IMG/VR virus record: IMGVR_UViG_3300004481_001312
Location: 5,324-69,323 of that record
DNA: 64,000 bases
From: a virus
Taxonomy: Duplodnaviria > Caudoviricetes
Direction: 5' to 3' (one strand)
Positions within the stretch are counted from its first letter, which is position 1. Each line of letters starts with the position of its first letter. Shown here one piece after another: positions 1 through 64,000 of this stretch. Made by a program: the position numbers and the translations under genes. Under the pieces are notes generated by a model. That model had not been told where the DNA came from. It ran no database searches and saw only the letters and a list, made by a program, of their open reading frames with translations.

Positions 1-1
1 C

Positions 2-697
2 GACCCGTTCACCAACGACATCCCAACCATCGACGGAACCACCGTCGATGGTGAATACGTCAATGGGCGTGACGTGCTCGAACACGGTGTTTCCGCAGGT
101 CGCACCATCGACGGCTCCATAGGGCCTAACCAGCCGTCGTTAAAAGAAGTACCTCTTTTAAGAAGTACCAAGAAGAAAAACCCCCCCACCCCCCACACAA
201 CGGCACCAGCTATCGTTGCCGGCCCAACAAATATGGGGGAGGAGGAGGAAACCAACGACGAAACCACGGCGATAACGGCAGCGATCCGCCATCAACCCAC
301 ATGGCGCCCGGTTGCCGTACGTGCAGCGGTTCGACAGGCCATCGCCGAGGGGCTTCCAGACCCGGTCGCCTATCGGGTCATCGTTGACCTCGCCAAGGGC
401 GACACCTACGGACCAACAACGGCCGGCCCACAACGCATCATCGCTCGCGGCCCCTGGTGGATCTCTGGCGCGGTTTTCGTGCCAGCACCAACCAAGGACA
501 TCAAGAACGACTGCGAACGCCACACTGGGCAACCATCCCACAACTGCGCATGCTGCGCCGGAGAACGTATCGCAGCAGCAGCAGCAACAACACCCAGAGA
601 ACCAGCAGCACAGCCGACCAAGAGGTCAGAAGAGACCGCCAAGCTTCTCTCTGAGATGAGCGGATACAAGTTCGGCGCTAAGGAGATGGCGGCATGA
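2..697 (+). CDS. Phage replication-initiator-like protein, 5'-truncated by window edge
   Basis: The frame of ORF 74..697 is open from position 2. It has internal iteron-like repeats, an A-rich/C-run block (KKKNPPTP) and a C-terminal CxxH..CxCC motif, an architecture typical of phage rep genes that contain their own origin. Confidence 0.55.
   Translation, partial: DPFTNDIPTIDGTTVDGEYVNGRDVLEHGVSAGRTIDGSIGPNQPSLKEVPLLRSTKKKNPPTPHTTAPAIVAGPTNMGEEEETNDETTAITAAIRHQPTWRPVAVRAAVRQAIAEGLPDPVAYRVIVDLAKGDTYGPTTAGPQRIIARGPWWISGAVFVPAPTKDIKNDCERHTGQPSHNCACCAGERIAAAAATTPREPAAQPTKRSEETAKLLSEMSGYKFGAKEMAA
27..114. repeat. Iteron-like 10-mer CCATCGACGG inside the rep gene
   Basis: Copies at 27-36, 42-51 (inverted, 5-nt spacer) and 105-114, a degenerate copy at 57-66, then an A/T-rich tract at about 140-180. 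Confidence 0.7.
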
Positions 698-861
698 CTA
701 TCACCCACTACTCCGATGGGTACCGCACGGTGGACACGTCGAAGCGGGTGCGCGTGCGGCTCTTCGGAAACGCTGTTACCCCACCGGCAGCCGAGGTAAT
801 CACATCCGCGCTCGTCGAATGTCTGACGGGCGAAGACCTACCACGGAATGTGGCTGCATGA
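694..861 (+). pseudogene. 55-aa C-terminal fragment of a C5-cytosine DNA methyltransferase
   Basis: Hand translation gives MTITHYSDGYRTVDTSKRVRVRLFGNAVTPPAAEVITSALVECLTGEDLPRNVAA. GNAVxPP is Dcm motif X. ATGA overlaps at both ends. Confidence 0.65.
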
Positions 862-1589
862 GCGACACCTATGACCGGTGCGTCACCGGCATGTACGACG
901 ACCCCGATCTAACCGGAGACCTACTCATCATCGGCCTCTACTGGGCGCGCGCCGTCCACCTCGGCACACCATCCCTCGACGACATCGGCCGCTCAACAGC
1001 TAAAGCGATCTACGGAAGGGCAGCCCATAGCACACACCTCGCCACCAGTAGCAGTAACAACTACCAGCGCATCTCAGCCGCCGGAACGCAGCGAGTCTGG
1101 GACGTCGTCCGCTCAGATATTCGTAGATACATACCAGACACTAGCCGGGCCGCCAGATGCCAACGCCCAATCCGGAGCACACCGGAGCAGGTGAAGGAGT
1201 TCGGCGAGTCCTGCGGTCGCCTAACCAGTGGGGAGGCATTCCGGCCACGGTTCGTTGATCCGGTCAATGGAATCAGGTACAGCATCGGCTGCTGCTCGAC
1301 GCCACGCTGTGTTGCCTGGTGGAATGAACTACTCGCTAGGAATCGCGCCGAGGCGGAAGCCAATTGCCCGCCGGAGCCATTCGCGAACAGTGGCGGAATC
1401 CTGGCTAGGCATCTGCCAGACCTCGACTGGGAGCTGATCTACCAAGCGCTCGATCCGACCTGGGTGCCACCGAACGAGGCGGAGCAGTGGCGTCCTCCGA
1501 CGCTGACGGTTATCGTCGATATCGATCACGAGGATTCCGCCGATGTGCCGCGCCCGGCACTCCGTGTCGTGAAGGGCGGATTGCGATGA
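858..1589 (+). CDS. Hypothetical phage protein
   Basis: The ATG overlaps the upstream stop (ATGA); several Cys pairs. Confidence 0.65.
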   Translation: MSDTYDRCVTGMYDDPDLTGDLLIIGLYWARAVHLGTPSLDDIGRSTAKAIYGRAAHSTHLATSSSNNYQRISAAGTQRVWDVVRSDIRRYIPDTSRAARCQRPIRSTPEQVKEFGESCGRLTSGEAFRPRFVDPVNGIRYSIGCCSTPRCVAWWNELLARNRAEAEANCPPEPFANSGGILARHLPDLDWELIYQALDPTWVPPNEAEQWRPPTLTVIVDIDHEDSADVPRPALRVVKGGLR

Positions 1590-1622
1590 GCCACCTACAG
1601 ATCGTTCCCATCCGCATGTACA

Positions 1623-1880
1623 TCATCGCGCACAGATGTGCGCCGTGTCCGGTGTCGCAGGCCGAGCCGACCGGAGTACGGCCTCGTGAAACTCATCGAT
1701 CATCACGTCGAGGGACGTCGAGGATCCAGCCCCCATGGCCGCTATTACCTGGCCAACGGCTCTACCCAGGCATAGCACAGCACCACCAGACCGGTTCGAC
1801 CAGGCGCACACCAACCGGTCCTCCTGCACCACTGACAACGTGTTTTCGTCGAACTCGACCTCAACTCGCACTAACATCAA
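1623..1880 (-). CDS. Hypothetical protein, last gene of the head/glycosylation operon
   Basis: 85-aa ORF overlapping the stop of the upstream GT gene. Confidence 0.45.
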   Translation of the reverse strand: MMLVRVEVEFDENTLSVVQEDRLVCAWSNRSGGAVLCLGRAVGQVIAAMGAGSSTSLDVMIDEFHEAVLRSARPATPDTAHICAR

Positions 1881-2646
1881 CGTCTCCCATCAGTCGCGCG
1901 AACTCGCCCCGGGCCTCCGATACCAACGCGCTCATCGTGGCCGGAGTTGCCGCCTCCCGATACCGATGCCATAGCCGCAACCCGGCCTCTGACCCAACCC
2001 CCCTGGATGTCGTACCGCCACGGCGCATCTTTTCTTGCGGGGGATGCCATAGGTGCCACAACGTAGCGGAATGCATAATCGGCGCACCCGCTAGTCGGTG
2101 TAGCGCCAACGACCACGACAGGTCCTCCTGGCCATAGCCGAAGAACCTCGGGTCGATGGGAATCTCGTTGAACACGTCGCCCAGGAGGACCACTGCCCCT
2201 CCCCCGGCCGAACCAACGTAGGTCTCCTCAACCACTCCGGTCATGTCACATGGCAACGGTCGGGTGAGGTCGATACCACCGTTAATAGCTAGCCACGTTC
2301 CCGGCTCCGTCAACCGGTGCACGATCCGAAACGGCATAGCCCACCGGGCCTGCTGACGTCCCCTGTTAGCGGGTCCAACCGCGTCAACTGCTACACCAAC
2401 ACCAACGGGTAGCACGTCAGCGTCTGACACCACTACCACATCATCATCCTGCACGCGGATACCTGCGTTCCGTACCGCGCAGCCCTTCCTCCACGGCCCC
2501 CGGTCCTTCGGCCACTCCCCAATCGCAACCGGCCAAGCAGGGTAGTTCTCCGCCCACCACCGGATCACATGGTCAAACGCGCGTTGCCGGTGCCCACACC
2601 CACTCCGCCACGGAATCACAATCCATACGGTCACGTCGTCTCCCAT
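1861..2646 (-). CDS. GT-A glycosyltransferase (GT2/GT7C-like)
   Basis: IVIPWR start, DxD motif (SDADV), FFGYGQED motif resembling GWGxED of galactosyltransferases, HLWH. Confidence 0.8.
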   Translation of the reverse strand: MGDDVTVWIVIPWRSGCGHRQRAFDHVIRWWAENYPAWPVAIGEWPKDRGPWRKGCAVRNAGIRVQDDDVVVVSDADVLPVGVGVAVDAVGPANRGRQQARWAMPFRIVHRLTEPGTWLAINGGIDLTRPLPCDMTGVVEETYVGSAGGGAVVLLGDVFNEIPIDPRFFGYGQEDLSWSLALHRLAGAPIMHSATLWHLWHPPQEKMRRGGTTSRGVGSEAGLRLWHRYREAATPATMSALVSEARGEFARLMGDVDVSAS

Positions 2647-2843
2647 TTGAGTTCCAGAAACGGCTGGTCGTGGAACGTGTCGGCCGTGATTCGCGCTTCC
2701 ATAGGAATCCCGTTATTGATCATATATCGGACAAGGGCGAACACGGTGGTCGACGCGACGTCGAGATTTCCCCGGACGTATTCCAACGGAACACTCCCAA
2801 CGTCGAGCTGATGTTGTTCCGGTGGAAGCATCAAAACTGCCAT
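2631..2843 (-). CDS. Hypothetical protein
   Basis: 70-aa ORF overlapping both neighbours within the operon. Confidence 0.55.
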   Translation of the reverse strand: MAVLMLPPEQHQLDVGSVPLEYVRGNLDVASTTVFALVRYMINNGIPMEARITADTFHDQPFLELKWETT

Positions 2844-3106
2844 CCACCATGTACCTCGAACTCCGGCCCGTCCTTCCAGGCGCGTTCCCGGACGTACCGG
2901 TTGACGCGACGTCGCGCTATCCGGGCCGCACGCTTCCGACCGAACACGTCCGTCGTGTCAACCTCCACGTCGCCTAGGCCGTCACCCGAAACGGGAACGA
3001 ATATCCGAATCCGCCACGTCCACCGGCCGGCCCTGGACACCCGCGCGTACGCCCTGCCGTGCTGGAACGAACCGATATCAAGAATTTCCTGGTGAACCAT
3101 CACCAT
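2831..3106 (-). CDS. Hypothetical basic protein
   Basis: Likely start MVMVHQE overlaps the stop of 3100..3285. Confidence 0.5.
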   Translation of the reverse strand: MVMVHQEILDIGSFQHGRAYARVSRAGRWTWRIRIFVPVSGDGLGDVEVDTTDVFGRKRAARIARRRVNRYVRERAWKDGPEFEVHGGWQF

Positions 3107-3285
3107 CTGTCCCTTCCCATGAGGGTCGCGACGGTCCGCATCCACGCGACGGTTTTTCCGTTTCCCGATGGGTGATAACTTTCGGACACGTTCGCGTGTT
3201 CGATCATCATCTTCGCAGACGGTGGCCGTGGTATGACCATCAGACCAGACGGCCGGAGCAACCAGTTCATAGCACGAATGATCAT
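3100..3285 (-). CDS. Small hypothetical protein
   Basis: The ATG overlaps the GT stop (ATGA), so probably translationally coupled. Confidence 0.4.
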   Translation of the reverse strand: MIIRAMNWLLRPSGLMVIPRPPSAKMMIEHANVSESYHPSGNGKTVAWMRTVATLMGRDRW

Positions 3286-4076
3286 CGATCATCCCACCGA
3301 CGATATGGTGCCGGATCCCGGATCAAACCGGAGTCGATGGGAGACCGATACCACCAGTGCTTACGCCAAACCTCGGCCAGACCCTCGTCCCCCTCGTTTT
3401 CAAGGATCCGGCCGTATGAGCGCCAATGGGCACCCATGTCTTCTGGAAGGCCAACGGTGGCAGCGTATGCCGCAGCGCCCTGACGGGCCTTATCCACGAA
3501 CTGCTTCGCCGAACGGGCTGGGAAATGCCGTAGTTCAACGACGTCACGGATCGGGAACACGTTGCCCGCGAGGCGAACACCATGGTTGCCCTGCTCGATC
3601 ACGGCCCCCGGCTCCCACCGGAACACAATTTTTGGGAGGATCCCCGGATCGCGTTGCCGCCATATCATCGACTCAAACGGGCACCCGGCCTCATCGATTG
3701 ATGATGCGAGGTGGTTGTACAGATCTGCGTGCAACAGTCGGGTGTCCGCGTTGAACGATGCGAGCACATCCCGGATCCGACCGAGACGCGAGTACCAGAT
3801 CTCGTCGGCATCGAACGGCACGATCCACGTCGCACCACAGCCAGCGGCGCGTTCCGCCAGCGCCGTCATCTTCTCTGACTGGTAGTAGGCCACATCAGGG
3901 TCATCAACCACGGTGAGCGGAAGGTCCCGGGATAGTTCGTCAAGGACCTCCCGAGTTCCGTCCGTTGACCCGTTGTCCGCGATGATCAGTTCATCGACCT
4001 CACCACTGGTGTGTCGGACAACACCCTCGATCACGTCGATTTCGTTCCGGACCATCGACACACCAAACGTCGTCAC
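3282..4076 (-). CDS. GT2-family glycosyltransferase (Glyco_tranf_2_4-like)
   Basis: MVRNEIDVI, IADNGSTDGT, PFDADE (DxD), RHFP. The GTG start at 4076 overlaps the MTase stop (GTGA). Confidence 0.85.
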   Translation of the reverse strand: MTTFGVSMVRNEIDVIEGVVRHTSGEVDELIIADNGSTDGTREVLDELSRDLPLTVVDDPDVAYYQSEKMTALAERAAGCGATWIVPFDADEIWYSRLGRIRDVLASFNADTRLLHADLYNHLASSIDEAGCPFESMIWRQRDPGILPKIVFRWEPGAVIEQGNHGVRLAGNVFPIRDVVELRHFPARSAKQFVDKARQGAAAYAATVGLPEDMGAHWRSYGRILENEGDEGLAEVWRKHWWYRSPIDSGLIRDPAPYRRWDDR

Positions 4077-4723
4077 CGTGGCCTCCTCGCATCGAACAGG
4101 ACCGGGTGAACAACATCCCACGGTGGTGCTGTCGGAGTGTCGAACAGGGCTGGGTATGTGGTCTCCGGCAGCCGGGACGTATTGACCGCTACGAGGAGAT
4201 TCTGCCGATACCAGTTCTCGACCTTGGGGTTGTCCCAGATCATCCACCGGAGCGCACCTGACACCATGTAGTTGTTGGCGTCGAACAGGGCAGCCCAGTG
4301 GGTTGTCGGTTGTTCGTTGAGGTGCCCAGCACCACCCTGGCCAGGAATGGCGGCGGAAAACAGGACCACTTCGGATAGCCGGCAGAGATCCTCAACGAAC
4401 GACTCGGCGCGTCCCGGCGGTAGGTGCTCGGCAACCTCCAAACTCACAGCCAGGTCGAAGTGGCCAATAGTGTTCGGCACCGGTTTGGCCAGATCATGGG
4501 TGTAGTAGGGGATGTGTGTTCGGTCCCCGGATATCCACGGTCCGTCGATACCGAGGACGTCACAGCCGACGTCAGCGAACGCACGAGCCCACCAGCCCTC
4601 GCCGCAGCCGACGTCAACGACGGTTCGTGGGTTGAAATGGTCGGTGACGAGGGGAACGACGACGGCAGCGGAGGCCTGCACACCAGGTCTAATCGTGTCA
4701 TAAAACCATTGGTTGTAGGTCAC
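4073..4723 (-). CDS. Class I SAM-dependent methyltransferase, probably sugar-modifying
   Basis: VVDVGCGEG motif I, FDLAVSLEVAEH, PGQGGAGHLNEQ. Confidence 0.9.
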   Translation of the reverse strand: MTYNQWFYDTIRPGVQASAAVVVPLVTDHFNPRTVVDVGCGEGWWARAFADVGCDVLGIDGPWISGDRTHIPYYTHDLAKPVPNTIGHFDLAVSLEVAEHLPPGRAESFVEDLCRLSEVVLFSAAIPGQGGAGHLNEQPTTHWAALFDANNYMVSGALRWMIWDNPKVENWYRQNLLVAVNTSRLPETTYPALFDTPTAPPWDVVHPVLFDARRPR

Positions 4724-5739
4724 TGGATGTCACCAATCGCCCTACGGATACCCTCATTCAACCCGACCACCGGCCGATAGATTTCCCTCATCCTGGTTGG
4801 GTCACCTACCCGCACCATGACCCCAGTTGGCTGGTCCGCAAGATATGTGACCTCGTCATGGTCAACGGTTCGTCCCATGGCCTTTGCCATATGAACCGCC
4901 AACTCGCCAAACTCGACACCATTACCACTGCACAGATTGACCGGCAACCGACAGTCCTCGTTGTACACGGCGAGGGCACCGTTGACGACGTCGTCAATGT
5001 GGATCCAGTCCCGATACTGGCCACGTGAACCCCACACCGACATGTCTCCGGCCGCTACCCGTTGCAGAACGGCCCGGAACGGATAGGTGAGATCCTGGTC
5101 TCCGCCGTAGCCGGAGAACGGACGAAGGACATGGACTCGCAGGCCCTGCCTGGTTGCGGCATTGGCCAACTGCTCGCCGGTGAGTTTCGCCCATCCATAT
5201 CGGGCGTCCGGTTGCCGGACGTTCACCAGGTCGATCATGTCCTCGTGCAGGGGAATCCATCGCGCCGAACTATCGTCCATGTTGTGGTAGAACGCGGAAC
5301 TCGGTTCCTGTAGGGCGATCGGGTACGCGGCGGACGACGAGAAGTAGAGCACCGCATGCTGCTGGGTGCGAATCGCCCAGTCGAATAGCTGCGCGTCGAG
5401 TTCGAGGTTCAACGCCAGTAGCGACGGATTCCCATCGATCGCGGCGCGTCCGCCGACGTGGTAGGCGCAATGCACCACAAGATCGAACTGGGTTGGCTCA
5501 TAGTCATTGATACCGAAGACCCGTCGAAGTCGCGCACCATAGCCATGGCCATCTGCCTTGAATAAATCCCGTACATCCCCGTGAAGAAAACCATCGTCGA
5601 CTGTGGAACCGGGAACGGCGCAGCCACGTCGTTCCCTCTCACGGAGATCAATGCCGACGATATCCCAGCCGCGACGCTCTAACTCATCACACATATGCCG
5701 ACCCACGAACCCGGACGACCCGGTAACCAAAGCCCTCAC
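4720..5739 (-). CDS. NAD-dependent nucleotide-sugar epimerase/reductase (extended SDR)
   Basis: LVTGSSGFVG (GxxGxxG), FSSSAAY, YGWAK (YxxxK), RPFSGYG. Confidence 0.92.
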   Translation of the reverse strand: MRALVTGSSGFVGRHMCDELERRGWDIVGIDLRERERRGCAVPGSTVDDGFLHGDVRDLFKADGHGYGARLRRVFGINDYEPTQFDLVVHCAYHVGGRAAIDGNPSLLALNLELDAQLFDWAIRTQQHAVLYFSSSAAYPIALQEPSSAFYHNMDDSSARWIPLHEDMIDLVNVRQPDARYGWAKLTGEQLANAATRQGLRVHVLRPFSGYGGDQDLTYPFRAVLQRVAAGDMSVWGSRGQYRDWIHIDDVVNGALAVYNEDCRLPVNLCSGNGVEFGELAVHMAKAMGRTVDHDEVTYLADQPTGVMVRVGDPTRMREIYRPVVGLNEGIRRAIGDIQ

Positions 5740-6449
5740 CGACGCCCACCTCCCATACTGGCTAGCTGAAAAATGACCTCAGATACCGCCCGTACGACCC
5801 CGGTCGCGTGGAGCTGGCGGAATGCGACCTCATCAACCTCGTAGACCTTCGGATCGTTGACACGCTCATATCCGATGTCCATGGCGGCCTTGCCGTTCAG
5901 GTAGTGCATGTGCTCGACCACGATGTCTGGTAGGTACCGCAGTTTGCCGACCGGCCTGGCCATATCCCGCCACAGCGTGTCGACGTACATATGCCGTAGC
6001 GAAGGGTGGCACATCCACCCCAGCCGCCTTACGATGTCGGCCGACATCGCGCATTGCGTTGGGACAAAATCGAACTGCAACAGGTCGTTGCCATAGACGA
6101 TTCCGGCACCCATCTGTCGGAGCGCCGTCAGATACGCCGCGTCCCAACCATGGGTTCGTGGCCGGTGGTCGTCACCGAGGAACCCAACGGCGGTCACAGC
6201 CGGATTTTCAACGACCCGCAGCGCTGCCTCGTTCAACGCGGCAACCATCCACCCACCCTGGACGACCTCGACTCTACTGACGTCCGGTCGAATACCTGCG
6301 ACTTCGTGATACAGATCGATCATCGGATCGTCGATGTCAACGGCGAGGACCACCACCGTTGTGTGAATCTGCCGGGTATCGACCACCGCGTTGATGAGGT
6401 CGAGTGCCGCGTCCGGGCGGCCCCTAGTTGGAACGATGGCGGTCAGCAT
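5736..6449 (-). CDS. GT-A glycosyltransferase
   Basis: AIVPTRGRP, FLGDD, YGNDL, VEHMH; paralog of 8792..9520. Confidence 0.8.
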   Translation of the reverse strand: MLTAIVPTRGRPDAALDLINAVVDTRQIHTTVVVLAVDIDDPMIDLYHEVAGIRPDVSRVEVVQGGWMVAALNEAALRVVENPAVTAVGFLGDDHRPRTHGWDAAYLTALRQMGAGIVYGNDLLQFDFVPTQCAMSADIVRRLGWMCHPSLRHMYVDTLWRDMARPVGKLRYLPDIVVEHMHYLNGKAAMDIGYERVNDPKVYEVDEVAFRQLHATGVVRAVSEVIFQLASMGGGRR

Positions 6450-6451
6450 TG

Positions 6452-7159
6452 TCAGTACCCCGTTCCTACACGGTTTTGCCCAATGTGTTCAATCCATACC
6501 CCGGAGTCGCGGGATCCCCAATAGGCGTATGTGACCTTGTCACCTGGAACTTCTGGGGTCCCGTAGGTCATGAGGTGATGATGAAAAGTCCCTTCCGAAT
6601 AGCATCCTGGCCGTGAATCCGGCCATGGCACGCCGAGTAGGGACGTTCGGAATAGTGGACAGTTCGTCGTGAAAAACGCGCGCTGCTCCAACCATTGCCG
6701 TCCAGTGTCGTCTCGCATGTCTCGGTACCAGTCCGGGTGCAACTCAACGACGCCACCGGCCGCGATCTCAGCATCGTTCCACGACTGCCGACGTAGAGCC
6801 ACTTCAGCTATATGTGGTCGTTCGTCGAGCAGACTAGCCATTCCATATAGATCGATGGCGCGACTGAAAACGAAATCCTGCTCGATCAGAAACACGAACC
6901 GCGCCGTCGTGTCCTGACGCACCTGCCGCCAAACCTGCTGGTATGCCCCAGCGCACCCTTGACGTGGTCCGCCGTTGATGTGCCAGAACTGTGGGTATTC
7001 CCTAGCGATCCGGTCCCGATATCCCAGGTCACCGGTGTCGTCGTACATCCACTTCTCAACGATGGGGCCATCGAGGTTCCACATCGAGTCGACGCAGCGG
7101 CGAAGGTATCCGTCACGGCCGTCTCCGATGATGACCACAGCGACCGTTTGTTCTTTCAT
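6452..7159 (-). CDS. GT-A glycosyltransferase
   Basis: VVIIGDGRDGYLRRCVDS, YDD, FLIEQDF (ExD variant of DxD), HIG near the C-terminus. Confidence 0.7.
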   Translation of the reverse strand: MKEQTVAVVIIGDGRDGYLRRCVDSMWNLDGPIVEKWMYDDTGDLGYRDRIAREYPQFWHINGGPRQGCAGAYQQVWRQVRQDTTARFVFLIEQDFVFSRAIDLYGMASLLDERPHIAEVALRRQSWNDAEIAAGGVVELHPDWYRDMRDDTGRQWLEQRAFFTTNCPLFRTSLLGVPWPDSRPGCYSEGTFHHHLMTYGTPEVPGDKVTYAYWGSRDSGVWIEHIGQNRVGTGY

Positions 7160-8160
7160 GATGTCAGATTCGCGAGGACGGCACGAAGGTTTCCATGGTC
7201 GATGTCATCGAGGCTGGCTAGTTCTCCTGGCGACAGTGGAGGCACGTCGACATGACTGATCAACGGGTGCACCGGTCGGCAGTCCAGTTCTCTGTCGGAG
7301 AGCCGCTGTTCGTGAAGTTTCTCCCCGGGCCGCAGGCCGGTGTAGGTGATGTCGATGTTCACGTTTAGTTCCTTTGCCAACGCCCTGGCTAAGTCGACGA
7401 TCCGGATTGGCTCACCCATGTCGAGGACGAGCGTTTGTCCTGGACTGCCGATGGATCCGGAGTGGATGGCCAGGGCTACGGCCTCATGAACGGTCATGAT
7501 GTGCCGTGTCATGTCGGGGTGTGTGATGGTGACCGGAAGGCCAGTAAGAAGTTGGTAGGTGAACGTGTCGATAACAGATCCACGGCTACCCAACACGTTA
7601 CCGAACCGTACGGACAGGTACCGGAGTGGCGCGTACCAGGCGGTTATACGTTCGCCTATACGTTTAGTCATGCCAAGGACGCATTCGCACGTTGCCGCCT
7701 TGTCAGTGGATATGTTGATGAATGTGTCGGCACCAGCCGCAGCCGCTAGTCCGGCCACGTTGACGGTTCCCCACACGTTGGTTTTGACCGCCTCACATGG
7801 ATATCGCTCCAATAGCGTCTGGTGCTTTAGCGCCGCTGCGTGTAGGACTACGTTGGGGCGTCTAGTTTTCATGATTTCGGCTAGGCTACGCCGGTCGCGG
7901 ATGTCGGCCAGGATGATATCTGGTGTGTCGAATACTCTACCGGTCATTGATAGTTGGGTGGCGTGTAGTGCTGATTCGTCGCGGTCAATCATGATCAGTT
8001 CTGTTGGTGCCGCAGGGCCGGCCCCATGGATTTGGCGACATAGCTCTGCGCCGATCGATCCACCAGCACCGGTGACCATGACCCTTCTACCCGTTAGGTA
8101 CGATATGTTCGGGTTGGTCTTCCGTGAGGCACGACCCAGCAGAATTTCCTCGTCGATCAT
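7156..8160 (-). CDS. CapD/PglF-like UDP-sugar 4,6-dehydratase, soluble catalytic domain only
   Basis: MVTGAGGSIGAELCRQI, HAAALKH, ISTDKA, VRFGNVLGSRGSV, GLRPGEKLHE. ATG 8160 overlaps the upstream stop. Confidence 0.92.
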   Translation of the reverse strand: MIDEEILLGRASRKTNPNISYLTGRRVMVTGAGGSIGAELCRQIHGAGPAAPTELIMIDRDESALHATQLSMTGRVFDTPDIILADIRDRRSLAEIMKTRRPNVVLHAAALKHQTLLERYPCEAVKTNVWGTVNVAGLAAAAGADTFINISTDKAATCECVLGMTKRIGERITAWYAPLRYLSVRFGNVLGSRGSVIDTFTYQLLTGLPVTITHPDMTRHIMTVHEAVALAIHSGSIGSPGQTLVLDMGEPIRIVDLARALAKELNVNIDITYTGLRPGEKLHEQRLSDRELDCRPVHPLISHVDVPPLSPGELASLDDIDHGNLRAVLANLTS

Positions 8161-8819
8161 AGCAACACCCCTCCCGGGCCTATTCCGTTGGCTGCCTCGA
8201 TCGCTCGGTGGGTCGCCATCTTGACAGCGTGTGAGACGCCACGGTTGCGGGAGTGTGGTCTGACATGCGCCCGGTAGATTGCCGACCTTGTTGCGACAAT
8301 CTTCGCCCCTGCCAGGTGGCATCGTAGCCACAGGTCCCAGTCCTCCGACCAGACGAAGTCGCGCCAACCACCCACCTCGCGGACGAGGTGGGTGCGTACG
8401 GCAGCGCCAACGACGATCCAGTTCCCGGACTGTAGGCATTCCCCGGTGCACTCGTGGCTATGCCCGTAGACCCTGGGAAACGCCGGTGTAGACGTCGTGT
8501 GGCCTCGGTTGACGTACCGGACCATGGGTGCCCTGACATCCCCGAAACCACGGGAATTCATCCCGTCGAGGTATCCGGGTTCGAGTTCGTCATCCGCGTC
8601 GAGGTGCACCACCCATGGGGTTGTAACCTGCGCAACCGCGCCGTTCCGCGCTTCGTGCAGCGTATCCGCGTGCACATGAACGACCCTGCACCCCTCGGCT
8701 TGAGCTGACGGGATCGCGCGGGTTACGGCAAGGCGTCTCCAATCTTCTTCACCGAACGTGCCGATCACGATCGTCGTCGTATCAGCCGTGATCAGTTGAT
8801 TCCGCCGTTCTTCTCCCAT
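8157..8819 (-). CDS. GT2-family glycosyltransferase
   Basis: EARNGAV, VHLDADD (DxD), VGGW..SEDWDLWLR. Confidence 0.85.
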   Translation of the reverse strand: MGEERRNQLITADTTTIVIGTFGEEDWRRLAVTRAIPSAQAEGCRVVHVHADTLHEARNGAVAQVTTPWVVHLDADDELEPGYLDGMNSRGFGDVRAPMVRYVNRGHTTSTPAFPRVYGHSHECTGECLQSGNWIVVGAAVRTHLVREVGGWRDFVWSEDWDLWLRCHLAGAKIVATRSAIYRAHVRPHSRNRGVSHAVKMATHRAIEAANGIGPGGVLL

Positions 8820-9520
8820 AGGTGTCTCCTGCGCTGGTAGATACTCCTACCGATTTGCATCCTTCGTCGCTGTTGGAGATAAAGCCCGTCCATCGGCCCT
8901 TTCCCCCAGTTTGGATGCATGTGTTCAACATGCGCGTCGATAGCCATAGCCCAGGCGTTTCTGGCCTTCGCCGTGCCTACGAGTTCATCATCGATGTACT
9001 CGTGCGGATATCCCGCATGGAATATCATTCCAGGTTCTGGCTGATCAATGGTTCCCAACCGCGCATATTCGCGGGTTACCAGGAAATGCGTCGCGTGTTG
9101 CCCAGCAAGGACCCTAGGGTTACCCAGATCGTTCGTGCCGACCACGCCAATACCCGGAGTCAAAGCGGCGATGGCCTCCTCGAACCACCCTGGCCAGAAT
9201 CGCAAATCATCAGCACCAGTGAAAATTAGCGGTTCGGTTGTACTCATAACACCAGTGTTGATTTTCGTGGCGTAGTCACCAGAATTACGGGAAGGCATTT
9301 CGTGGAATTTGCTACCAGACTCGATAACAGCCCGACGAACCTCAGTATCGTTGACAGTTATCATAAACAACACATTTGCTTCCGGTGTCGCCTCACGAAT
9401 CGACTCCAACACCGGAAGCACCCGATGCGCTCTTCCGAGCATCGGAATTATAATGACTAGGCCAGATCGGGGCGAGGACAATGACCCTCGCCCCGATCTT
9501 GATTGATATGGAAACATCAC
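8792..9520 (-). CDS. GT-A glycosyltransferase
   Basis: IIIPMLGR, KINTGV, FTGADDL, GTNDL, VEHMHP. Confidence 0.8.
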   Translation of the reverse strand: MMFPYQSRSGRGSLSSPRSGLVIIIPMLGRAHRVLPVLESIREATPEANVLFMITVNDTEVRRAVIESGSKFHEMPSRNSGDYATKINTGVMSTTEPLIFTGADDLRFWPGWFEEAIAALTPGIGVVGTNDLGNPRVLAGQHATHFLVTREYARLGTIDQPEPGMIFHAGYPHEYIDDELVGTAKARNAWAMAIDAHVEHMHPNWGKGPMDGLYLQQRRRMQIGRSIYQRRRHLWEKNGGIN

Positions 9521-9693
9521 GACGTTGTTGTCTGCTTCGCCACGGTGCCACCGATTCGGGCAGCAGCCAATTTAGCCGCGATCTCCGATGTCTTCGTAGA
9601 CACAACGGACCCGGAAGCGTCGAATACCTGCCATGTCGTAGCCGACGCGGCATTGGCCTGCTGGTTCGCGACCACCTTGTTACCGCAACACAT
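9517..9693 (-). CDS. Small head-region protein (MCCG-type, 58 aa)
   Basis: Hand translation gives MCCGNKVVANQQ...QTTTS. The ATG overlaps the protease stop and the stop overlaps the GT start (GTGA). Below the ORF-track cutoff. Confidence 0.6.
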   Translation of the reverse strand: MCCGNKVVANQQANAASATTWQVFDASGSVVSTKTSEIAAKLAAARIGGTVAKQTTTS

Positions 9694-11654
9694 CAGAACA
9701 CCTCATCGAGTTCGGCCTGGATACGGACAATGACACCGGCGTTAACCGCGTCTTCGACCTGTCCGAGCAAGTTGTCAACATCATCATCGACGGTAGGGTC
9801 CATGGTGTCAGCTGCCGTCACAACGGTCTCGTCTCCACTAACAGGGGCAATCACCGGGCGGAGGTGGGTGGCGAGACGTCCGGCGAGAAGGTCCGCCAAC
9901 CGCTCGTAATCGATGGTCATCCCACCGGACGACTCGGCGATTGACGGTAGCACCACACCAGCAGCGGTGAGTACCGTAACCTGGCCAGCCGACATCCGGA
10001 ACCGTGGCAATGGGAACCCAGGCTCCTCACGAGCGAGGGCGAGGATCTCAACGAGTTCCGGCTTCCCCCCGGTCGGTCTCCAGTCCCCTGACACCTTCTT
10101 CCGCGACAACGCGGCGAGGTCCTCGACCGTCGCGGATGGGTTAGCGATCCCGGAAACCCACACGGCGTTTAGCCGGGTGTCCTCCCCTGCACGCACCCAC
10201 GCGACCGTGGACAATCGGTCGTGGTGCGCTATCGCTCCGCCAAGCGACAACTTGAGGCACGCGTGGTCGTCGTTCCTCCCCCCGCACTGCCGGCACGCGC
10301 AGCCGAACTTCCCTCCCCCGGTGGTGATCCGGCCGACCGGTATGGGGAACCCCTCCGGCTGGTATCGGTGGAACATGCCATACCCGTCATTGTCGACGGG
10401 GGCCGTGGTGCACACCCCGGGCATACCAACATGGCAGGTGTCGTGAGTGGCGACGTGCCCGAACACCCTGCCGTCCTCGGTAACCGTGATCGGTGTGACC
10501 TGGTCGAGGTTTGGATTCTCGAACAATGCCGGGTCGTATCCGGTCATCAGTCCGGCAGCGGCTGTGACAGCCGTGAGCACCGCGCTGGTTTCCAACATCA
10601 TGTCGATCATGCTGTTCGCTTCGTAAGCCGCTAGCCCAGAGACAATCGACGCGGTTTCCTCCGCCCATGGAACAGTGATCGTGTCGTCCTGGAATTCCTC
10701 CGCCATCCGTCTGTACAACCCATCGACCACAACCTTCATGGCGTCCTGGTCGGCCTGGGGGATATTAGTTCCACCACGGGCACCCTGCAGAACGCCGGCA
10801 ACGGCGAATACCGCTCGGGGAACGATCCGTTGAGTTCCATCGATCATGTCCGCGATCTGGAACCCGTATGCTCCCTTGGTCTCCGCGTTCGCCGCGTCGT
10901 CCTGGTACAAGAACGCCTGCGCGTACCGGCCCCAATCCGGGTTATCGCCCCCGATTCCGGCATTGTCCGCGACCCGCTTCTCAGCGGCCGTACCATCCCA
11001 GGCCATGTCCCGTTCGGCAAGTGGCATATCTGACCAGCCGGTCTTCCGGACGGCCGCTGTGATGGCCTCCTCGACGAACAACTGGAACGGCCGGCATTCG
11101 GCGAACGCCGGAATCGACACTAACGTCGCTGCCGCGATCTGGTATTCGGTGAACAGGAGTTCGAGTTCGGCGTCTTCCGACCCCTCTCCCCAGAACAGCT
11201 CGTCGAACTGCTCCTCCGTGAGCGCCTCGTCAGAACCCTTAAGCGCGATCACGGCCTCGCAGGATCCCGTGTCAACGGATGGCCCGATGACCTTTTTTCC
11301 GAGGAGGTGCATCGACTCGGCAACGTCCTCGTGGAGGCGTGGCATGTCGTTCGGGTTGATGTCATCGAACATCCGTCCGAATCCCCACGCAGCGCGTAGG
11401 TCATTCGCGAACTTGGATGGTTTGATGCATTTCGCGTCGATCCATCCAGCGTCGATCGCTTCCGCGACCGTCCCGTACTCGATCCGTTCGAGCGATCCGA
11501 CGATTACCGAGTTGTCGTGTCCCTCGGTGTCCGCGCGTTGCCACTTCAACGGCAACGGCAACTCACGCGAAGACACTCCGGACGACAGGAAACGCCGGCC
11601 GTCCCCGGTTGACACGTCGAGGGGGGCGAGCATGCCCCGCCATCCGGTACTCAT
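9693..11654 (-). CDS. Capsid maturation protease-like multidomain head protein
   Basis: N-terminal WRGMLAPLDVSTGDGR..LPLPLKWQ..GH, as in actinophage prohead proteases; follows MuF; second domain GRVFGHVA.. SGDWR. Confidence 0.7.
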   Translation of the reverse strand: MSTGWRGMLAPLDVSTGDGRRFLSSGVSSRELPLPLKWQRADTEGHDNSVIVGSLERIEYGTVAEAIDAGWIDAKCIKPSKFANDLRAAWGFGRMFDDINPNDMPRLHEDVAESMHLLGKKVIGPSVDTGSCEAVIALKGSDEALTEEQFDELFWGEGSEDAELELLFTEYQIAAATLVSIPAFAECRPFQLFVEEAITAAVRKTGWSDMPLAERDMAWDGTAAEKRVADNAGIGGDNPDWGRYAQAFLYQDDAANAETKGAYGFQIADMIDGTQRIVPRAVFAVAGVLQGARGGTNIPQADQDAMKVVVDGLYRRMAEEFQDDTITVPWAEETASIVSGLAAYEANSMIDMMLETSAVLTAVTAAAGLMTGYDPALFENPNLDQVTPITVTEDGRVFGHVATHDTCHVGMPGVCTTAPVDNDGYGMFHRYQPEGFPIPVGRITTGGGKFGCACRQCGGRNDDHACLKLSLGGAIAHHDRLSTVAWVRAGEDTRLNAVWVSGIANPSATVEDLAALSRKKVSGDWRPTGGKPELVEILALAREEPGFPLPRFRMSAGQVTVLTAAGVVLPSIAESSGGMTIDYERLADLLAGRLATHLRPVIAPVSGDETVVTAADTMDPTVDDDVDNLLGQVEDAVNAGVIVRIQAELDEVF

Positions 11655-11670
11655 ATCCAGCCCCTAACTG

Positions 11671-12630
11671 TCAGTAATTCTTGAATTGGCGATTAGTGAG
11701 ATCAACAGTTTCTCCCGGTTCCAACAAGATCGTCGTGCATCGGCACTGAATAACCTCCTTGCCCGGTCCCATCGGATCCCCGGGAAACCGCAACGACGCG
11801 CCACCGACGATGAACGGCTGCCCGGTCGGCACCCGCTGACCATCAGCGCGTCGGTGGGTATGGCGGACCCGTTTATCCACCGTCGCCACCCACATTTGTT
11901 CGAACGGCGTTCCCAACTCCGTCGCAACGGCCGCGAACGCGTCCTGCCGGCCTGCGTTTAACGCCCCCATCGTCTCCGTCCGCGCGACCACGGTAGCCCG
12001 GTTCGGCCAGCGCTCCGTACGCGTGGTAGATAACACCTCGTCAACCCGATTAGCGATCTCCGGCGCACCCTCACCAAGATTCGCCCCGACAGACACTTGC
12101 CGGGCGACGAGGTCAAACGTCGAATCCACGGTTCGAACCATCCGGTTGGACACCGTTGCCAGGTGCTCGACCACTGCCGGCCTCGAATCGAACCGGTATC
12201 CGTCACCAAGCAACGTTCGGTAGGCCGTACCGACAGCGTCCCGGACCGGCCCCCGGACGACACGATCAACGGCGGCTGCCCACTCAGGTGACTTCGAAAA
12301 AACAGCCAAGGGGTCTGGGAGAACCGTGTGGAGAACCGCGCGGGAAACAGTCACCAACCACGCCGACAACTCGACCCATAAGGCCTCACGGATCGCGGCT
12401 TCCACCATGGCGGCCTCGGCAGCCGCTTCCATCCTGGGGACAAGCCACGGGTCGGTACCCTCGCCATCCCACACCGGACCCGTGTCGGCTCCAGTGATCA
12501 CCCACGCGCCGTGCTCTTCCGCGAACCATGCCGCGTCGTCGGGGCCGTCCGGGTAGAACACGTCACCGAGGGCGTTGGTCATCGCCCCGGGCACCGTGCG
12601 CGCGTATCCGAGTGACCACAGGTCATCCAC
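11671..12630 (-). CDS. MuF/SPP1 gp7-like minor head protein
   Basis: RATVVARTET, WVATVDKRVRHTH, FPGDP..IQCRC. Confidence 0.88.
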   Translation of the reverse strand: MDDLWSLGYARTVPGAMTNALGDVFYPDGPDDAAWFAEEHGAWVITGADTGPVWDGEGTDPWLVPRMEAAAEAAMVEAAIREALWVELSAWLVTVSRAVLHTVLPDPLAVFSKSPEWAAAVDRVVRGPVRDAVGTAYRTLLGDGYRFDSRPAVVEHLATVSNRMVRTVDSTFDLVARQVSVGANLGEGAPEIANRVDEVLSTTRTERWPNRATVVARTETMGALNAGRQDAFAAVATELGTPFEQMWVATVDKRVRHTHRRADGQRVPTGQPFIVGGASLRFPGDPMGPGKEVIQCRCTTILLEPGETVDLTNRQFKNY

Positions 12631-14641
12631 AGGACATCACCTTTAGCCGGTTGATGGTCTCCGGGGCCGAGAACATGGTTTCGACGTCTATGGGGTCATA
12701 GGAGATTCCCCGTACCAGTAGGTCACGGCAATGCTCCTCGACCAACGCTACGAACAGCCGGTCATCGATCCCGAACTCCGACCCGACACCGGAGAATTCA
12801 TCACGCCACGCTCCTGCGAGGAACGTCGCGATCTTCTGCGACCCCGAAATCGGTCCGTGATGCACGTGCAACTGATAGGAGGGCACCCCGGCTGGCCGTT
12901 TCGAGTGCGGTACTAGGCGAGTTCCGGCGATACCGAGCGCACGACGGATAGCCAACTGCGCCGCGAATGACAATCCTGGTGGTGCCGTTGGTGGCCCTGC
13001 AGGGGGCGGTCCCTGGCCATCCTCGCCCCCCTCCTCCTCAACCTCGGGCTCTTCGGGGAGGGTTTCCTCCTCCTCGGTGGGCTGTGTCTCCTCCGTGACC
13101 GTGGTGGTCGTGGGGACCGGTGCCTCAACCGTTTGGGCCTTTGGTAGTCCGATCAACGCCCGGAGGGTTGGGTCGGACAGGACCGCGTCGGGGGACGTGA
13201 GGAGTAGTTTCTCTACGAGTCGCACGGAGCGCTCGGCTGGGGATGGGGCGTCCCCGTCGGACCACGACGACGCTGCCCTGGTTACGGCGTCTGACAACAG
13301 CATGCGGTCGTGGAGGTCCTTGGCGTCCCCGGACCGGTCGGGGTTTGTGGTCAATGGCGAGGTGTCGAACGCGTAGAAGTAGCCGTTCGGGTCCTCGCCC
13401 ATCGCTTCGAGCGCGGGTACGAGGTAGCCGGTGGTGAGGGCCGCTGCGATGCGGGTCAACACCGGTTTGATGTGGATCTGTACGGCCTCGCGGCTGATAG
13501 CCCAGGCGTTCCAGTGGTTTGTCGACGAACCTAACCCGATCAGTACCTCTGGTGGGATGTCCAGCGACTGGGCTAGTGAACGGAGTGCGCCTTCCCGCAT
13601 CGTCCCAATCTGCGCAGACAACTCCGACCACAACGTGATGTGTCGGATCTTCTCGATATCGTCGCCTGGGCCGGTGATGATGATCGGCACCATGGCCTCA
13701 GCCGATGACCGGTCCCGCAGCGATCGGGACATGACCCGGCCTAGGAGCGCGGAGAACCCAGCGGCCCCGGCCGGGTCGTCGTCGCCCCGGGGGAGTTCCA
13801 GCGATTCGGGGAGCGCGAACACGCCGGCCCCGGACAGCCGGCTGTCCAACTCAGCGAATTCGCGTTTCCGCAGGGCCTCCATCTCGCGGAGGTCAGGGAT
13901 CGCGGATCGGGTTGCCGAGTCTGGTTCTGACGTGTCGGCTGGGTGTGGTGTCCACACCCGGAGGATCAGGTCGATGCCCTCGCGGTATTCCATGATCCCG
14001 CCCCCGTGCACCGGGGAACGGATGACCGTGATCGTGTCGCCCTGCCTTTTGATCTGCCGGGATGTGACGACCCACCAGAGGTCTTCGCCGTCCTCCCCGC
14101 CCCCGGACTGGGCGACCACGTACGCCTCGCCGGGAACGAACAGGTCGATACCGAGGAGGCGCAGCGCCTCGGCCTTCGCGTCGCCGGTACCGAGCGGCCC
14201 GGCTGCGAGCTCTGCTACTGGGCCGGTATCGACGCGTTCGCCGGGGGACCCGTCCGGGTTGGCCTTGGCGACGTACAGGTTACAACGGGAGACCGAGTTA
14301 CCTACCCAGTTCGCGACGAATCGGAGTTGTCCGGTTATGTCGTACAGGCGCCACGCGTCGGCCTGCCATGCCCTGTCCCCGAATCGGTAGGAGCGCCACG
14401 ACGCGCCATCCATGGACAACCGGGACACGGCCGCTGTGACCGACGTGCCAGGTGATCCGTCTGCGAGCGCTCGACGCGCCGAGGACGTGACGATCTCCCG
14501 GAACCGGTTTGTCGTGGTGTCGGCACCCCGGAAACGCCAGAGGACCGGTGGTGAGAACAGTCCGTCGATCTCCTCGCGTAGGACCGGGTCGACCTCGCCA
14601 ACCGCGCGTAGTTGCCGCTTCCTCTGCCGCAGTTTCATCAT
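12623..14641 (-). CDS. Portal protein
   Basis: WQADAWRLYDITGQLRFVANWVGNSVSRC and NHWNAWAI motifs of actinophage portals; lies between terL and MuF; start inferred from the ATGA overlap at 14641. Confidence 0.8.
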   Translation of the reverse strand: MMKLRQRKRQLRAVGEVDPVLREEIDGLFSPPVLWRFRGADTTTNRFREIVTSSARRALADGSPGTSVTAAVSRLSMDGASWRSYRFGDRAWQADAWRLYDITGQLRFVANWVGNSVSRCNLYVAKANPDGSPGERVDTGPVAELAAGPLGTGDAKAEALRLLGIDLFVPGEAYVVAQSGGGEDGEDLWWVVTSRQIKRQGDTITVIRSPVHGGGIMEYREGIDLILRVWTPHPADTSEPDSATRSAIPDLREMEALRKREFAELDSRLSGAGVFALPESLELPRGDDDPAGAAGFSALLGRVMSRSLRDRSSAEAMVPIIITGPGDDIEKIRHITLWSELSAQIGTMREGALRSLAQSLDIPPEVLIGLGSSTNHWNAWAISREAVQIHIKPVLTRIAAALTTGYLVPALEAMGEDPNGYFYAFDTSPLTTNPDRSGDAKDLHDRMLLSDAVTRAASSWSDGDAPSPAERSVRLVEKLLLTSPDAVLSDPTLRALIGLPKAQTVEAPVPTTTTVTEETQPTEEEETLPEEPEVEEEGGEDGQGPPPAGPPTAPPGLSFAAQLAIRRALGIAGTRLVPHSKRPAGVPSYQLHVHHGPISGSQKIATFLAGAWRDEFSGVGSEFGIDDRLFVALVEEHCRDLLVRGISYDPIDVETMFSAPETINRLKVMSCG

Positions 14642-14970
14642 TTCCGCCCGTATGCGTAGATCATGCCGGTAACTTGCGAAACCGCGAACGCCAGCACGAT
14701 GACCAAGACGATTGGGGTTGTGCCCCACAGGTAGATGATCGGCGAGGTTATGTAGCCGATCCAGATAGACACGCACCACGGGCAACCAGTGGCGTCTCCA
14801 TCCGGTTCGCCAAGGAGGTAGACCAGTAGTCGGTGCGTTCGGCGATGTGGGTCGAATCGTGCGATGAGACGCTCGCGAACCTGGCGCGTGATCTCGTCAT
14901 GTGTGATCAACGTGGTTGCCCGCGTTACCGCTAGGGCGTACAACGCCAACACGACAACAGACGGCATCAT
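14638..14970 (-). CDS. DUF1360-like membrane protein
   Basis: RATTLITHD, CPWCVSIW, hydrophobic segments. Confidence 0.7.
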   Translation of the reverse strand: MMPSVVVLALYALAVTRATTLITHDEITRQVRERLIARFDPHRRTHRLLVYLLGEPDGDATGCPWCVSIWIGYITSPIIYLWGTTPIVLVIVLAFAVSQVTGMIYAYGRK

Positions 14971-15082
14971 GCCGTGATCATAGGCGCAGCCGGCCGATTA
15001 TTGTCCTACCGCACCAGAGAATCAAGGGGAACGGCTACTCCAACTCTGTCATCATCGAAGGTAGCGCTGCTATCCTCATTGG

Positions 15083-15376
15083 ATGCAAATACCAACACTA
15101 GGGCGAATCGTTCACTACAGGGGCAAGCAGGGTCTTTTTGCTCCGCGAGCAGCTATCGTCACAGCGACAATCGCCAGTCTCGACCCCCGGGGTATCGAAA
15201 CCGGCGAGGTCCCAGCGATCACTGATGATCAGCACGTTCACCTGTGGGTTTTCTCTCCATGCGAAAACTGTGGATTCGCCGAGTTCAATGTTCCACGCGG
15301 AGAACCTACTGATGGGTCAACACCGACCGCTAGCACGATCCCACCAGGAACCTGGTGCTGGCCACCTAGGGTCTAA
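15083..15376 (+). CDS. Conserved small phage protein, antisense to the head operon
   Basis: PTLGRIVHY ... GTWCWPPRV pattern; TATCCT lies 6 nt before the ATG. Confidence 0.7.
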   Translation: MQIPTLGRIVHYRGKQGLFAPRAAIVTATIASLDPRGIETGEVPAITDDQHVHLWVFSPCENCGFAEFNVPRGEPTDGSTPTASTIPPGTWCWPPRV

Positions 15377-15398
15377 TCCAAGTTGCCACTGGCGTCAA

Positions 15399-17078
15399 TT
15401 ACATGGCCAGCGGCCCGAACCCCCCACCACCGGACGGTCCCCGGTCCAGGGGCGATGAACCCGTGGTCGGAAGCGAACCACCCGGAGCGGCGGATCCACC
15501 CGAACCGCTTTTCGGGATCGGCAAAAGCGCGTACGCGAGGTACGTACTCGCGTCGATCCGCCCCGGAGAATCCGACGATCCCTCTTGCCACGTCGCCCAC
15601 TCCTCCTCGACCTCTGGTAGGTACGCGGCCGTCCGTACCCGGTCCTCCACCCACTGTTGGGCGATTGGGTCCGCACGCAACCTTTTGTTCTTCCGCGCCG
15701 TTACTGCCTTGATCCGGGGACACAGCCGCCCGTACCGCAGGGTCATCCGGTCAACGACTCGTTCAACTTCCCGAGCGGTCAGATGCGGCTGATCATCCAT
15801 TACACGGTTCCGGGCCGCCTCCCGCTCCTCGGATTGCAGTGACGACCACGCGGTTCGGATCATCCGACCCGCCATGTCGCCACCGAAATTCCTCTCAAAA
15901 ATGATCATGTCAGCGTCGATGTCCACGGCCATCTCGCACGCGGTTTTCGACCACGCGTCCGACGACATCGCCCCGGACGCGTCACGTAGTAGGTACAGGC
16001 GCTTATCAGATCCTAGGTAGCCTCCGATAATCCCTGCCACGTCCCTACCACCACCGGACGGGTCAACGGACACGGCGGTACGGACCGGCGACGTGTCGCA
16101 CGGATGGCACGAAGACCCGTTCGTGTAGCACCGACGTTCGCGGAGGAGTTCACGGGTGAGGAGCGCGCCCTCAGCCGGTTTCGGGTCGCACATGTACAGG
16201 GCGTGCCAGTCCTGGACGGTTGACGCCCGGCGCTTGTCATGCCAATGGGCGGCTGCCCGAGCTGTGTCGCCCAGCCGGATTTTTGGGTGTGGGAGTGGGT
16301 CACCGAGTTTCCGGTGTAGCGGGTCGCGTCCCGGGTCGTCGCAGAACGCTGGCATGCGCACGACCTCCCACCGGCCTCCCTCGGCCGTGGTCCCCTCGTC
16401 AGCGACGACCCGGGACGCGAGGTCATCCGGGTGCCATGGGGTCATGACCATGATCATTGGAGCGCCGGGGGATAGCCGGCTGATGATGTCGGCGCTCAAC
16501 CACCGGTACGCCCGGTCGCGGAACCGTAGCGAATCCGCTTCGGCCCGGCTCTTATGCGGGTCGTCAATGAACGCGATGTCGCCAGGCTTCCCAGTCACGC
16601 CAGCCCCGATCCCGACGGACAGGACACCTCCACCGGTAATCAGGTGCCAGTCCTGCACCGCCTCGGAACCACGGGAGAGAGCCAGACCGAACCGGTGTCC
16701 GTGTTCCTCGATAATGCGTTTCGAGTCGCGGCCCCGGTCCACGGCCAACGAATCGCCGTACGAACCGATGATTACCTTCGCTTCTGGGCGGTTCGCGAGC
16801 CACCAGACAGCGCCACCTACCACGGCGGTCAGGGTTTTACCGGTTTGTGGTGGGACTGTGATCAACAGTCGGTCGATCTCTCCAGACATGATCCGGAGCA
16901 TTTGCTTCGTGATCACGTCGAGGTGGGGGCGGAGTCGGTAGCCGGGGACTACCCGACGAAGTAACGCGGCCGGGTCAGACAACGCAGAGCGGTCCTCGGC
17001 CGCTTCTATGGCTTTAGCCTCTGCCATCAGTTCCGCGTCGCTCATGATGGAGGGATCACGGAGCGCTCGTTTCACCAC
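15399..17078 (-). CDS. terL: Terminase large subunit
   Basis: VPPQTGKT Walker A variant, IAFIDDPHK Walker B, VSVDPSGG nuclease acidic motif, SPGRIDA. Confidence 0.92.
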   Translation of the reverse strand: MVKRALRDPSIMSDAELMAEAKAIEAAEDRSALSDPAALLRRVVPGYRLRPHLDVITKQMLRIMSGEIDRLLITVPPQTGKTLTAVVGGAVWWLANRPEAKVIIGSYGDSLAVDRGRDSKRIIEEHGHRFGLALSRGSEAVQDWHLITGGGVLSVGIGAGVTGKPGDIAFIDDPHKSRAEADSLRFRDRAYRWLSADIISRLSPGAPMIMVMTPWHPDDLASRVVADEGTTAEGGRWEVVRMPAFCDDPGRDPLHRKLGDPLPHPKIRLGDTARAAAHWHDKRRASTVQDWHALYMCDPKPAEGALLTRELLRERRCYTNGSSCHPCDTSPVRTAVSVDPSGGGRDVAGIIGGYLGSDKRLYLLRDASGAMSSDAWSKTACEMAVDIDADMIIFERNFGGDMAGRMIRTAWSSLQSEEREAARNRVMDDQPHLTAREVERVVDRMTLRYGRLCPRIKAVTARKNKRLRADPIAQQWVEDRVRTAAYLPEVEEEWATWQEGSSDSPGRIDASTYLAYALLPIPKSGSGGSAAPGGSLPTTGSSPLDRGPSGGGGFGPLAM

Positions 17079-17101
17079 GGCCCCTCCCAGTTGTTGGTGG
17101 T

Positions 17102-17842
17102 CTACCCGCCCATCATGATCACTCCTAGTCTGGTTGTCATGCTGAACCCGGCACGAAGAGCCGATGGTGCCAACTTCTGGCCGGTCCGGATTATGTCCAC
17201 GTACTCCGTGCCGAGTGGATATACCCACACTCGGTAGGGGTTTAGATGGTAGTCGGTGCAGAACAGCCGAATAGCGTCTATGTCAGTCGTATCTTGGCAC
17301 GGGAACAGGAATTCGGCTCTTGGGCTACTGGTGAACCATCGCAGAGCCGATGTGTACACCCGTTTCTGTGTTGGGTCAGACGCCAAAGCGCCGAACAATT
17401 TTGGGGATACCCTCCACCGGATTTTGTCTAGCTCGTCGAGGTCTTTCAACCACGGACGCGGGTTGATCGTCCCGTTGGTTTCCACGTACACCGTCCGTCC
17501 AACATCGACGCACCCTTCGATGAGGCAGCGCAACGCTGGACCCTCCTGCTGCATCAGAGGTTCGCCACCGGTGACGACGACCCTGCCGACTGGAAATACC
17601 TTTCCGGCCTTGTCAAGGCGGTCGAGAAACACGCCAACGCGTATAGGTCTGCTCATCGTGTGCGGCCCCCATGTCGATGGTTGGTCGCACACCTCGCATG
17701 TGAGGTTGCATCCGGCGAGGCGAACGATCGCGCAACGCCTGCCGGCGTCCGGCCCTTCCGTGATTATTGTGTCGGTGCGGAACTCGTTCGCGTAGAGAAC
17801 AGCGTCCCGGCCGGGGTCCGGACCGTCCTCGGCCCCCATCAC
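17102..17842 (-). CDS. queE: QueE-like radical SAM protein (7-carboxy-7-deazaguanine synthase family)
   Basis: VRLAGCNLTCEVCD (CxxxCxxC), TGGEPL, VETNG, VSPK. Confidence 0.85.
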   Translation of the reverse strand: MMGAEDGPDPGRDAVLYANEFRTDTIITEGPDAGRRCAIVRLAGCNLTCEVCDQPSTWGPHTMSRPIRVGVFLDRLDKAGKVFPVGRVVVTGGEPLMQQEGPALRCLIEGCVDVGRTVYVETNGTINPRPWLKDLDELDKIRWRVSPKLFGALASDPTQKRVYTSALRWFTSSPRAEFLFPCQDTTDIDAIRLFCTDYHLNPYRVWVYPLGTEYVDIIRTGQKLAPSALRAGFSMTTRLGVIMMGG

Positions 17843-18294
17843 CTATCTCCGGCCGTTGGCGCGTACTCGACGGAACAACTGTCAGGCATGACCACTCGGG
17901 CCGACTCGATGACCAAGTTCCATCCACTTGACTTCCGTTCATACTCTGACCGGTCATGGGCCAGCCAGTATGCCCAGGCCACGATGCGTTCTGGCGCGTG
18001 TTTAGTCGGACCTTCGAGGTCGAGGATCGGCCCGTAGATGAACTGGCCATCGAGCTCTTCGGCTATACGCCTCGTAATGACGGATCGGGTGACCATGGAC
18101 AGTCGCGCGTCTGTCGTGTCGTCTATGGTGAATACGTCGTGTGGATCGACGTCGGGTATGTCACGACGTGATGTGATCTCTATCTGACAAGGGATGCGGA
18201 CTGGTCCGGTATCCCGTTCATGGACAAGATCGAATCGGTAGGTTTCGCGTGTACGGAACATGTCCACAGGGTAGTCGTATATCCAAGGTGACAA
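17839..18294 (-). CDS. Degenerate QueD/PTPS-like T-fold protein
   Basis: Aligns by eye to QueD (YRFDLVH vs FTFEAAH; VDPH; LDGQFIY..LEGPT vs LDHHYLN..LENPT) but lacks CxxxHGH and the C-terminal ET glutamate; adjacent to queE. Confidence 0.6.
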   Translation of the reverse strand: MSPWIYDYPVDMFRTRETYRFDLVHERDTGPVRIPCQIEITSRRDIPDVDPHDVFTIDDTTDARLSMVTRSVITRRIAEELDGQFIYGPILDLEGPTKHAPERIVAWAYWLAHDRSEYERKSSGWNLVIESARVVMPDSCSVEYAPTAGDR

Positions 18295-18629
18295 TGGGAT
18301 CGTCTAGCCGTAGATCAGGAAGCCCATTCAACAGAGTGAACGCCCTGGCTGTCCAGACTTCCCCTGGGGCCAAGGCGTTCGTGTCCACCGTTCACTTGAT
18401 CCCCAGAGACGGTGGCTGACCAGGGTCGCAAGATGGTTGTCTGACGGATCGAGCTTTTCCTAGTAGAACCATCCGACGCAGACCCCCAGGGGATATCTGG
18501 GGCAAAGCTGTCGGTCAGTCGTTCGGTACGCCAGGGTGAGCCGTCAGTCGTCCCCTGGTTCGTGCAACTAACCATCTAACGCATATCATAGCGCATCACT
18601 ATCTATGGTCGCCGGTCAGGTGCAGTGGC

Positions 18630-18803
18630 CTATGAGTCGGCGGGTTGGAACTTCTCCTCGAACACCTCCGCACCACAACGCCGGCACTCCCACTGCAACC
18701 CGTCGGGGCCGTCGTAGGTGATCACCTCGTCGTGGTCGAACGCCTCGCCACAGATCTCGTAGTCGAAAGAATCTTCACATTCATCGATGTCGTGTGTAGT
18801 CAT
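18630..18803 (-). CDS. Small acidic protein with putative Zn ribbon
   Basis: WECRRCG motif. Confidence 0.5.
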   Translation of the reverse strand: MTTHDIDECEDSFDYEICGEAFDHDEVITYDGPDGLQWECRRCGAEVFEEKFQPADS

Positions 18804-18907
18804 GTCAATATCCAACTTCGCCCTCGGCCTCGGCCATGGAGTCACACTCGAATTCCGCCCTGACCCGGTGGAAGTAGATCCTGCTCACAGGATTCCTTTC
18901 ATGGTAG

Positions 18908-18933
18908 CGGCCCGGTGGTATTCCACCGGGCCG
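18908..18933 (-). terminator. GC-rich hairpin after gene 18946..19431
   Basis: CGGCCCGGTGG-TATT-CCACCGGGCCG perfect stem. Confidence 0.65.
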
Positions 18934-18945
18934 AATAGTTGATTG

Positions 18946-19431
18946 TCAGAGATCGAGTTCAGCGTCAAGAAGGTCGTCGACTTCGTCCTGGGTATACAAC
19001 CGGTAGAACTCGAATCCTCCTGGGTTCTTTGTGGTGGCTCCAATCGCGATGTCAAATGTCATGGGGTTGTCGGTGTCGGGAGCACCCAAGTCGAACCAGT
19101 GGGTTTCGTCTGTCCCAGTATTTTCTGCGTCGCGTCGTTCGACGATCCTTGGGCCGTTGGGGTCGTCTACGAGGATCATGGCGTAGTTGGGGAGATCGGT
19201 GGTGTGTCGGTCTAGGTCCTGGATGATGACCTGCTGTTCGTTGTGGATCAATCGGAGTGCTTCCCTGGCAGCGTCGACTTCCGCACGGAATGCGTCCGCG
19301 ACGCTAGGGAGGTCTTTGATGCCGTATTCGGACATGCCGCGTTCGGCGTTGCGGAGGCGGATCTGGGCGACGTGTTCGATGGTGCGGAGTTCTGTTGCCC
19401 TGGCGGTGAGGCGGTTCGCGCGGTTTGACAT
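18946..19431 (-). CDS. Hypothetical protein
   Basis: 161-aa ORF with an RBS-like GAAGGAG and a divergent TTGACT-16-TACGAT promoter. Confidence 0.65.
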   Translation of the reverse strand: MSNRANRLTARATELRTIEHVAQIRLRNAERGMSEYGIKDLPSVADAFRAEVDAAREALRLIHNEQQVIIQDLDRHTTDLPNYAMILVDDPNGPRIVERRDAENTGTDETHWFDLGAPDTDNPMTFDIAIGATTKNPGGFEFYRLYTQDEVDDLLDAELDL

Positions 19432-19512
19432 CGTGGCTCCTTCGCGGTTGGTGTGACTGGCTAATCGTACCGCGCATCCATCGCAAGTCAATACGTATGT
19501 ACGTCGTAATAC

Positions 19513-19541
19513 TTGACGTAGCTACGTCTGTGCCCCATTCT
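19513..19541 (+). promoter_or_regulatory. SigA-type promoter overlapped by a 14-bp palindrome
   Basis: TTGACG-17-CATTCT; perfect palindrome GACGTAGCTACGTC at 19515-19528. Confidence 0.65.
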
Positions 19542-19583
19542 GAACATGTCAACGGGAACAACCCACCAACACCAGGAGGAACC

Positions 19584-19997
19584 ATGGACCTCACCGGAGC
19601 GACGCTCGCCAAGTTCGAGGACATGATCACAAACGGAGGTCGGGTCATCGATGGGATATGGAACGGGATATGGCTCGACACCAGGAACCACGTCACCTGT
19701 AACTGCCTCGCCAGAAACCACGAGATCTGTTCCGGCTGGATCCTCCCCATCGGAGGGCCGGCCGAGTGTGCGTGTCCATGCCACGACGAAGACCGTCCCA
19801 GCTACCGGGTCGCCCTCGCCAGGGCGTTGAAGGCTATGAACCACTGGCGTATCAACGACTTCGTCACAATCGATGGAACGGACGTCAACTGGAAGATCAC
19901 GTTCGTTGACTACCGCGCCAAGGAGGTGCACGCGACCGGTCCGGCCGGACAGGTTGCCATAGCTGAGTTCGACCTCGTCAACCTGCTCGTCAACTAA
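19584..19997 (+). CDS. Hypothetical Cys-rich protein
   Basis: AGGAGG RBS; CNC..C..CACPCH; own promoter and terminator. Confidence 0.7.
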   Translation: MDLTGATLAKFEDMITNGGRVIDGIWNGIWLDTRNHVTCNCLARNHEICSGWILPIGGPAECACPCHDEDRPSYRVALARALKAMNHWRINDFVTIDGTDVNWKITFVDYRAKEVHATGPAGQVAIAEFDLVNLLVN

Positions 19998-20004
19998 ACA
20001 ATGG

Positions 20005-20044
20005 ACGAAGGCCCGTCAGGATTATCCCTGGCGGGCCTTTTCGT
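20005..20044. terminator. Terminator hairpin between convergent genes
   Basis: ACGAAGGCCCGTCAGG-loop-CCTGGCGGGCCTTTTCGT. Confidence 0.7.
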
Positions 20045-20075
20045 TTCCCTGGCCTGGTTGTGGTCATGGTGCGTT

Positions 20076-20273
20076 TCAGATGGCGTACGGGCGGTTTCCG
20101 AGTACCTGTAGCATCCACTCGGCAGCCCACCGGTACATGCCATTGCAGACGATTATTTCACGCCAGCCCACGTCGCATCGGATCATGTAGCGATCGGCGC
20201 CATCCCCGGTGTCTTCTAACACCATTGTGTACACCGGGTGTTCCTGGGTCGGTTTGGTCCTGTTAACGGTCAT
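20076..20273 (-). CDS. Hypothetical protein
   Basis: 65-aa ORF in a minus-strand run. Confidence 0.5.
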   Translation of the reverse strand: MTVNRTKPTQEHPVYTMVLEDTGDGADRYMIRCDVGWREIIVCNGMYRWAAEWMLQVLGNRPYAI

Positions 20274-20333
20274 GGGCGACACCATAACCGAGTGTCGCCC
20301 ATGTCGTCGTGCGCGCTACCACAGCTACGGTTG

Positions 20334-20765
20334 CTAGAGATGCCGGTCGTACCATCCATAGTCCAGTCCAAGGGCTATGGCATGCGCGTAGACACCTACG
20401 ACACGCCCCTGGAGGGCCGCGATGTCGTCCCGGAGCGCTCGGCGGATCCGGAGCTCGAAGAACCACGTCCGGCGGAGCAGGGTAAATCGGTTGTCCAGGA
20501 GAAGATACAACTCGATCAAGTCCCTACGAAGCCCAATCGCGTGAATGGCCTGGTACGCGTCCCGTTCGTACTCGTGTGCCACGCAGCTGGCCGGTCGTTT
20601 CGGACACCGGTACTCGTGTGCCGCGCAGCGTCGGGCTTCCGTATCGGCGGTCAGGTGACCCGTTTCGTGGAAGCCGCAGTACCGGCACGTCCAGTACGCG
20701 AGTTCGTCTTTCGGCCTGCGCTCGTCGATGTCGGCCGGGATTGGGAGGTTGGGGTCATAGGGCAT
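20334..20765 (-). CDS. Hypothetical protein with putative Zn finger
   Basis: WTCRYCG..HEYRCP. Confidence 0.55.
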   Translation of the reverse strand: MPYDPNLPIPADIDERRPKDELAYWTCRYCGFHETGHLTADTEARRCAAHEYRCPKRPASCVAHEYERDAYQAIHAIGLRRDLIELYLLLDNRFTLLRRTWFFELRIRRALRDDIAALQGRVVGVYAHAIALGLDYGWYDRHL

Positions 20766-21133
20766 GTTGTCGTCCTCGGGTGTGTGCGGGTCCAGTTCCG
20801 TTTGATCGTTTTGAGTTCGTTGACGAGGTCGCCGGTCTTCCACGCGGAGGTGCGGTACACCCGCGCGTCGAGGCCGGCGTCCGTGAACGCGGTGAGCCAG
20901 GAGTGTTGTTCGGGTGTTGGTTCGTTTCGGTCGGTCTTGAGTTCGATGATGATCACGACTCCGTATCCGGCTATGACGAGGTCGGGGAATCCGGCGCGAT
21001 TGCGTCTGGGGTCGTTGTCGTGGAAGACGAGGAATCCGAGGAGCAGGCAGAATTCGATGATCGCTGCCTGAATGTCGAGTTCCTCGGTTCGTCGTGGTCT
21101 GCGGACTGCCGGTAGCGCTCGGGTGGTGGTCAT
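20651..21133 (-). CDS. VRR-NUC domain nuclease
   Basis: E..IQ, AGFPDL, IELK, TPEQ..W motifs. Confidence 0.85.
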   Translation of the reverse strand: MTTTRALPAVRRPRRTEELDIQAAIIEFCLLLGFLVFHDNDPRRNRAGFPDLVIAGYGVVIIIELKTDRNEPTPEQHSWLTAFTDAGLDARVYRTSAWKTGDLVNELKTIKRNWTRTHPRTTTCPMTPTSQSRPTSTSAGRKTNSRTGRAGTAASTKRVT

Positions 21134-21411
21134 GATTCGATTTTTATTAGTTCGAGTCGGATGTGTCGGATTGTTCCCTCTGTAACGGCGAACCGGGCAG
21201 CCAGGTCGACGTGTGTCGCGTCGGGGGTCTCGTTGATCGCGTCGATGATCGCGGCCTTGTGCTCACGCTTCTTGTCACGCCGTGCGGCTTTGAGGGATGC
21301 CAGTTTTGCGAATGTTTTGTCGTAGTCTGCCTCGATTTTGGCGAGTTCTATGGCGGTCGGGTGAAGTTCCCTCATGGTCGCAATCATCTCGCGTTCATGC
21401 CCGTAGGTCAA
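21130..21411 (-). CDS. HTH DNA-binding protein
   Basis: THVDLAARFAVTEGTIRHIR helix-turn-helix. Confidence 0.7.
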   Translation of the reverse strand: MTYGHEREMIATMRELHPTAIELAKIEADYDKTFAKLASLKAARRDKKREHKAAIIDAINETPDATHVDLAARFAVTEGTIRHIRLELIKIES

Positions 21412-21455
21412 GGCGTAGGTACGTCGTGATTATCTCAGAAATTCAGGCGTAAAAG

Positions 21456-21485
21456 TTGACTCCGCTACGCCATGTACCCCATACT
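21456..21485 (+). promoter_or_regulatory. SigA-type promoter
   Basis: TTGACT-18-CATACT followed by GAACATGTCA, as at 19536. Confidence 0.6.
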
Positions 21486-21536
21486 GAACATGTCACCGGG
21501 AACGGAGACAAACCACCACTCACCAGGAGGTATCCA

Positions 21537-21818
21537 ATGAACACCTACACCCACACCTACGCGATCAGCGCCGCAGCCGACTTCACCACCGACAAGGTGA
21601 TCGTCGACCTCCGCGTCAACGAGGCGCTCGTCGGAAACCGCAACGTCGAGTGCTGCGCGTTCCGCGAGCTGGTCGTCGGGGACACCCTGTGCGCCCTTGG
21701 CTTCAAATCCGGCGGACAGCGGAAGGTCCGGGCTACCCGGATCGTCAACGGTGTCGGCTACGTGCTCGTCAAGGAGGGCTGGTACCGATGGACAAAGATC
21801 TACGCGCACGTCATCTGA
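21537..21818 (+). CDS. Hypothetical protein
   Basis: AGGAGG RBS downstream of a promoter. Confidence 0.7.
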   Translation: MNTYTHTYAISAAADFTTDKVIVDLRVNEALVGNRNVECCAFRELVVGDTLCALGFKSGGQRKVRATRIVNGVGYVLVKEGWYRWTKIYAHVI

Positions 21819-21911
21819 CGTGCCATGGGGTGTGCCGGGTCGGCCGGCACACCGGGTTCGACTCCCGGCACACCCACTAAAACCCCTACCGCGAATCCGG
21901 GGAGATCAATA

Positions 21912-22430
21912 ATGGAGAAGACGCCGGCAGGAACGGTCACCGTGTTCGAGTGCGTGAAGAACGGTCTCACTGTCGTCGCCGTCCGCGACATGATCAACGT
22001 GGATTGGTATCACAAGCCGATCGCGGACCAGTATCGGATCACCACCAATACCGGGTACCGGTCCGAATTTCGGGCCTGCTACGACGACCGGTGCCTAGCG
22101 GAAACCATCACCTCGTGTCGCTGTGACGGTCAGGGATCGAGGTCGGTTGTCGCGTGGCTCGCCCACTCCAGTACCACGTGTCACGGATGGCACGACGTGA
22201 AGGCCATCGCTTTCGCCAAGAAGGTATTGGGATCGACGAATCCGGATCGGGAATTGTCGGTTGGGGCGAAGTCCGGGTACTACCAGTCGAAGAATTTCGT
22301 TCCGTGCGCGTGGCCGGTGGAGGGTCTGGGGCGGACTGTCACGTTCGTTGATGGACGGCCCCGGCCGGACGACTACGGGTACGACGTCAATATCCCGATC
22401 ATCGTATCCGATACCGAAATTACGTCGTAA
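21912..22430 (+). CDS. Hypothetical protein
   Basis: GGGGAG RBS before MEKTPAG. Confidence 0.6.
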   Translation: MEKTPAGTVTVFECVKNGLTVVAVRDMINVDWYHKPIADQYRITTNTGYRSEFRACYDDRCLAETITSCRCDGQGSRSVVAWLAHSSTTCHGWHDVKAIAFAKKVLGSTNPDRELSVGAKSGYYQSKNFVPCAWPVEGLGRTVTFVDGRPRPDDYGYDVNIPIIVSDTEITS

Positions 22431-22433
22431 TAG

Positions 22434-22462
22434 TTGACAGTGTTACGTGTGTTGTTCATACT
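22434..22462 (+). promoter_or_regulatory. SigA-type promoter
   Basis: TTGACA-17-CATACT preceded by TACGTCGTAATA. Confidence 0.65.
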
Positions 22463-22498
22463 GTGACCACACACTGACCAGCCAAGAGATGGAGCGCA

Positions 22499-22669
22499 AT
22501 GAAGATCTACGCAGTCATCGACATACGTAGCAGGTGGTTCGAGCTATACAGCACGGAACAGGACGCCAACACACGCGCTAACCAAATGAACGCGAACCTA
22601 GGACCTCGGTACAAGACTGCTCGATACCACGTATCCGAAGTGCTCGTGCACGAGAAGATCAATCAGTAA
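22499..22669 (+). CDS. Small hypothetical protein (56 aa)
   Basis: Hand translation MKIYAVIDIRSRWFELYSTEQDA...; GGAG RBS; below the track cutoff. Confidence 0.5.
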   Translation: MKIYAVIDIRSRWFELYSTEQDANTRANQMNANLGPRYKTARYHVSEVLVHEKINQ

Positions 22670-22788
22670 ATTCACTCCTAGGCGGATTGGCGGATTGTCA
22701 AACACCAACGCTGCCGCAGCGGCCCCCGATAAGGTCTTACGCAGACCCCATCGGGGGCCGCATCATTGTGCCAACGAAAGGGGACACC

Positions 22789-23697
22789 ATGGGAACACGA
22801 TCAAAGATCACAGCCGTTGGCGCGGCCATGGTCGTTACTATCGGCCTTGCTGGTCCGGCACCCACGTACGCGGCTACGGCGGAAACGAACGCGAACGCGC
22901 TCACCGCGATGCACGACGAGGCGTTCGCGTTCGCGTCGTACACGGCGTGGTCGAACCACGCGGTTGGTACCGGGAACACGGCGCTCGCCGGACTGTTGAT
23001 GGCAACCGCGTCACAGGAACGGGGCGAACATTTCGGCGAACTAGCCGACATGTTCCACGTCGTATTGGGAAGTTCAACGAACACGCTCACCGCGATGCGT
23101 GACGAGGCTGTGGAGGCAACCACCCTGTACCCAGGTTTCGCGGCGCAGGCGACAACGGCCGGGGACACAGCGGCTGCCGAGATGTTCGCCGAGCTAGCCG
23201 GGGACGAGAGAATTCACAAGACGCTACTCGCGCAGGCGTACCGGGCGTTGACCGTCGGCGGTCGGCACCCGTCGCCACCGGCCGTCACCCCAGTGCCGAT
23301 CGTGGAGGGTCCCGCTTTGTCCTCCGGGGCGACCCTGGCGAACATCGGTACGGCGCTGCGTGGGGAGGCATTCGCGTCGGCCCGGTACCGACTGTTCGGT
23401 CAGATGTCGGACGCGAACGGCAAGGAGTGGTTGGCGAACCTGTTCTACGCCCTATCCGACTACGAACTGCTCGACCACTTCGCGGTCCTGGCGAACCAGT
23501 ACGGCCTGGTTGGTACAGACGTTGTGAACCTCGCCGCTGCGATCGCGGCGGAGAACAGCGCGATCACGTCGTACACGACGTTCGCGGCGGAGGCGACCAC
23601 TGCCGGGGACACGGATGCTGCAGCGTTGTTCACGGACATCGGGGGTGACGAGGTGTTGCACCAGGCCGCGTTCACGGCCGTGCAGTCCGGTGGGTGA
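22789..23697 (+). CDS. Secreted tandem ferritin-like (rubrerythrin-type) protein
   Basis: N-terminal signal-peptide-like segment; two repeats each with E..., E..EH/E..DH, E..., DExxH di-iron ligands. Confidence 0.8.
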   Translation: MGTRSKITAVGAAMVVTIGLAGPAPTYAATAETNANALTAMHDEAFAFASYTAWSNHAVGTGNTALAGLLMATASQERGEHFGELADMFHVVLGSSTNTLTAMRDEAVEATTLYPGFAAQATTAGDTAAAEMFAELAGDERIHKTLLAQAYRALTVGGRHPSPPAVTPVPIVEGPALSSGATLANIGTALRGEAFASARYRLFGQMSDANGKEWLANLFYALSDYELLDHFAVLANQYGLVGTDVVNLAAAIAAENSAITSYTTFAAEATTAGDTDAAALFTDIGGDEVLHQAAFTAVQSGG

Positions 23698-23710
23698 CCG
23701 GTAGCGCTCC

Positions 23711-23741
23711 AACGGCCCGGGGCGAACAACCCCGGGCCGTT
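23711..23741. terminator. Hairpin between convergent genes
   Basis: AACGGCCCGGG-loop-CCCGGGCCGTT. Confidence 0.6.
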
Positions 23742-23747
23742 GTGGTG

Positions 23748-25058
23748 TTATTGATTGGTATTTGGGTCTTCGGTGAAATCGTATTGCTCGGCAATTCCAT
23801 CGCATATGCGTTCTGGAATTGTCCCAGTAATTTTTTGGAATCTTCGGCAGATAACATCCACATATTGTGGATCTATTTCAACTAATGCTGATCTCATTCT
23901 AAGTGTATGCGCAGCAATTAGCGTTGTTCCTGATCCTCCAAATGGATCGTATACCAATCCTTTCTGTGGACATGAGTTCGCAAGCATTTTTGCGACAAGG
24001 GCAACTGGTTTCATATTTGGATGGTCCTTGCTTTGTGTTGGTCTGTCTATCTCGAATACGGAATCTTGAGCGTTTCCTCCATGCCATTTGTCACCTCCGT
24101 GTCCTAGTTGTCCTTCTCCGCCTTGTGTGAAGCCATACATTATTGGCTCATGTCTATAATGATAGTCACTGTGCCCAAGCACGAATGAATTCTTCACCCA
24201 AATAAGGTTTTGACGCAGTTTCCATCCAGACGCGTTAAAGGCGTTGATGAATTCTATCTGCAACGCGCCGGGTGGATGCGCTATGTATATTGGAGATCCT
24301 GGAATAAGGACTATTGTCGCAACAGAGAATGCTCCAAATAGAAGTTCCGGAAGGAATTTCGCATTGTCATTTTCTATTGTCAACGCTTCTCCGGTCTTTC
24401 CAACGTAGTCTATTCCATATGGTGGATCCGTCCACATGCAGTTTGCATGATCTCCGTTTAGGAGACGTTCGACTTCTGTAACATTTGTCGAATCACCACA
24501 TAATAGTCGGTGTTGACCAAGTTGCCATATATCACCCATCTTGGTTATCGAACACCTGTTCACATTTGGTATGTCGTCTGGATCTCCAGAATTGGGATCG
24601 TCATCGTCGTCGGTGTTGGCGAGGAGGTCCTCGAGGTCGGCCGGATCCCAGCCTGTGAGTTCGATGAGGTCTGGGTCTCCGATCTCTTCCAACAGATTGG
24701 CGAGGGCCTGGTAGTCCCAGCCACCGAGTTCGGTTTGGCGGTTGTCGAGGACGAGATAGGCGGCTGCGTCCGCGTCGGAGCGGGAGGCCCAGCCGTGGAT
24801 GACGGGGGCGAACCAGCGGCCGGTGTCATCGGTTTGGATGCCCTCCGGTGGGGTCTCGCCAGCGTCGCGTCTGGCCTTGAGTGATTCGAGGCGTCCGTGG
24901 CCTACGACGAGTCGGCCGGTTCGGTCGTCGATGATCATTGGTGCGACGTAGCCGAATCGGTCGATGCTGGCCCGGAGCGGGTTGATCTGGTGTTCCTTGG
25001 GGTTGTTTGGGGCCGGTTCGATGCTGTCGAGGTCCTGGTAGTCCAGCCTACGTTCCAT
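23748..25058 (-). CDS. ParB-like N-terminal domain fused to an N6/N4 (beta-class) DNA methyltransferase
   Basis: NNPKEH..SIDRFGY..GHGR (ParB); TDPPY, HPNMKP, DPFGGSGTT (MTase). Confidence 0.9.
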   Translation of the reverse strand: MERRLDYQDLDSIEPAPNNPKEHQINPLRASIDRFGYVAPMIIDDRTGRLVVGHGRLESLKARRDAGETPPEGIQTDDTGRWFAPVIHGWASRSDADAAAYLVLDNRQTELGGWDYQALANLLEEIGDPDLIELTGWDPADLEDLLANTDDDDDPNSGDPDDIPNVNRCSITKMGDIWQLGQHRLLCGDSTNVTEVERLLNGDHANCMWTDPPYGIDYVGKTGEALTIENDNAKFLPELLFGAFSVATIVLIPGSPIYIAHPPGALQIEFINAFNASGWKLRQNLIWVKNSFVLGHSDYHYRHEPIMYGFTQGGEGQLGHGGDKWHGGNAQDSVFEIDRPTQSKDHPNMKPVALVAKMLANSCPQKGLVYDPFGGSGTTLIAAHTLRMRSALVEIDPQYVDVICRRFQKITGTIPERICDGIAEQYDFTEDPNTNQ

Positions 25059-25316
25059 GGTCCCTTCCCGTTGTGCCGTGGTGGTGGTCATGATGGGGGT
25101 ATGCGTGATCGTAGGGGTACCTATCCGTTCATGGTCGCCGGTGGCATCGCGGACCGGGTCGTGTCGGCGTTGCGGGAGTGTGGTTCCGGTGGCACGGATG
25201 TGGTCGCGGAGCGGATTGGAGAGGATCCAGGGCGGGTTGATGGTGTGCTAAGACACCTTTCCATGCTTGGGTTGGTCAGTGTCACAGTTGTCGATGCCCG
25301 TGGTTCTAGTGATTTG

Positions 25317-25634
25317 TCATTTGGCGTTGGGCGTACCAGTCGTGATGTTGGTGTCACGTGGGACGCGGTTCGGGGCCGTTCGCGTGGTCGTCGGGATTTG
25401 CGCCCGGTCGTTCGGGTCGTTCCGCGTCCGTCGGGGGATGCGGTTTCGAATTCCGTAGATGGTGGCGAACATAGCCCAGGCAACAGCGATCATGGATAGG
25501 ATGGATGACTGTTGCCCCGGTGTTAGTGGTATGCCGAATTGAACAGCCGCTACTACGAGTACGCTGGCGAGAGATCCTACTTGGTGACCTATTGCCTGAA
25601 TGTCGTTGTCGTCGTCTTTCGGCTTTCTGGGCAT
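25317..25634 (-). CDS. Holin-like two-TM membrane protein
   Basis: Two hydrophobic helices and a basic tail; directly after terS, about 1 kb from the lysin. Confidence 0.45.
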   Translation of the reverse strand: MPRKPKDDDNDIQAIGHQVGSLASVLVVAAVQFGIPLTPGQQSSILSMIAVAWAMFATIYGIRNRIPRRTRNDPNDRAQIPTTTRTAPNRVPRDTNITTGTPNAK

Positions 25635-25636
25635 AT

Positions 25637-26236
25637 TTATTCCTCATTGTCAGTTTCGGTTGTCCGCAGTCCGGCACGGCGCGCTAGTTCGGTCGCTACC
25701 TCCTTGAGGCGTATTCGGCGTTCCTCATCGGTGAGGTGCGTGATGTCCTCGGTGACGATTGGTCCCCCGGCCGGGCCTGTAACGGCTATCGTCTGGTTTG
25801 GCTCTCCGAGCGCCCGTACCTCGAGGTCGGTGGCGAGTTTGAGGAATCGGACGACGTCAGACGGGCCGAGATCAGCGTCCTGGAGGGCACGGAGCGCGGT
25901 GAGGGCTTTTTTGGTGAGCGCTCCGGCGATTTTTTGATGACGGTCGATCATGTCGCGTCGTGCCTGGATTGTTCGGTCACGGTCGAGTTCGTCTTGGTGC
26001 CGGTCCCACGCCTGCGCGCGTTCGGTCCACCTATATATGTGGGATTGAATTCTTATGTACCCATAGGATAGTTTGTCACCTATTCCCGTTAGCGCTTTGT
26101 TAGTCGTTGTTAGTGATCGCACTCGCCCGAGATCACGGAAGCAGAGGAACCGTTCGTACTGCTTCGATACCTCTCTGGGCTGCTGGTTCCACGGCTCGCG
26201 GTCAGGGTCGAGGTCGATGGGACTACGTTTCGCCAT
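25637..26236 (-). CDS. terS: Terminase small subunit
   Basis: PWNQQPRE..YERF..FRDLG..RSL..WTERAQAWD pattern; C-terminal VTGPAGGPI. Confidence 0.7.
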   Translation of the reverse strand: MAKRSPIDLDPDREPWNQQPREVSKQYERFLCFRDLGRVRSLTTTNKALTGIGDKLSYGYIRIQSHIYRWTERAQAWDRHQDELDRDRTIQARRDMIDRHQKIAGALTKKALTALRALQDADLGPSDVVRFLKLATDLEVRALGEPNQTIAVTGPAGGPIVTEDITHLTDEERRIRLKEVATELARRAGLRTTETDNEE

Positions 26237-26567
26237 GGTCGCCTCGCTACGTTCGGTAGTCCATGGCCCGAAACTGGCCATGGCACTGTTCCGTCGCCCA
26301 CCATAATGATCACGCCTTATCCGAGTTGTGTCACGTGGGTCGACGATTGCCCATTGCTAGGCGCATGATGGGTAGGTGGGTGCCATGCCCTGGGGAGGGC
26401 AGGTGGCACTCGGTTTCCCCGGTTCCCAAAGCCCCCGTGGTTCCGGTGAGAAGGTCCCGACCTCCCTCAGGAAGGTCGGGGCCTTTGCCTTTCCGGTTCA
26501 TGTAACTGCGCGTGAGGGTGATCTCCGATAGACGTTTGGGTGTCTACGGTGTCGAGGAGGAGGTGAC

Positions 26568-27632
26568 ATGACTACTTGGTTGATCGACATTTCGAATCAT
26601 CAGGGCGCGTTCGACGTTGGTCGGGCTGTGTCCGAGGGCTACTCCGTGGTGTGGATGAAGGCCACGGAGGGAACGTCGTTCCGCGATGGAAGGTTTGACA
26701 CGTTCGCTGCGCAGACGATCGCTGCCGGTGCCTTGCCGGGTGCGTACCACTACCTACGGTCGGGGTCCGGTCGGTCGCAGTGCGAGGCGTTCTACGGACG
26801 CCTCGTGGATCATGGAGGCCCTGGTGGGTGGCTCGCAGCATGTGACAACGAGGCGGACGCCGGTTGGCAGACGACGGTGGACTTCTTCGCCAGGTGGCGT
26901 GAACTTGCCGGAGATCACCCGTTGTTCATGTACTCGGGTAATTGGTGGTGGGGTTCTCGTGGGTGGAATGGCGCCTCGTTGACGCCGTACCTGTGGGATT
27001 CTCGGTATGTGTCGGGGTCTGGGCTGGGGCCATCGTTGTATGGGAAGGTCCCTGGTTCGTGGTGGTCACCCCGGTATGGAGGCTGGGGAAATGTGACGAT
27101 TCTTCAATTTTCATCGTCCGGTGTTGTTGCCGGGCGTCCGATCGACGTGAACGTGTTTCGTGGGTCGGTGGACGAGTTACGTGCCCTCGCCAGGATCGGT
27201 CCGAAAACGCCAACGACGTCGGGAATAGATGAAATGCAGAGTCTTGTCAGATGGATCGGTTCGAACGCTGTGATGCTTACCAACGGCATTAATGCCCGGT
27301 GGGTAACTACTGAGGACGAGATGAATGGGCTTCGCGCGCTGCTCGGAGACGTCAGGGTTGTTGACACCAAGGAGCCATGCGGTCAGATTGTTGGGCCGCG
27401 TCCGATCGAGTGGGGACATGACCCAGCTGAAGAGTCGAGGGTTGCCGCCATGGCGGCCCGGGACCTAGCCCAGCAGACCCTCGATCGGGTGTTGGCCATG
27501 GAGATCGGAAATGTCGACGTCGGGGCACTAGCCATCGCTCTGGCGTCGGTGCTTCCGGTTCCGGTGGTTCCAAGCGCGGCGGAGGTCGCTGACGCTGTCG
27601 CGGACGAGGAAGCGTCCCGGCTCGCTGAGTAG
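26568..27632 (+). CDS. Endolysin, GH25 muramidase
   Basis: IDISNHQG, MKATEG, GAYHY, DNE (DxE), LQFSS, IDVNVFRG; GAGGAGG RBS. Confidence 0.92.
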   Translation: MTTWLIDISNHQGAFDVGRAVSEGYSVVWMKATEGTSFRDGRFDTFAAQTIAAGALPGAYHYLRSGSGRSQCEAFYGRLVDHGGPGGWLAACDNEADAGWQTTVDFFARWRELAGDHPLFMYSGNWWWGSRGWNGASLTPYLWDSRYVSGSGLGPSLYGKVPGSWWSPRYGGWGNVTILQFSSSGVVAGRPIDVNVFRGSVDELRALARIGPKTPTTSGIDEMQSLVRWIGSNAVMLTNGINARWVTTEDEMNGLRALLGDVRVVDTKEPCGQIVGPRPIEWGHDPAEESRVAAMAARDLAQQTLDRVLAMEIGNVDVGALAIALASVLPVPVVPSAAEVADAVADEEASRLAE

Positions 27633-27643
27633 CCGGACACGAT

Positions 27644-27690
27644 GAAGGCCCCGACCGCACTGGGAGGTGTGGTCGGGGCCTTCGTTTTTG
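27644..27690 (+). terminator. Intrinsic terminator after the lysin
   Basis: GAAGGCCCCGACC-loop-GGTCGGGGCCTTC followed by GTTTTTG. Confidence 0.8.
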
Positions 27691-27761
27691 TGGCCGTCCG
27701 GTGTCTCCCCCGAATAGCCGAGCGCCAGTTGGGATACTACGCGGGTGTCGTCATGGGCGGT

Positions 27762-27941
27762 TCACTGGCCAGTTGCCTCGAGGTAGAGACGATCTAGTTC
27801 CTCGATAGTAAGGTGACGAATCTCTTCCAGGCGGACACGCTCTGCGTTGAGTGTCTGGCCGATATGGCGGAGATCTTCAGGTGTGTAGATCTTGGTGGGT
27901 TCCGTGGTGTGGTTAAACGCGGTTCGGATTTTTTCGAACAT
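27762..27941 (-). CDS. Small hypothetical protein
   Basis: Likely start MFEKIRTAF. Confidence 0.45.
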   Translation of the reverse strand: MFEKIRTAFNHTTEPTKIYTPEDLRHIGQTLNAERVRLEEIRHLTIEELDRLYLEATGQ

Positions 27942-28246
27942 GGCTGGTCCCTTGGCTGGTCCATTGTGATGTGGTGTGTAGCTGTTCGGATTGCGGTTAC
28001 CCGAACAGATTGGTTGATCATGGAGTTGATCGAGTATGTGCCCGTGGCGAATGCTGCTGATGTTGCGATTCGTGCCGCGTTGGCGAGTTCCGCCCTGGTG
28101 AGTTGGTAGGTCTCGGATGCGCGGTCTTGTGCGTGGAAGAACGCGGTTGTCGTGTCGCATCCGGTTTGCTCGATGCGACTGGCGGCAGTTGTCAGTATCA
28201 ATTTCGCCACGTCGACTACACGTTGTGTTATTTGAGTGTCATCCAT
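27794..28246 (-). CDS. Hypothetical helical protein
   Basis: Likely start MDDTQITQ; the 3' end overlaps the next gene. Confidence 0.45.
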   Translation of the reverse strand: MDDTQITQRVVDVAKLILTTAASRIEQTGCDTTTAFFHAQDRASETYQLTRAELANAARIATSAAFATGTYSINSMINQSVRVTAIRTATHHITMDQPRDQPCSKKSEPRLTTPRNPPRSTHLKISAISARHSTQSVSAWKRFVTLLSRN

Positions 28247-28419
28247 GTTCGGACGGTACCGGTTGATGGTGTCCGGATGATGTCGTTCGTTTGGTCGACC
28301 ATTCATGGCGTACCACTATGATACCCATATGCAATAGACATAGCGACACACTAGCGAATATTTGTGTGGATGTCGGATGCCCGACCCGCTGTTTTCGGAT
28401 CGGGCATCGGTTGTTTGGA

Positions 28420-28949
28420 CTATTTTGACAGCCGCCATTCATGCCGACTGGCGTCCCGGATCGCGTTGCGTACAATCTCGGCATCGTTGACGGTTGGAGG
28501 ATCGATGACCTCCACGGAGGTTTCGTCAAGGTAGCGGAGACGGACTTCCCCGTTGACTTTGATTCCGATTCGGTAGCCGTAGGAATAGGTACCATACTGG
28601 GATCGTTTCTCGCCCCTCCACATCACGGTTCCCTCTGCGCCGACATTTTTCCACGTTTCGTTGTGGAGCGGACACGGCGGCCCTTTACCGGTGTGTTCGC
28701 GTCCTTGTTGGCCTGGGCTATGTCGATCTCGGCGATGCGTGCCGCTAGTACGCCCTCGGCCTGGGCGATGATTTCTGGGTTCGCGTCGATGGTGGCGCTT
28801 CCATGTCCGCCGTAGCGGGTCGAGTCGTACTCGATATGGTCGATGGTGTTTGTGTCTGAGTTCCACACGGCCGCGATGAAGTCGCTGTCGTCGTGGCCGT
28901 TGCGCTCGTAGGTGCCTAGGACGAGGCCTGTGTGGGTGATGGTTCCCAT
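28420..28949 (-). pseudogene. Frameshifted hypothetical gene (two frames joined at an A5 tract)
   Basis: MGTITHTG...RSTTKRGK continues as NVGAEGTVMWRGEKRSQYG in the -1 frame at 28646-28650. Confidence 0.6.
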
Positions 28950-29190
28950 GTCGTTGATTGCCACTGGGTGCCTCCGTTTGCGTCTTGTTGGCACTGATTT
29001 GTGCTGACATGGGATACATTACCCTGCACGCTAGTGGTTGTCTACCCCTAACGCTCATCCCTTCGGCCCTTCCTCCGCAACCAACCCAGACGGCCCCTGA
29101 CGTCACGAAGTGCCTTGGGGTCCGGACATATGCGCACCACCACGAACGGGCCGTGTTGGGCCGCACGTGGCGCGCAACGGGCCGACACGA

Positions 29191-29223
29191 CGACGGCCCC
29201 CGGTAGTGAACCGGGAGCCGTCG
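29191..29223 (-). terminator. Hairpin after gene 29245..29427
   Basis: CGACGGCCCCCGG-TAGTGAA-CCGGGAGCCGTCG. Confidence 0.55.
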
Positions 29224-29244
29224 TTGGGGAGAAGAGCAGTGCGG

Positions 29245-29427
29245 TCAGGTACGGCCAGCGTCACGGACCGTCGTGAGCGCCTCGCACGCGTTGTGGATCG
29301 CAGTCTTGACGTCCGAATCGAGGGCCGCCCAGTCGCTGGTATGGACCAGCGCCATCAGGGCATCGATCGCGCGTTGCGCCTTCGCTGTGGTGATCCGACG
29401 GTTTCCCCACAGTCGCCCGGTCGCCAT
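29245..29427 (-). CDS. Small hypothetical protein
   Basis: 60-aa ORF followed by a hairpin. Confidence 0.5.
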   Translation of the reverse strand: MATGRLWGNRRITTAKAQRAIDALMALVHTSDWAALDSDVKTAIHNACEALTTVRDAGRT

Positions 29428-29428
29428 G

Positions 29429-29689
29429 TCAGGTCCCTACGAGGTCACGGCGTGCCCGAAGGGCGAAGTCCGTGATCTTCTTCATCGCTGGGGACACCAT
29501 ATTGTCGCCGAGATCCGGGTGTGTGCCGTTGTCGAGGACGTGATCCTCGATCCGGTCAGCGACGTCGACCATGTTCATGCAACCGGTGCTGGGTTGGTAG
29601 TGGCACCGGACCACCGACCGGACGATATCCAGGAGTCCCTCGGTGACGTCCGCCTTGGTGCGGAATGACGTGAACCCCAGCTCGGTCAT
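29429..29689 (-). CDS. Hypothetical protein
   Basis: ATGA overlap with the upstream gene. Confidence 0.55.
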   Translation of the reverse strand: MTELGFTSFRTKADVTEGLLDIVRSVVRCHYQPSTGCMNMVDVADRIEDHVLDNGTHPDLGDNMVSPAMKKITDFALRARRDLVGT

Positions 29690-30324
29690 GCCGACAACCA
29701 CCCGTCCGGATCGTCCGCGCGGAGTTCGGCGAGGGCCTGGGCGTGACCGTTCGGGTCGTCCGCGTCGTACGGCCACGGGCGGACGATCGCTGGTGTCTCT
29801 GGGAGGTCGGCGTCTTCCTGCTCCTTGCGCCGTGCCCGGTAGTCCTGCCACCAGTGGTTGAACCGTGTCGCGGCCCGGTTCGCAGTGGCGTAGTCCGGCA
29901 TAGGGATGAGATCGTCAGGGCCGAGGACGTGCACGCACCAGTCATGGGCGAACATGATCTCCGGGTCAGACCACGCCGGTTCGAAACCAGAGCGTACGGC
30001 GGTAATCGTCAGGGTGTGGAACGTGATTGTTCCGCTGGGTCCGTCGCTGTCCACCAGTTCGAACGTGCACCGGTCGTTGTGTCCCGCGTCGAACGTGGGT
30101 AGGGCGTTTGGGATGGTTCGGTCGGAGTCGAGGATTCCAGTGACGACGATATGTCCGTCGATGACCGATGCTCCGGTGACCCGTCCAATCGGTGATCCGT
30201 CGGGGGCGAAGATCGGAGCGCCTTCACGGACGGTAATCACACAGTCGGGGTCGATGATACGGCCGGTTGGGTCGGATTTCCCGATGGGGGCGAGATTCGC
30301 GGCCCAGATGGTGTTCTGCGTCAT
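29686..30324 (-). CDS. Hypothetical protein; N-terminus resembles the prohead protease N-terminus
   Basis: WAANLAPIGKSDPTGRII vs WRGMLAPLDVSTGDGRRF; own promoter TTGCAC-17-TATCGT. Confidence 0.6.
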   Translation of the reverse strand: MTQNTIWAANLAPIGKSDPTGRIIDPDCVITVREGAPIFAPDGSPIGRVTGASVIDGHIVVTGILDSDRTIPNALPTFDAGHNDRCTFELVDSDGPSGTITFHTLTITAVRSGFEPAWSDPEIMFAHDWCVHVLGPDDLIPMPDYATANRAATRFNHWWQDYRARRKEQEDADLPETPAIVRPWPYDADDPNGHAQALAELRADDPDGWLSA

Positions 30325-30376
30325 AATGGCCACGATACCCGAAGCGTTACAGGTGTGCAATATGTAGCACATGTAG

Positions 30377-30403
30377 CGGCCCCCGGTGGTATGCCGGGGG
30401 CCG
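30377..30403 (-). repeat. Dispersed hairpin family copy (probable terminator)
   Basis: CGGCCCCCGG-TGGTATG-CCGGGGGCCG. Confidence 0.8.
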
Positions 30404-30420
30404 TCGTAGCTAGTGGCTTA

Positions 30421-30825
30421 TCAGTCGCTTCCGGCCGTTCCCGGAAGGGTTCCCATCTCTAACCAAGCATTGACGCCATTGCATCGCTCGGTGTGAAGGC
30501 CGAGCGTACAGAACCCCGTTGCGACGTCCGGAAATGTATGGGTGCTAACGCGTCCGGTGTTCCTGTTCTGGATCCTGATAGTCGCGTCGCCCTTGCCATC
30601 GGGGCTGGTGAAGATGGTTCCATTGTCGACGTTGGCGAACATGCTCCCCGTGGTGTTGACGAACCAGGCGAGGACACCGACGCAGCGGCCGTAGTAGTCG
30701 ATGACTGCCCCTAGGATCGGCTCCTGCTCGACGATCGACGCGGTCAGCGCTGTCTGGAGCTGTGCCTCGGTGGTCTGGGTTAGTTCCGGTATGTCCAGGA
30801 CGGTGGTGTTCGTGTTCTGCGTCAT
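30421..30825 (-). CDS. Hypothetical protein (MTQNTNTT start)
   Basis: Driven by TTGGAT-17-TAGACT, 6 nt before the ATG. Confidence 0.65.
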   Translation of the reverse strand: MTQNTNTTVLDIPELTQTTEAQLQTALTASIVEQEPILGAVIDYYGRCVGVLAWFVNTTGSMFANVDNGTIFTSPDGKGDATIRIQNRNTGRVSTHTFPDVATGFCTLGLHTERCNGVNAWLEMGTLPGTAGSD

Positions 30826-30940
30826 ACCAATAGTCTACATGACGCGTTAGGGCTATCCAAGCCATACCGGTCATCCTTCTGGACGATCCTCCAGACCAGA
30901 CATACAACACGACCCCCGGCGGTATGCCGGGGGCCGTGGT
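30801..30940 (-). repeat. 140-bp terminator-promoter-gene-start module, copy 1
   Basis: 135/140 identical to the reverse complement of 44929-45068. Confidence 0.92.
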
Positions 30941-30956
30941 CGTGATTGGTAGTGGT

Positions 30957-31346
30957 CTACGCGGCGTAGTCCAATCGGCGGGACGTGGCGAGCAGGTGGG
31001 CGAGGTCCTCGACGCCAATCGACACGGTTTCGGTAACTCCGGCCGATGAGAAGGCGTTGACACCGGCCTCGCGTGCGCGGTCGATGACTATTGCCTGCCG
31101 ACGCGCTTTGGGGTCGGTGTCGAGTAGGTCCTCGCGTCGGTACTGGTCGGCTAGGGTGAACTGGCCAAGGATCTGTGCCGCGTCCGGGGTGACGCGGTAG
31201 GTGCAGCTATCGGACTGCGTGATCCAGCCGTTGCGTCGCATTGACGCCAATGTCCGGTCGGCGTACTGGGTGGCGTCGCCAACACGATCATTGTTCATTG
31301 CGTTGCGGAGTGCGGTCTCCTGGACGGTGGTTGGGCGAGCGGCCAT
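30957..31346 (-). CDS. Hypothetical protein, possible winged helix
   Basis: TLASMRRNGWI..YRVTP; AGGAG RBS. Confidence 0.55.
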   Translation of the reverse strand: MAARPTTVQETALRNAMNNDRVGDATQYADRTLASMRRNGWITQSDSCTYRVTPDAAQILGQFTLADQYRREDLLDTDPKARRQAIVIDRAREAGVNAFSSAGVTETVSIGVEDLAHLLATSRRLDYAA

Positions 31347-31466
31347 GTCTGGTCTCCTTCGTCATGGGGATCACCCCCCATTGCGTAATGCCATCGTACC
31401 CCATAACGTTAGTGGGTCACAAGTTATGGCCTTGTCATTTTGATCTGATTTACGCCAGACATGACA

Positions 31467-31495
31467 ACGGCCCCCGGTGGTGTGCCGGGGGCCGT
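31467..31495 (-). repeat. Dispersed hairpin family copy
   Basis: ACGGCCCCCGG-TGGTGTG-CCGGGGGCCGT. Confidence 0.8.
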
Positions 31496-31576
31496 CGTGG
31501 TTACTGGGGGTCAGGATCGGTGCCAGCTGGACCGATGGGGATATCCACCATGGAATGTCCCCTCGATGTCGGGTCG

Positions 31577-31996
31577 CTAGGCGATATACCGCCCGTACAA
31601 CCCAATAATGGTCTCCGAACCGACTAGCGCTCCACGGGACGCGTCTCGTTCGATACACACGTCTGGCAACACGTCCCGCATGTCCCACACCTCGACCTCG
31701 GTCCCTATGTCGAGGGCGAGTTTCCGAATCTTCTGAAACGATTCCTCGTCCAGCCAGGTGTCGTCGGAGACGACGTCGAACCCGGCCTTGAGGAGAACGC
31801 GGATCGTTGGGTATTGGGCCTTCGTCACGGCGCGTTCGCATTCCCGCATACCGGAGAAGCGCATACCGTGGAACATGACCCGGAAATCATCCCGGTTGAC
31901 CCGGCACCGGGTACGGGGATCTTCAGCTACCCACAGTCGGGCACGGGTGGTCTTACCAGATCCGGGTAGGCCACGGGTTACGACGAGGAGGCTCAC
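31577..31996 (-). CDS. Polynucleotide-kinase-like P-loop domain (AAA_33), no phosphatase domain
   Basis: RGLPGSGKTT, RVNRDDFR, VSDDT, CIERD. Confidence 0.85.
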   Translation of the reverse strand: MSLLVVTRGLPGSGKTTRARLWVAEDPRTRCRVNRDDFRVMFHGMRFSGMRECERAVTKAQYPTIRVLLKAGFDVVSDDTWLDEESFQKIRKLALDIGTEVEVWDMRDVLPDVCIERDASRGALVGSETIIGLYGRYIA

Positions 31997-32340
31997 GCTG
32001 CCGCCACCGTCGTTGTAGCCGCTTTCCGCGTAGCCGCTATACGGATCTGGGAGCACCGGGCACGGCCAATCCCGGCGAGACGGCCGACCTGGGCCGGCGT
32101 GCGCCGGTCCGTCGCGATCATCTGGTCACGAGGGGCCTGGACGGATTCACGTTGCGCCATCGCGGCCTCATAGGCAGCGTCGGCCTGGCGTTTAATCGTC
32201 CTAGCCTTGATCACTTCTACCTCTGCCGCGTCGATCGTCGCAGCCACATCGTGCCACAGGTGGTCTGGGTACTCGGCTTCGTCAACTATGTCGATCTCGA
32301 CTGGTGTGACCGTTTTCGGTTGGGGAATCGCGGTTTCCAT
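31993..32340 (-). CDS. Coiled-coil protein with C-terminal HTH
   Basis: TPAQVGRLAGIGRARCSQIR. Confidence 0.6.
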   Translation of the reverse strand: METAIPQPKTVTPVEIDIVDEAEYPDHLWHDVAATIDAAEVEVIKARTIKRQADAAYEAAMAQRESVQAPRDQMIATDRRTPAQVGRLAGIGRARCSQIRIAATRKAATTTVAAA

Positions 32341-32405
32341 AGCGTTGATAGTGCCACACCATGGGCGTTATAGCAATCGAACCTACAACGCCGATGGTTG
32401 TTGGG

Positions 32406-33479
32406 CTACATAGCGAGCCTGGCCACGACCGACGCCGTGTTCGGTGACCACGTTGCCCGGTCGATGACGGACAGGACTGGTTCGCCACGGTCGACCCGGC
32501 TACGTGCTCCACCGAGGCGCAACGCCCTGGGTGTGCACGGTGTGATGCCGGAATCGACTACCAATCTCGCCCAAACCCTGTGGACGGACCGGACTGTGAG
32601 TCGATGATCCGGCGCTGTGCTCCCGGACCGGCGTATCCCGGACCCACCGATCACGCCGAGACGGTCTACGGGACGTAACAGGGCTCCACGGCGGATACCC
32701 GCGAGGTGGAGTTCCCGAATCCATGCCCGTATCGCGCACGCTGGGCACGCCGACGTGTCGCCTGCGGCCCGTTCACGGCCGGCGTGGCTGATATCCACGT
32801 CAACGATCCCGGTGGACCATGCGCACGGCTCGCCTGGTTGGGCGTGGCAGTGGGGGCAGGTGTGGTCGATGGTCGTTGTGTGATCGTGTGCGACGTCGCT
32901 GATCTGGTTCGCGTCGATGGTCATGGGGCTGTCGTCCCACGGATCGGTTATGTCCGTGATGTCCAGGGCGACGATGTTCGGTACGGGAAGTAGGACGTCC
33001 CAGGCGAGTAGGGCGATTGCCCTGTTACGGATACCAAGAGTGGTATTCGGGCATGCCCGAATCGCCGTCAGGAGATCCGTTCGTGTCAGGCCATTGACCA
33101 CGGGCCGGACGCGACTAGACTCCGCCCCACAGAGCACGTTCCAGGCCGGGACGTTGTCCGGCACGGAGTGCCCCATGATTCGGTGCCGTGCCCTGATTGC
33201 CGTGATCCTGCACTTAATCGTGTCGGGTACATACCCGGCTTCGATGAGGGCTACGGCGTACGTGGCTATCGTCTCGGGGGTCGCTGGCATGGCGGTTCTA
33301 CCGGCACTTTTGCACCAGTCAGCGAACGCGCTCCATGCCGCTGCGTACAAGTTGGCGGTTGACTTCTTGTACTTTCCGTCTGGTGAGCTGAGGTATCCGC
33401 CGACTGTGAGCGCGCGGTCTAGCCGGTCAGAAAGTCTTGTGACTGTCTGTCCTGTTTTTTCATTGCCCGTGGCTTTCAT
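32406..33479 (-). CDS. Cre-like tyrosine recombinase homolog lacking catalytic residues
   Basis: SAM-like N-domain (WSAFADWC..PATPETIATY), GIRNRAI, CPACAIRAW, ALRLGGA. Box-I Arg, the His of HxxR and the Tyr nucleophile are absent. Confidence 0.8.
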   Translation of the reverse strand: MKATGNEKTGQTVTRLSDRLDRALTVGGYLSSPDGKYKKSTANLYAAAWSAFADWCKSAGRTAMPATPETIATYAVALIEAGYVPDTIKCRITAIRARHRIMGHSVPDNVPAWNVLCGAESSRVRPVVNGLTRTDLLTAIRACPNTTLGIRNRAIALLAWDVLLPVPNIVALDITDITDPWDDSPMTIDANQISDVAHDHTTTIDHTCPHCHAQPGEPCAWSTGIVDVDISHAGRERAAGDTSACPACAIRAWIRELHLAGIRRGALLRPVDRLGVIGGSGIRRSGSTAPDHRLTVRSVHRVWARLVVDSGITPCTPRALRLGGARSRVDRGEPVLSVIDRATWSPNTASVVARLAM

Positions 33480-33641
33480 GTCGTTTTCCCCAGAAGTGTG
33501 ATGGAACGTCGTTAGCTACATCGATGATGACCTTCATACGGTAGCTCACAGGCACCGGCTCCAGCCCCCCGGTTATGTCAACGTCCGTCGATCTTGCGGT
33601 TGGTGTGGCATCGATGGGGGGAGGGCAATTCGGACATGACG

Positions 33642-33668
33642 CGGCCCCCGGTGGTATGCCGGGGGCCG
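33642..33668 (-). repeat. Dispersed hairpin family copy
   Basis: CGGCCCCCGG-TGGTATG-CCGGGGGCCG. Confidence 0.8.
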
Positions 33669-33683
33669 TGGTCGTCGGGATGG

Positions 33684-34184
33684 TCAGGCGTTCGTGACCT
33701 TGACTCGGCGGATCGTGTAGTTCACGGTCGCGATCGCGCGCACCGGGATGTAGGTCATGGTTCCGGGGATTTCCTGGCGGGGTACCACGATGATGTCGTC
33801 GGGGTCGTTGAGTTGACGGAGGATTCCGGGCACCCGCAGGCCGTCAACCGCGTAGGACGCTCGGACACCGGCCACGGTCCAGAACTCAAGGCCGTGGTTT
33901 TCCTGTTCGAGGGCCGGAACGGGTCCGTTCCAGCCTACGACGCGGTAGTTCGTGGTCCGGGCGATCATCTGGGTCGCCCAGGTCTTGACGGGTTCGGGTA
34001 CGACACTGGACGAGAGTTCGAGTTCCCGGTTGCCGTCGTCGTAGAACGGCAGGAACGCGTCATCGTCGTACTGGTGGTCGTCGTACCAGGTGGGGCAGAG
34101 GGTCCATCGGGTGCCGATCTCGCCGTCGTGGAGGTCGACGAGGGCGACTTCGGCGAGGCCGAGGCGGATCGGGAGGTTGGTCAC
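33684..34184 (-). CDS. Hypothetical protein
   Basis: GAAGGA RBS before the GTG; followed by a hairpin. Confidence 0.6.
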   Translation of the reverse strand: MTNLPIRLGLAEVALVDLHDGEIGTRWTLCPTWYDDHQYDDDAFLPFYDDGNRELELSSSVVPEPVKTWATQMIARTTNYRVVGWNGPVPALEQENHGLEFWTVAGVRASYAVDGLRVPGILRQLNDPDDIIVVPRQEIPGTMTYIPVRAIATVNYTIRRVKVTNA

Positions 34185-34274
34185 GTTCGAGTCCTTCCGT
34201 GTGTGTTGACTGCCCATACCGTCCCACGTGCGCCACAGGTTGTCAACCCGTACGATAGGGGGATACGACGTGTG

Positions 34275-34676
34275 TCAAACGATGATGAGGGCCACGACCC
34301 CCAACCACCCCAGATGCCACGCCTGATCCACCAGGGCGAGACCGCCACCGTCCAGCCACGCCCCGGAATGCCTACACGCCACGGCGAGGCGACGAAGCGG
34401 GATACGCCGATCCGCGATGTAGTGCGTGATCGCGGACACGGCCAGCGCCACGATGACTTTGACTGGCGATAGGTCCATATCGAGACGGTAGGAGACCACG
34501 ACGACGACGATCGCGAGGGTAGCCGTGTATGTGGCTACATGAATGGAGCAGGCTATGCGGCCAGCCGCCCCGACAATGGCCTTCCGCTTGGCCTGCCAGT
34601 CTGTCTGAACCCAGTAGTCAGCGATCATATGAGCTATGTAGAGCATCACGAATATGGCCGAGAAACGGGATTCCAT
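34275..34676 (-). CDS. DUF3307-like membrane protein
   Basis: AHMIADYWVQ, IH, THYIAD, DQAWH. Confidence 0.85.
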   Translation of the reverse strand: MESRFSAIFVMLYIAHMIADYWVQTDWQAKRKAIVGAAGRIACSIHVATYTATLAIVVVVVSYRLDMDLSPVKVIVALAVSAITHYIADRRIPLRRLAVACRHSGAWLDGGGLALVDQAWHLGWLGVVALIIV

Positions 34677-34776
34677 GACTTCCTCCGGTGGTGTTATCGC
34701 TTGTGACACCACTATCTATCAAGATCACAGATGGCAATACGCAAAAATACACAGATGGCGTGTCGTGTAGAAGACA

Positions 34777-34805
34777 ACGGCCACCGGTGGTGTGCCGGGG
34801 GCCGT
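34777..34805 (-). repeat. Dispersed hairpin family copy (one mismatch)
   Basis: ACGGCCACCGG-TGGTGTG-CCGGGGGCCGT. Confidence 0.75.
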
Positions 34806-34819
34806 CGTCTTGGTTGTCG

Positions 34820-35164
34820 CTACTCGCCGACCCGCTTAGAATGGGACAGCGTGACCGGACCGATGTACCGATACATGATCCGGTACCACGCGAAATCGGC
34901 GGTACCCGGTAGCGGTGTCGCGGCGTAGGTAGCGAAGCATCGTCGGCACACAACCGCCTGGTCCACTTCGATCGTCATCTTTGGACTAAACCTGACACTA
35001 GCCATCTGGTCGGCGTGGCACGGGAGCTCTGAGACGAGTCGAAAAGTGTGCGTTGTCGCCCACCGTAATATCACGGCACCGGGGACCAGGTCACTAATCC
35101 GTGGAGTCCGAGTTTCCGGAATTACCACCCCGGTCGCGTCTTCATGATTCGTCGTGGCGGTCAT
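34820..35164 (-). CDS. Hypothetical protein
   Basis: ATGA overlap with the exonuclease stop; VCRRC motif. Confidence 0.55.
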   Translation of the reverse strand: MTATTNHEDATGVVIPETRTPRISDLVPGAVILRWATTHTFRLVSELPCHADQMASVRFSPKMTIEVDQAVVCRRCFATYAATPLPGTADFAWYRIMYRYIGPVTLSHSKRVGE

Positions 35165-36246
35165 TGCTGGTCTTCCTTCTTCCGTGGTTTGCGTTTCCGG
35201 GCCGTGGTAGTCGTGGTCGTGTTGAGGCGTATCGACAACGTCCCCCGTTTTGGGCGCTGCGGAACCTCGTACCCAAGGGTTTTGAGGATCTTCAGAGCGG
35301 CGAACGGATCGTCAACGATAGTGTCTGGCGACCGGTTGTACCTGGTCATGCCATAGGTGCCGTATCTGGCGGTTTCGAGCATCTCGGCTATCTCGGCCTT
35401 CCGGCGTTTCGCCGGACCCTCGATCGCGTTGACCTCGATGTATTCGAGGAGAAGTGTCTCGATCTCCGCGTTGTCGTGCTGATGCCGGTAGCGTTCTCCC
35501 GGCTGCGCGTCCGGCCCCCAGCACCGACGAAGCCATGGACAGTCGTTGCATTGGAACGAATATCCTGGGCCGCACATCGCGACACCGGCCGCGTCCCTAC
35601 GTGGTGTGGTGTCCGGGTCGTCCTCCGCCCACCGGCGGATCTCCGCAACTCGGTCGATGACCATCATGACGTGCTCGTTGGTGAACGGGATCGCGAACGC
35701 CTGTTCGTCTCCGTTCGCCCGGTCGAGGTACAGGATGACGAGCCAGTGTGGGGACTGGCCGGCCTGTAGTTTCGCCACGGCGTAGGACGCTACTTGCATC
35801 ACGTGGTCGTAGAACGCGCCGGATTGGCGTACGGCCTGCAACCGCCACTCCCCAACGGTCTTGAGGTCGAGGACCATGAGCGGAACGTCGAGGTCGATGT
35901 GACCTGGGATACTGAGGCCGGATGCCCGGAGTGTCACGTTTACCTCGGTTGTCCCAGCAGTGAACTGGTCCGTCATCCGTGGGAGCAGGCCGTTGTGTTC
36001 CCAGGTGCCGAGGTTCGCGGCCCGTCCCTCCCCAGGTGCCGGTTGATCGCTTGGTGGTGTTCTCGCGATCGCGTACGCGGCGAACCGAGTACAGCCGGAG
36101 AGGGCGGATATTCCCAGGTGGTGTGGGTCGCGTCGCCTGCTTTCTGATTCGGCCTCGAAGGCCCGGATGACGGCGGTCTTGACGATTCCAACGACCTCGG
36201 CGGGGTCGATGACCCCGTCGAGGTTGAGTCGGACGTAGTCGGTCAC
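35161..36246 (-). CDS. Cas4-like PD-(D/E)xK exonuclease of a phage recombination pair
   Basis: SALSGC, GHID, DLKT, QVASY, C..C..CPW...C; adjacent to recT. Confidence 0.85.
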   Translation of the reverse strand: MTDYVRLNLDGVIDPAEVVGIVKTAVIRAFEAESESRRRDPHHLGISALSGCTRFAAYAIARTPPSDQPAPGEGRAANLGTWEHNGLLPRMTDQFTAGTTEVNVTLRASGLSIPGHIDLDVPLMVLDLKTVGEWRLQAVRQSGAFYDHVMQVASYAVAKLQAGQSPHWLVILYLDRANGDEQAFAIPFTNEHVMMVIDRVAEIRRWAEDDPDTTPRRDAAGVAMCGPGYSFQCNDCPWLRRCWGPDAQPGERYRHQHDNAEIETLLLEYIEVNAIEGPAKRRKAEIAEMLETARYGTYGMTRYNRSPDTIVDDPFAALKILKTLGYEVPQRPKRGTLSIRLNTTTTTTARKRKPRKKEDQQ

Positions 36247-37268
36247 TGGGCGCATTCGCTGGTGTGGTCGCCGGTTGTCGCTACGGTGGTCGCGTCGCAG
36301 CCGCAGGGGAGGGTGCCAGTCCCGGCCGGGGCCGTCAGTGTTTCCGCTCCTTGGTTCTTCGCTGCCTCCTCCGCTGCGGACTCGGCCTCGGCTGTGGCCT
36401 TGGCCTTGTCCCGTGCCGTGACCTGCTCGACCAAATCACCGATGACCTGCTCAAGGGTGAACATGTCGTCGCCGTTGGACCATGCGAAGCGCTTGAGTGG
36501 GCGGGTCGTTCCGTTGTCGGGTTTCCGGTTCGCTTTCTTCCATGAGTTTTGGAGATCCTTAATAGTGACCTTCGGTCGTGCGATAGGCCGTCCAGTTCCT
36601 GGTTCTGGTTTGGCGATTTCGTTGAGAATGTCAACGACGGAACCATCGGGTACTGGTCGGCCCTCCATGTCTGTGACGATGACCTCATCGGGGATCGCGG
36701 CCGGCCGCTGTTCTGTGTCGTCGTCGTTGGGGTCGTCGTCATCAAGTGCCTCGACGATCGCGATCCCTAAGGTCGCCTCTGGGCATCCCAGGGCCACGGC
36801 CTTCGCCATGGCACGCCAGTAGAGCATGTTCGCGGCGTAGTTGACCCACGGGGATTTTTCCTTGACGAGGCCGGCCCCCAACGCCGTGGCGATTGTCCAT
36901 TCGGCGATGAACGGTTCCCGCCCATCGCAGTATTCGAGGCGGACGACGGCGCGTTTGTCGGTGTTCTCGACGGGGACCAACTTGTGCCCTGCACGTACGG
37001 TGACGAGTGCTTTCATGAGTCGCGCTCGCATGGCGCAGTTTCCACGGTTGTCGAAGACGAGGTTGTCCGCAGCGACCATCAGGGGGATGTCGAGTGCCAT
37101 TGCCCGGTACATCAGCGCCAGCACTCCGCCGGAGTCGTTGCGGAACGCCGGAGGAATACCGACCTCGGCCTTGGACAGGAGCGCGGCGAGTTGCATCTGT
37201 TCCGTGATGTTTCGGGGGCCGTCGTAGGGGAGGAGTAGACGGTTCGGGTGAATGATCGGTGTGGTCAT
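36243..37268 (-). CDS. recT: RecT-like ssDNA annealing protein
   Basis: IPPAFR..VLALM..AMALDI, A.LMKALV, WT...A..AGL....W..Y...ML..RA, CPE..LG. Confidence 0.75.
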   Translation of the reverse strand: MTTPIIHPNRLLLPYDGPRNITEQMQLAALLSKAEVGIPPAFRNDSGGVLALMYRAMALDIPLMVAADNLVFDNRGNCAMRARLMKALVTVRAGHKLVPVENTDKRAVVRLEYCDGREPFIAEWTIATALGAGLVKEKSPWVNYAANMLYWRAMAKAVALGCPEATLGIAIVEALDDDDPNDDDTEQRPAAIPDEVIVTDMEGRPVPDGSVVDILNEIAKPEPGTGRPIARPKVTIKDLQNSWKKANRKPDNGTTRPLKRFAWSNGDDMFTLEQVIGDLVEQVTARDKAKATAEAESAAEEAAKNQGAETLTAPAGTGTLPCGCDATTVATTGDHTSECAQ

Positions 37269-37382
37269 GGCGCTCCAAACAATGATTGGGTGATCCGCCC
37301 CGCGTCAGGCGAACCACCCAATCATACACTTTAAGTTTCTGATTTCCTAGTTGGATACTCCACTCGTCGGACTACTTAGAGG

Positions 37383-37655
37383 TCATGGCGTACCGGTCTT
37401 AGACACGAGCCACGCGATCGACCACGCGGCCGGATATCCGACCAATACCACGGAGGCAAGCCACATATCCCCGGTCATACCGACGAGGAACGAGGCCATC
37501 CAGATGGTCCCAACAGTTTTGACCATAATGGATAGGAGCGAAGGTGCTTGTCGATCGTGTCGGACGAGGTCCACATGGGTGTCGAGCTTGGTGAGGGTCT
37601 TCACGGAACTCCTCCTATCGGTGTCGACGTCGGCGGGCAAGAACGATCCCGTCAA
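37383..37655 (-). CDS. Small membrane protein
   Basis: Two hydrophobic segments. Confidence 0.45.
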   Translation of the reverse strand: MTGSFLPADVDTDRRSSVKTLTKLDTHVDLVRHDRQAPSLLSIMVKTVGTIWMASFLVGMTGDMWLASVVLVGYPAAWSIAWLVSKTGTP

Positions 37656-37872
37656 CTATTCCGGCCAACAATGTCAACATCAGTACAGCAAGGCCGTAGT
37701 CCGCCCCCGCCCGCGCTCCGCCGATCGAGATAACCAGCAGGATCGACGAGATCGCGAAGACGAGCACGCATCCAATACCGAGCCAGAACCTGCTCCACGC
37801 TAGGTCGTCGTCGTGCTTTGGCTCATCCATGTTCGCAATCGCCTCTTGTCGGTGCACAGCAATCTGGCTCAT
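37615..37872 (-). CDS. Small membrane protein
   Basis: Two TM segments, basic tail; ATGA overlap. Confidence 0.55.
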   Translation of the reverse strand: MSQIAVHRQEAIANMDEPKHDDDLAWSRFWLGIGCVLVFAISSILLVISIGGARAGADYGLAVLMLTLLAGIVDGIVLARRRRHR

Positions 37873-38252
37873 GGTGTCTCCTTTTTGTGCGTGAAACCGA
37901 TGTAGGCGAACAAACCGAACTGGTGCCCGACCATGAGCGCCTGGACGCGCTGCGCGCGCTCGGCCGCGCTCGGGTCGCACACTGCAAGGCCAGCGATCCC
38001 GTGGCGGATCGCTAGACCGCGCATCCACGGAAGGACCCAGGACTCGGCTAGTTCGTACCGGACACAGTCGATTTCGATGATGTACGTGATTCCAGGCCGG
38101 TCGGTCGCGGCCGGGTCGACATCAACGGTTATCGGTCGGTGCAGGCCGATGTCGATGCTGTCGAGGACGCCATGGATGCCGCAGATCCATGGGATCACCT
38201 GGTCACTTGGAACCTCGTAATCCTGTCCGTCTACCCACATGGTGATCATCAT
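37869..38252 (-). CDS. Hypothetical protein with internal duplication
   Basis: WVDGQDYEVPSDQVIPWICGI vs EIDCVRYELAESWVLPWMRGL. Confidence 0.55.
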   Translation of the reverse strand: MMITMWVDGQDYEVPSDQVIPWICGIHGVLDSIDIGLHRPITVDVDPAATDRPGITYIIEIDCVRYELAESWVLPWMRGLAIRHGIAGLAVCDPSAAERAQRVQALMVGHQFGLFAYIGFTHKKETP

Positions 38253-38596
38253 TGTGTCGTCCCAACGTGCGCGTGAACCATGATCGACCACATATTTGGA
38301 TACACGGTGACGGCACTGACGGTAGTGCCAAGAGCGTCATGTCTAGTCGGCTGTGTCACGGCACCAACAATCGTCTGCCACCTGACAAAAAGTGTCTGGT
38401 TTGGGCATGCCACGTAGATTTGTCGTGTTGTTGTTAGGACCTCTACAACATCAGGTTGCCCCGCTTCGGCCACTACGGCGGCTAGCCAGTGGAGGACCTC
38501 GTCCATTGGAGTCGTCGTGGAAGGTGGCTGAATTGGGATTTGTCTCGTGACCTTGGACACTCCAACGGCCGGCACTGCGTTTTCCTGGTCGACCAT
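38249..38596 (-). CDS. Hypothetical protein
   Basis: AGAAAGGAG RBS. Confidence 0.55.
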   Translation of the reverse strand: MVDQENAVPAVGVSKVTRQIPIQPPSTTTPMDEVLHWLAAVVAEAGQPDVVEVLTTTRQIYVACPNQTLFVRWQTIVGAVTQPTRHDALGTTVSAVTVYPNMWSIMVHAHVGTTQ

Positions 38597-38683
38597 ACCA
38601 CTCCTTTCTACACACGTAGTGTAGCATTTCTCAAAGAAATACGGCACGCTGGGTCGACTATCTATGTTCCGTCCAGTCCGTGG

Positions 38684-38887
38684 CTACCTCACCTCACCAG
38701 TGGCGTCATCGTGCCTGCGGTTACGTTTCGGTAATCCACATATCCGACACGCGAGTGGATCGTAATAGTCACGATCGAACTGGTGGGCATCCACCAGTGC
38801 CGGCCCGACTGCTCGTCGTTCCAGTGGTTGTGGCTCCCCTGGTACTGGATTGTCGTCCATGTCGTCGTCACAGAAGTCATGTAGCAC
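38684..38887 (-). CDS. Small hypothetical protein
   Basis: HQF..CRICGLPKRNRRH motif. Confidence 0.45.
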   Translation of the reverse strand: MLHDFCDDDMDDNPVPGEPQPLERRAVGPALVDAHQFDRDYYDPLACRICGLPKRNRRHDDATGEVR

Positions 38888-39028
38888 ACAGTTATGGTCA
38901 ACTTTGGTTGTTGAGTGGTCAACCCCACACTAAACGGCCCGGGAAAAGTCACCGGGCCATTCGGATGTGTGGTCGTGGCCGACCGAAGTCGAACGGCCGG
39001 AGTTCCACCCAGACGTTGACGTTGTGGC

Positions 39029-39709
39029 CTAGTGACGATCAGACCGCGTGTCACGGACCGGTTCGGAGGTAAGGCCAGGAAGGTTGGCCTGGGCGAACTG
39101 GGATCGTGGAACAGGGATTAAACGCTTGGATCCGTTGCTCCAGGCGGGGACGTAAGTTCCCGCCAAACCGCATCGCGCGAGGATATCGGCATCGCGCTGC
39201 CCGTAGGCGGCCAAGACGCTCGGGGCGCCGGCGTTGTCGTGGTACGGGGTTCCGTCGGCGGTGAGGAACCGGACGCGGCCGTGCAGGAAGAGCAGGGATG
39301 ACGCCCGCTGCCACACCTGGTTGACGAACCACGATGTCTCGGTGCGAGCGAACACGAGCGCGGTGCCTTCGCCGTGGTCGGCGAGTTTGGTGATCCACCG
39401 CACGGCTTCCCTGCTGTACGGGGGATTGAGCCATATCCGGCCGTGCCAGGTGGCGGACAGGCCATTGTCGGGACGAGTGATGTGCCGGGCCGCCGTGGGA
39501 CGTAGGCGGGGCAACGGCGCGGCGCACGGGTCCAGGTCGAAGTCGCCGAGCGCGTCGAGGATCCACGGTGGCGTGAGCCAGGTGTCCGACAGCATGCACG
39601 ATGACTGATGGCCACCTATCGCTTTCTTCTTAGTCATCCCAAGGCCCCGGTCGAATTCGGGAAACATTCGTGGTTGTCGTGGTTGGCTGAATGGCGTTAT
39701 GTCGTCCAC
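39029..39709 (-). CDS. Phage DNA N6-adenine methyltransferase (Dam-like)
   Basis: WLTPP, FDLDPCAA, DNGL..W.G.IWLNPPY, ARTET.WF. Confidence 0.9.
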   Translation of the reverse strand: MDDITPFSQPRQPRMFPEFDRGLGMTKKKAIGGHQSSCMLSDTWLTPPWILDALGDFDLDPCAAPLPRLRPTAARHITRPDNGLSATWHGRIWLNPPYSREAVRWITKLADHGEGTALVFARTETSWFVNQVWQRASSLLFLHGRVRFLTADGTPYHDNAGAPSVLAAYGQRDADILARCGLAGTYVPAWSNGSKRLIPVPRSQFAQANLPGLTSEPVRDTRSDRH

Positions 39710-39778
39710 AATGATTCACATCCTGGAATGCCAAACGGCCGGAGTTCCCCCCGGCCGTTGACGTTGGCCTAGTGATGA

Positions 39779-40477
39779 TCAGACCGCGTGGTACCACGGG
39801 CCGTAGACCACGGTGCGCCGAACAACCGACGCTGACGCTGGAACATCCGTGCCATTGTTCCGGCTGTCCACCATGACGTCGTAGTTGTAGCGCCGGGCGT
39901 TCTGTTCGGCCTCGTATCGGTTCGTGCCGTCCAAGGTCTTCGGGTGGATCTCATCGTGCCCGTTGGCCCAGGAGATACACGCCGCGTACTGGACACTGGT
40001 ACTGGAGGACCATGGATCGGTGGTTTTAGGCGTTGCCGAGGACATATGACGCGTCTGGTTTCGGTAGTGGCCCCAGGCGTGACCAATCACATGCGACGCG
40101 TCTGGATACTTACCGACGACATAGTCACGATATTCGCCATACAATTTCGCATTCCGTGGCCAGTCGTCGTTCTCGTCCATGATCTTTGCTATCACGTGTG
40201 AGTGGGAGATACGACGTGCCGGTTCGGTGGAGAGCCACTCAGTGAACGTCATAGTCGTTGTTTGCCGAAGGATGATGATTTCCATAATGGTTTTTAAGAT
40301 TTCCATTTTGTTATCGTCGAGTTCGTCAACGATTTGATCGACTAGTGTCGAGTGTCCACCGATGTCCGACTCGGTGTCGACAACGACGATCGCGTCGAGG
40401 ACGTCAGCGAAGGCGGGAGGGATTAGGGACGGATCTCCGAGGGCGAGGGTTACCAGAGATTCGGTTCTGTCGTTCAC
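39779..40477 (-). CDS. Multidomain protein with a YozE/SAM-like domain
   Basis: MTFTEWL..D.DWP..Y....AW..Y pattern. Confidence 0.6.
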   Translation of the reverse strand: MNDRTESLVTLALGDPSLIPPAFADVLDAIVVVDTESDIGGHSTLVDQIVDELDDNKMEILKTIMEIIILRQTTTMTFTEWLSTEPARRISHSHVIAKIMDENDDWPRNAKLYGEYRDYVVGKYPDASHVIGHAWGHYRNQTRHMSSATPKTTDPWSSSTSVQYAACISWANGHDEIHPKTLDGTNRYEAEQNARRYNYDVMVDSRNNGTDVPASASVVRRTVVYGPWYHAV

Positions 40478-40527
40478 GGTGTCTCCTTAATGTGTCGCGC
40501 GTTGCTTAGATATACGATACCACAGGG

Positions 40528-40947
40528 TTAGTCATACTCGCCCATCATGGGCATGCCGGAATCGGAGCGACATCGGTCACACACTGGCGACGCGATCGGG
40601 CCGCCATAGCGCCATGGGTGCCTTCTCCGACACCGGGCGCACGGGCCGGCCCTCGTATGGTCATGCTTCGGTCCGCGACCAACGACCCCAGCAGCGCTCA
40701 TCGCCTCCCTCCACCGGGCTACGTGAGGGCAGGTGCCCCAGTGCGCCCTGCGACGGGACCGGCCCTCCGGCTCCTCGGATTCGGTGACCGGACGGATCGT
40801 GTACCCAGCCCTGCCACCGACAACGACGAGATCACCGTTCGGATCCATGTCTACGTCCACCGGAATCATCACGGTGTGGTCTCCGGTGAACGGGACGAGG
40901 GTCACCATCGACCCACATGGGCACGTGATCTGACTCGGACTCGGCAC
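40528..40947 (-). CDS. Hypothetical Zn-binding protein
   Basis: CPCG..IPVD.D.DP.G..HW.TCP; CARC..CDRC. Confidence 0.6.
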   Translation of the reverse strand: MPSPSQITCPCGSMVTLVPFTGDHTVMIPVDVDMDPNGDLVVVGGRAGYTIRPVTESEEPEGRSRRRAHWGTCPHVARWREAMSAAGVVGRGPKHDHTRAGPCARCRRRHPWRYGGPIASPVCDRCRSDSGMPMMGEYD

Positions 40948-40954
40948 GGCGGTA

Positions 40955-41362
40955 TCACGCGACACGGCGCGCCTCCTCGGCATCGAGCACGGCGCGGAGC
41001 GCGGTCGTGGTGATCTGGTTCTCGGCAGCGATCGTCCCGATCGGAGTACCAGCCGCGAGTCGGGTCCGGGTGCGGAGCAGACCGCGCTGAACATATTTGT
41101 TGATCGTCTGCGGAGTCACGGCGTACCGGTCCGCGAGCGCGGCCGTATTCGTTCCGGACAACCAGAGACGGAAGATGCCGCGCGCGCCGGACTCGGTGAT
41201 CCGTCCCCTACCCAGTTGGGCGACAACGGGTGCCATGAACGGGGCTGCCGCGATGAGAAGCGTCTCCGCGACACGCGCTGGGTCGTGTCGGTGTTCGCGT
41301 GGCATGCAGGCGTACGCCCGTTCCGCAGCGAGGCGCGCTCCGAGCGGAAGTGTGATCGTCAT
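40955..41362 (-). CDS. HTH DNA-binding protein
   Basis: NTAALADRYAVTPQTINKYV plus a second HTH-like segment. Confidence 0.7.
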   Translation of the reverse strand: MTITLPLGARLAAERAYACMPREHRHDPARVAETLLIAAAPFMAPVVAQLGRGRITESGARGIFRLWLSGTNTAALADRYAVTPQTINKYVQRGLLRTRTRLAAGTPIGTIAAENQITTTALRAVLDAEEARRVA

Positions 41363-41498
41363 ATCGGTGCCTCCATTGGCTGGTCGTACCTCATAGCGTA
41401 GTTACTGACATTGAAATACACAACTATGAGTTGCGCTTTCGGTAGATCCATCCCCCCGAGTCACGGCCCGGACCACGGCGCTACGGAACCGTGCCTTC

Positions 41499-41705
41499 GT
41501 GTGGGGGGTGGGGGGGTTTTTCTTCTTGGTACTTCTTAAAAGAGGTACTTCTTCTTTTAACGACGGCTGGTTAGGCCCTATGGAGCCGTCGATGGTGCGA
41601 CCTGCGGAAACACCGTGTTCGAGCACGTCACGCCCATTGACGGATTCACCATGCACTGAAAATCCGTCGATGGTGCGACCTGCGGAATTGCTGAAATGTG
41701 GATAA
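41499..41705 (-). promoter_or_regulatory. Origin-like element: near-identical copy of the rep-internal iteron/AT-rich segment plus a DnaA box
   Basis: 41499-41652 is the reverse complement of 48-198 (1 substitution, one 3-nt insertion). 24-bp direct repeats at 41586-41609 and 41664-41687; TGTGGATAA at 41697-41705. Confidence 0.6.
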
Positions 41706-41820
41706 CCCATCACAACATGCTGGACAATCCTCGTGGTTCACGCATACCCCATCGAATCAACTGGATAGATATCGTCTATGCTTGACACGACGCGGGAACT
41801 TTGGCTGGTCCTTCGCGCGC

Positions 41821-41854
41821 CAACGGCCCCCGACTGGTGAACCGGGGGCCGTTG
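41821..41854 (-). terminator. Hairpin after the HTH gene
   Basis: CAACGGCCCCCG-loop-CGGGGGCCGTTG. Confidence 0.65.
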
Positions 41855-41867
41855 GCATTCACTCGTG

Positions 41868-42245
41868 TTACGCGGTAGTCGTCGCTCGTTTCCGCCTCGG
41901 CCGGCCGGTTGGCCTGGCGCGCTGTGTGTTTCCAGCGTGGTCGAGTCGGCCTGTCTGTCGCCCCCAGGTCTCGATCTCCCTCGGGTGCCATACCGGGTCG
42001 CCCGGCAATGGCAGTGATGGCGGCAACGCGTCGGAACGAGGCATGGTCTCATCCCCAGCACCCTCGATTTCGAGTCGGACGCGCTTTCCTCGTAGCACCT
42101 TGACCCGGTAGTAGGAGATTCCAATCCGCTCACCAACACCTTCCATGGTCAACAGTTGGGCGGCGGAGAGGATACGCCGGACTGTTCCCGGGTCATTGGC
42201 AATCGCCGTGATATCGGCTTCGTCGAGGGTGCGAACGTCAAACAT
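41868..42245 (-). CDS. HTH regulator (AlpA/excisionase-like)
   Basis: LLTMEGVGERIGISYYRVK..LPP..PVWHPREIETW. Confidence 0.65.
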   Translation of the reverse strand: MFDVRTLDEADITAIANDPGTVRRILSAAQLLTMEGVGERIGISYYRVKVLRGKRVRLEIEGAGDETMPRSDALPPSLPLPGDPVWHPREIETWGRQTGRLDHAGNTQRARPTGRPRRKRATTTA

Positions 42246-42360
42246 GGGGATACCTTTCTGGGGTGTGCGTGCTTCGGAAATGCACTCTACATGGTTTCGT
42301 TTAGCCATCCGGTTGCCCGTTCTACCCAGACGTACCGGAACGGATGGTTGACCAACCTCG

Positions 42361-42801
42361 TTAAAAGAGAGTTAGCTTGTCGTCACTCTCCGGGGAGGTT
42401 TCCATGGCTGGCTTCGGCGAGACTTCGCGCGAAGTGCTCATGTTCTGTCGGATGACCGACAACATCTCGTCACGTTCTACACGTTCGGCCTGGGTCATCA
42501 TGCTTTCTGCCAGGTCCTCACAACTGGTGATGATCGATATGTTTCCGGCAACACCATCGAGGTCGTGTCCGGGTGCGGCCCGGCGCGACCGGACGTTGAT
42601 GACGTTGACGAGCCGGGCGCGTACGGCGTCGTGGCACTTCTTGCAAATGTTCGGGGCGTCGTCCATACGGGCTTTGCGAGAAGTGATGATCACGCCAGAC
42701 CCGGAGTTGCAGTAGGCCAGGCCATCGGCGATGACGAGGTGGAGGCGTGCCCCGCGTCGGGTGGTGACGTATCCCATCTCGACGTCCCAGATCTCGCTCA
42801 C
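42361..42801 (-). CDS. Hypothetical protein
   Basis: H..C...CKKC motif. Confidence 0.55.
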   Translation of the reverse strand: MSEIWDVEMGYVTTRRGARLHLVIADGLAYCNSGSGVIITSRKARMDDAPNICKKCHDAVRARLVNVINVRSRRAAPGHDLDGVAGNISIITSCEDLAESMMTQAERVERDEMLSVIRQNMSTSREVSPKPAMETSPESDDKLTLF

Positions 42802-42910
42802 TTTTACTCCCCGGCCGTTGTTGTGTAGCTCCAAGTTTAGTTGATAGCATAGAAACGCGCAACCCAAGGGTTCGCATTTATGACCAGCCAAAGTCACCAT
42901 GGAGGTACCT

Positions 42911-43510
42911 ATGACCACCAACGAAACCAGGCAACTCTACTGTGTGATCGACTCGCTACAGAACGACGTCGCGAACCGTGATGCCCTCATCGAGTCACTA
43001 GAAAAGACCATCAACGCACTACACGAGGAGTTGCGCTGCCGTGACGTAGATGAACTGACCGGCATGCACAACCTCCGGTGGCTTAGGGAATTCTGGTCCG
43101 GCCTTCGCCAGCCATCCCAGACGATCGGAGCCGTGGCGTTCATCGACGTAGACCTGTTAAAGCGGGTCAACGACACCTATGGCCACAAGATTGGCAACCG
43201 GGTGATCACCCATGTCGCGGCCGTGCTCATCTCGTCCGGGTGCTATGGCGTCCGGTACGGGGGTGACGAGTTCCTTCTCCTCATTCCGGCCGGCTGGGAC
43301 GCAGCCGCCACCATCAACAAGATCATCGACGAGATCTCGGCGTGTCCTATCCCGACCAGGGACGGTGAGATCACTGTCGTCGTGTCGTGTGGAGCGCGGG
43401 TGGTCAAGGACGACATCGATCTTTACAAGATGATCCATGACGCTGACGTGGCCATGTACGAGGTGAAGCGCGCCCGATCCGGTGCGGCCGGGTGCCGACT
43501 CGTCGAGTAG
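42911..43510 (+). CDS. GGDEF-domain dinucleotide cyclase with N-terminal coiled coil
   Basis: DELTGMHN, FIDVDLLKRVNDTYGH, RYGGDEF, VSCG, ADVAMYEVK; GGAGG RBS. Confidence 0.95.
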   Translation: MTTNETRQLYCVIDSLQNDVANRDALIESLEKTINALHEELRCRDVDELTGMHNLRWLREFWSGLRQPSQTIGAVAFIDVDLLKRVNDTYGHKIGNRVITHVAAVLISSGCYGVRYGGDEFLLLIPAGWDAAATINKIIDEISACPIPTRDGEITVVVSCGARVVKDDIDLYKMIHDADVAMYEVKRARSGAAGCRLVE

Positions 43511-43524
43511 CCGGTCACGGCGGA

Positions 43525-43570
43525 ACGGAACGGCCCGGCCTGGTCACGACGACTGGCCGGGCCGTTCCGT
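43525..43570 (+). terminator. Hairpin after the GGDEF gene
   Basis: ACGGAACGGCCCGGCC-loop-GGCCGGGCCGTTCCGT. Confidence 0.7.
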
Positions 43571-43675
43571 GTAACCCAACAGATAAGTACTCACCATAAA
43601 GTTGCGGATTTATTTGTGGCACGGTAGACTCACGGGGACGCACGAAAACGCCGCGATACACACCGAGGAGAAGCC

Positions 43676-44920
43676 GTGAACCTAGACATCACCACCATCA
43701 GCAACATGTGGGGGGAGTATGGGCACTACGCGATCGTCGCGGCCCTCGGAATCTCCCTCGCCCTCCTCATCGCCACAATCCGACGCGTCACAGGACGCAA
43801 GACCACCACCAAAGACCGTGACGTACTCAGCAACGCCGTTACCCTCATGGTCCTAGCCCTCACGGCCGAGGGAATGTTCTGGGTCCTCACAACCAAGTTG
43901 TCCATGCCCCTTCCCTGGTGGCTCGCAATATTCGTGTGCGCCGTGGCCGAAGGATTGATGGTCAACTTCTTTAGGCTCGCCAAGGACTTCCAAGACCGCC
44001 ACGGCCGGCCCGGACCGTTCGGTACCGCGTTCTGGATCGTCGCCATCGCCGAAGGCGCGATAGTCGCCCTCGCCTCCAACAACATCGTCGAAATCGCCCT
44101 GCGCATACTCCTCCCCCTCGGCGTGGCACTCCTCCACTGGATAAAACTCACAGCCGAGAACAGCGAGGAGAACCGGGGTCAGTTCCTGTGGACCCCCCTC
44201 AACCTCATGATCCGACTCGGCGCGTGGAAGCCCGGGAAAACCACCATCACCGAGGCCGAGGCCAAGAGGTTCGAGGAAAAACTGACGAACGCCGCGTACA
44301 TGCTCGCATCAGCGCGGTGCTTCAAGAATCGCAAACGTCGCAGGGTCCGGAAGATGATGCTCAAGGCCGACCCAACAACCGCAGCATCCGTGATCGCGCA
44401 CCTCGAACTCGCCTACGGCATTGAGGCACGCATCGCGGCCGTCACGAAAACCGGTACAGAGGCAGTCAAGGCCGCCAGCGGAACCCAGACCCCGGCTATA
44501 GATACCACCGCAGGCGTGGATGCACTCCCAGTGGCCACCAACGGCCACCGGGACAACGGCAATCCCGTCCTCGACATCCAGGCAACCCCGGTCAACGGCC
44601 ACCGGCACAATGGCAACCAGCCCGCACTCGCCAGCACACCAGCGCGCAGGACTATGACAGCCCTCGCCATGACCACGGCCGAACGCGACGCTGATATCGT
44701 TATCCGCCACTGGGACGCACTGACCGGCCTTATACAGGCCGGCACCCTGTGCCGATCCGCGATCGAACGCGCGTGCACCGTCGGAGACGACAAGGTGCTC
44801 GCCCGGCAGGCGAAGCGTGTCCTGGACATTATGACCTGCGCGAATACCCTCGACTCTGGCATGTCGATCGAGGAACGGGTTGCCATGGCAATCAAGATGA
44901 TTGCCAACGGACAGAGGTGA
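43676..44920 (+). CDS. Spd/DUF2637-like multi-pass membrane protein (plasmid-spreading type)
   Basis: About five N-terminal TM segments, a WTP..L..RLGA motif and a low-complexity C-terminal region. Confidence 0.55.
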   Translation: MNLDITTISNMWGEYGHYAIVAALGISLALLIATIRRVTGRKTTTKDRDVLSNAVTLMVLALTAEGMFWVLTTKLSMPLPWWLAIFVCAVAEGLMVNFFRLAKDFQDRHGRPGPFGTAFWIVAIAEGAIVALASNNIVEIALRILLPLGVALLHWIKLTAENSEENRGQFLWTPLNLMIRLGAWKPGKTTITEAEAKRFEEKLTNAAYMLASARCFKNRKRRRVRKMMLKADPTTAASVIAHLELAYGIEARIAAVTKTGTEAVKAASGTQTPAIDTTAGVDALPVATNGHRDNGNPVLDIQATPVNGHRHNGNQPALASTPARRTMTALAMTTAERDADIVIRHWDALTGLIQAGTLCRSAIERACTVGDDKVLARQAKRVLDIMTCANTLDSGMSIEERVAMAIKMIANGQR

Positions 44921-44928
44921 CCACCACC

Positions 44929-45068
44929 ACCACGGCCCCCGGTATACCGCCGGGGGTCGTGTTGTATGTCTGGTCTGGAGGATCACCCAGAAGGATGACC
45001 GGTATGGCTTGGATAGCCCTAACGCGTCATGTAGACTATGGGCATGACGCAGAACACGAACACCACCG
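44929..45068 (+). repeat. 140-bp terminator-promoter-gene-start module, copy 2
   Basis: See 30801-30940. Confidence 0.92.
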
Positions 45069-45571
45069 CACGGACCGTCGCCAACCTCACCGCATCGATC
45101 CGACGGACAACCGGAGTCGTCCGCGACAACCACGCACGCGAACTCATCAACCACGTTGGAATCGACCTGGTGTCAATGCTCGTCGGGGCGTCCGACCGAT
45201 ACCACTCCGCCGAGCGCGCCCTGGACGAGGCCGAGGCGACAATGATCAACGCCATGGACGCGATCCACCGGATGATCGACCCCGACCCGGTCCGTAACAC
45301 CAGGTACCTCGTCGAAGCTATCGCGACGACGGCGCGCTGCTACGTGTCGGCCCTAGACGATGGCACCGAGGACGACCGGGCGCGTGCCCGGGAGTTGTTC
45401 ATCGAGGCGACCGGTGACGTCGCCGGAATGATGACGACGACGGAGGGGCGTGCCGAGGTTCCGATCCTGGCCTTCGCCGCTATGTCATCCGCCATGGCGG
45501 AGAGGACCGAACAGGCGACCAAGGACGCGTACCGCGCGATCCAAACCGTGATCAATAACAAGTTCAACTGA
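45044..45571 (+). CDS. Hypothetical helical protein (MTQNTNTT start)
   Basis: TTGGAT-17-TAGACT lies 6 nt before the ATG; hairpin follows the stop. Confidence 0.7.
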   Translation: MTQNTNTTARTVANLTASIRRTTGVVRDNHARELINHVGIDLVSMLVGASDRYHSAERALDEAEATMINAMDAIHRMIDPDPVRNTRYLVEAIATTARCYVSALDDGTEDDRARARELFIEATGDVAGMMTTTEGRAEVPILAFAAMSSAMAERTEQATKDAYRAIQTVINNKFN

Positions 45572-45586
45572 CAACAACCACGACGA

Positions 45587-45613
45587 CGGCCCCCGGCATA
45601 CCGCCGGGGGCCG
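45587..45613 (+). repeat. Dispersed hairpin family copy (inverted)
   Basis: CGGCCCCCGG-CATACCG-CCGGGGGCCG. Confidence 0.8.
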
Positions 45614-45646
45614 ATCCATTGGGTTGTGAGGTACGCCATACCAACC

Positions 45647-46422
45647 CGTACGGCCCGTACGCCCCCCGTACAACCGGTGGGCATACGCGTGTCTGTATCC
45701 CGTACGCCTCCGTACGGCACGCCCCGTACGCCTAAATCCGATCATGGTTATGGGCAGTTTCCCGTACGGCGCGATCCCGACCGTACGGCCAGTACTGGGA
45801 CCGGCGTGCTGACGTACGGGGACCGGCGTACGGCCGTACGGGCCACAAGGGGGCGTACGTGGTGGTTGGTGTACGGAGTCGTACGGGTATTGGTGTACGT
45901 GGTCGTACGGGATCGTGGCGTACGGTCAGACCGCCGTACGGCCTCCCCGTCCGTACGGACGTACGGCCCGTACGCTGGCCGGTTTCCATACGCTGGTTCC
46001 GTACGGCCTCCCCGTACGCCGATCCCTATATGCCGTGACGCTGGGCCGTACTCCGTACGGTGCCTTGTTGGCGTACGGGTTGTACGGGGACGCAGGGTTG
46101 TACGGCTCGTACGGCGTACCCACCGGTCGGCCCCGTACGGACTGGGCATCGACCGGAGGAGTTCTGGCGTGGTCGTACGGTGTGCGGGCGTGCGTGCCGT
46201 ACGCGGGTCTGTGTACCGGATCCGTACGGCCGGATTCGTACGGGGCGTCAGTCGTACGCGTACGGGCGTACGGGGCGTCAGTCGTACGCGTACGGGCGTA
46301 CGGGGCGTCAGTCGTACGCGTACGGGGTGGTTTGCGTACAGGAGCCGCACGAAGTCGTACGGGTCGAGTCCGTGCGGTCGGGGACGTAGGGGCGTACGTA
46401 CGGCGTGCCCGTACGGCGTACG
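45647..46422. repeat. Dense array of the palindrome CGTACG, including a 3x30-bp tandem repeat
   Basis: About 41 perfect CGTACG by hand count in 776 bp; tandem unit CGTACGGGGCGTCAGTCGTACGCGTACGGG at 46237-46326. Confidence 0.95.
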
Positions 46423-46449
46423 GACAACCAGCAAGCATGACCCCATAGG

Positions 46450-46478
46450 TTGGCTATTTCCTGGCATGCCGGTATACT
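46450..46478 (+). promoter_or_regulatory. SigA-type promoter of the tra-like operon
   Basis: TTGGCT-17-TATACT. Confidence 0.65.
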
Positions 46479-46504
46479 GATTGGAGACCATTTAGGGGGA
46501 GCGC

Positions 46505-46804
46505 ATGACAGAACACCCGAACAACAAGACCCCACTCGACATCAACGAGTTGATCACCGTTCGGACCCCAATGGGCGCACAAATCACCCTATACCGAAAT
46601 TCTCAGTCGTACCGGGTCACTGCTACCGACTGCTATACCCGACGACTCCGCGAACCAGCGACGTTCGTCACCGAGCAGCCCGCCCGTGACCAGGCCCGAG
46701 TCTGGACCCTCGAACTGCTCCGCGACCACACGACGTTCGAGGTCGAAACCATACGCAACGGAACCACCAACCGATACACCGTCGACATGGAGGCAAGAAA
46801 GTGA
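46505..46804 (+). CDS. Hypothetical protein
   Basis: GGGGGAG RBS; GTGA overlap with the next gene. Confidence 0.65.
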   Translation: MTEHPNNKTPLDINELITVRTPMGAQITLYRNSQSYRVTATDCYTRRLREPATFVTEQPARDQARVWTLELLRDHTTFEVETIRNGTTNRYTVDMEARK

Positions 46805-47013
46805 CCTCGTCCGTACTCGCCGCGCTACTCGCCATCGCAGCCGGCCTCTACATTTTTTTCTCGTCTAACCGCCTTTCAACCGCCGCGATGGTCATCGCAT
46901 TCATCACACTCGGTTATCTCTCCGGGAACACCGGAACCACGTTCGGCGGTTGGGTCGCCGGAATCGTTTCCGGCGTGACCATGCTCATTGACTGGGTGGC
47001 ATCACTATTCTAA
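46801..47013 (+). CDS. Small membrane protein (Spd-like)
   Basis: 70 aa, almost entirely hydrophobic, in the tra-like operon. Confidence 0.6.
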   Translation: MTSSVLAALLAIAAGLYIFFSSNRLSTAAMVIAFITLGYLSGNTGTTFGGWVAGIVSGVTMLIDWVASLF

Positions 47014-47039
47014 GAGCGCCATCATCTACGCAGTGTTAT

Positions 47040-47162
47040 TGTCAGGGTGTCAGGGTGTCAGGGTTTACAGTCACCCAGACACCCTCCGGACAGCCGCGAA
47101 ATCCCTGGTAAACGGTCTTTCTCAAACGGCCAGTGCACCCTGACACCACTCACCCCAGACAC
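47040..47162. repeat. Cluster of TGTCAGGG / CACCC(T/A)GACAC repeats
   Basis: TGTCAGGG x3 in tandem at 47040-47063; opposite-orientation variants near 47072, 47136 and 47152. Confidence 0.8.
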
Positions 47163-47182
47163 GTCACACACAGTGAGGAACG

Positions 47183-48586
47183 ATGACTACGTCAACACCA
47201 CCACCGACCCCTACCGCGCCAACATCAACCCAACCGGCCCCACCACCGGCCCAACAAGCACCGACAACCCAAACCGAAACCCTCAAACCAACTACACAAC
47301 GTCGCCGTCCAAAGATCAACCGCGAGACAGCGATCGTGATAGCCCTGGTCGTAGCCACGGCCGAGCTCGCCCTAGTCGCGGCCATCGGATCCTGGGCACG
47401 GTGGCTCATCATCCATGCCGCAATCGCCGTGATCGCCCTGATCGTGTTCCTCGCCAAGTTCGGACGGAACCGCAGACGCGCCACCGGCAATGGCACTGGC
47501 GGAGGCCGGGGACGTGGACTCGCAGGACTCCTCGGCGGACACGGCCGGGGCAACGTCCGGGGCAACGGCAACGGCACTGGCGGAGGCCGGGGACGTGGAC
47601 TCGCAGGACTCCTCGGCGGACACGGCACCGGAGCTGGCGGAGGCCGGGGACGTGGACTCGCAGGACTCCTCGGCGGACACGGCCGGGGCAACGTCCGGGG
47701 CAACGGCAACGGAAATGGCAATGGCACTGGCGGAGGCCGGGGACGTGGACTCGCAGGACTCCTCGGCGGACACGGCCGGGGCAACGTCCGGGGCAACGGC
47801 AACGGCACCGGGACCAACTGGGGAAGTCGTGGCAACGGACTCGGAGGACTCTTCGGAGGCACCGGAGGCGGACACGGAACCGGAGCTGGCGGACACGGAA
47901 CTGGACGTGGCACCGGAGCTGGCGGACACGGAACTGGACGTGGCACCGGAAGACACGGAGGAGGCCTCGACCTGTTAGGCCACGGTGGCGACAAGGACAG
48001 TCACGGCCTCCTCGCCAGCACCTTAGGCGAAATCAAGAAGGGCTGGAACGCAGCCGCCACTAAAGACAAGGAGGATCCCGACACCGAATCCGAACCCGAC
48101 GACATCGAACCCGAACCCGACAACACCGAAGAAGAACCGGCCGGCCAGGAAACGCCAGACACACCGGCCACATCACAAGGGGAATCAACCAAGATGGTCA
48201 AGACACAAGGAACTCCGAGCCTCCAAGCGTGGGGACGATGCCTCCCATCCGTCGAACAAGCCCTGCTGGAAAAGCAGCGCGAACTCCGGCGCGTCGAGGC
48301 AGACCTGGAAAACATCGCCGAGGCAGTATCACGCCTCCATAACCAGGGCGAGCAAGAACTGCCGGCCTCGCCGAAACTAGTCGCCCTCCTAGCCGACGTC
48401 CAGGCGTCCCTGAACAGACTTCCACTGGTGTCCGAAGTCATCGGAAAAATCGCTAGCAACGCGAACGCGCTCGCACCGCTTTACCGCACCGAACACACCG
48501 GAGACGAGGACCGACTTGCCGGTATGCGTGGTGGTGTCGAGCGGGAAAAGCGCTCCGACGTCGGAGAAGCACAAAAAGACACCTGA
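47183..48586 (+). CDS. TraA-like protein: two TM segments, Gly/Arg-rich repeats, helical C-terminal domain
   Basis: GGGRGRGLAGLLGGHG x4; C-terminal H..DE.RL...RGG..EKRSDV; directly upstream of traB. Confidence 0.55.
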   Translation: MTTSTPPPTPTAPTSTQPAPPPAQQAPTTQTETLKPTTQRRRPKINRETAIVIALVVATAELALVAAIGSWARWLIIHAAIAVIALIVFLAKFGRNRRRATGNGTGGGRGRGLAGLLGGHGRGNVRGNGNGTGGGRGRGLAGLLGGHGTGAGGGRGRGLAGLLGGHGRGNVRGNGNGNGNGTGGGRGRGLAGLLGGHGRGNVRGNGNGTGTNWGSRGNGLGGLFGGTGGGHGTGAGGHGTGRGTGAGGHGTGRGTGRHGGGLDLLGHGGDKDSHGLLASTLGEIKKGWNAAATKDKEDPDTESEPDDIEPEPDNTEEEPAGQETPDTPATSQGESTKMVKTQGTPSLQAWGRCLPSVEQALLEKQRELRRVEADLENIAEAVSRLHNQGEQELPASPKLVALLADVQASLNRLPLVSEVIGKIASNANALAPLYRTEHTGDEDRLAGMRGGVEREKRSDVGEAQKDT

Positions 48587-48613
48587 CCGACCCAATCCAG
48601 AGAGGAGGACGCC

Positions 48614-50857
48614 GTGAAACACCCCACCACAAAAACAACCAGCCACGTCCCGTCCTACGCGTTGATCGGCCTCCTCGGGCCGGTCGTAACGGCACTCGCC
48701 TGCCAGACCATCCCGGGTATTCCGGCCGCAGTACCAACAGCGGCCGGCGTGCTCCTCGCCATCGTCACCTACGCGGCCCGGAACACCCGGTCGACAACGG
48801 CGACCAGGGCCGCCCTCACGGCCCTGTTCGTCGCGGCCGGCTCGATCTGGGCTAGCGTCGCGGCTACGGCCGGGATCACTCCCCTCGGGTGCGTGGTCCT
48901 CGCCGTTGGCGTAACCATCGGAACAATGGTCATGCTCGCCATACCAATTCCACTCACCAAGGAGGAACTCGAAGCGATCGCTGCGGCCGAGGCAGCGGCA
49001 CTCGCGGAGGCCGAGGCTGCGGCTGCGGCTGCCGACCCCAACTATGGGCTTCCAGCTGGCCGGACCAGGCAGGAAGAGACCATGCAGGCCCTACTCCGCC
49101 GTTTGTCCAATACCAACATCTCAGTCGTAAAAATCGAATCGTGGGAGACCCCGGACGACGGCATGGACATCCGGGTGTCCCTAGTTGAGGGAATGGAACC
49201 AAAGGACCTCGTAAACCTATGCGGAAAGATCCAATCAACTCCGCAACTCCGACTTCCGCAGGGATGTGTAGTAACTGTCCTCGACGGGGACTACCAATGC
49301 GAGGCCGTTATACGGGTCATGCTCCGTGACTGCCTCAAGGACCACATCATTTTGGATGAGTACGAGTCGGCAACCCCAGCCTCGATCAATGACCCGTTCC
49401 CACTGATGCGCTCCCCACAGGGCAACTGGTTCACGGTCTGCCTCCGCATCTTCTGCATGATCGTCGGTGGAACCACGGGTAGCGGTAAAACCACCCTCCT
49501 CAACCGGATCATCGCCTATTTGGCGAGATGCACCGACGCGCTAATCTGGGTAGTCGATTTCAACGGCGGCGGACTCGGCGCGCCGTGGAACCGACCTTTC
49601 GAGGAGGGAAAAACCACCAAGCCGATCATCGACTGGTTGGGCGACACCGAAGAGGAATCAGCCGTGATCATGGCATGCGCGAAGGGTATCGCGAAGGGCC
49701 GCAAAACCGACCGCGAATCAGTTCAAATGCGCCGTGACGCAGGCACTAACGTCCTTCCCCTAAGCCCCAAAAAGCCTGCCATCGTCGTCCTCACAGACGA
49801 GGGCGGGGAGGTACGCCAGGCCGCCAACGTCCTCGGCCAGATCGTCTGCTCGCAAATCTCTAGCCTCGCCCAGATTGGTAGGGAAACCGGAGTTCGCGTA
49901 ATAATGTCCGTACTACGCGGTACCGCAGACCTATTGGACAAGGCACTTCGCACCGTGTGTTCCATCCGGGTGTGCCTCCGCATGGACGAGGAAGGCGAGT
50001 ACGACCACGTCCTAGGCCGCAACCCGGGACGTGTACGCCTCATGCACACCGGTTCCGCATGGATCTACCGGACAACACAGGACTACCGGCCAGTCGTCGG
50101 CCGGTCGGTCGATGTTCCCCCCGCGTTCGTCGAACAGCACGCTATCGACTGCGCGAACCTACGACCAGACCTCGACAAGGCCGGTCAGGCCATATGCGCC
50201 AACATCAAACTTACAGACGTGTTCGCCGGACGCGACCCGGGGAACTACGAGGAGTTGTTGGACCACCCGGCGCTCGTCGATGTCACCACCGGAACCGCCT
50301 ACACCAGGCGGCACCAGCGGCGCGCCGAACGCCTCTCCGCGATAGAACGTGGCGAGGACCCCGACAGTCAGGCCGGCCGTCGTACGGCGACCACGGACGT
50401 CCCAACCGCACCACGCGCCAGTTCCGCCACAGCGAGTCTTCTTAACCAGGTCGACAAATTGGGAACTGGTAGGAAATCGGCCCCTGCGGCACGCGCCACA
50501 GCGCCAACAACGACACCGTCCGAAACCGATGTGTTCAATGCGCTGACCAGCGGAAAGCACCTAATGCTCGAAGGGCACTGCCCGATAGACACTACCAACA
50601 CCACTTTCCCGGCATCGGCCCCGACGACCGGGGAGACCATCCCCGACGCGCCAACCACGACGCTCCGCGAGCGCCTCAACCTGATGCTGACCGACATCTA
50701 CCCAAATGGCCTCAAGGCCGGGGAGATCGAGGCGACCCTGAAGGCCGAGGTGTTCCGGTACTCCAGGGGAAATCTGTTCGAGGTGCTGAAGGCCATGGTC
50801 GGGAAGCACGGCGAGTTGGACAAGGTAGACGACCGGTACTACCGGACGCTCGTCTGA
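48614..50857 (+). CDS. traB: TraB-like FtsK/SpoIIIE conjugative DNA translocase
   Basis: N-terminal TM segments, Walker A GGTTGSGKT, Walker B IVVLTDE, LAQIGRETGV, C-terminal winged-helix-like domain. Confidence 0.85.
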   Translation: MKHPTTKTTSHVPSYALIGLLGPVVTALACQTIPGIPAAVPTAAGVLLAIVTYAARNTRSTTATRAALTALFVAAGSIWASVAATAGITPLGCVVLAVGVTIGTMVMLAIPIPLTKEELEAIAAAEAAALAEAEAAAAAADPNYGLPAGRTRQEETMQALLRRLSNTNISVVKIESWETPDDGMDIRVSLVEGMEPKDLVNLCGKIQSTPQLRLPQGCVVTVLDGDYQCEAVIRVMLRDCLKDHIILDEYESATPASINDPFPLMRSPQGNWFTVCLRIFCMIVGGTTGSGKTTLLNRIIAYLARCTDALIWVVDFNGGGLGAPWNRPFEEGKTTKPIIDWLGDTEEESAVIMACAKGIAKGRKTDRESVQMRRDAGTNVLPLSPKKPAIVVLTDEGGEVRQAANVLGQIVCSQISSLAQIGRETGVRVIMSVLRGTADLLDKALRTVCSIRVCLRMDEEGEYDHVLGRNPGRVRLMHTGSAWIYRTTQDYRPVVGRSVDVPPAFVEQHAIDCANLRPDLDKAGQAICANIKLTDVFAGRDPGNYEELLDHPALVDVTTGTAYTRRHQRRAERLSAIERGEDPDSQAGRRTATTDVPTAPRASSATASLLNQVDKLGTGRKSAPAARATAPTTTPSETDVFNALTSGKHLMLEGHCPIDTTNTTFPASAPTTGETIPDAPTTTLRERLNLMLTDIYPNGLKAGEIEATLKAEVFRYSRGNLFEVLKAMVGKHGELDKVDDRYYRTLV

Positions 50858-50868
50858 CCGGTGAACGA

Positions 50869-50899
50869 CGAAGGCCCCGGGATCATCCCGGGGCCTTCG
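50869..50899. terminator. Hairpin after traB
   Basis: CGAAGGCCCCGGG-ATCAT-CCCGGGGCCTTCG. Confidence 0.75.
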
Positions 50900-51215
50900 C
50901 TATGTCGTGTCGCTAGGCTAACGATCCAATCGTTGGGAGATTATCCCAGTCGATCGGTGCTCGGGCCGCTTCTATCCGGCCGGCCGCGTCCAGTCCGGCA
51001 CGAACGAGTACGAGTATCTCCGCCTCGCCGATTCCTGCCAGATGCGCCATGGTCACGGAATCGATGACGCGCTGGCGCTCGCGATCGGTTGTCATACAGC
51101 CAGGGTACGCCTGGGGTATAACATTCGCCATTTGCCTATGATGACAGCCCCGCCACTGACAACACGCCATTATGGCGTATTATGAAACATGGTCAAACCA
51201 ACAGAAAGGACAATA

Positions 51216-52007
51216 ATGATCGACCACACTTACGGAATCGCAGAGGAATCAGGCACCTGGTACATCACCGTAGATGGAGAAATATCCAGGAATATCACCT
51301 ATGTAACATCGAAGTCCGCCCAACGCATCGCAGACAAACTCACCACGGCAAGCAATCTGTGGACCGGCGTCTTCGCCATCGAAACCAAGATCGCGCAAGC
51401 TCTCAAAAACGAGCCATGGCCCTACGGCGCGACGTGCGTCAACCACGGAACAGACACAGACCAGGAATGGATACTCACCGAGCCATACCGCTCAGATGAA
51501 GTCGTTAGACTCGTCAACCCAGATCCAACCGGATACGTCCAAATTAGCGTCTACACCAGGCCGCTATACGAAATAGCATGTCTGGTGGCCGATATCGACC
51601 CGGACACCGACGAATCGATTAGCGCAGAATTCTGCGATTACGGACACGGCCAACTCGTTCCAGAGGACGCTAATCCACCAGAGGTTGTCAAAAGCCGACT
51701 CAACCACCGACGGTCTATCGGAATTCACATCGAGAAGACCATCGAATATGATGCGAGACTCGACCTTCTCGAATCCGCGAAACTCATGATCAATTGTTAC
51801 ACGAGACTTCAATACGCGTCCGCGTGCTCGATCATGGGAACCGCGCTGCTCGAAGACGAACAAGTAATGCTCATCGTCCTACTTGACGTTATCAAGGGAA
51901 TGGGGATGGAACTCGACATTCCCAACGTTCCAAACGATCTGGTAACAACCAATCTCGCCTATAGCCGCGCGGCGGGAATCATTACCGAGAAACACGACGA
52001 CAAATGA
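51216..52007 (+). CDS. Hypothetical protein
   Basis: AGAAAGGA RBS; upstream CTGACA-16-TATTAT with the palindrome ACGCCATTATGGCGT in the spacer. Confidence 0.65.
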   Translation: MIDHTYGIAEESGTWYITVDGEISRNITYVTSKSAQRIADKLTTASNLWTGVFAIETKIAQALKNEPWPYGATCVNHGTDTDQEWILTEPYRSDEVVRLVNPDPTGYVQISVYTRPLYEIACLVADIDPDTDESISAEFCDYGHGQLVPEDANPPEVVKSRLNHRRSIGIHIEKTIEYDARLDLLESAKLMINCYTRLQYASACSIMGTALLEDEQVMLIVLLDVIKGMGMELDIPNVPNDLVTTNLAYSRAAGIITEKHDDK

Positions 52008-52255
52008 CCAACCCAAAAGGATGGAACCTAGCAACGGAAACGAACATCAACCCGATCGTCACGATCGTTGAACTCGTTTCCATCACAGGGCTTAGCCGTT
52101 GGACCGTCCGGGAAATGCTAGTCCGCTACCAGGTACCACCACTCCCAAGAAACGGAACCCGTGACACCATCCGATACCAACGCCAACACGTCCTCTCCGC
52201 TATCGAGTCAATGACCGGAAGAGGAAACAGAAACCGAAGGAGCAAGCAGCCATGA
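52004..52255 (+). CDS. Small HTH protein (excisionase-like)
   Basis: VTIVELVSITGLSRWTVREML..IRYQRQHV. Confidence 0.6.
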   Translation: MTNPKGWNLATETNINPIVTIVELVSITGLSRWTVREMLVRYQVPPLPRNGTRDTIRYQRQHVLSAIESMTGRGNRNRRSKQP

Positions 52256-52800
52256 TGACGCAGACCCATGGCGTGACCGGTCTAGCAATGTGGATGTCCG
52301 GCGACGCACTTGCCCGCGCACTCGGCGCAAACCATCCTTACTACGTGACAATCGCCGGTGCCCTCATAGCGTGGGGTGCCGCGAAGGCACCCGACATCGA
52401 CAACCCCAACAGCCGACCCGGCCGGCAGGTCAACAAACTGATCCCCGGACTTAGCGACATGATCGAATCTGTGGTTGGCCACCGTGGCCTCACCCACTGG
52501 GCCAGCACCGGCATAGCCAACGGAGTAACCCTGGGTGCCATCGCCTCACTCATCAACCCGTCGATGTGGTGGATCGGCCTCGCCGTGACAATCGGCTGGC
52601 TCACCCACATAGCCGGGGACTGCTGCACCTACCGTGGGGTGCCGGCGTACGGTCCGTTCAACCTAGATCCGATCCGCCTGCCATACGGATACCGAATCGA
52701 GTGCGGAGGTCAGATCGAGACCAGAATCGTCTACCCACTGACCGTCGTCTGGGCACTATCGGTGTTCACGACGTCGGTTGCGCTCACAGTGTTCTCTTGA
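52252..52800 (+). CDS. YdjM-like membrane metal-dependent hydrolase
   Basis: TH, PDID, HRGLTH, H..GDCCT..GVP motifs. Confidence 0.88.
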   Translation: MMTQTHGVTGLAMWMSGDALARALGANHPYYVTIAGALIAWGAAKAPDIDNPNSRPGRQVNKLIPGLSDMIESVVGHRGLTHWASTGIANGVTLGAIASLINPSMWWIGLAVTIGWLTHIAGDCCTYRGVPAYGPFNLDPIRLPYGYRIECGGQIETRIVYPLTVVWALSVFTTSVALTVFS

Positions 52801-52814
52801 TAGGTGACCCACCA

Positions 52815-53111
52815 ATGAAAATGATCATTCTTTCGCTTGTAGTGGTCGTCCCACTGATGTTCACCGTTGGTGCCACCATCGGATACCGCGCCGGGCTACG
52901 CCGGAACCAGGCCCTCAGCCTCCGCACCCTCGGCCTGTCCACCACAACCGTCAACCGCTACCGAGACGCTATGCGTCTTCTCAACGGCATGGTCGAGGCG
53001 ACCATCCTCGACGGGCCGTTCGCTGGAAACATACTGACCAGCATCACCGAAACCGAGGCCCGGAGACTCGTCACCGGGTACCGCAACGAGATGGGAATCG
53101 CCAACCGATGA
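52815..53111 (+). CDS. Small membrane-anchored protein
   Basis: N-terminal TM segment; ATGA overlap with the next gene. Confidence 0.55.
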   Translation: MKMIILSLVVVVPLMFTVGATIGYRAGLRRNQALSLRTLGLSTTTVNRYRDAMRLLNGMVEATILDGPFAGNILTSITETEARRLVTGYRNEMGIANR

Positions 53112-54124
53112 ACCGCCACGTACGAACACTCATCGCCCTCGGCCTGGTCGCCGTAGCAGCGTCGACAACGGCCGGGTGTTCCACCCGCGCGAATTCCGAC
53201 GAGATCATCCTGTACTACGCGTCGGGTGCCGGGGAGAACAAGCAGTTCAAGGAGTGCATCAAACCCGGCGAATCCGGGTCGTACCCCATCGACGATGAGA
53301 TCTACGCCCTACCAACTAGCCAGCGCACGTGGAACATCCGGCCGGCCGGTGGCGACTCGAAAGATCCGATCACGTCTGGTTCAAAACCGTCTGCCGACGG
53401 TCAACCAGGACCGTCCGTTTCGGTCTTCGCCACGGCCGACTTCTACCTCAACGTCGACTGCGCCGGGGGTGAGTCGTCCCCAATCGTGCAGTTCTGGGAG
53501 CGAACCGGACGCCGGTACGGAATCGCGTCGGACGGCGAGGACGGATTCGACCAGAAAAAGTGGATCACGATGTTGATGAACACCTTAGTCCCGGCCGAGG
53601 AGAAGGCGCTGCGCGAGCAGACCATGCGGTATCTCGCGGACGATCTGGATGCAAACCTCGGGTCCGTGTGGTCGAAAATCGAGGCCCAGTTGGGGGACAC
53701 GTTCATGGCAGAGTTGAAGGCGAAGCTGGGTGGCGAGTTCTTCTGTGGCACCGGGTACGCCGGTGGCCGGAAGACCACCTGGGATGAGCTGGTCATGAAT
53801 ACGGACGGCACCACGGGGACGCGGAAGGCCGAGGGGACCTGCCCACCGATCCGAGTCTCGATCTCAGACATCAACTTCACTGACGCTGGCATCGCCGAGG
53901 CGCGGAACAAGGTGTATAAGGCCAAGACCGAGGCGGAGGCAGCATTGATCGCGGCACGGGCCGATGTGGACAAGGCCGCCCTGTTGTCGAAGGCCGCGAA
54001 CGACCCTGCGTACCTTCGGCTCAAGGAGATCGAGGCGCAGTTGGAAGCCGCGAAGGCTTGCGCCGCGAACCCGAACTGCACCCTAGTCATTGGCGCTGAC
54101 GGAGTCGAGGTAGGAAAGAAGTAA
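53108..54124 (+). CDS. SPFH/band-7-like lipoprotein
   Basis: Lipobox-like TAGC, C-terminal Ala/Glu coiled coil (AEAALIAA..DPAYLRLKEIEA). Confidence 0.7.
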   Translation: MNRHVRTLIALGLVAVAASTTAGCSTRANSDEIILYYASGAGENKQFKECIKPGESGSYPIDDEIYALPTSQRTWNIRPAGGDSKDPITSGSKPSADGQPGPSVSVFATADFYLNVDCAGGESSPIVQFWERTGRRYGIASDGEDGFDQKKWITMLMNTLVPAEEKALREQTMRYLADDLDANLGSVWSKIEAQLGDTFMAELKAKLGGEFFCGTGYAGGRKTTWDELVMNTDGTTGTRKAEGTCPPIRVSISDINFTDAGIAEARNKVYKAKTEAEAALIAARADVDKAALLSKAANDPAYLRLKEIEAQLEAAKACAANPNCTLVIGADGVEVGKK

Positions 54125-54182
54125 CCTGGATGATCGGCAAATACGGGGCGGACATCACTATCTGGTGATCCAATCCGATACG

Positions 54183-54218
54183 ACGAAGGCCCCCGCCATG
54201 TCCGTAGCGGGGGCCTTC
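54183..54218. terminator. Hairpin between convergent operons
   Basis: ACGAAGGCCCCGC-loop-GCGGGGCCTTCGT. Confidence 0.75.
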
Positions 54219-54271
54219 GTGCTGGTCCCGACTGTCGCCCAGTCGCAGAAAACGACAGCCGTCCCGTGATC

Positions 54272-54607
54272 CTAACCGCCGGACCCACAACCGCAACTGT
54301 CGACGCAACACATCGGCTCCTCCCCGGACACCTCCGCCACGTCATGCATCCCAGCTGCCGTGCCCTCGTCATAGAACCTCGTCGCTGCGGACACGATCGC
54401 CCCTGCCGCAGCGATCCACGCGCCACGGATTGCCTCCGGCAACTCCAACCACTCCGGCATTGGCCGGCCGAGGTAGTTCTTCCACCCCACCGAATCGCCG
54501 TACGCCCTGTAGCCGACCTCGCCCAGCACGATCCCTCCAAATAGAATATCGATCAACTCAACCGGTACGTCCAGGAACTTGATCGTCACAGACTCGCCCT
54601 GGCTCAC
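54272..54607 (-). CDS. Hypothetical protein
   Basis: GTGA overlap; YRAYG..VGWKNY.G.PMP.W..LP pattern. Confidence 0.6.
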   Translation of the reverse strand: MSQGESVTIKFLDVPVELIDILFGGIVLGEVGYRAYGDSVGWKNYLGRPMPEWLELPEAIRGAWIAAAGAIVSAATRFYDEGTAAGMHDVAEVSGEEPMCCVDSCGCGSGG

Positions 54608-54861
54608 GACTCGTCACCTCCGCCGTCGTCCTGCAGACCCCGGGCCTTCCGGTAGTAGCGCAAACCGAAGTGCACCGGCAACCACACGATCAGGCCACCC
54701 AGGATCGCCGCTGTGACCTCCCCCGGGATATAGGTCACTATCAGGTCAGTCCACGGCGATGTGCCCGTGTCGCCATCCCAGGACGCGAACAATTCCCATC
54801 CAAGTACGGCTGCCGTGGCACCGAGGAACCAGGCGCTTTTCCATCCACCTTTGATCATCAT
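54604..54861 (-). CDS. Small membrane protein at the end of the tail operon
   Basis: Two hydrophobic segments. Confidence 0.55.
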   Translation of the reverse strand: MMIKGGWKSAWFLGATAAVLGWELFASWDGDTGTSPWTDLIVTYIPGEVTAAILGGLIVWLPVHFGLRYYRKARGLQDDGGGDES

Positions 54862-54865
54862 GTGA

Positions 54866-55561
54866 TCATAGATCTAGTGGATAGAAGCCGTTCACGCCGA
54901 TGTACCCAGCGGTAGTGAAATCCCAGGCTCGCACAACCCCACCTGTGTCTATTTCAATCTTCGGTGTCAACGTCGCCGTTTGCCCACCGTAACAGGACAA
55001 GCAGGTGATAGATAATGGGCGATATCCGATTGGCATTAGACCAATTTGAATGCCATTTGTTGTAGTTCCAACTCCAATATTTCCAATCAGTTGAACAGAA
55101 TTTGGGGGAGAGGACGGAACACGATATGAGAATGGCTGGTAGCCAGCCCGATTCGTCCACAAATTTAATAAGGTAATTCGATTCCACCCAGTCAATCCGG
55201 CTAGGCCAATAACATGGCATCCAGATGGAGGACTCAACACAGCTATAACCCTAGTCCCAACCATCATCGGACCGAGTAGGCTCATGCACCGAATTGGCTG
55301 AGTCGTTCCATCGAGAATAATCCGTGGTGTCCCGTTAGAGGACGACGTCGTGATGGTCCCTGGACGCAGTTTCCACACCAGACCGAGGCGCTCGGCATTA
55401 TCAACGATCGACCGTACCAACTGCAAAGTAGCAGCATCCGCCGGTGAGTCATTTGTGATATTTCGTATGTCGTCAACTATCCTGGCGCGTCCTGCGGTTT
55501 CCTCCATCCGTTTCCGTTCAAGGATTGCCTGGTGCGCAGACATCATAGTCTCATTCATCAT
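54866..55561 (-). CDS. Minor tail protein (spike/fibre-like)
   Basis: Follows the hub-like gene; C-terminal LMPIGYRP..IEIDTGG beta-sandwich motif; low GC. Confidence 0.6.
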   Translation of the reverse strand: MMNETMMSAHQAILERKRMEETAGRARIVDDIRNITNDSPADAATLQLVRSIVDNAERLGLVWKLRPGTITTSSSNGTPRIILDGTTQPIRCMSLLGPMMVGTRVIAVLSPPSGCHVIGLAGLTGWNRITLLNLWTNRAGYQPFSYRVPSSPPNSVQLIGNIGVGTTTNGIQIGLMPIGYRPLSITCLSCYGGQTATLTPKIEIDTGGVVRAWDFTTAGYIGVNGFYPLDL

Positions 55562-56646
55562 TCGTCCTCACTGGCCGCGTAGGTGCGACTCAGTACATGT
55601 CGCATGGTTCCATTGCCAGACAACGTGATTGTCCACCCGATTTCCAACCAATTCTCTCCGAGAAACCGGACGACGTCGTACGCGTCGTGTCGGGGGTCTG
55701 GTGTCGTATCGCACTCGAGTTTTTCAACGATCGTCTCTTGTATTCCGATCGTGCGCGCGTACACCTGAGCCTGCGTGACCGACGTGACTTGGATATCCCG
55801 TACGTCGGGCAACACGAACCCACGGTTCATGACCGAGTGGGGGGCAGTCGCCGGAACGTCATAGGTTCCGACGATTGGGGCATTGGACAGTCCGGTGTCG
55901 TTGGACACGACCACGAACCGGTTCGGTGCCGACACTGATTCGTCGGTCAACGTGATCGATCCGCGTATGACCCGTGGGATCGTGTCGAAGTTGATCGTCG
56001 GAACGGACGCGGCCGGGTCGAACGCCTGAATGCAGCGGAGCGTTCCGGTGTGGTCGAACCATGGAGAGAAGTAGCCACCGGCGGTACACAGGTCCTTGAG
56101 GGCCGTTGCGCGGGATGTGCCAGCCGACCATCCGGCGTCGCTGATCTCCGAACACCCTGCGACCCGTGGCTCAATGATCGGTAGTCCGTCAAGGAGAGTT
56201 TTGATCACCTCGGAGATCAGGACGCCACCCGACGCGAACGAGTCAGGTAGTTTCTGGTCAATAATGAACATCTCGTCATAAAGGGATAGGGGCCGGATGA
56301 CGCCCACCAACGCACCCGTCACCCCATCGGTCTGCACCGTCTGCACATCATCCGACGCGACATACCGCCCCATCGGATATTCAACACCCCCGACCACCAT
56401 CGTCAACGCGATCCGGTCAACCAGCGGCCGGAAAATGGCAGCCTCCTCAGGAAACAACGTCAATCCCTGCAACCGGCGAGAAATCGTGGATGTCGTGTCG
56501 TGAGACAACGAAGGAGTTGCGCTCCGCGATGGGTGCAACTCGCCCCGGTACGCGCCGGTCGCACCATCTATTAAGTCGAACCGGTACGTCGTTGACCGTT
56601 GCCCAACTCCAGCGTCTAGATTCAACGCGCTCGCCTCAGTGATCAT
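55558..56646 (-). CDS. Minor tail protein (tail hub-like)
   Basis: Position after the large tail gene; YPMGRY, GGYFSPWFD, PNRFVVV, PDPRHDAYDVV. Confidence 0.7.
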   Translation of the reverse strand: MITEASALNLDAGVGQRSTTYRFDLIDGATGAYRGELHPSRSATPSLSHDTTSTISRRLQGLTLFPEEAAIFRPLVDRIALTMVVGGVEYPMGRYVASDDVQTVQTDGVTGALVGVIRPLSLYDEMFIIDQKLPDSFASGGVLISEVIKTLLDGLPIIEPRVAGCSEISDAGWSAGTSRATALKDLCTAGGYFSPWFDHTGTLRCIQAFDPAASVPTINFDTIPRVIRGSITLTDESVSAPNRFVVVSNDTGLSNAPIVGTYDVPATAPHSVMNRGFVLPDVRDIQVTSVTQAQVYARTIGIQETIVEKLECDTTPDPRHDAYDVVRFLGENWLEIGWTITLSGNGTMRHVLSRTYAASEDE

Positions 56647-56654
56647 TATCTACC

Positions 56655-59600
56655 TCACCAGACGTTGATATTCCATGTATTTCCCTGCGCGTCAACGAAC
56701 GATGTTGTCGTAGCTGTCTGTGCCGCGAAGTCCGGGCTCATAAGCGTAGTCGACGTCGCCGTGTCAATCACAATCATTTCCTGCACCACCGTTGACTCCA
56801 ATGCAGAAACGTAAAATACCCCACCAGTGGAAGGGACTAATCCAGCCGGACCAGCAACAATGGTCCCATGAGTGGTCCACGTGACACCGTCGATAGATGA
56901 GTAGAAAGTGGCTTCTGAGAAACCGTAGCCAGTATCATGATCATACACACACCTAGCCCAGATAGGCTGACCAAATATAGGAGCTGGAATTGATAGTTCC
57001 TCTGAAAAGAATCCATCATCGCCCAACGATTGAAAATATGCCTCCGACCCATCATTGTTAGACATTCCAAATGCCCACCACGATTCTGGTGGCCCAACAT
57101 AATAACGAAACACATAGAAACCCCAACCGACTCCACCTTGCAGCGCAATGAATTTCACCCGAATGTCGATGTCTTCGAGCGTTGCCAATGGGTCACACGA
57201 ACTGATACTCCCATAGCGCTGAAGGTTCTGAGTAGACGCTAGACCTAGGAATGGGATTTCTATGTCATGCGCGTATGGAACTCCAGCTACCTCGGTGATT
57301 GTCACAGCAGACACCTGGTAATGCGTCGAACGACCATCCTGCCTACGTATCGATCCGGATGGCACGGATACATTAGCCAACCACCGGTTCGACAATTCGT
57401 CACGCACGCACACGTACGGGATAGCATCCCAGGCAAGATCACGCAATGACGTGAATCCACGGTCAAGGGTTCCGGTTGGAATACCAGCCTTATTCACCAG
57501 CAGGGTTCGGGTGAACGTCACCCCTCCCCGTTCGGTCGGACGAAGCGAAACTTGGTAGTCACGGCCGTACACCGGCTCTAACGATCCCTGCCCAGATTCA
57601 ATGAAGTCGAACGACTCCTCCGCGTCCCCATGGATATGGACGTATGCCAGGTTCGCGGCAGGGTCCTCATTCGACGTGAACACCAACAGGCCAATCCCGA
57701 CCCCGACCCCAGTGACACCGGGTGCCGGGATAGTCGACGTGACCTCCGCCGACCACGGTCCCTCGATCCCAGTTGTGTGAACCGTCCGAATCCGGTACGA
57801 CGACATGACTCCGATCCGGGCCTCGTAGTCGTCCATCTCTCCAACATACGGATTCGTTATCTTCGCGATCGTCTCCCACACACCGATATCCATGGTCGTG
57901 TCGCGGCGCTGGATCTCGTAGTATGCCCATCCGGACACCATCGCCGTCAACACCGGATCCCAGGCCAGATGGTTGTAAACAATCCCGCTCGGAATTGTTG
58001 ACACAGTGACTCCGCAATACTCGTCGATTACCGTCAACTCCTGTGTCGCCGTGGTAACCGCAAAGTTAGACACCACGGACATTTCCTGCGCCAGCGTAAT
58101 CGATATGTCGAGTGGATAGTTCTCTGTGCCAATGAAGTTCGCCACCGCGCTCTCTCCGTGGTAGCCACCAACCGCACCAGACGAAGAGCCCGTAGTCGTG
58201 ACCGTGTGGTTCGCCGTGGCTCCTAGAACCTCCCATATCAGCAGTTCTCCCGACCCCGTCCACAGTTGCCAGTAGGTGACACCACCGGCTCCTGTGAGGA
58301 CAGCCACTGGTGATATCGCCACTGTGACCTTCTTCCACCCATCAACGATCTCGGGTAGGGCAAGCCATGTAGCGTAGTCGATCATCCCATCTGGGCCGAG
58401 AAATGTACCAGCACCATCAGTCTGGGATATATGCAATCCGCTGTTAACAGACGCGGACGCACGGGCGTAGAACGTTGCCCAAACGAATGTTCCAGCTGTA
58501 TCGTTTGGAATTTGCTGCTCAGAGTAGAAATAACCACCGTCGTGCAATGCCTGCGGCATTTGTTGTTCGTACGTGTGGCATGCCGGATTGACATTTGCCG
58601 GTATCATCTCTGTCGCCCATAGGGTTGGGGACGCGTCGTACATAACGATAGCCGGATAGTCCGTTGTCTCCGAATACACCGGCATAGCGCCCTCGGCCGT
58701 TGGTTTCGTTATACGAACCCCGACTAGCCCAGGTATGTGCGGATCAACCGTGTTAATCAATGACAGTGGTATTGGAACCGGAGAAGAAACAGACATTGAT
58801 CCAGAATACGCGCGAGATACCGTGATGGTATAACTATCACCTTTTGCCATGGATATGATGCTGATACCACCACCACCGGTATACGCCCATGGAGAATCTG
58901 CTGGCATTAATGGGCACCGATATGTGTACAGTCCCTCCTTGATATCCGCCCCACCGGAAAGATCCATACCACCTACCCCTACGAGGTGATAATTCTCCCG
59001 ATACATGATTTGTAGACCAACATAATGGATATCGAAGTCACCAGACGCACCAACGCCAGTTTCGAAGAACACGGCCACATCGTCTGTCCCAGCACCAGAC
59101 ATCGCGTAAAGACCCGTGTCGTCATCCCCCTTGTACGACCACGGACCACGTAGATAGTCCGTGTTCGGATTGGTTCCTGAGTCCCAGAACTGTGATAGTT
59201 CCCCAAATCTAGATCGTTTCATAGTGGTAATCGATGACGATCCGGCCGGGCCGGTCACTAGATAATCCATGTACCTCTTGATCGGGCCTGCCTGCCGTTC
59301 CATTCCACACGACATTGTGTTCGTGGTCGCCGTTGCGAACGGGCCGGAGATCGAGTAGATCACGGACACGTCAACGATCTCAACGTGCCACAGATTTAGT
59401 ACATCCGCGACGGTAGCGGAATCTGTGCCAAACCAGAACCGGGCTGTCTGCGACGCCCCGGTAAGCCTGACATACATCGGGTCGGACGGGTTCGCCACTG
59501 CGGCAGCTCGGTTCGCGGCACCACCACCAATCGACCCGCCGCTTCCGGCGGTACACGGAATGATCAATTTTTGGAGGGGTGTGCAGGTGTCCAACGGATC

Positions 59601-59828
59601 ATGCCGATACAGCCGGCACACGACCTCGCTTCTTGACGCCAACCCCGGTGGCGGTTCGGTCGTGACGACGCTTAACCAGGTAACACCGTTGACGGCCGAG
59701 TAGAAGTCCTCGGTCGCGACGAATCGATACCCAACCTCCGACCCGGTGTCAATAACAGTCGACTCCTCGACCAGGGGAACGAACTGGTTCCCGATCACGA
59801 ACGGCTTATAGGTGTCGTATATCGCCAT
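56655..59828 (-). CDS. Large minor tail protein (multidomain)
   Basis: Start MAIYDTY overlaps the tape-measure stop; beta-rich domains, Dit-like region (RDLAWDAIPYVCVRDE). Confidence 0.7.
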   Translation of the reverse strand: MAIYDTYKPFVIGNQFVPLVEESTVIDTGSEVGYRFVATEDFYSAVNGVTWLSVVTTEPPPGLASRSEVVCRLYRHDPLDTCTPLQKLIIPCTAGSGGSIGGGAANRAAAVANPSDPMYVRLTGASQTARFWFGTDSATVADVLNLWHVEIVDVSVIYSISGPFATATTNTMSCGMERQAGPIKRYMDYLVTGPAGSSSITTMKRSRFGELSQFWDSGTNPNTDYLRGPWSYKGDDDTGLYAMSGAGTDDVAVFFETGVGASGDFDIHYVGLQIMYRENYHLVGVGGMDLSGGADIKEGLYTYRCPLMPADSPWAYTGGGGISIISMAKGDSYTITVSRAYSGSMSVSSPVPIPLSLINTVDPHIPGLVGVRITKPTAEGAMPVYSETTDYPAIVMYDASPTLWATEMIPANVNPACHTYEQQMPQALHDGGYFYSEQQIPNDTAGTFVWATFYARASASVNSGLHISQTDGAGTFLGPDGMIDYATWLALPEIVDGWKKVTVAISPVAVLTGAGGVTYWQLWTGSGELLIWEVLGATANHTVTTTGSSSGAVGGYHGESAVANFIGTENYPLDISITLAQEMSVVSNFAVTTATQELTVIDEYCGVTVSTIPSGIVYNHLAWDPVLTAMVSGWAYYEIQRRDTTMDIGVWETIAKITNPYVGEMDDYEARIGVMSSYRIRTVHTTGIEGPWSAEVTSTIPAPGVTGVGVGIGLLVFTSNEDPAANLAYVHIHGDAEESFDFIESGQGSLEPVYGRDYQVSLRPTERGGVTFTRTLLVNKAGIPTGTLDRGFTSLRDLAWDAIPYVCVRDELSNRWLANVSVPSGSIRRQDGRSTHYQVSAVTITEVAGVPYAHDIEIPFLGLASTQNLQRYGSISSCDPLATLEDIDIRVKFIALQGGVGWGFYVFRYYVGPPESWWAFGMSNNDGSEAYFQSLGDDGFFSEELSIPAPIFGQPIWARCVYDHDTGYGFSEATFYSSIDGVTWTTHGTIVAGPAGLVPSTGGVFYVSALESTVVQEMIVIDTATSTTLMSPDFAAQTATTTSFVDAQGNTWNINVW

Positions 59829-62800
59829 CAGATGCTCCTTACCAACGTGGCCGTCTTCGACCGGTTCAGCTCGGCAGCGATTCCCTGCCCAACGGCTGCC
59901 CCAGTCGACGTTGCCTGCGCCGTGGTCGGCACGACCCCCTGGAATGAGACGTTGATCGACCCTGGCTGGAACACGATCGATGACCCACCGGATAGGTTCC
60001 CGGCTATCGGGGCGAGGCCTCCGGCGAGACCACCAGCTGGAGCTGTAAGTGCCGCGTCCGCAAGTCCCCACGCAGCTGCCCGAAGTTTCGGGACTCGTCC
60101 CTCCATCCCGGCAGCAACCATGGTAACGATCTTTCCACCGGCGATAGTCGGATCACCATTCCCAGACAGGGGGCCTTCCTTCGCTGGGCTGAACGGAAGG
60201 GCGTTTCGTATGGTTTGTGCTGCGTCAGATATTTTTGCCCTTAGTGCGCCAATACGTGACGAGATTCCATTAATTAGTCCATTTATTACATTTTGACCGG
60301 CACCATAGAGAAGTGAAGCCAGATTTCCAACAGCCCCAATAATCTGTCCAGGAAGCGCGCGCACAAAGCTGATCGCGGTGTTCAGCTTGTCTCTAATGGC
60401 GTTGACGACCATTTGGAAATAGCTAGAAATGCTATTGACAAACGATGTCAATAAACTCGCTGCTTGTACAATGTATCCGATTTGTGTCCGCACTGCTGTG
60501 ACAATCGAATTGAAGATTGCCACAACAACGCCCCACAACCAGGTTAGAATGGCCGCGAATCCAGTTGCGAACGGACTAATTGCGTTAGTCCACAACCAAG
60601 TGAACATTTCTCCAATTGCAGATAGCACGGGTTGTATGACACCCCATAGCCATCCGAACAAGGCTCCCAGCGCCGTCAGGATCGGAGACGCTATAGAGTT
60701 CCAGATCCACATAAATATTCCAGCCACCAACATAAAGTTGAGTTTTAGGTTCGCCCACCAAAGTTGAACAACGGCCCACACGGCAGCGAAAGCCAGTTTC
60801 AAAAGATCAAAAACTACTGAGATTGTACCCGACCATACCGTCCACATTAGGTTTCCTATAGCCATGAATATGGGGCTGAATGTATTCCAGAACCACATGG
60901 CAATAGACACAACGACGCCAATAGCGGCACCTATAAACTTGAACACTGGCTGGATAATAGACGACCAAATCCAGGAAACTACCGCACCGATACCCTGGAA
61001 CGCGGGAACAAACACCGACGACCACAGCCAAATAATCGCCGTACCAACCGCACCAAGAACTGTGCCAATCACATTGAACACGGGCTGAATAATCGACGAC
61101 CAGAGCCATTGAATGACACCAGCGACTACCTGAATAGCCGAACCGATACCTGTAAACACTGGAACAATAATTGTCGACCACACCCATTTAATGATCGCAC
61201 CAATTGCCGTGAACACAGTAGTAATCACAGCCCATAGCACCTTCACAATTGCAATAACGACAACCACTGCGGCAACAATGATTGCGCCAAGGACAACCCA
61301 TACTGGTTTCATAGCGACAATAACATCCACAACAGTTTTGATAACCGCCACGATAGCCTTAAACGCCGGAATCAGTACGTTCACGACCACCCATGTCACG
61401 ACGGCCGCAACGGCCTTCAATACCGCCATGAACGCCGACCACACCTGGAACGCCACGCTCCCGAACCACGTCACGACGGCCGCTGCCGCCCTCATCACCG
61501 TGTCTCCGTTCCCAGACCACCACGACCGAACCGCCACGGCCACCCGCGCGAACAGACCCATCAGAGATGTCAACGCAGGCTGCGCCGTACCCGTCCAGAA
61601 ACCGGAGATCGCGGATCCCGCAGACTTGAACGAATTACCGATGGCCACGAGCGCGGGTTTGATAGCAGAGTTCCAAATGCGCATCACGGCAGCGCCCCAA
61701 GCGACGAATACCGGCTGCGCCTGCTGCCACAACCTGGAGATAGCGGCCCCGACGACCTTCGCGTTCGCGACAATCCAGTTGAACGCCGGAACGATCGCGT
61801 TCTGCCACATCCACATAGCAGCCGTGGCAACGGCCCGGAACGCCCGGTCGACAACGGCCCGGAACGCCTCGCACTTCTGATATGCGACCACGGCCGCGAT
61901 GCCGAGGGCGACGATCGCGGCAATCACCCATCCGACAGGTCCGCTCAGTGCCGACAACCACGGAGCGACCTTCAGCGCCCATGTACCAAACTTCTTGAAC
62001 GCCAGAATTCCTTCACCGATCGCTGTAGCCATGCGGCCAAACACGGCGAGGAACGGGCCAATAGCCGCAGCGACGATCGCGACAACAGTCATGATCTTCA
62101 GGAACGTTGGAGACAACTTCGACGCGTTCATGGTCAACTCGGTTAGTTTGTCAGTCAATGCTGTCATCCACCCGAGCAGACCAGCGTCCCCAACAGCGAT
62201 CATCAGTCCCTCGGCCGCAGACGTCAGTTCGTCCATCGACCCGTTGAAACCAGCCATCTGGGTCGTCGCCACCTTTTGCGCAGTTCCCCCAGCATTCTGC
62301 AACTCCAACGTCAATTGGCCTAACGCAGTCGACCCCTGGGAGACGAGGGCCTGCATGGCCGGCCCAGCCTCCAACCCAAAGATCGTCATCATATCTGCGG
62401 TGTCAGCACCGCTCTTCTCCAACTGACGCACAATATCGATCAATGGAAGAAGTTTCCCCGATGAGTCGACAACGGCCACACCAAGAGCTTTGAGTGTAGT
62501 TCCAATTTCACCCGTTGGTTTCAACAACCGGCTTATCGCCCCACGTAGCGCGGTACCAGCCTCACTACCCTTGATACCCGCGTTTCCCATCAACCCAATT
62601 GCGGCGGACAATTCCGTGAACGACACACCGGCTGACGATGCTACCGGACCAACGTATTTGAACGTCTCACCCAGGTCTTTCAGTGACGTCGCTGTAGATA
62701 GGAACGCGCGTGCGAGTATGTCATTGACCCAACCAATCTTCGACGTCTTAAGCCCATACCCGTTGAGTATGTTTCCGGCTATCTCCGCAGCCTCTGCCAA

Positions 62801-63391
62801 ACTAACCGATCCTGCGGCAGCCATATCAAGCACACCGGGAAGCGCGGACATAATCTCGGTGGTGTCGAATCCGGCCGTAGCCAACTCGTTCATCGCGTAC
62901 GCTGCCTCGGACGCGCTAAACGCAGTCGTAGAACCAAGGTCAATCGCCAGGTTGCGGAGATTCGTGAACTCTTTCCCGCTAGACTCCGTCGCGGCCTTGA
63001 CTTTATTCATCGCTTTTTCGAAATTTCCGGCAGCGTTCATGGTCGCTACCCCGGCGATGGCGACGGGTAGGCTAATCGCCGTCGACATCTGATCACCAAC
63101 GTTCGACATCTCGCGACCAGCGGTCGCGAACGATGCGGCCATGGACTTCCCAGCCGTAGACGAACGTTTGGAGATCGTTTCAAACGTCTCCCCGGCCTGG
63201 TTCCCCAGCCGTTTTAGCTCCTGGTTCGCCGCGTTGACCCCATCACGGACGCCGTTCGAGATTTGGTCTGAAACCCCGGTCATGTCGATACGGACCCCAC
63301 GGAGCGCAGCGTTCAAGTCCCGCTGGAACGTCGCGGCGAATTTCGAGAAGTCCGCTAGGACCTCAACTGACGCCTGACCAGATCTCGCCAT
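59828..63391 (-). CDS. Tape measure protein (TP901-type core)
   Basis: 1187 aa; FEKAMNKV, DLGSTTAFSASEAA, LGETFKYVGPVA, GIKGSEAGTAL; long amphipathic Trp-periodic region; FSPAKEGPLSG end. Confidence 0.95.
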   Translation of the reverse strand: MARSGQASVEVLADFSKFAATFQRDLNAALRGVRIDMTGVSDQISNGVRDGVNAANQELKRLGNQAGETFETISKRSSTAGKSMAASFATAGREMSNVGDQMSTAISLPVAIAGVATMNAAGNFEKAMNKVKAATESSGKEFTNLRNLAIDLGSTTAFSASEAAYAMNELATAGFDTTEIMSALPGVLDMAAAGSVSLAEAAEIAGNILNGYGLKTSKIGWVNDILARAFLSTATSLKDLGETFKYVGPVASSAGVSFTELSAAIGLMGNAGIKGSEAGTALRGAISRLLKPTGEIGTTLKALGVAVVDSSGKLLPLIDIVRQLEKSGADTADMMTIFGLEAGPAMQALVSQGSTALGQLTLELQNAGGTAQKVATTQMAGFNGSMDELTSAAEGLMIAVGDAGLLGWMTALTDKLTELTMNASKLSPTFLKIMTVVAIVAAAIGPFLAVFGRMATAIGEGILAFKKFGTWALKVAPWLSALSGPVGWVIAAIVALGIAAVVAYQKCEAFRAVVDRAFRAVATAAMWMWQNAIVPAFNWIVANAKVVGAAISRLWQQAQPVFVAWGAAVMRIWNSAIKPALVAIGNSFKSAGSAISGFWTGTAQPALTSLMGLFARVAVAVRSWWSGNGDTVMRAAAAVVTWFGSVAFQVWSAFMAVLKAVAAVVTWVVVNVLIPAFKAIVAVIKTVVDVIVAMKPVWVVLGAIIVAAVVVVIAIVKVLWAVITTVFTAIGAIIKWVWSTIIVPVFTGIGSAIQVVAGVIQWLWSSIIQPVFNVIGTVLGAVGTAIIWLWSSVFVPAFQGIGAVVSWIWSSIIQPVFKFIGAAIGVVVSIAMWFWNTFSPIFMAIGNLMWTVWSGTISVVFDLLKLAFAAVWAVVQLWWANLKLNFMLVAGIFMWIWNSIASPILTALGALFGWLWGVIQPVLSAIGEMFTWLWTNAISPFATGFAAILTWLWGVVVAIFNSIVTAVRTQIGYIVQAASLLTSFVNSISSYFQMVVNAIRDKLNTAISFVRALPGQIIGAVGNLASLLYGAGQNVINGLINGISSRIGALRAKISDAAQTIRNALPFSPAKEGPLSGNGDPTIAGGKIVTMVAAGMEGRVPKLRAAAWGLADAALTAPAGGLAGGLAPIAGNLSGGSSIVFQPGSINVSFQGVVPTTAQATSTGAAVGQGIAAELNRSKTATLVRSI

Positions 63392-63447
63392 GATCGAATC
63401 ATGCTCCGACTCGGCACCAATAGGGAAGATCCGGGTATCGTCATTCC

Positions 63448-63936
63448 GTGGTCATGACAACGCTAGTCGACCTAAGCGCGGCGCAGATCATCCGCGACCG
63501 ATCCGGGACGGTCACAATCAACGACCCCGGTTCGCCATTCCTCGTTCGAGCCCGGGTCGACACAACAACCGAGCCGGCCCGGATCGTAGAACTGACAGTT
63601 GTCGCCCGTCACCCATCTGGGCGTATCAGTTCCGCTTGCCTGGCCCGTCTTCCACTTGTCCAGATCAGACACGTGGTAGCCACCGGCGCGCATCCGAACG
63701 ACGTGCTATGGCACGCAGGGGCGACCCCGAAACCGGTCGGTGTCCGGTCATGGGACAGGAATCACTGGGACGAGGTCCTCGACGTTCATGACTGGGCGGT
63801 AGCCACCGGACGACCAGGGGGCGGCCCCCAGGCGGTAGCCGACATGTGGCACGTCGCCCGTAACCCAACCGTCTATCGCTGGTTGAAACGGGCCGTGGCC
63901 GTAACCGGCCGGCCGGGGGCGGCTCCCAGGCGGTAG
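63448..63936 (+). CDS. Hypothetical protein with a C-terminal HTH-like segment, antisense to the tail genes
   Basis: PQAVADMWHVARNPTVYRWLKRA. Confidence 0.55.
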   Translation: MVMTTLVDLSAAQIIRDRSGTVTINDPGSPFLVRARVDTTTEPARIVELTVVARHPSGRISSACLARLPLVQIRHVVATGAHPNDVLWHAGATPKPVGVRSWDRNHWDEVLDVHDWAVATGRPGGGPQAVADMWHVARNPTVYRWLKRAVAVTGRPGAAPRR

Positions 63937-64000
63937 TCGGCCGGCCGGGGGCGGCTCCCAGGCGGTAGTCGGCCGGCCGGGGGCGGCTCCCAGGCGGTAG
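63906..64000. repeat. 32-bp perfect tandem repeat running to the window end
   Basis: CGGCCGGCCGGGGGCGGCTCCCAGGCGGTAGT x2.97; degenerate copy near 63806-63838. Confidence 0.95.

What the first reader, a model, noticed from the sequence alone, without database searches (positions are those of the whole stretch)
45647..46422. About 41 copies of the palindrome CGTACG in 776 bp, directly upstream of the tra promoter
Seen: about 41 perfect hexamers (random expectation about 0.3 at this GC, so over 100-fold enriched) plus many GTAC near-matches, irregularly spaced, with one 3x30-bp tandem unit. The motif falls in all three codon phases of every overlapping ORF (RT, PY, VR), so selection appears to be on the DNA, not a protein. 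It sits between a terminator and a strong promoter. Inference, in order of preference: a protein-loading array for transfer or partition (clt/centromere-like); a decoy for host CGTACG/GTAC restriction or methylation enzymes; a titration sink for the regulator of the TACGT-rich promoters at 19.5-22.4 kb. Known clt sites use non-palindromic 8-bp repeats, so this would be a different kind of site.
Basis: partly seen in the sequence, partly recalled or inferred. Interest (0 to 1): 0.85.

Follow-up and report, generated by a model that had tools for sequence, protein, structure and literature searches.

The report
Docking-site array for a phage SpdB-like protein
A 776-bp non-coding stretch of an actinomycete phage holds 41 copies of the DNA word CGTACG, most likely landing sites for the DNA-binding tail of the membrane "spread" protein encoded just upstream, which would hold the phage DNA at a plasmid-type DNA-transfer machine.

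Summary
There are 41 exact CGTACG in 45647-46422, against 29 in the other 68.5 kb, about 125-fold denser. The real word is CGTACGG/CCGTACGG.

The array is non-coding. Two related phages keep it at the same place, with 48 and 41 copies. Motif columns are 70% conserved and spacers about 40%.

The same word clusters in actinomycete TraB-type conjugation modules. There, 8-30 copies lie inside the 3' half of a SpdB/DUF2637-like membrane-protein gene, in mixed codon phases (RT, xVR, PYG). It occurs wherever that protein ends in a small three-helix, GntR-like HTH domain with helix RSWCEK. The window's upstream gene p414 carries this domain. Paralogues without the domain have 0-4 copies.

Subfamilies whose helix reads RRWCE[Y/G/A] lack CGTACG and carry CCGCAC(G) instead, so protein and site co-vary.

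TraB recognition helices are not conserved among CGTACG-bearing elements. A separate GACACC-type repeat cluster at 47041-47147 is a better TraB clt candidate.

Best reading: a detached, expanded docking array for the Spd-like protein's own C-terminal domain. It would tether element DNA to the Spd/TraB apparatus. No binding has been shown.

This scan flagged the same word arrays on other DNA before (e1-5849729, e1-5891207).

The parts
43676..44920 (+). p414, an SpdB-like membrane protein. It has an N-terminal TM domain, a linker and a C-terminal helical domain. It is the proposed reader of the array.
   Evidence: The N-terminal ~200 aa are homologous to the array-bearing proteins of L020 and L056 (BLASTP 1e-6 and 1e-4). 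Alignment A2 shows the shared C-terminal motif with invariant W346, L352, S361, E364, V369 and A376. Atlas neighbours include DUF2637 / SpdB_N / HTH_SpdB_C clusters at scores 0.85-0.91, which are leads only.
44615..44836 (+). C-terminal HTH-like domain of p414. The window form has the helix ...CRSAIERA...; the common form is ...RRSWCEKAVRDA...
   Evidence: Alignments A4 and A5. The family has 174 representatives at E<=1e-3 among 1.84 billion proteins. The AF2 model of the common form has three helices with pLDDT >90. The window form gives five helices with pLDDT 77. The nearest structures are GntR/AraR/KorA-type HTH domains, none of them significant.
44931..44961 (+). Terminator-like hairpin after p414.
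   Evidence: 13-pair stem, 10 GC pairs.
45038..45571 (+). p177, a gene inserted between p414 and the array in this phage only.
   Evidence: tblastn finds no match in L005 or L006, where the array follows the p414 homologue. Its only family hit is a weak TetR_C match.
45587..45612 (+). GC-rich hairpin (GGCCCCCGG..CCGGGGGCC) at the left edge of the array.
   Evidence: Read directly from the sequence. The scan did not flag it because it lacks a T tail.
45631..46422 (.). Non-coding array of 41 CGTACG(G) plus 11 further GTAC cores. Spacing is irregular, 4-45 bp with a median of 16.
   Evidence: It is conserved at the same position in L005 (48 copies) and L006 (41 copies). Motif columns are 70% identical in all three phages against 39-41% for spacers, and most indels are not multiples of 3.
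46237..46326 (+). Three perfect 30-bp tandem units, each holding three CGTACG. This marks recent local expansion.
   Evidence: family D5.
46450..46478 (+). Promoter-like TTGGCT-17-TATACT of the downstream p99-p70-p467-TraB operon, 28 bp from the last site.
   Evidence: The right flank is 70% identical in all three phages.
46505..47013 (+). p99 (46505-46804) and the small membrane protein p70 (46801-47013), the first genes of the downstream operon. Their function is unknown.
   Evidence: conserved in L005 and L006. No Pfam, PHROG or NCBIfam hit.
47041..47147 (.). Separate cluster of 7-8-bp repeats: GTCAGGGT x3 (which contains GGTGTCA x2), then xGACACC words on the + strand (one exact TGACACC at 47141). 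It is a candidate TraB-type clt.
   Evidence: It is conserved in L005 and L006. The word matches the DC1 repeat TGACACC of the pWTY27 clt, which is bound by that plasmid's TraB homologue (PMC3583192, read). This is a resemblance only.
48614..50857 (+). TraB/FtsK-like translocase with TM segments, a P-loop and a C-terminal wHTH.
   Evidence: phrog_31069 at 3.4e-45. C-terminal wHTH alignment.

Best explanation
The block is a cis-acting docking array for a DNA-binding protein of the phage's plasmid-type DNA-transfer (Spd/TraB) module. The most likely reader is the C-terminal three-helix, GntR-like HTH domain of the SpdB-like membrane protein p414, encoded just upstream. In related actinomycete conjugative plasmids and integrated elements, the same word is written 8-30 times into the linker-coding part of that protein's own gene. 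In this phage lineage the sites have left the reading frame and expanded to 41-48 copies as a free-standing 0.78-kb block. The proposed mechanism is as follows. The protein is a membrane-anchored oligomer whose DNA-binding heads sit on long flexible linkers. Many heads bind many irregularly spaced sites at once. This avidity tethers the element's DNA to the membrane translocation complex, which would serve spread through the mycelium, transfer or segregation. Shown here are the DNA-level selection, the linkage of the word to the domain, and the co-variation of the word with the recognition helix. Inferred are direct binding, the tethering, and its biological outcome.
For: (1) The array is real and conserved as a set of words, not as a sequence. 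There are 41, 48 and 41 copies in three phages whose TraB proteins are 82-85% identical. Motif columns are 70% conserved against about 40% for spacers, and only 21 sites align in all three.

(2) It is non-coding. Indels are mostly not multiples of 3, and site phases and spacings show no mod-3 bias.

(3) Every locus encoding the RSWCEK-type domain has a CGTACG cluster. Eight loci found by protein similarity alone carry 8-18 copies per 800 bp. These include plasmid pSROS01, with 17 in the last 450 bp of its 'DUF2637' gene. In contrast, 37 loci with paralogues or matches that lack the domain carry 0-4, against a background of 0.57 per kb.

(4) Within those genes the word sits in mixed phases. It encodes 112 of 159 RT dipeptides, although CGT is a rare Arg codon there; the paralogues use it for 6 of 35 RT.

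(5) Protein and site co-vary. Helices RSWCEK, RSFLEK and RSAIER go with CGTACG. Helices RRWCE[Y/G/A] go with 0-1 CGTACG in the gene and enrichment of CCGCAC(G): 32 in a 1.5-kb gene against 8 in 4 kb of flank in L266, and 25 against 8 in L267. A Ser-to-Arg change paired with a T:A-to-C:G change is stereochemically sensible.

(6) The domain folds confidently as helix / short helix / turn / long helix. Its nearest structural neighbours are GntR/AraR/KorA/StbA DNA-binding domains.

(7) Precedent exists. SpdA2 of pIJ101 binds palindromes lying inside its own gene (PMC4170104). SpdB2 binds dsDNA, forms oligomers and has homologues in actinophages (PMC4447253).
Against: No binding experiment exists. 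The structural matches are below significance (Foldseek E about 1; VIA Z <= 6.6). The window-type domain gave no clear match and shares only about 20% identity with the common type. No HTH family in the local Pfam matches it. The co-variation may rest on one or a few evolutionary events, and every gene of the module would co-vary in the same way. The 137-kb phage G402 has a 24-copy non-coding array but no detectable RSWCEK domain. A 6-8-bp site is short for specific recognition. Published work found SpdB2 binding to DNA to be non-specific (PMC4447253).
Confidence: 0.55

Rival explanations
1. [quoted passage not shown]
For: The format resembles known clt loci: short 7-9-bp words, irregular spacing, a bias in orientation, and a position next to the tra genes. 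A TraB-like gene lies within 2-4 kb of the Spd-like gene in 4 of 6 chromosomal loci examined, and in the window, L021, L024 and pSROS01. The variant word CCGCAC resembles the nine CCGCACA[C/G][C/G] repeats of the pJV1 clt, as summarised in PMC3583192.
Against: In pSVH1, helix alpha-3 of the TraB wHTH sets the specificity (PMC3583192, citing Vogelmann 2011). That helix is not conserved among six TraB lineages that all accompany CGTACG arrays: SRGNLFEVL, SRAESLGGL, SDAQTVRFL, RSRSAVANWL, TATTDLAAL and GRSTAHRYL. In G402 the array is 67 kb from the FtsK-like gene. The array tracks the spd gene, not traB. The window has a separate conserved GACACC-type 8-bp repeat cluster inside the tra operon, which resembles the TraB-bound pWTY27 clt. 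Known clt loci have 3-9 repeats in 50-200 bp, not 41-48 in 780 bp.
Confidence: 0.2
2. The array is an operator or silencing field. A repressor, either the Spd-like domain itself or another phage or host regulator, coats it and switches the adjacent tra-operon promoter, as omega protein does on heptad arrays or KorA/KorB do on plasmids.
For: The last site ends 28 bp upstream of the -35 hexamer of a strongly conserved promoter. Unregulated traB expression is toxic and is always repressed in plasmids (PMC4447253).
Against: In plasmids and integrated elements the sites lie in the 3' half of a gene, away from promoters. In G402 the array lies between two convergent gene ends. Forty-one sites over 780 bp is far more than an operator needs. 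No GntR-type TraR was found next to the array in the window.
Confidence: 0.12
3. The array is a target or decoy for a host system that recognises CGTACG or GTAC, such as a restriction enzyme, a methyltransferase or a nucleoid protein. It would sense methylation state or soak up the enzyme.
For: CGTACG is a known type II recognition sequence (my own knowledge: BsiWI/SplI). The phage encodes a Dam-family N6-adenine methyltransferase at 39029-39709.
Against: The word is not depleted in the rest of the genome: 29 copies outside the array, against about 30 expected from dinucleotide-preserving shuffles of the whole window. The arrays also occur in integrated chromosomal elements and in a resident plasmid, which are not exposed to restriction. 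The word switches to a non-palindromic CCGCAC along with an element-encoded protein helix.
Confidence: 0.05
4. The block is a decayed or unrecognised coding region, for example a former RT-rich linker of a second spd gene, with no present function.
For: Open frames of 284, 247 and 177 codons span it. In relatives the same word array is coding.
Against: CGTACG contains no stop codon in any frame, so open frames arise by construction. The three phages differ by indels of non-triplet length. The words are conserved twice as well as the spacers, copy number is held at 41-48, and a recent perfect 3 x 30-bp expansion is present.
Confidence: 0.03

Closest known systems
SpdA2 / sps of Streptomyces lividans plasmid pIJ101 (Thoma et al. 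2014, PMC4170104)
   Same: A short palindromic DNA word is repeated inside the coding region of a spread-module gene and is bound by that gene's own product. In both cases the sites were noticed because they force a recurring peptide (SRDD/E there, RT/VR/PYG here). Removing the sites by synonymous recoding is the established test.
   Different: The protein is unrelated: SpdA2 is a small soluble protein with a conserved N-terminus. Its site is a 12-bp palindrome present in 2-3 copies, not a 6-8-bp word in 8-48 copies. In the window the sites lie outside any gene.
clt loci of Streptomyces plasmids, bound by TraB (pSVH1 TRS 8-mers; pJV1 nine CCGCACA[C/G][C/G]; pWTY27 four TGACACC; PMC4447253, PMC3583192)
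   Same: Both are clusters of short, irregularly spaced words on an element carrying a TraB-type translocase. They are thought to load a membrane DNA-transfer protein. The variant word CCGCAC is nearly the pJV1 clt repeat.
   Different: The array is five to ten times larger. Its main word is palindromic. It is linked to the spd gene rather than to traB. TraB recognition helices are not conserved among elements that share the word. The window has another, more clt-like repeat cluster at 47041-47147.
SpdB2 of pSVH1 (Tiffert et al. 2007, as summarised in PMC4447253)
   Same: [quoted passage not shown] It binds dsDNA, interacts with TraB, and has reported homologues in actinophages.
   Different: SpdB2 was reported to bind DNA non-specifically, and no site array is described for it. 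Homology between p414 and pSVH1 SpdB2 itself was not tested here because no sequence was held.
parS sites inside parB/spo0J genes, and type Ib centromeres made of many short repeats (pB171 parC, pSM19035 omega heptads); from my own knowledge
   Same: Cis sites are kept genetically linked to the gene of their binding protein. Many short repeats are bound cooperatively to build a large nucleoprotein handle.
   Different: No ParA or ParB partner lies next to the array. Spacing is irregular rather than contiguous.

Membership tests
clt (TraB-recognised cis-acting locus of transfer) | Cluster of short (5-9 bp) repeats on a replicon that encodes a TraB/FtsK-like translocase | tested here: met
   There are 41 CGTACG(G) copies with an orientation bias. 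TraB-like gene at 48614-50857.
clt (TraB-recognised cis-acting locus of transfer) | Repeats are recognised by helix alpha-3 of the TraB C-terminal wHTH, so word and helix should go together | tested here: not met
   This is an indirect test. Six TraB lineages that accompany the same word have unrelated recognition helices. Direct binding cannot be tested with these tools.
clt (TraB-recognised cis-acting locus of transfer) | Required in cis for conjugative transfer | not testable with these tools
   This needs mating assays.
sps-type site (palindrome inside the gene of its own binding protein, SpdA2) | Palindromic word repeated within the coding region of the binder's gene | tested here: inconclusive
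   This is met in relatives (L020, L021, L024, L056, L181, L198, L233-L239, pSROS01). It is not met in the window, where the sites lie downstream of p414, 727 bp past its stop codon.
sps-type site (palindrome inside the gene of its own binding protein, SpdA2) | Binder is an SpdA homologue and the site is the conserved 12-bp sps palindrome | tested here: not met
   The word is CGTACG(G), not the 12-bp sps that encodes SRDD/E. The candidate binder is the tail of a membrane protein and is not SpdA-like.
SpdB / DUF2637 spread proteins (Pfam PF10935; Pfam 38.1 SpdB_N PF27080, HTH_SpdB_C PF27079) | Match to the family profile | tested here: inconclusive
   PF10935 matches the L024 homologue at 6.8e-11, and pSROS01's protein is annotated DUF2637. 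p414 itself gives no hit. PF27079 and PF27080 are not in the local library; Atlas neighbours carry them at scores of 0.85-0.87, which is a lead only.
Partition centromere (ParB/parS or type Ib repeats) | Adjacent parA/parB-type genes whose product binds the repeats | tested here: not met
   None of the ORFs scanned between 39029 and 54124 matched a ParA or ParB family in Pfam, PHROGs or NCBIfam.
Restriction/methylation target cluster | The word is otherwise avoided, or modified, in the genome | tested here: not met
   There are 29 copies outside the array against about 30 expected. Methylation cannot be tested here.

The most novel reading that the evidence does not exclude
A tailed phage of mycelial actinomycetes carries a complete plasmid-type spread system: an SpdB-like tether, a 41-site docking array and a TraB pump with its own clt. 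It uses this system to move its double-stranded genome from compartment to compartment, or between hyphae, without making virions. The SpdB-like tail reads DNA by a simple code in which Ser at helix position 2 goes with CGTACG and Arg goes with CGCACG.
Probability: 0.2. Interest if true: 0.9.

Novelty: new variant of a known kind. Interest (0 to 1): 0.72.

Why it matters
How Spd proteins handle DNA during intramycelial spreading of Streptomyces plasmids is an open question. SpdB2 is known only as a pore-forming membrane protein that binds DNA non-specifically.

A sequence-specific site array tied to an SpdB-like C-terminal domain gives the field three things. It provides a concrete cis element, a candidate reader, and a simple experiment: oligo binding, a Ser/Arg swap, and synonymous recoding of the sites. 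The apparent one-residue, one-base co-variation makes the experiment sharp.

The phage form, with 41-48 sites outside any gene, separates the DNA signal from protein coding. It also suggests that some phages use plasmid transfer machinery for their own DNA.

The word arrays could further serve as a marker for finding such modules in genomes.

Tried and rejected
- BLAST of the region against phage and plasmid collections found nothing.
- L007, a 44%-identical TraB relative, has no array and no RSWCEK domain.
- The pattern scan of genome contigs mostly returned unrelated one-phase PYG/DPYA coding repeats of Streptomyces proteins. I set these aside as false positives.
- The whole-family alignment A2 was too divergent for the search for related loci.
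- Fold searches gave no significant match to any solved structure. The window-type domain gave Foldseek E >= 0.7 and VIA Z <= 5.6, matching generic helical bundles. The common type gave Foldseek E about 1 and VIA Z <= 6.6.
- A Pfam scan of 46 domain sequences at E <= 10 gave no HTH family.
- hhalign between the domain profile and the C-terminus of the G402 TM protein found nothing.
- An hmmsearch of all G402 frames found no domain.
- There is no helical phasing of sites; only a weak ~8-bp signal appears.
- The TACGT-promoter link was rejected, because those regions hold a different word at modest counts.
- Vogelmann 2011 and Servin-Gonzalez 1996 are not held, and pJV1 is not in the plasmid collection. 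The location of the pJV1 clt relative to its spd genes therefore could not be checked.
- tblastn of the RRWCEY-type domain against plasmids found no match.

Full report
**The observation**

The window holds 70 exact CGTACG, and 41 of them lie between 45647 and 46422. The whole 69,323-bp record holds no more. That gives 52.8 per kb in the block against 0.42 per kb elsewhere.

Dinucleotide-preserving shuffles of the window give 30 +/- 5 copies. The 29 copies outside the block are therefore just what composition predicts, and only the block is exceptional.

Aligning all 52 GTAC cores shows that the word is wider and slightly asymmetric. C precedes the core in 45 of 52 and G follows it in 46 of 52. 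A further G follows in 36 of 52, and a further C precedes in 21 of 52. Scored as CGTACGG against CCGTACG, the 41 sites are 18 forward, 6 reverse, 12 both and 5 neither. The two related phages show the same forward bias.

Spacing is irregular, 4-45 bp with a median of 16, and without helical phasing. A perfect 3 x 30-bp tandem lies at 46237-46326.

**The replicon**

The record is an IMG/VR viral contig, estimated 87% complete. It carries:

- a portal, a MuF-like protein, a large terminase and a tape-measure protein;
- an endolysin;
- a 747-aa TraB/FtsK-like protein (phrog_31069, 3.4e-45).

The array lies after a + strand gene block made of GGDEF, p414 and p177. It lies before a conserved promoter-like site, TTGGCT-17-TATACT at 46450-46478. 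That promoter leads p99, a small membrane protein, a Gly-rich 467-aa protein and the TraB-like gene.

**Conservation of the array**

Two IMG/VR phages have TraB proteins 85% and 82% identical to the window's. They carry 48 and 41 CGTACG at the same position.

In the three-way alignment, columns inside the window's motifs are identical in all three phages in 70% of cases. Spacer columns are identical in 39-41%. Only 21 sites are aligned in all three, so sites turn over while the total number is held. Thirteen to fifteen of the sixteen gaps per sequence are not multiples of three. The block is therefore non-coding DNA whose words are under selection.

p177 is absent from both relatives. The ancestral arrangement is thus p414, then the array, then the promoter.

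**The same word elsewhere**

A pattern scan of IMG/VR for three close CGTACGG found further dense arrays in high-GC actinomycete contigs. In L020, L021, L024 and L056 the 19-29 copies lie inside the 3' half of a long gene. Most are read as CGT-ACG = Arg-Thr, and some as xVR or PYG.

These proteins share a membrane N-terminus, a long RT-rich linker and a conserved C-terminal motif, W-x-PDY-x-x-L-x-x-RTG-x-x-RSWCEK-x-VR-x-A. The membrane N-terminus is of two kinds: L024's matches DUF2637 at 6.8e-11, while L020 and L056 are homologous to the N-terminus of p414.

p414 carries the same C-terminal domain in a divergent form (...HWDALTGLIQAGTLCRSAIERA...), with six invariant positions (alignment A2). 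Its own linker holds no CGTACG. In the phage lineage the words have therefore moved out of the gene.

**A test less dependent on the word**

I searched 401 genomes of the family of L181's genome with the protein profile.

- **Commonest homologues.** These share only the N-terminal part and end in a different domain. Their loci hold 0-4 CGTACG per 800 bp (37 loci, background 0.57 per kb).
- **Loci with the RSWCEK domain.** These are L198, L233-L235 and L237-L239. I also include plasmid pSROS01 of Streptosporangium roseum, found by tblastn. They hold 8-18 copies, in mixed phases. The separation from the first group is complete.

In the domain-bearing genes, 112 of 159 RT dipeptides are spelled CGTACG. 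In the paralogues the figure is 6 of 35, and CGT makes up only 7% of Arg codons there.

Many hits from the genome-wide pattern scan were unrelated one-phase PYG/DPYA repeats. I discarded them.

TraB-like genes lie 2-4 kb away in four of six chromosomal loci. pSROS01 has GntR, BldC-family, SsgA and FtsK genes around the DUF2637 gene. These loci are therefore TraB-type conjugation modules.

**The domain**

A profile search of 1.84 billion representatives finds only 174 proteins at E <= 1e-3. In full-length members the domain sits near the C-terminus.

With a 46-sequence alignment, AlphaFold2 gives the common type three helices (3-19, 28-35, 39-54) at pLDDT above 90, followed by a disordered tail. 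The Foldseek top list is not significant (E about 1). It is nevertheless dominated by HTH DNA-binding domains: AraR and other GntR-family domains, KorA, StbA and ArdK. The Atlas's own model of a family member aligns best to GntR-family domains, with TM by query of 0.5-0.68.

VIA-align gives Z <= 6.6, which is inconclusive. The window-type model is less confident at pLDDT 77 and has no clear match. The local Pfam has no matching family. Pfam 38.1 does contain 'HTH_SpdB_C' and 'SpdB_N', which appear among Atlas neighbours of p414 at lead-level scores. DNA binding by this domain is thus plausible but not shown.

**Co-variation of protein and word**

Aligning 150 family members shows variants of the third helix. 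I fetched the DNA of seven variant genes.

| Third helix | Example locus | CGTACG | CCGCAC (both strands), gene vs flank |
|---|---|---|---|
| RSFLEK | L268 | 17 in the gene | not counted |
| RRWCEG | L266 | 0 in the gene | 32 in the 1.5-kb gene vs 8 in 4 kb of flank |
| RRWCEA | L267 | 0 in the gene | 25 vs 8 |
| RRWCEY | L269 | 0 in the gene | 18 vs 5 |
| RRWCEY | L263-L265 | 0-1 in the gene | weaker enrichment |

In the RRWCE-type genes the enriched words are CCGCAC, CGCACG and CCCGCA, again in mixed phases (RT as CGC-ACG; PHE/PHG).

So Ser at helix position 2 goes with T at word position 3, and Arg goes with C, which puts a G on the other strand. This is what a direct reader would show. 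It also argues against a universal host factor. The caveat is phylogenetic: the change may have happened only once or twice, and other genes of the module would track it as well.

**The TraB alternative**

Known clt loci are clusters of short repeats bound by TraB through helix alpha-3 of its wHTH (PMC4447253, PMC3583192). The variant word resembles the pJV1 clt repeat. However, the C-terminal wHTH helices of six TraB lineages that all accompany CGTACG arrays have nothing in common.

In the 137-kb phage G402, a 24-copy non-coding array lies between two convergent genes, 67 kb from the FtsK-like gene.

The window has a second, conserved repeat cluster inside the tra operon at 47041-47147. It consists of GTCAGGGT x3, which contains GGTGTCA x2, followed by xGACACC words on the + strand, one of them an exact TGACACC at 47141. 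Its word equals the TGACACC repeat of the pWTY27 clt (PMC3583192). I therefore rate TraB as the less likely reader of CGTACG.

**Other rivals**

- **Restriction or methylation decoy.** This does not fit. The word is not depleted elsewhere, the arrays also occur in resident chromosomal elements and a plasmid, and the word switches with an element-encoded helix.
- **Sink for TACGT promoters.** This has no motif basis.
- **Operator function.** This remains possible in the window, where the array abuts a promoter. It does not fit the intragenic or convergent-gene positions seen elsewhere.

**Exception and limits**

G402 has an array but no detectable RSWCEK domain. A TM protein with an HTH-looking tail lies 2.2 kb away, but it does not match the profile. 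Either its reader is too divergent to detect, or such phages exploit a reader supplied by resident elements. Nothing here demonstrates binding, tethering or any phenotype.

**Comparison with what is known, and novelty**

The closest precedent is SpdA2/sps of pIJ101, where a spread-module protein binds palindromes lying inside its own gene (PMC4170104). The closest functional class is clt.

The features that are different here are:

- the protein is the tail of an SpdB-like membrane protein;
- the word is 6-8 bp and present in 8-48 copies;
- the word and the recognition helix co-vary;
- the phage form is detached and non-coding.

The held literature does not describe this. 'DUF2637' appears in only two unrelated papers.

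This scan had already flagged CGTACG arrays in Spd-like genes and in a tra cluster on other DNA, and one follow-up there reached the same reading. I reached my reading before seeing those notes, and they are not independent evidence.

Noticed in passing
window 47041-47147: A conserved intergenic cluster of 7-8-bp repeats lies between p70 and p467. It consists of GTCAGGGT x3 (containing GGTGTCA x2) followed by xGACACC words on the + strand, one of them an exact TGACACC at 47141. The word equals the DC1 repeat (TGACACC) of the pWTY27 clt, which that plasmid's TraB homologue binds. This makes it a candidate for the true TraB clt of this phage.
   Followed up: partly
window 45038-45571 (with hairpins at 44931-44961 and 45587-45612): Gene p177 is absent from both close relatives, so it is a recent insertion between p414 and the array. 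It is bracketed by two copies of the same GC hairpin.
   Followed up: partly
window 47404-47853 (inside p467, 47183-48586): The 467-aa protein downstream of the array has a TM segment followed by Gly/Arg/Asn-rich repeats encoded by 57/81-bp DNA repeats. Its C-terminal coiled-coil part is conserved in L005 and L006. No family hit was found.
   Followed up: no
G000 record ends (first 120 and last 100 bases; outside or at the edge of the window): Both ends of the contig consist of tandem direct repeats, about 48 bp x2.3 at the start and about 32 bp x3 at the end. These may be assembly breakpoints or true terminal repeats.
   Followed up: no
window 39029-39709 (-): A Dam-family N6-adenine DNA methyltransferase (PF05869, 2.2e-14). 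Its target sequence is unknown.
   Followed up: no
L204-L232 (Streptomycetaceae chromosomes): A highly conserved paralogue of the Spd-like N-terminal domain is found in about 30% of 401 sampled genomes. Its different C-terminal domain reads ...REYWDxQIERKxVPRAADIA...EYRxLWKLE.... It has no CGTACG cluster, and its function is unknown.
   Followed up: partly
L249 8060-8641 (G402, 137-kb phage with terminal repeats): A second, unrelated phage lineage carries a non-coding 24-copy CGTACG array between convergent genes. No RSWCEK-type domain is detectable in it.
   Followed up: partly
L043 5331-5554: Sixteen CGTACG with a strict 10-11-bp period lie at the end of a 40-kb viral contig. This tandem form was not examined further, and the record is not held.
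   Followed up: no
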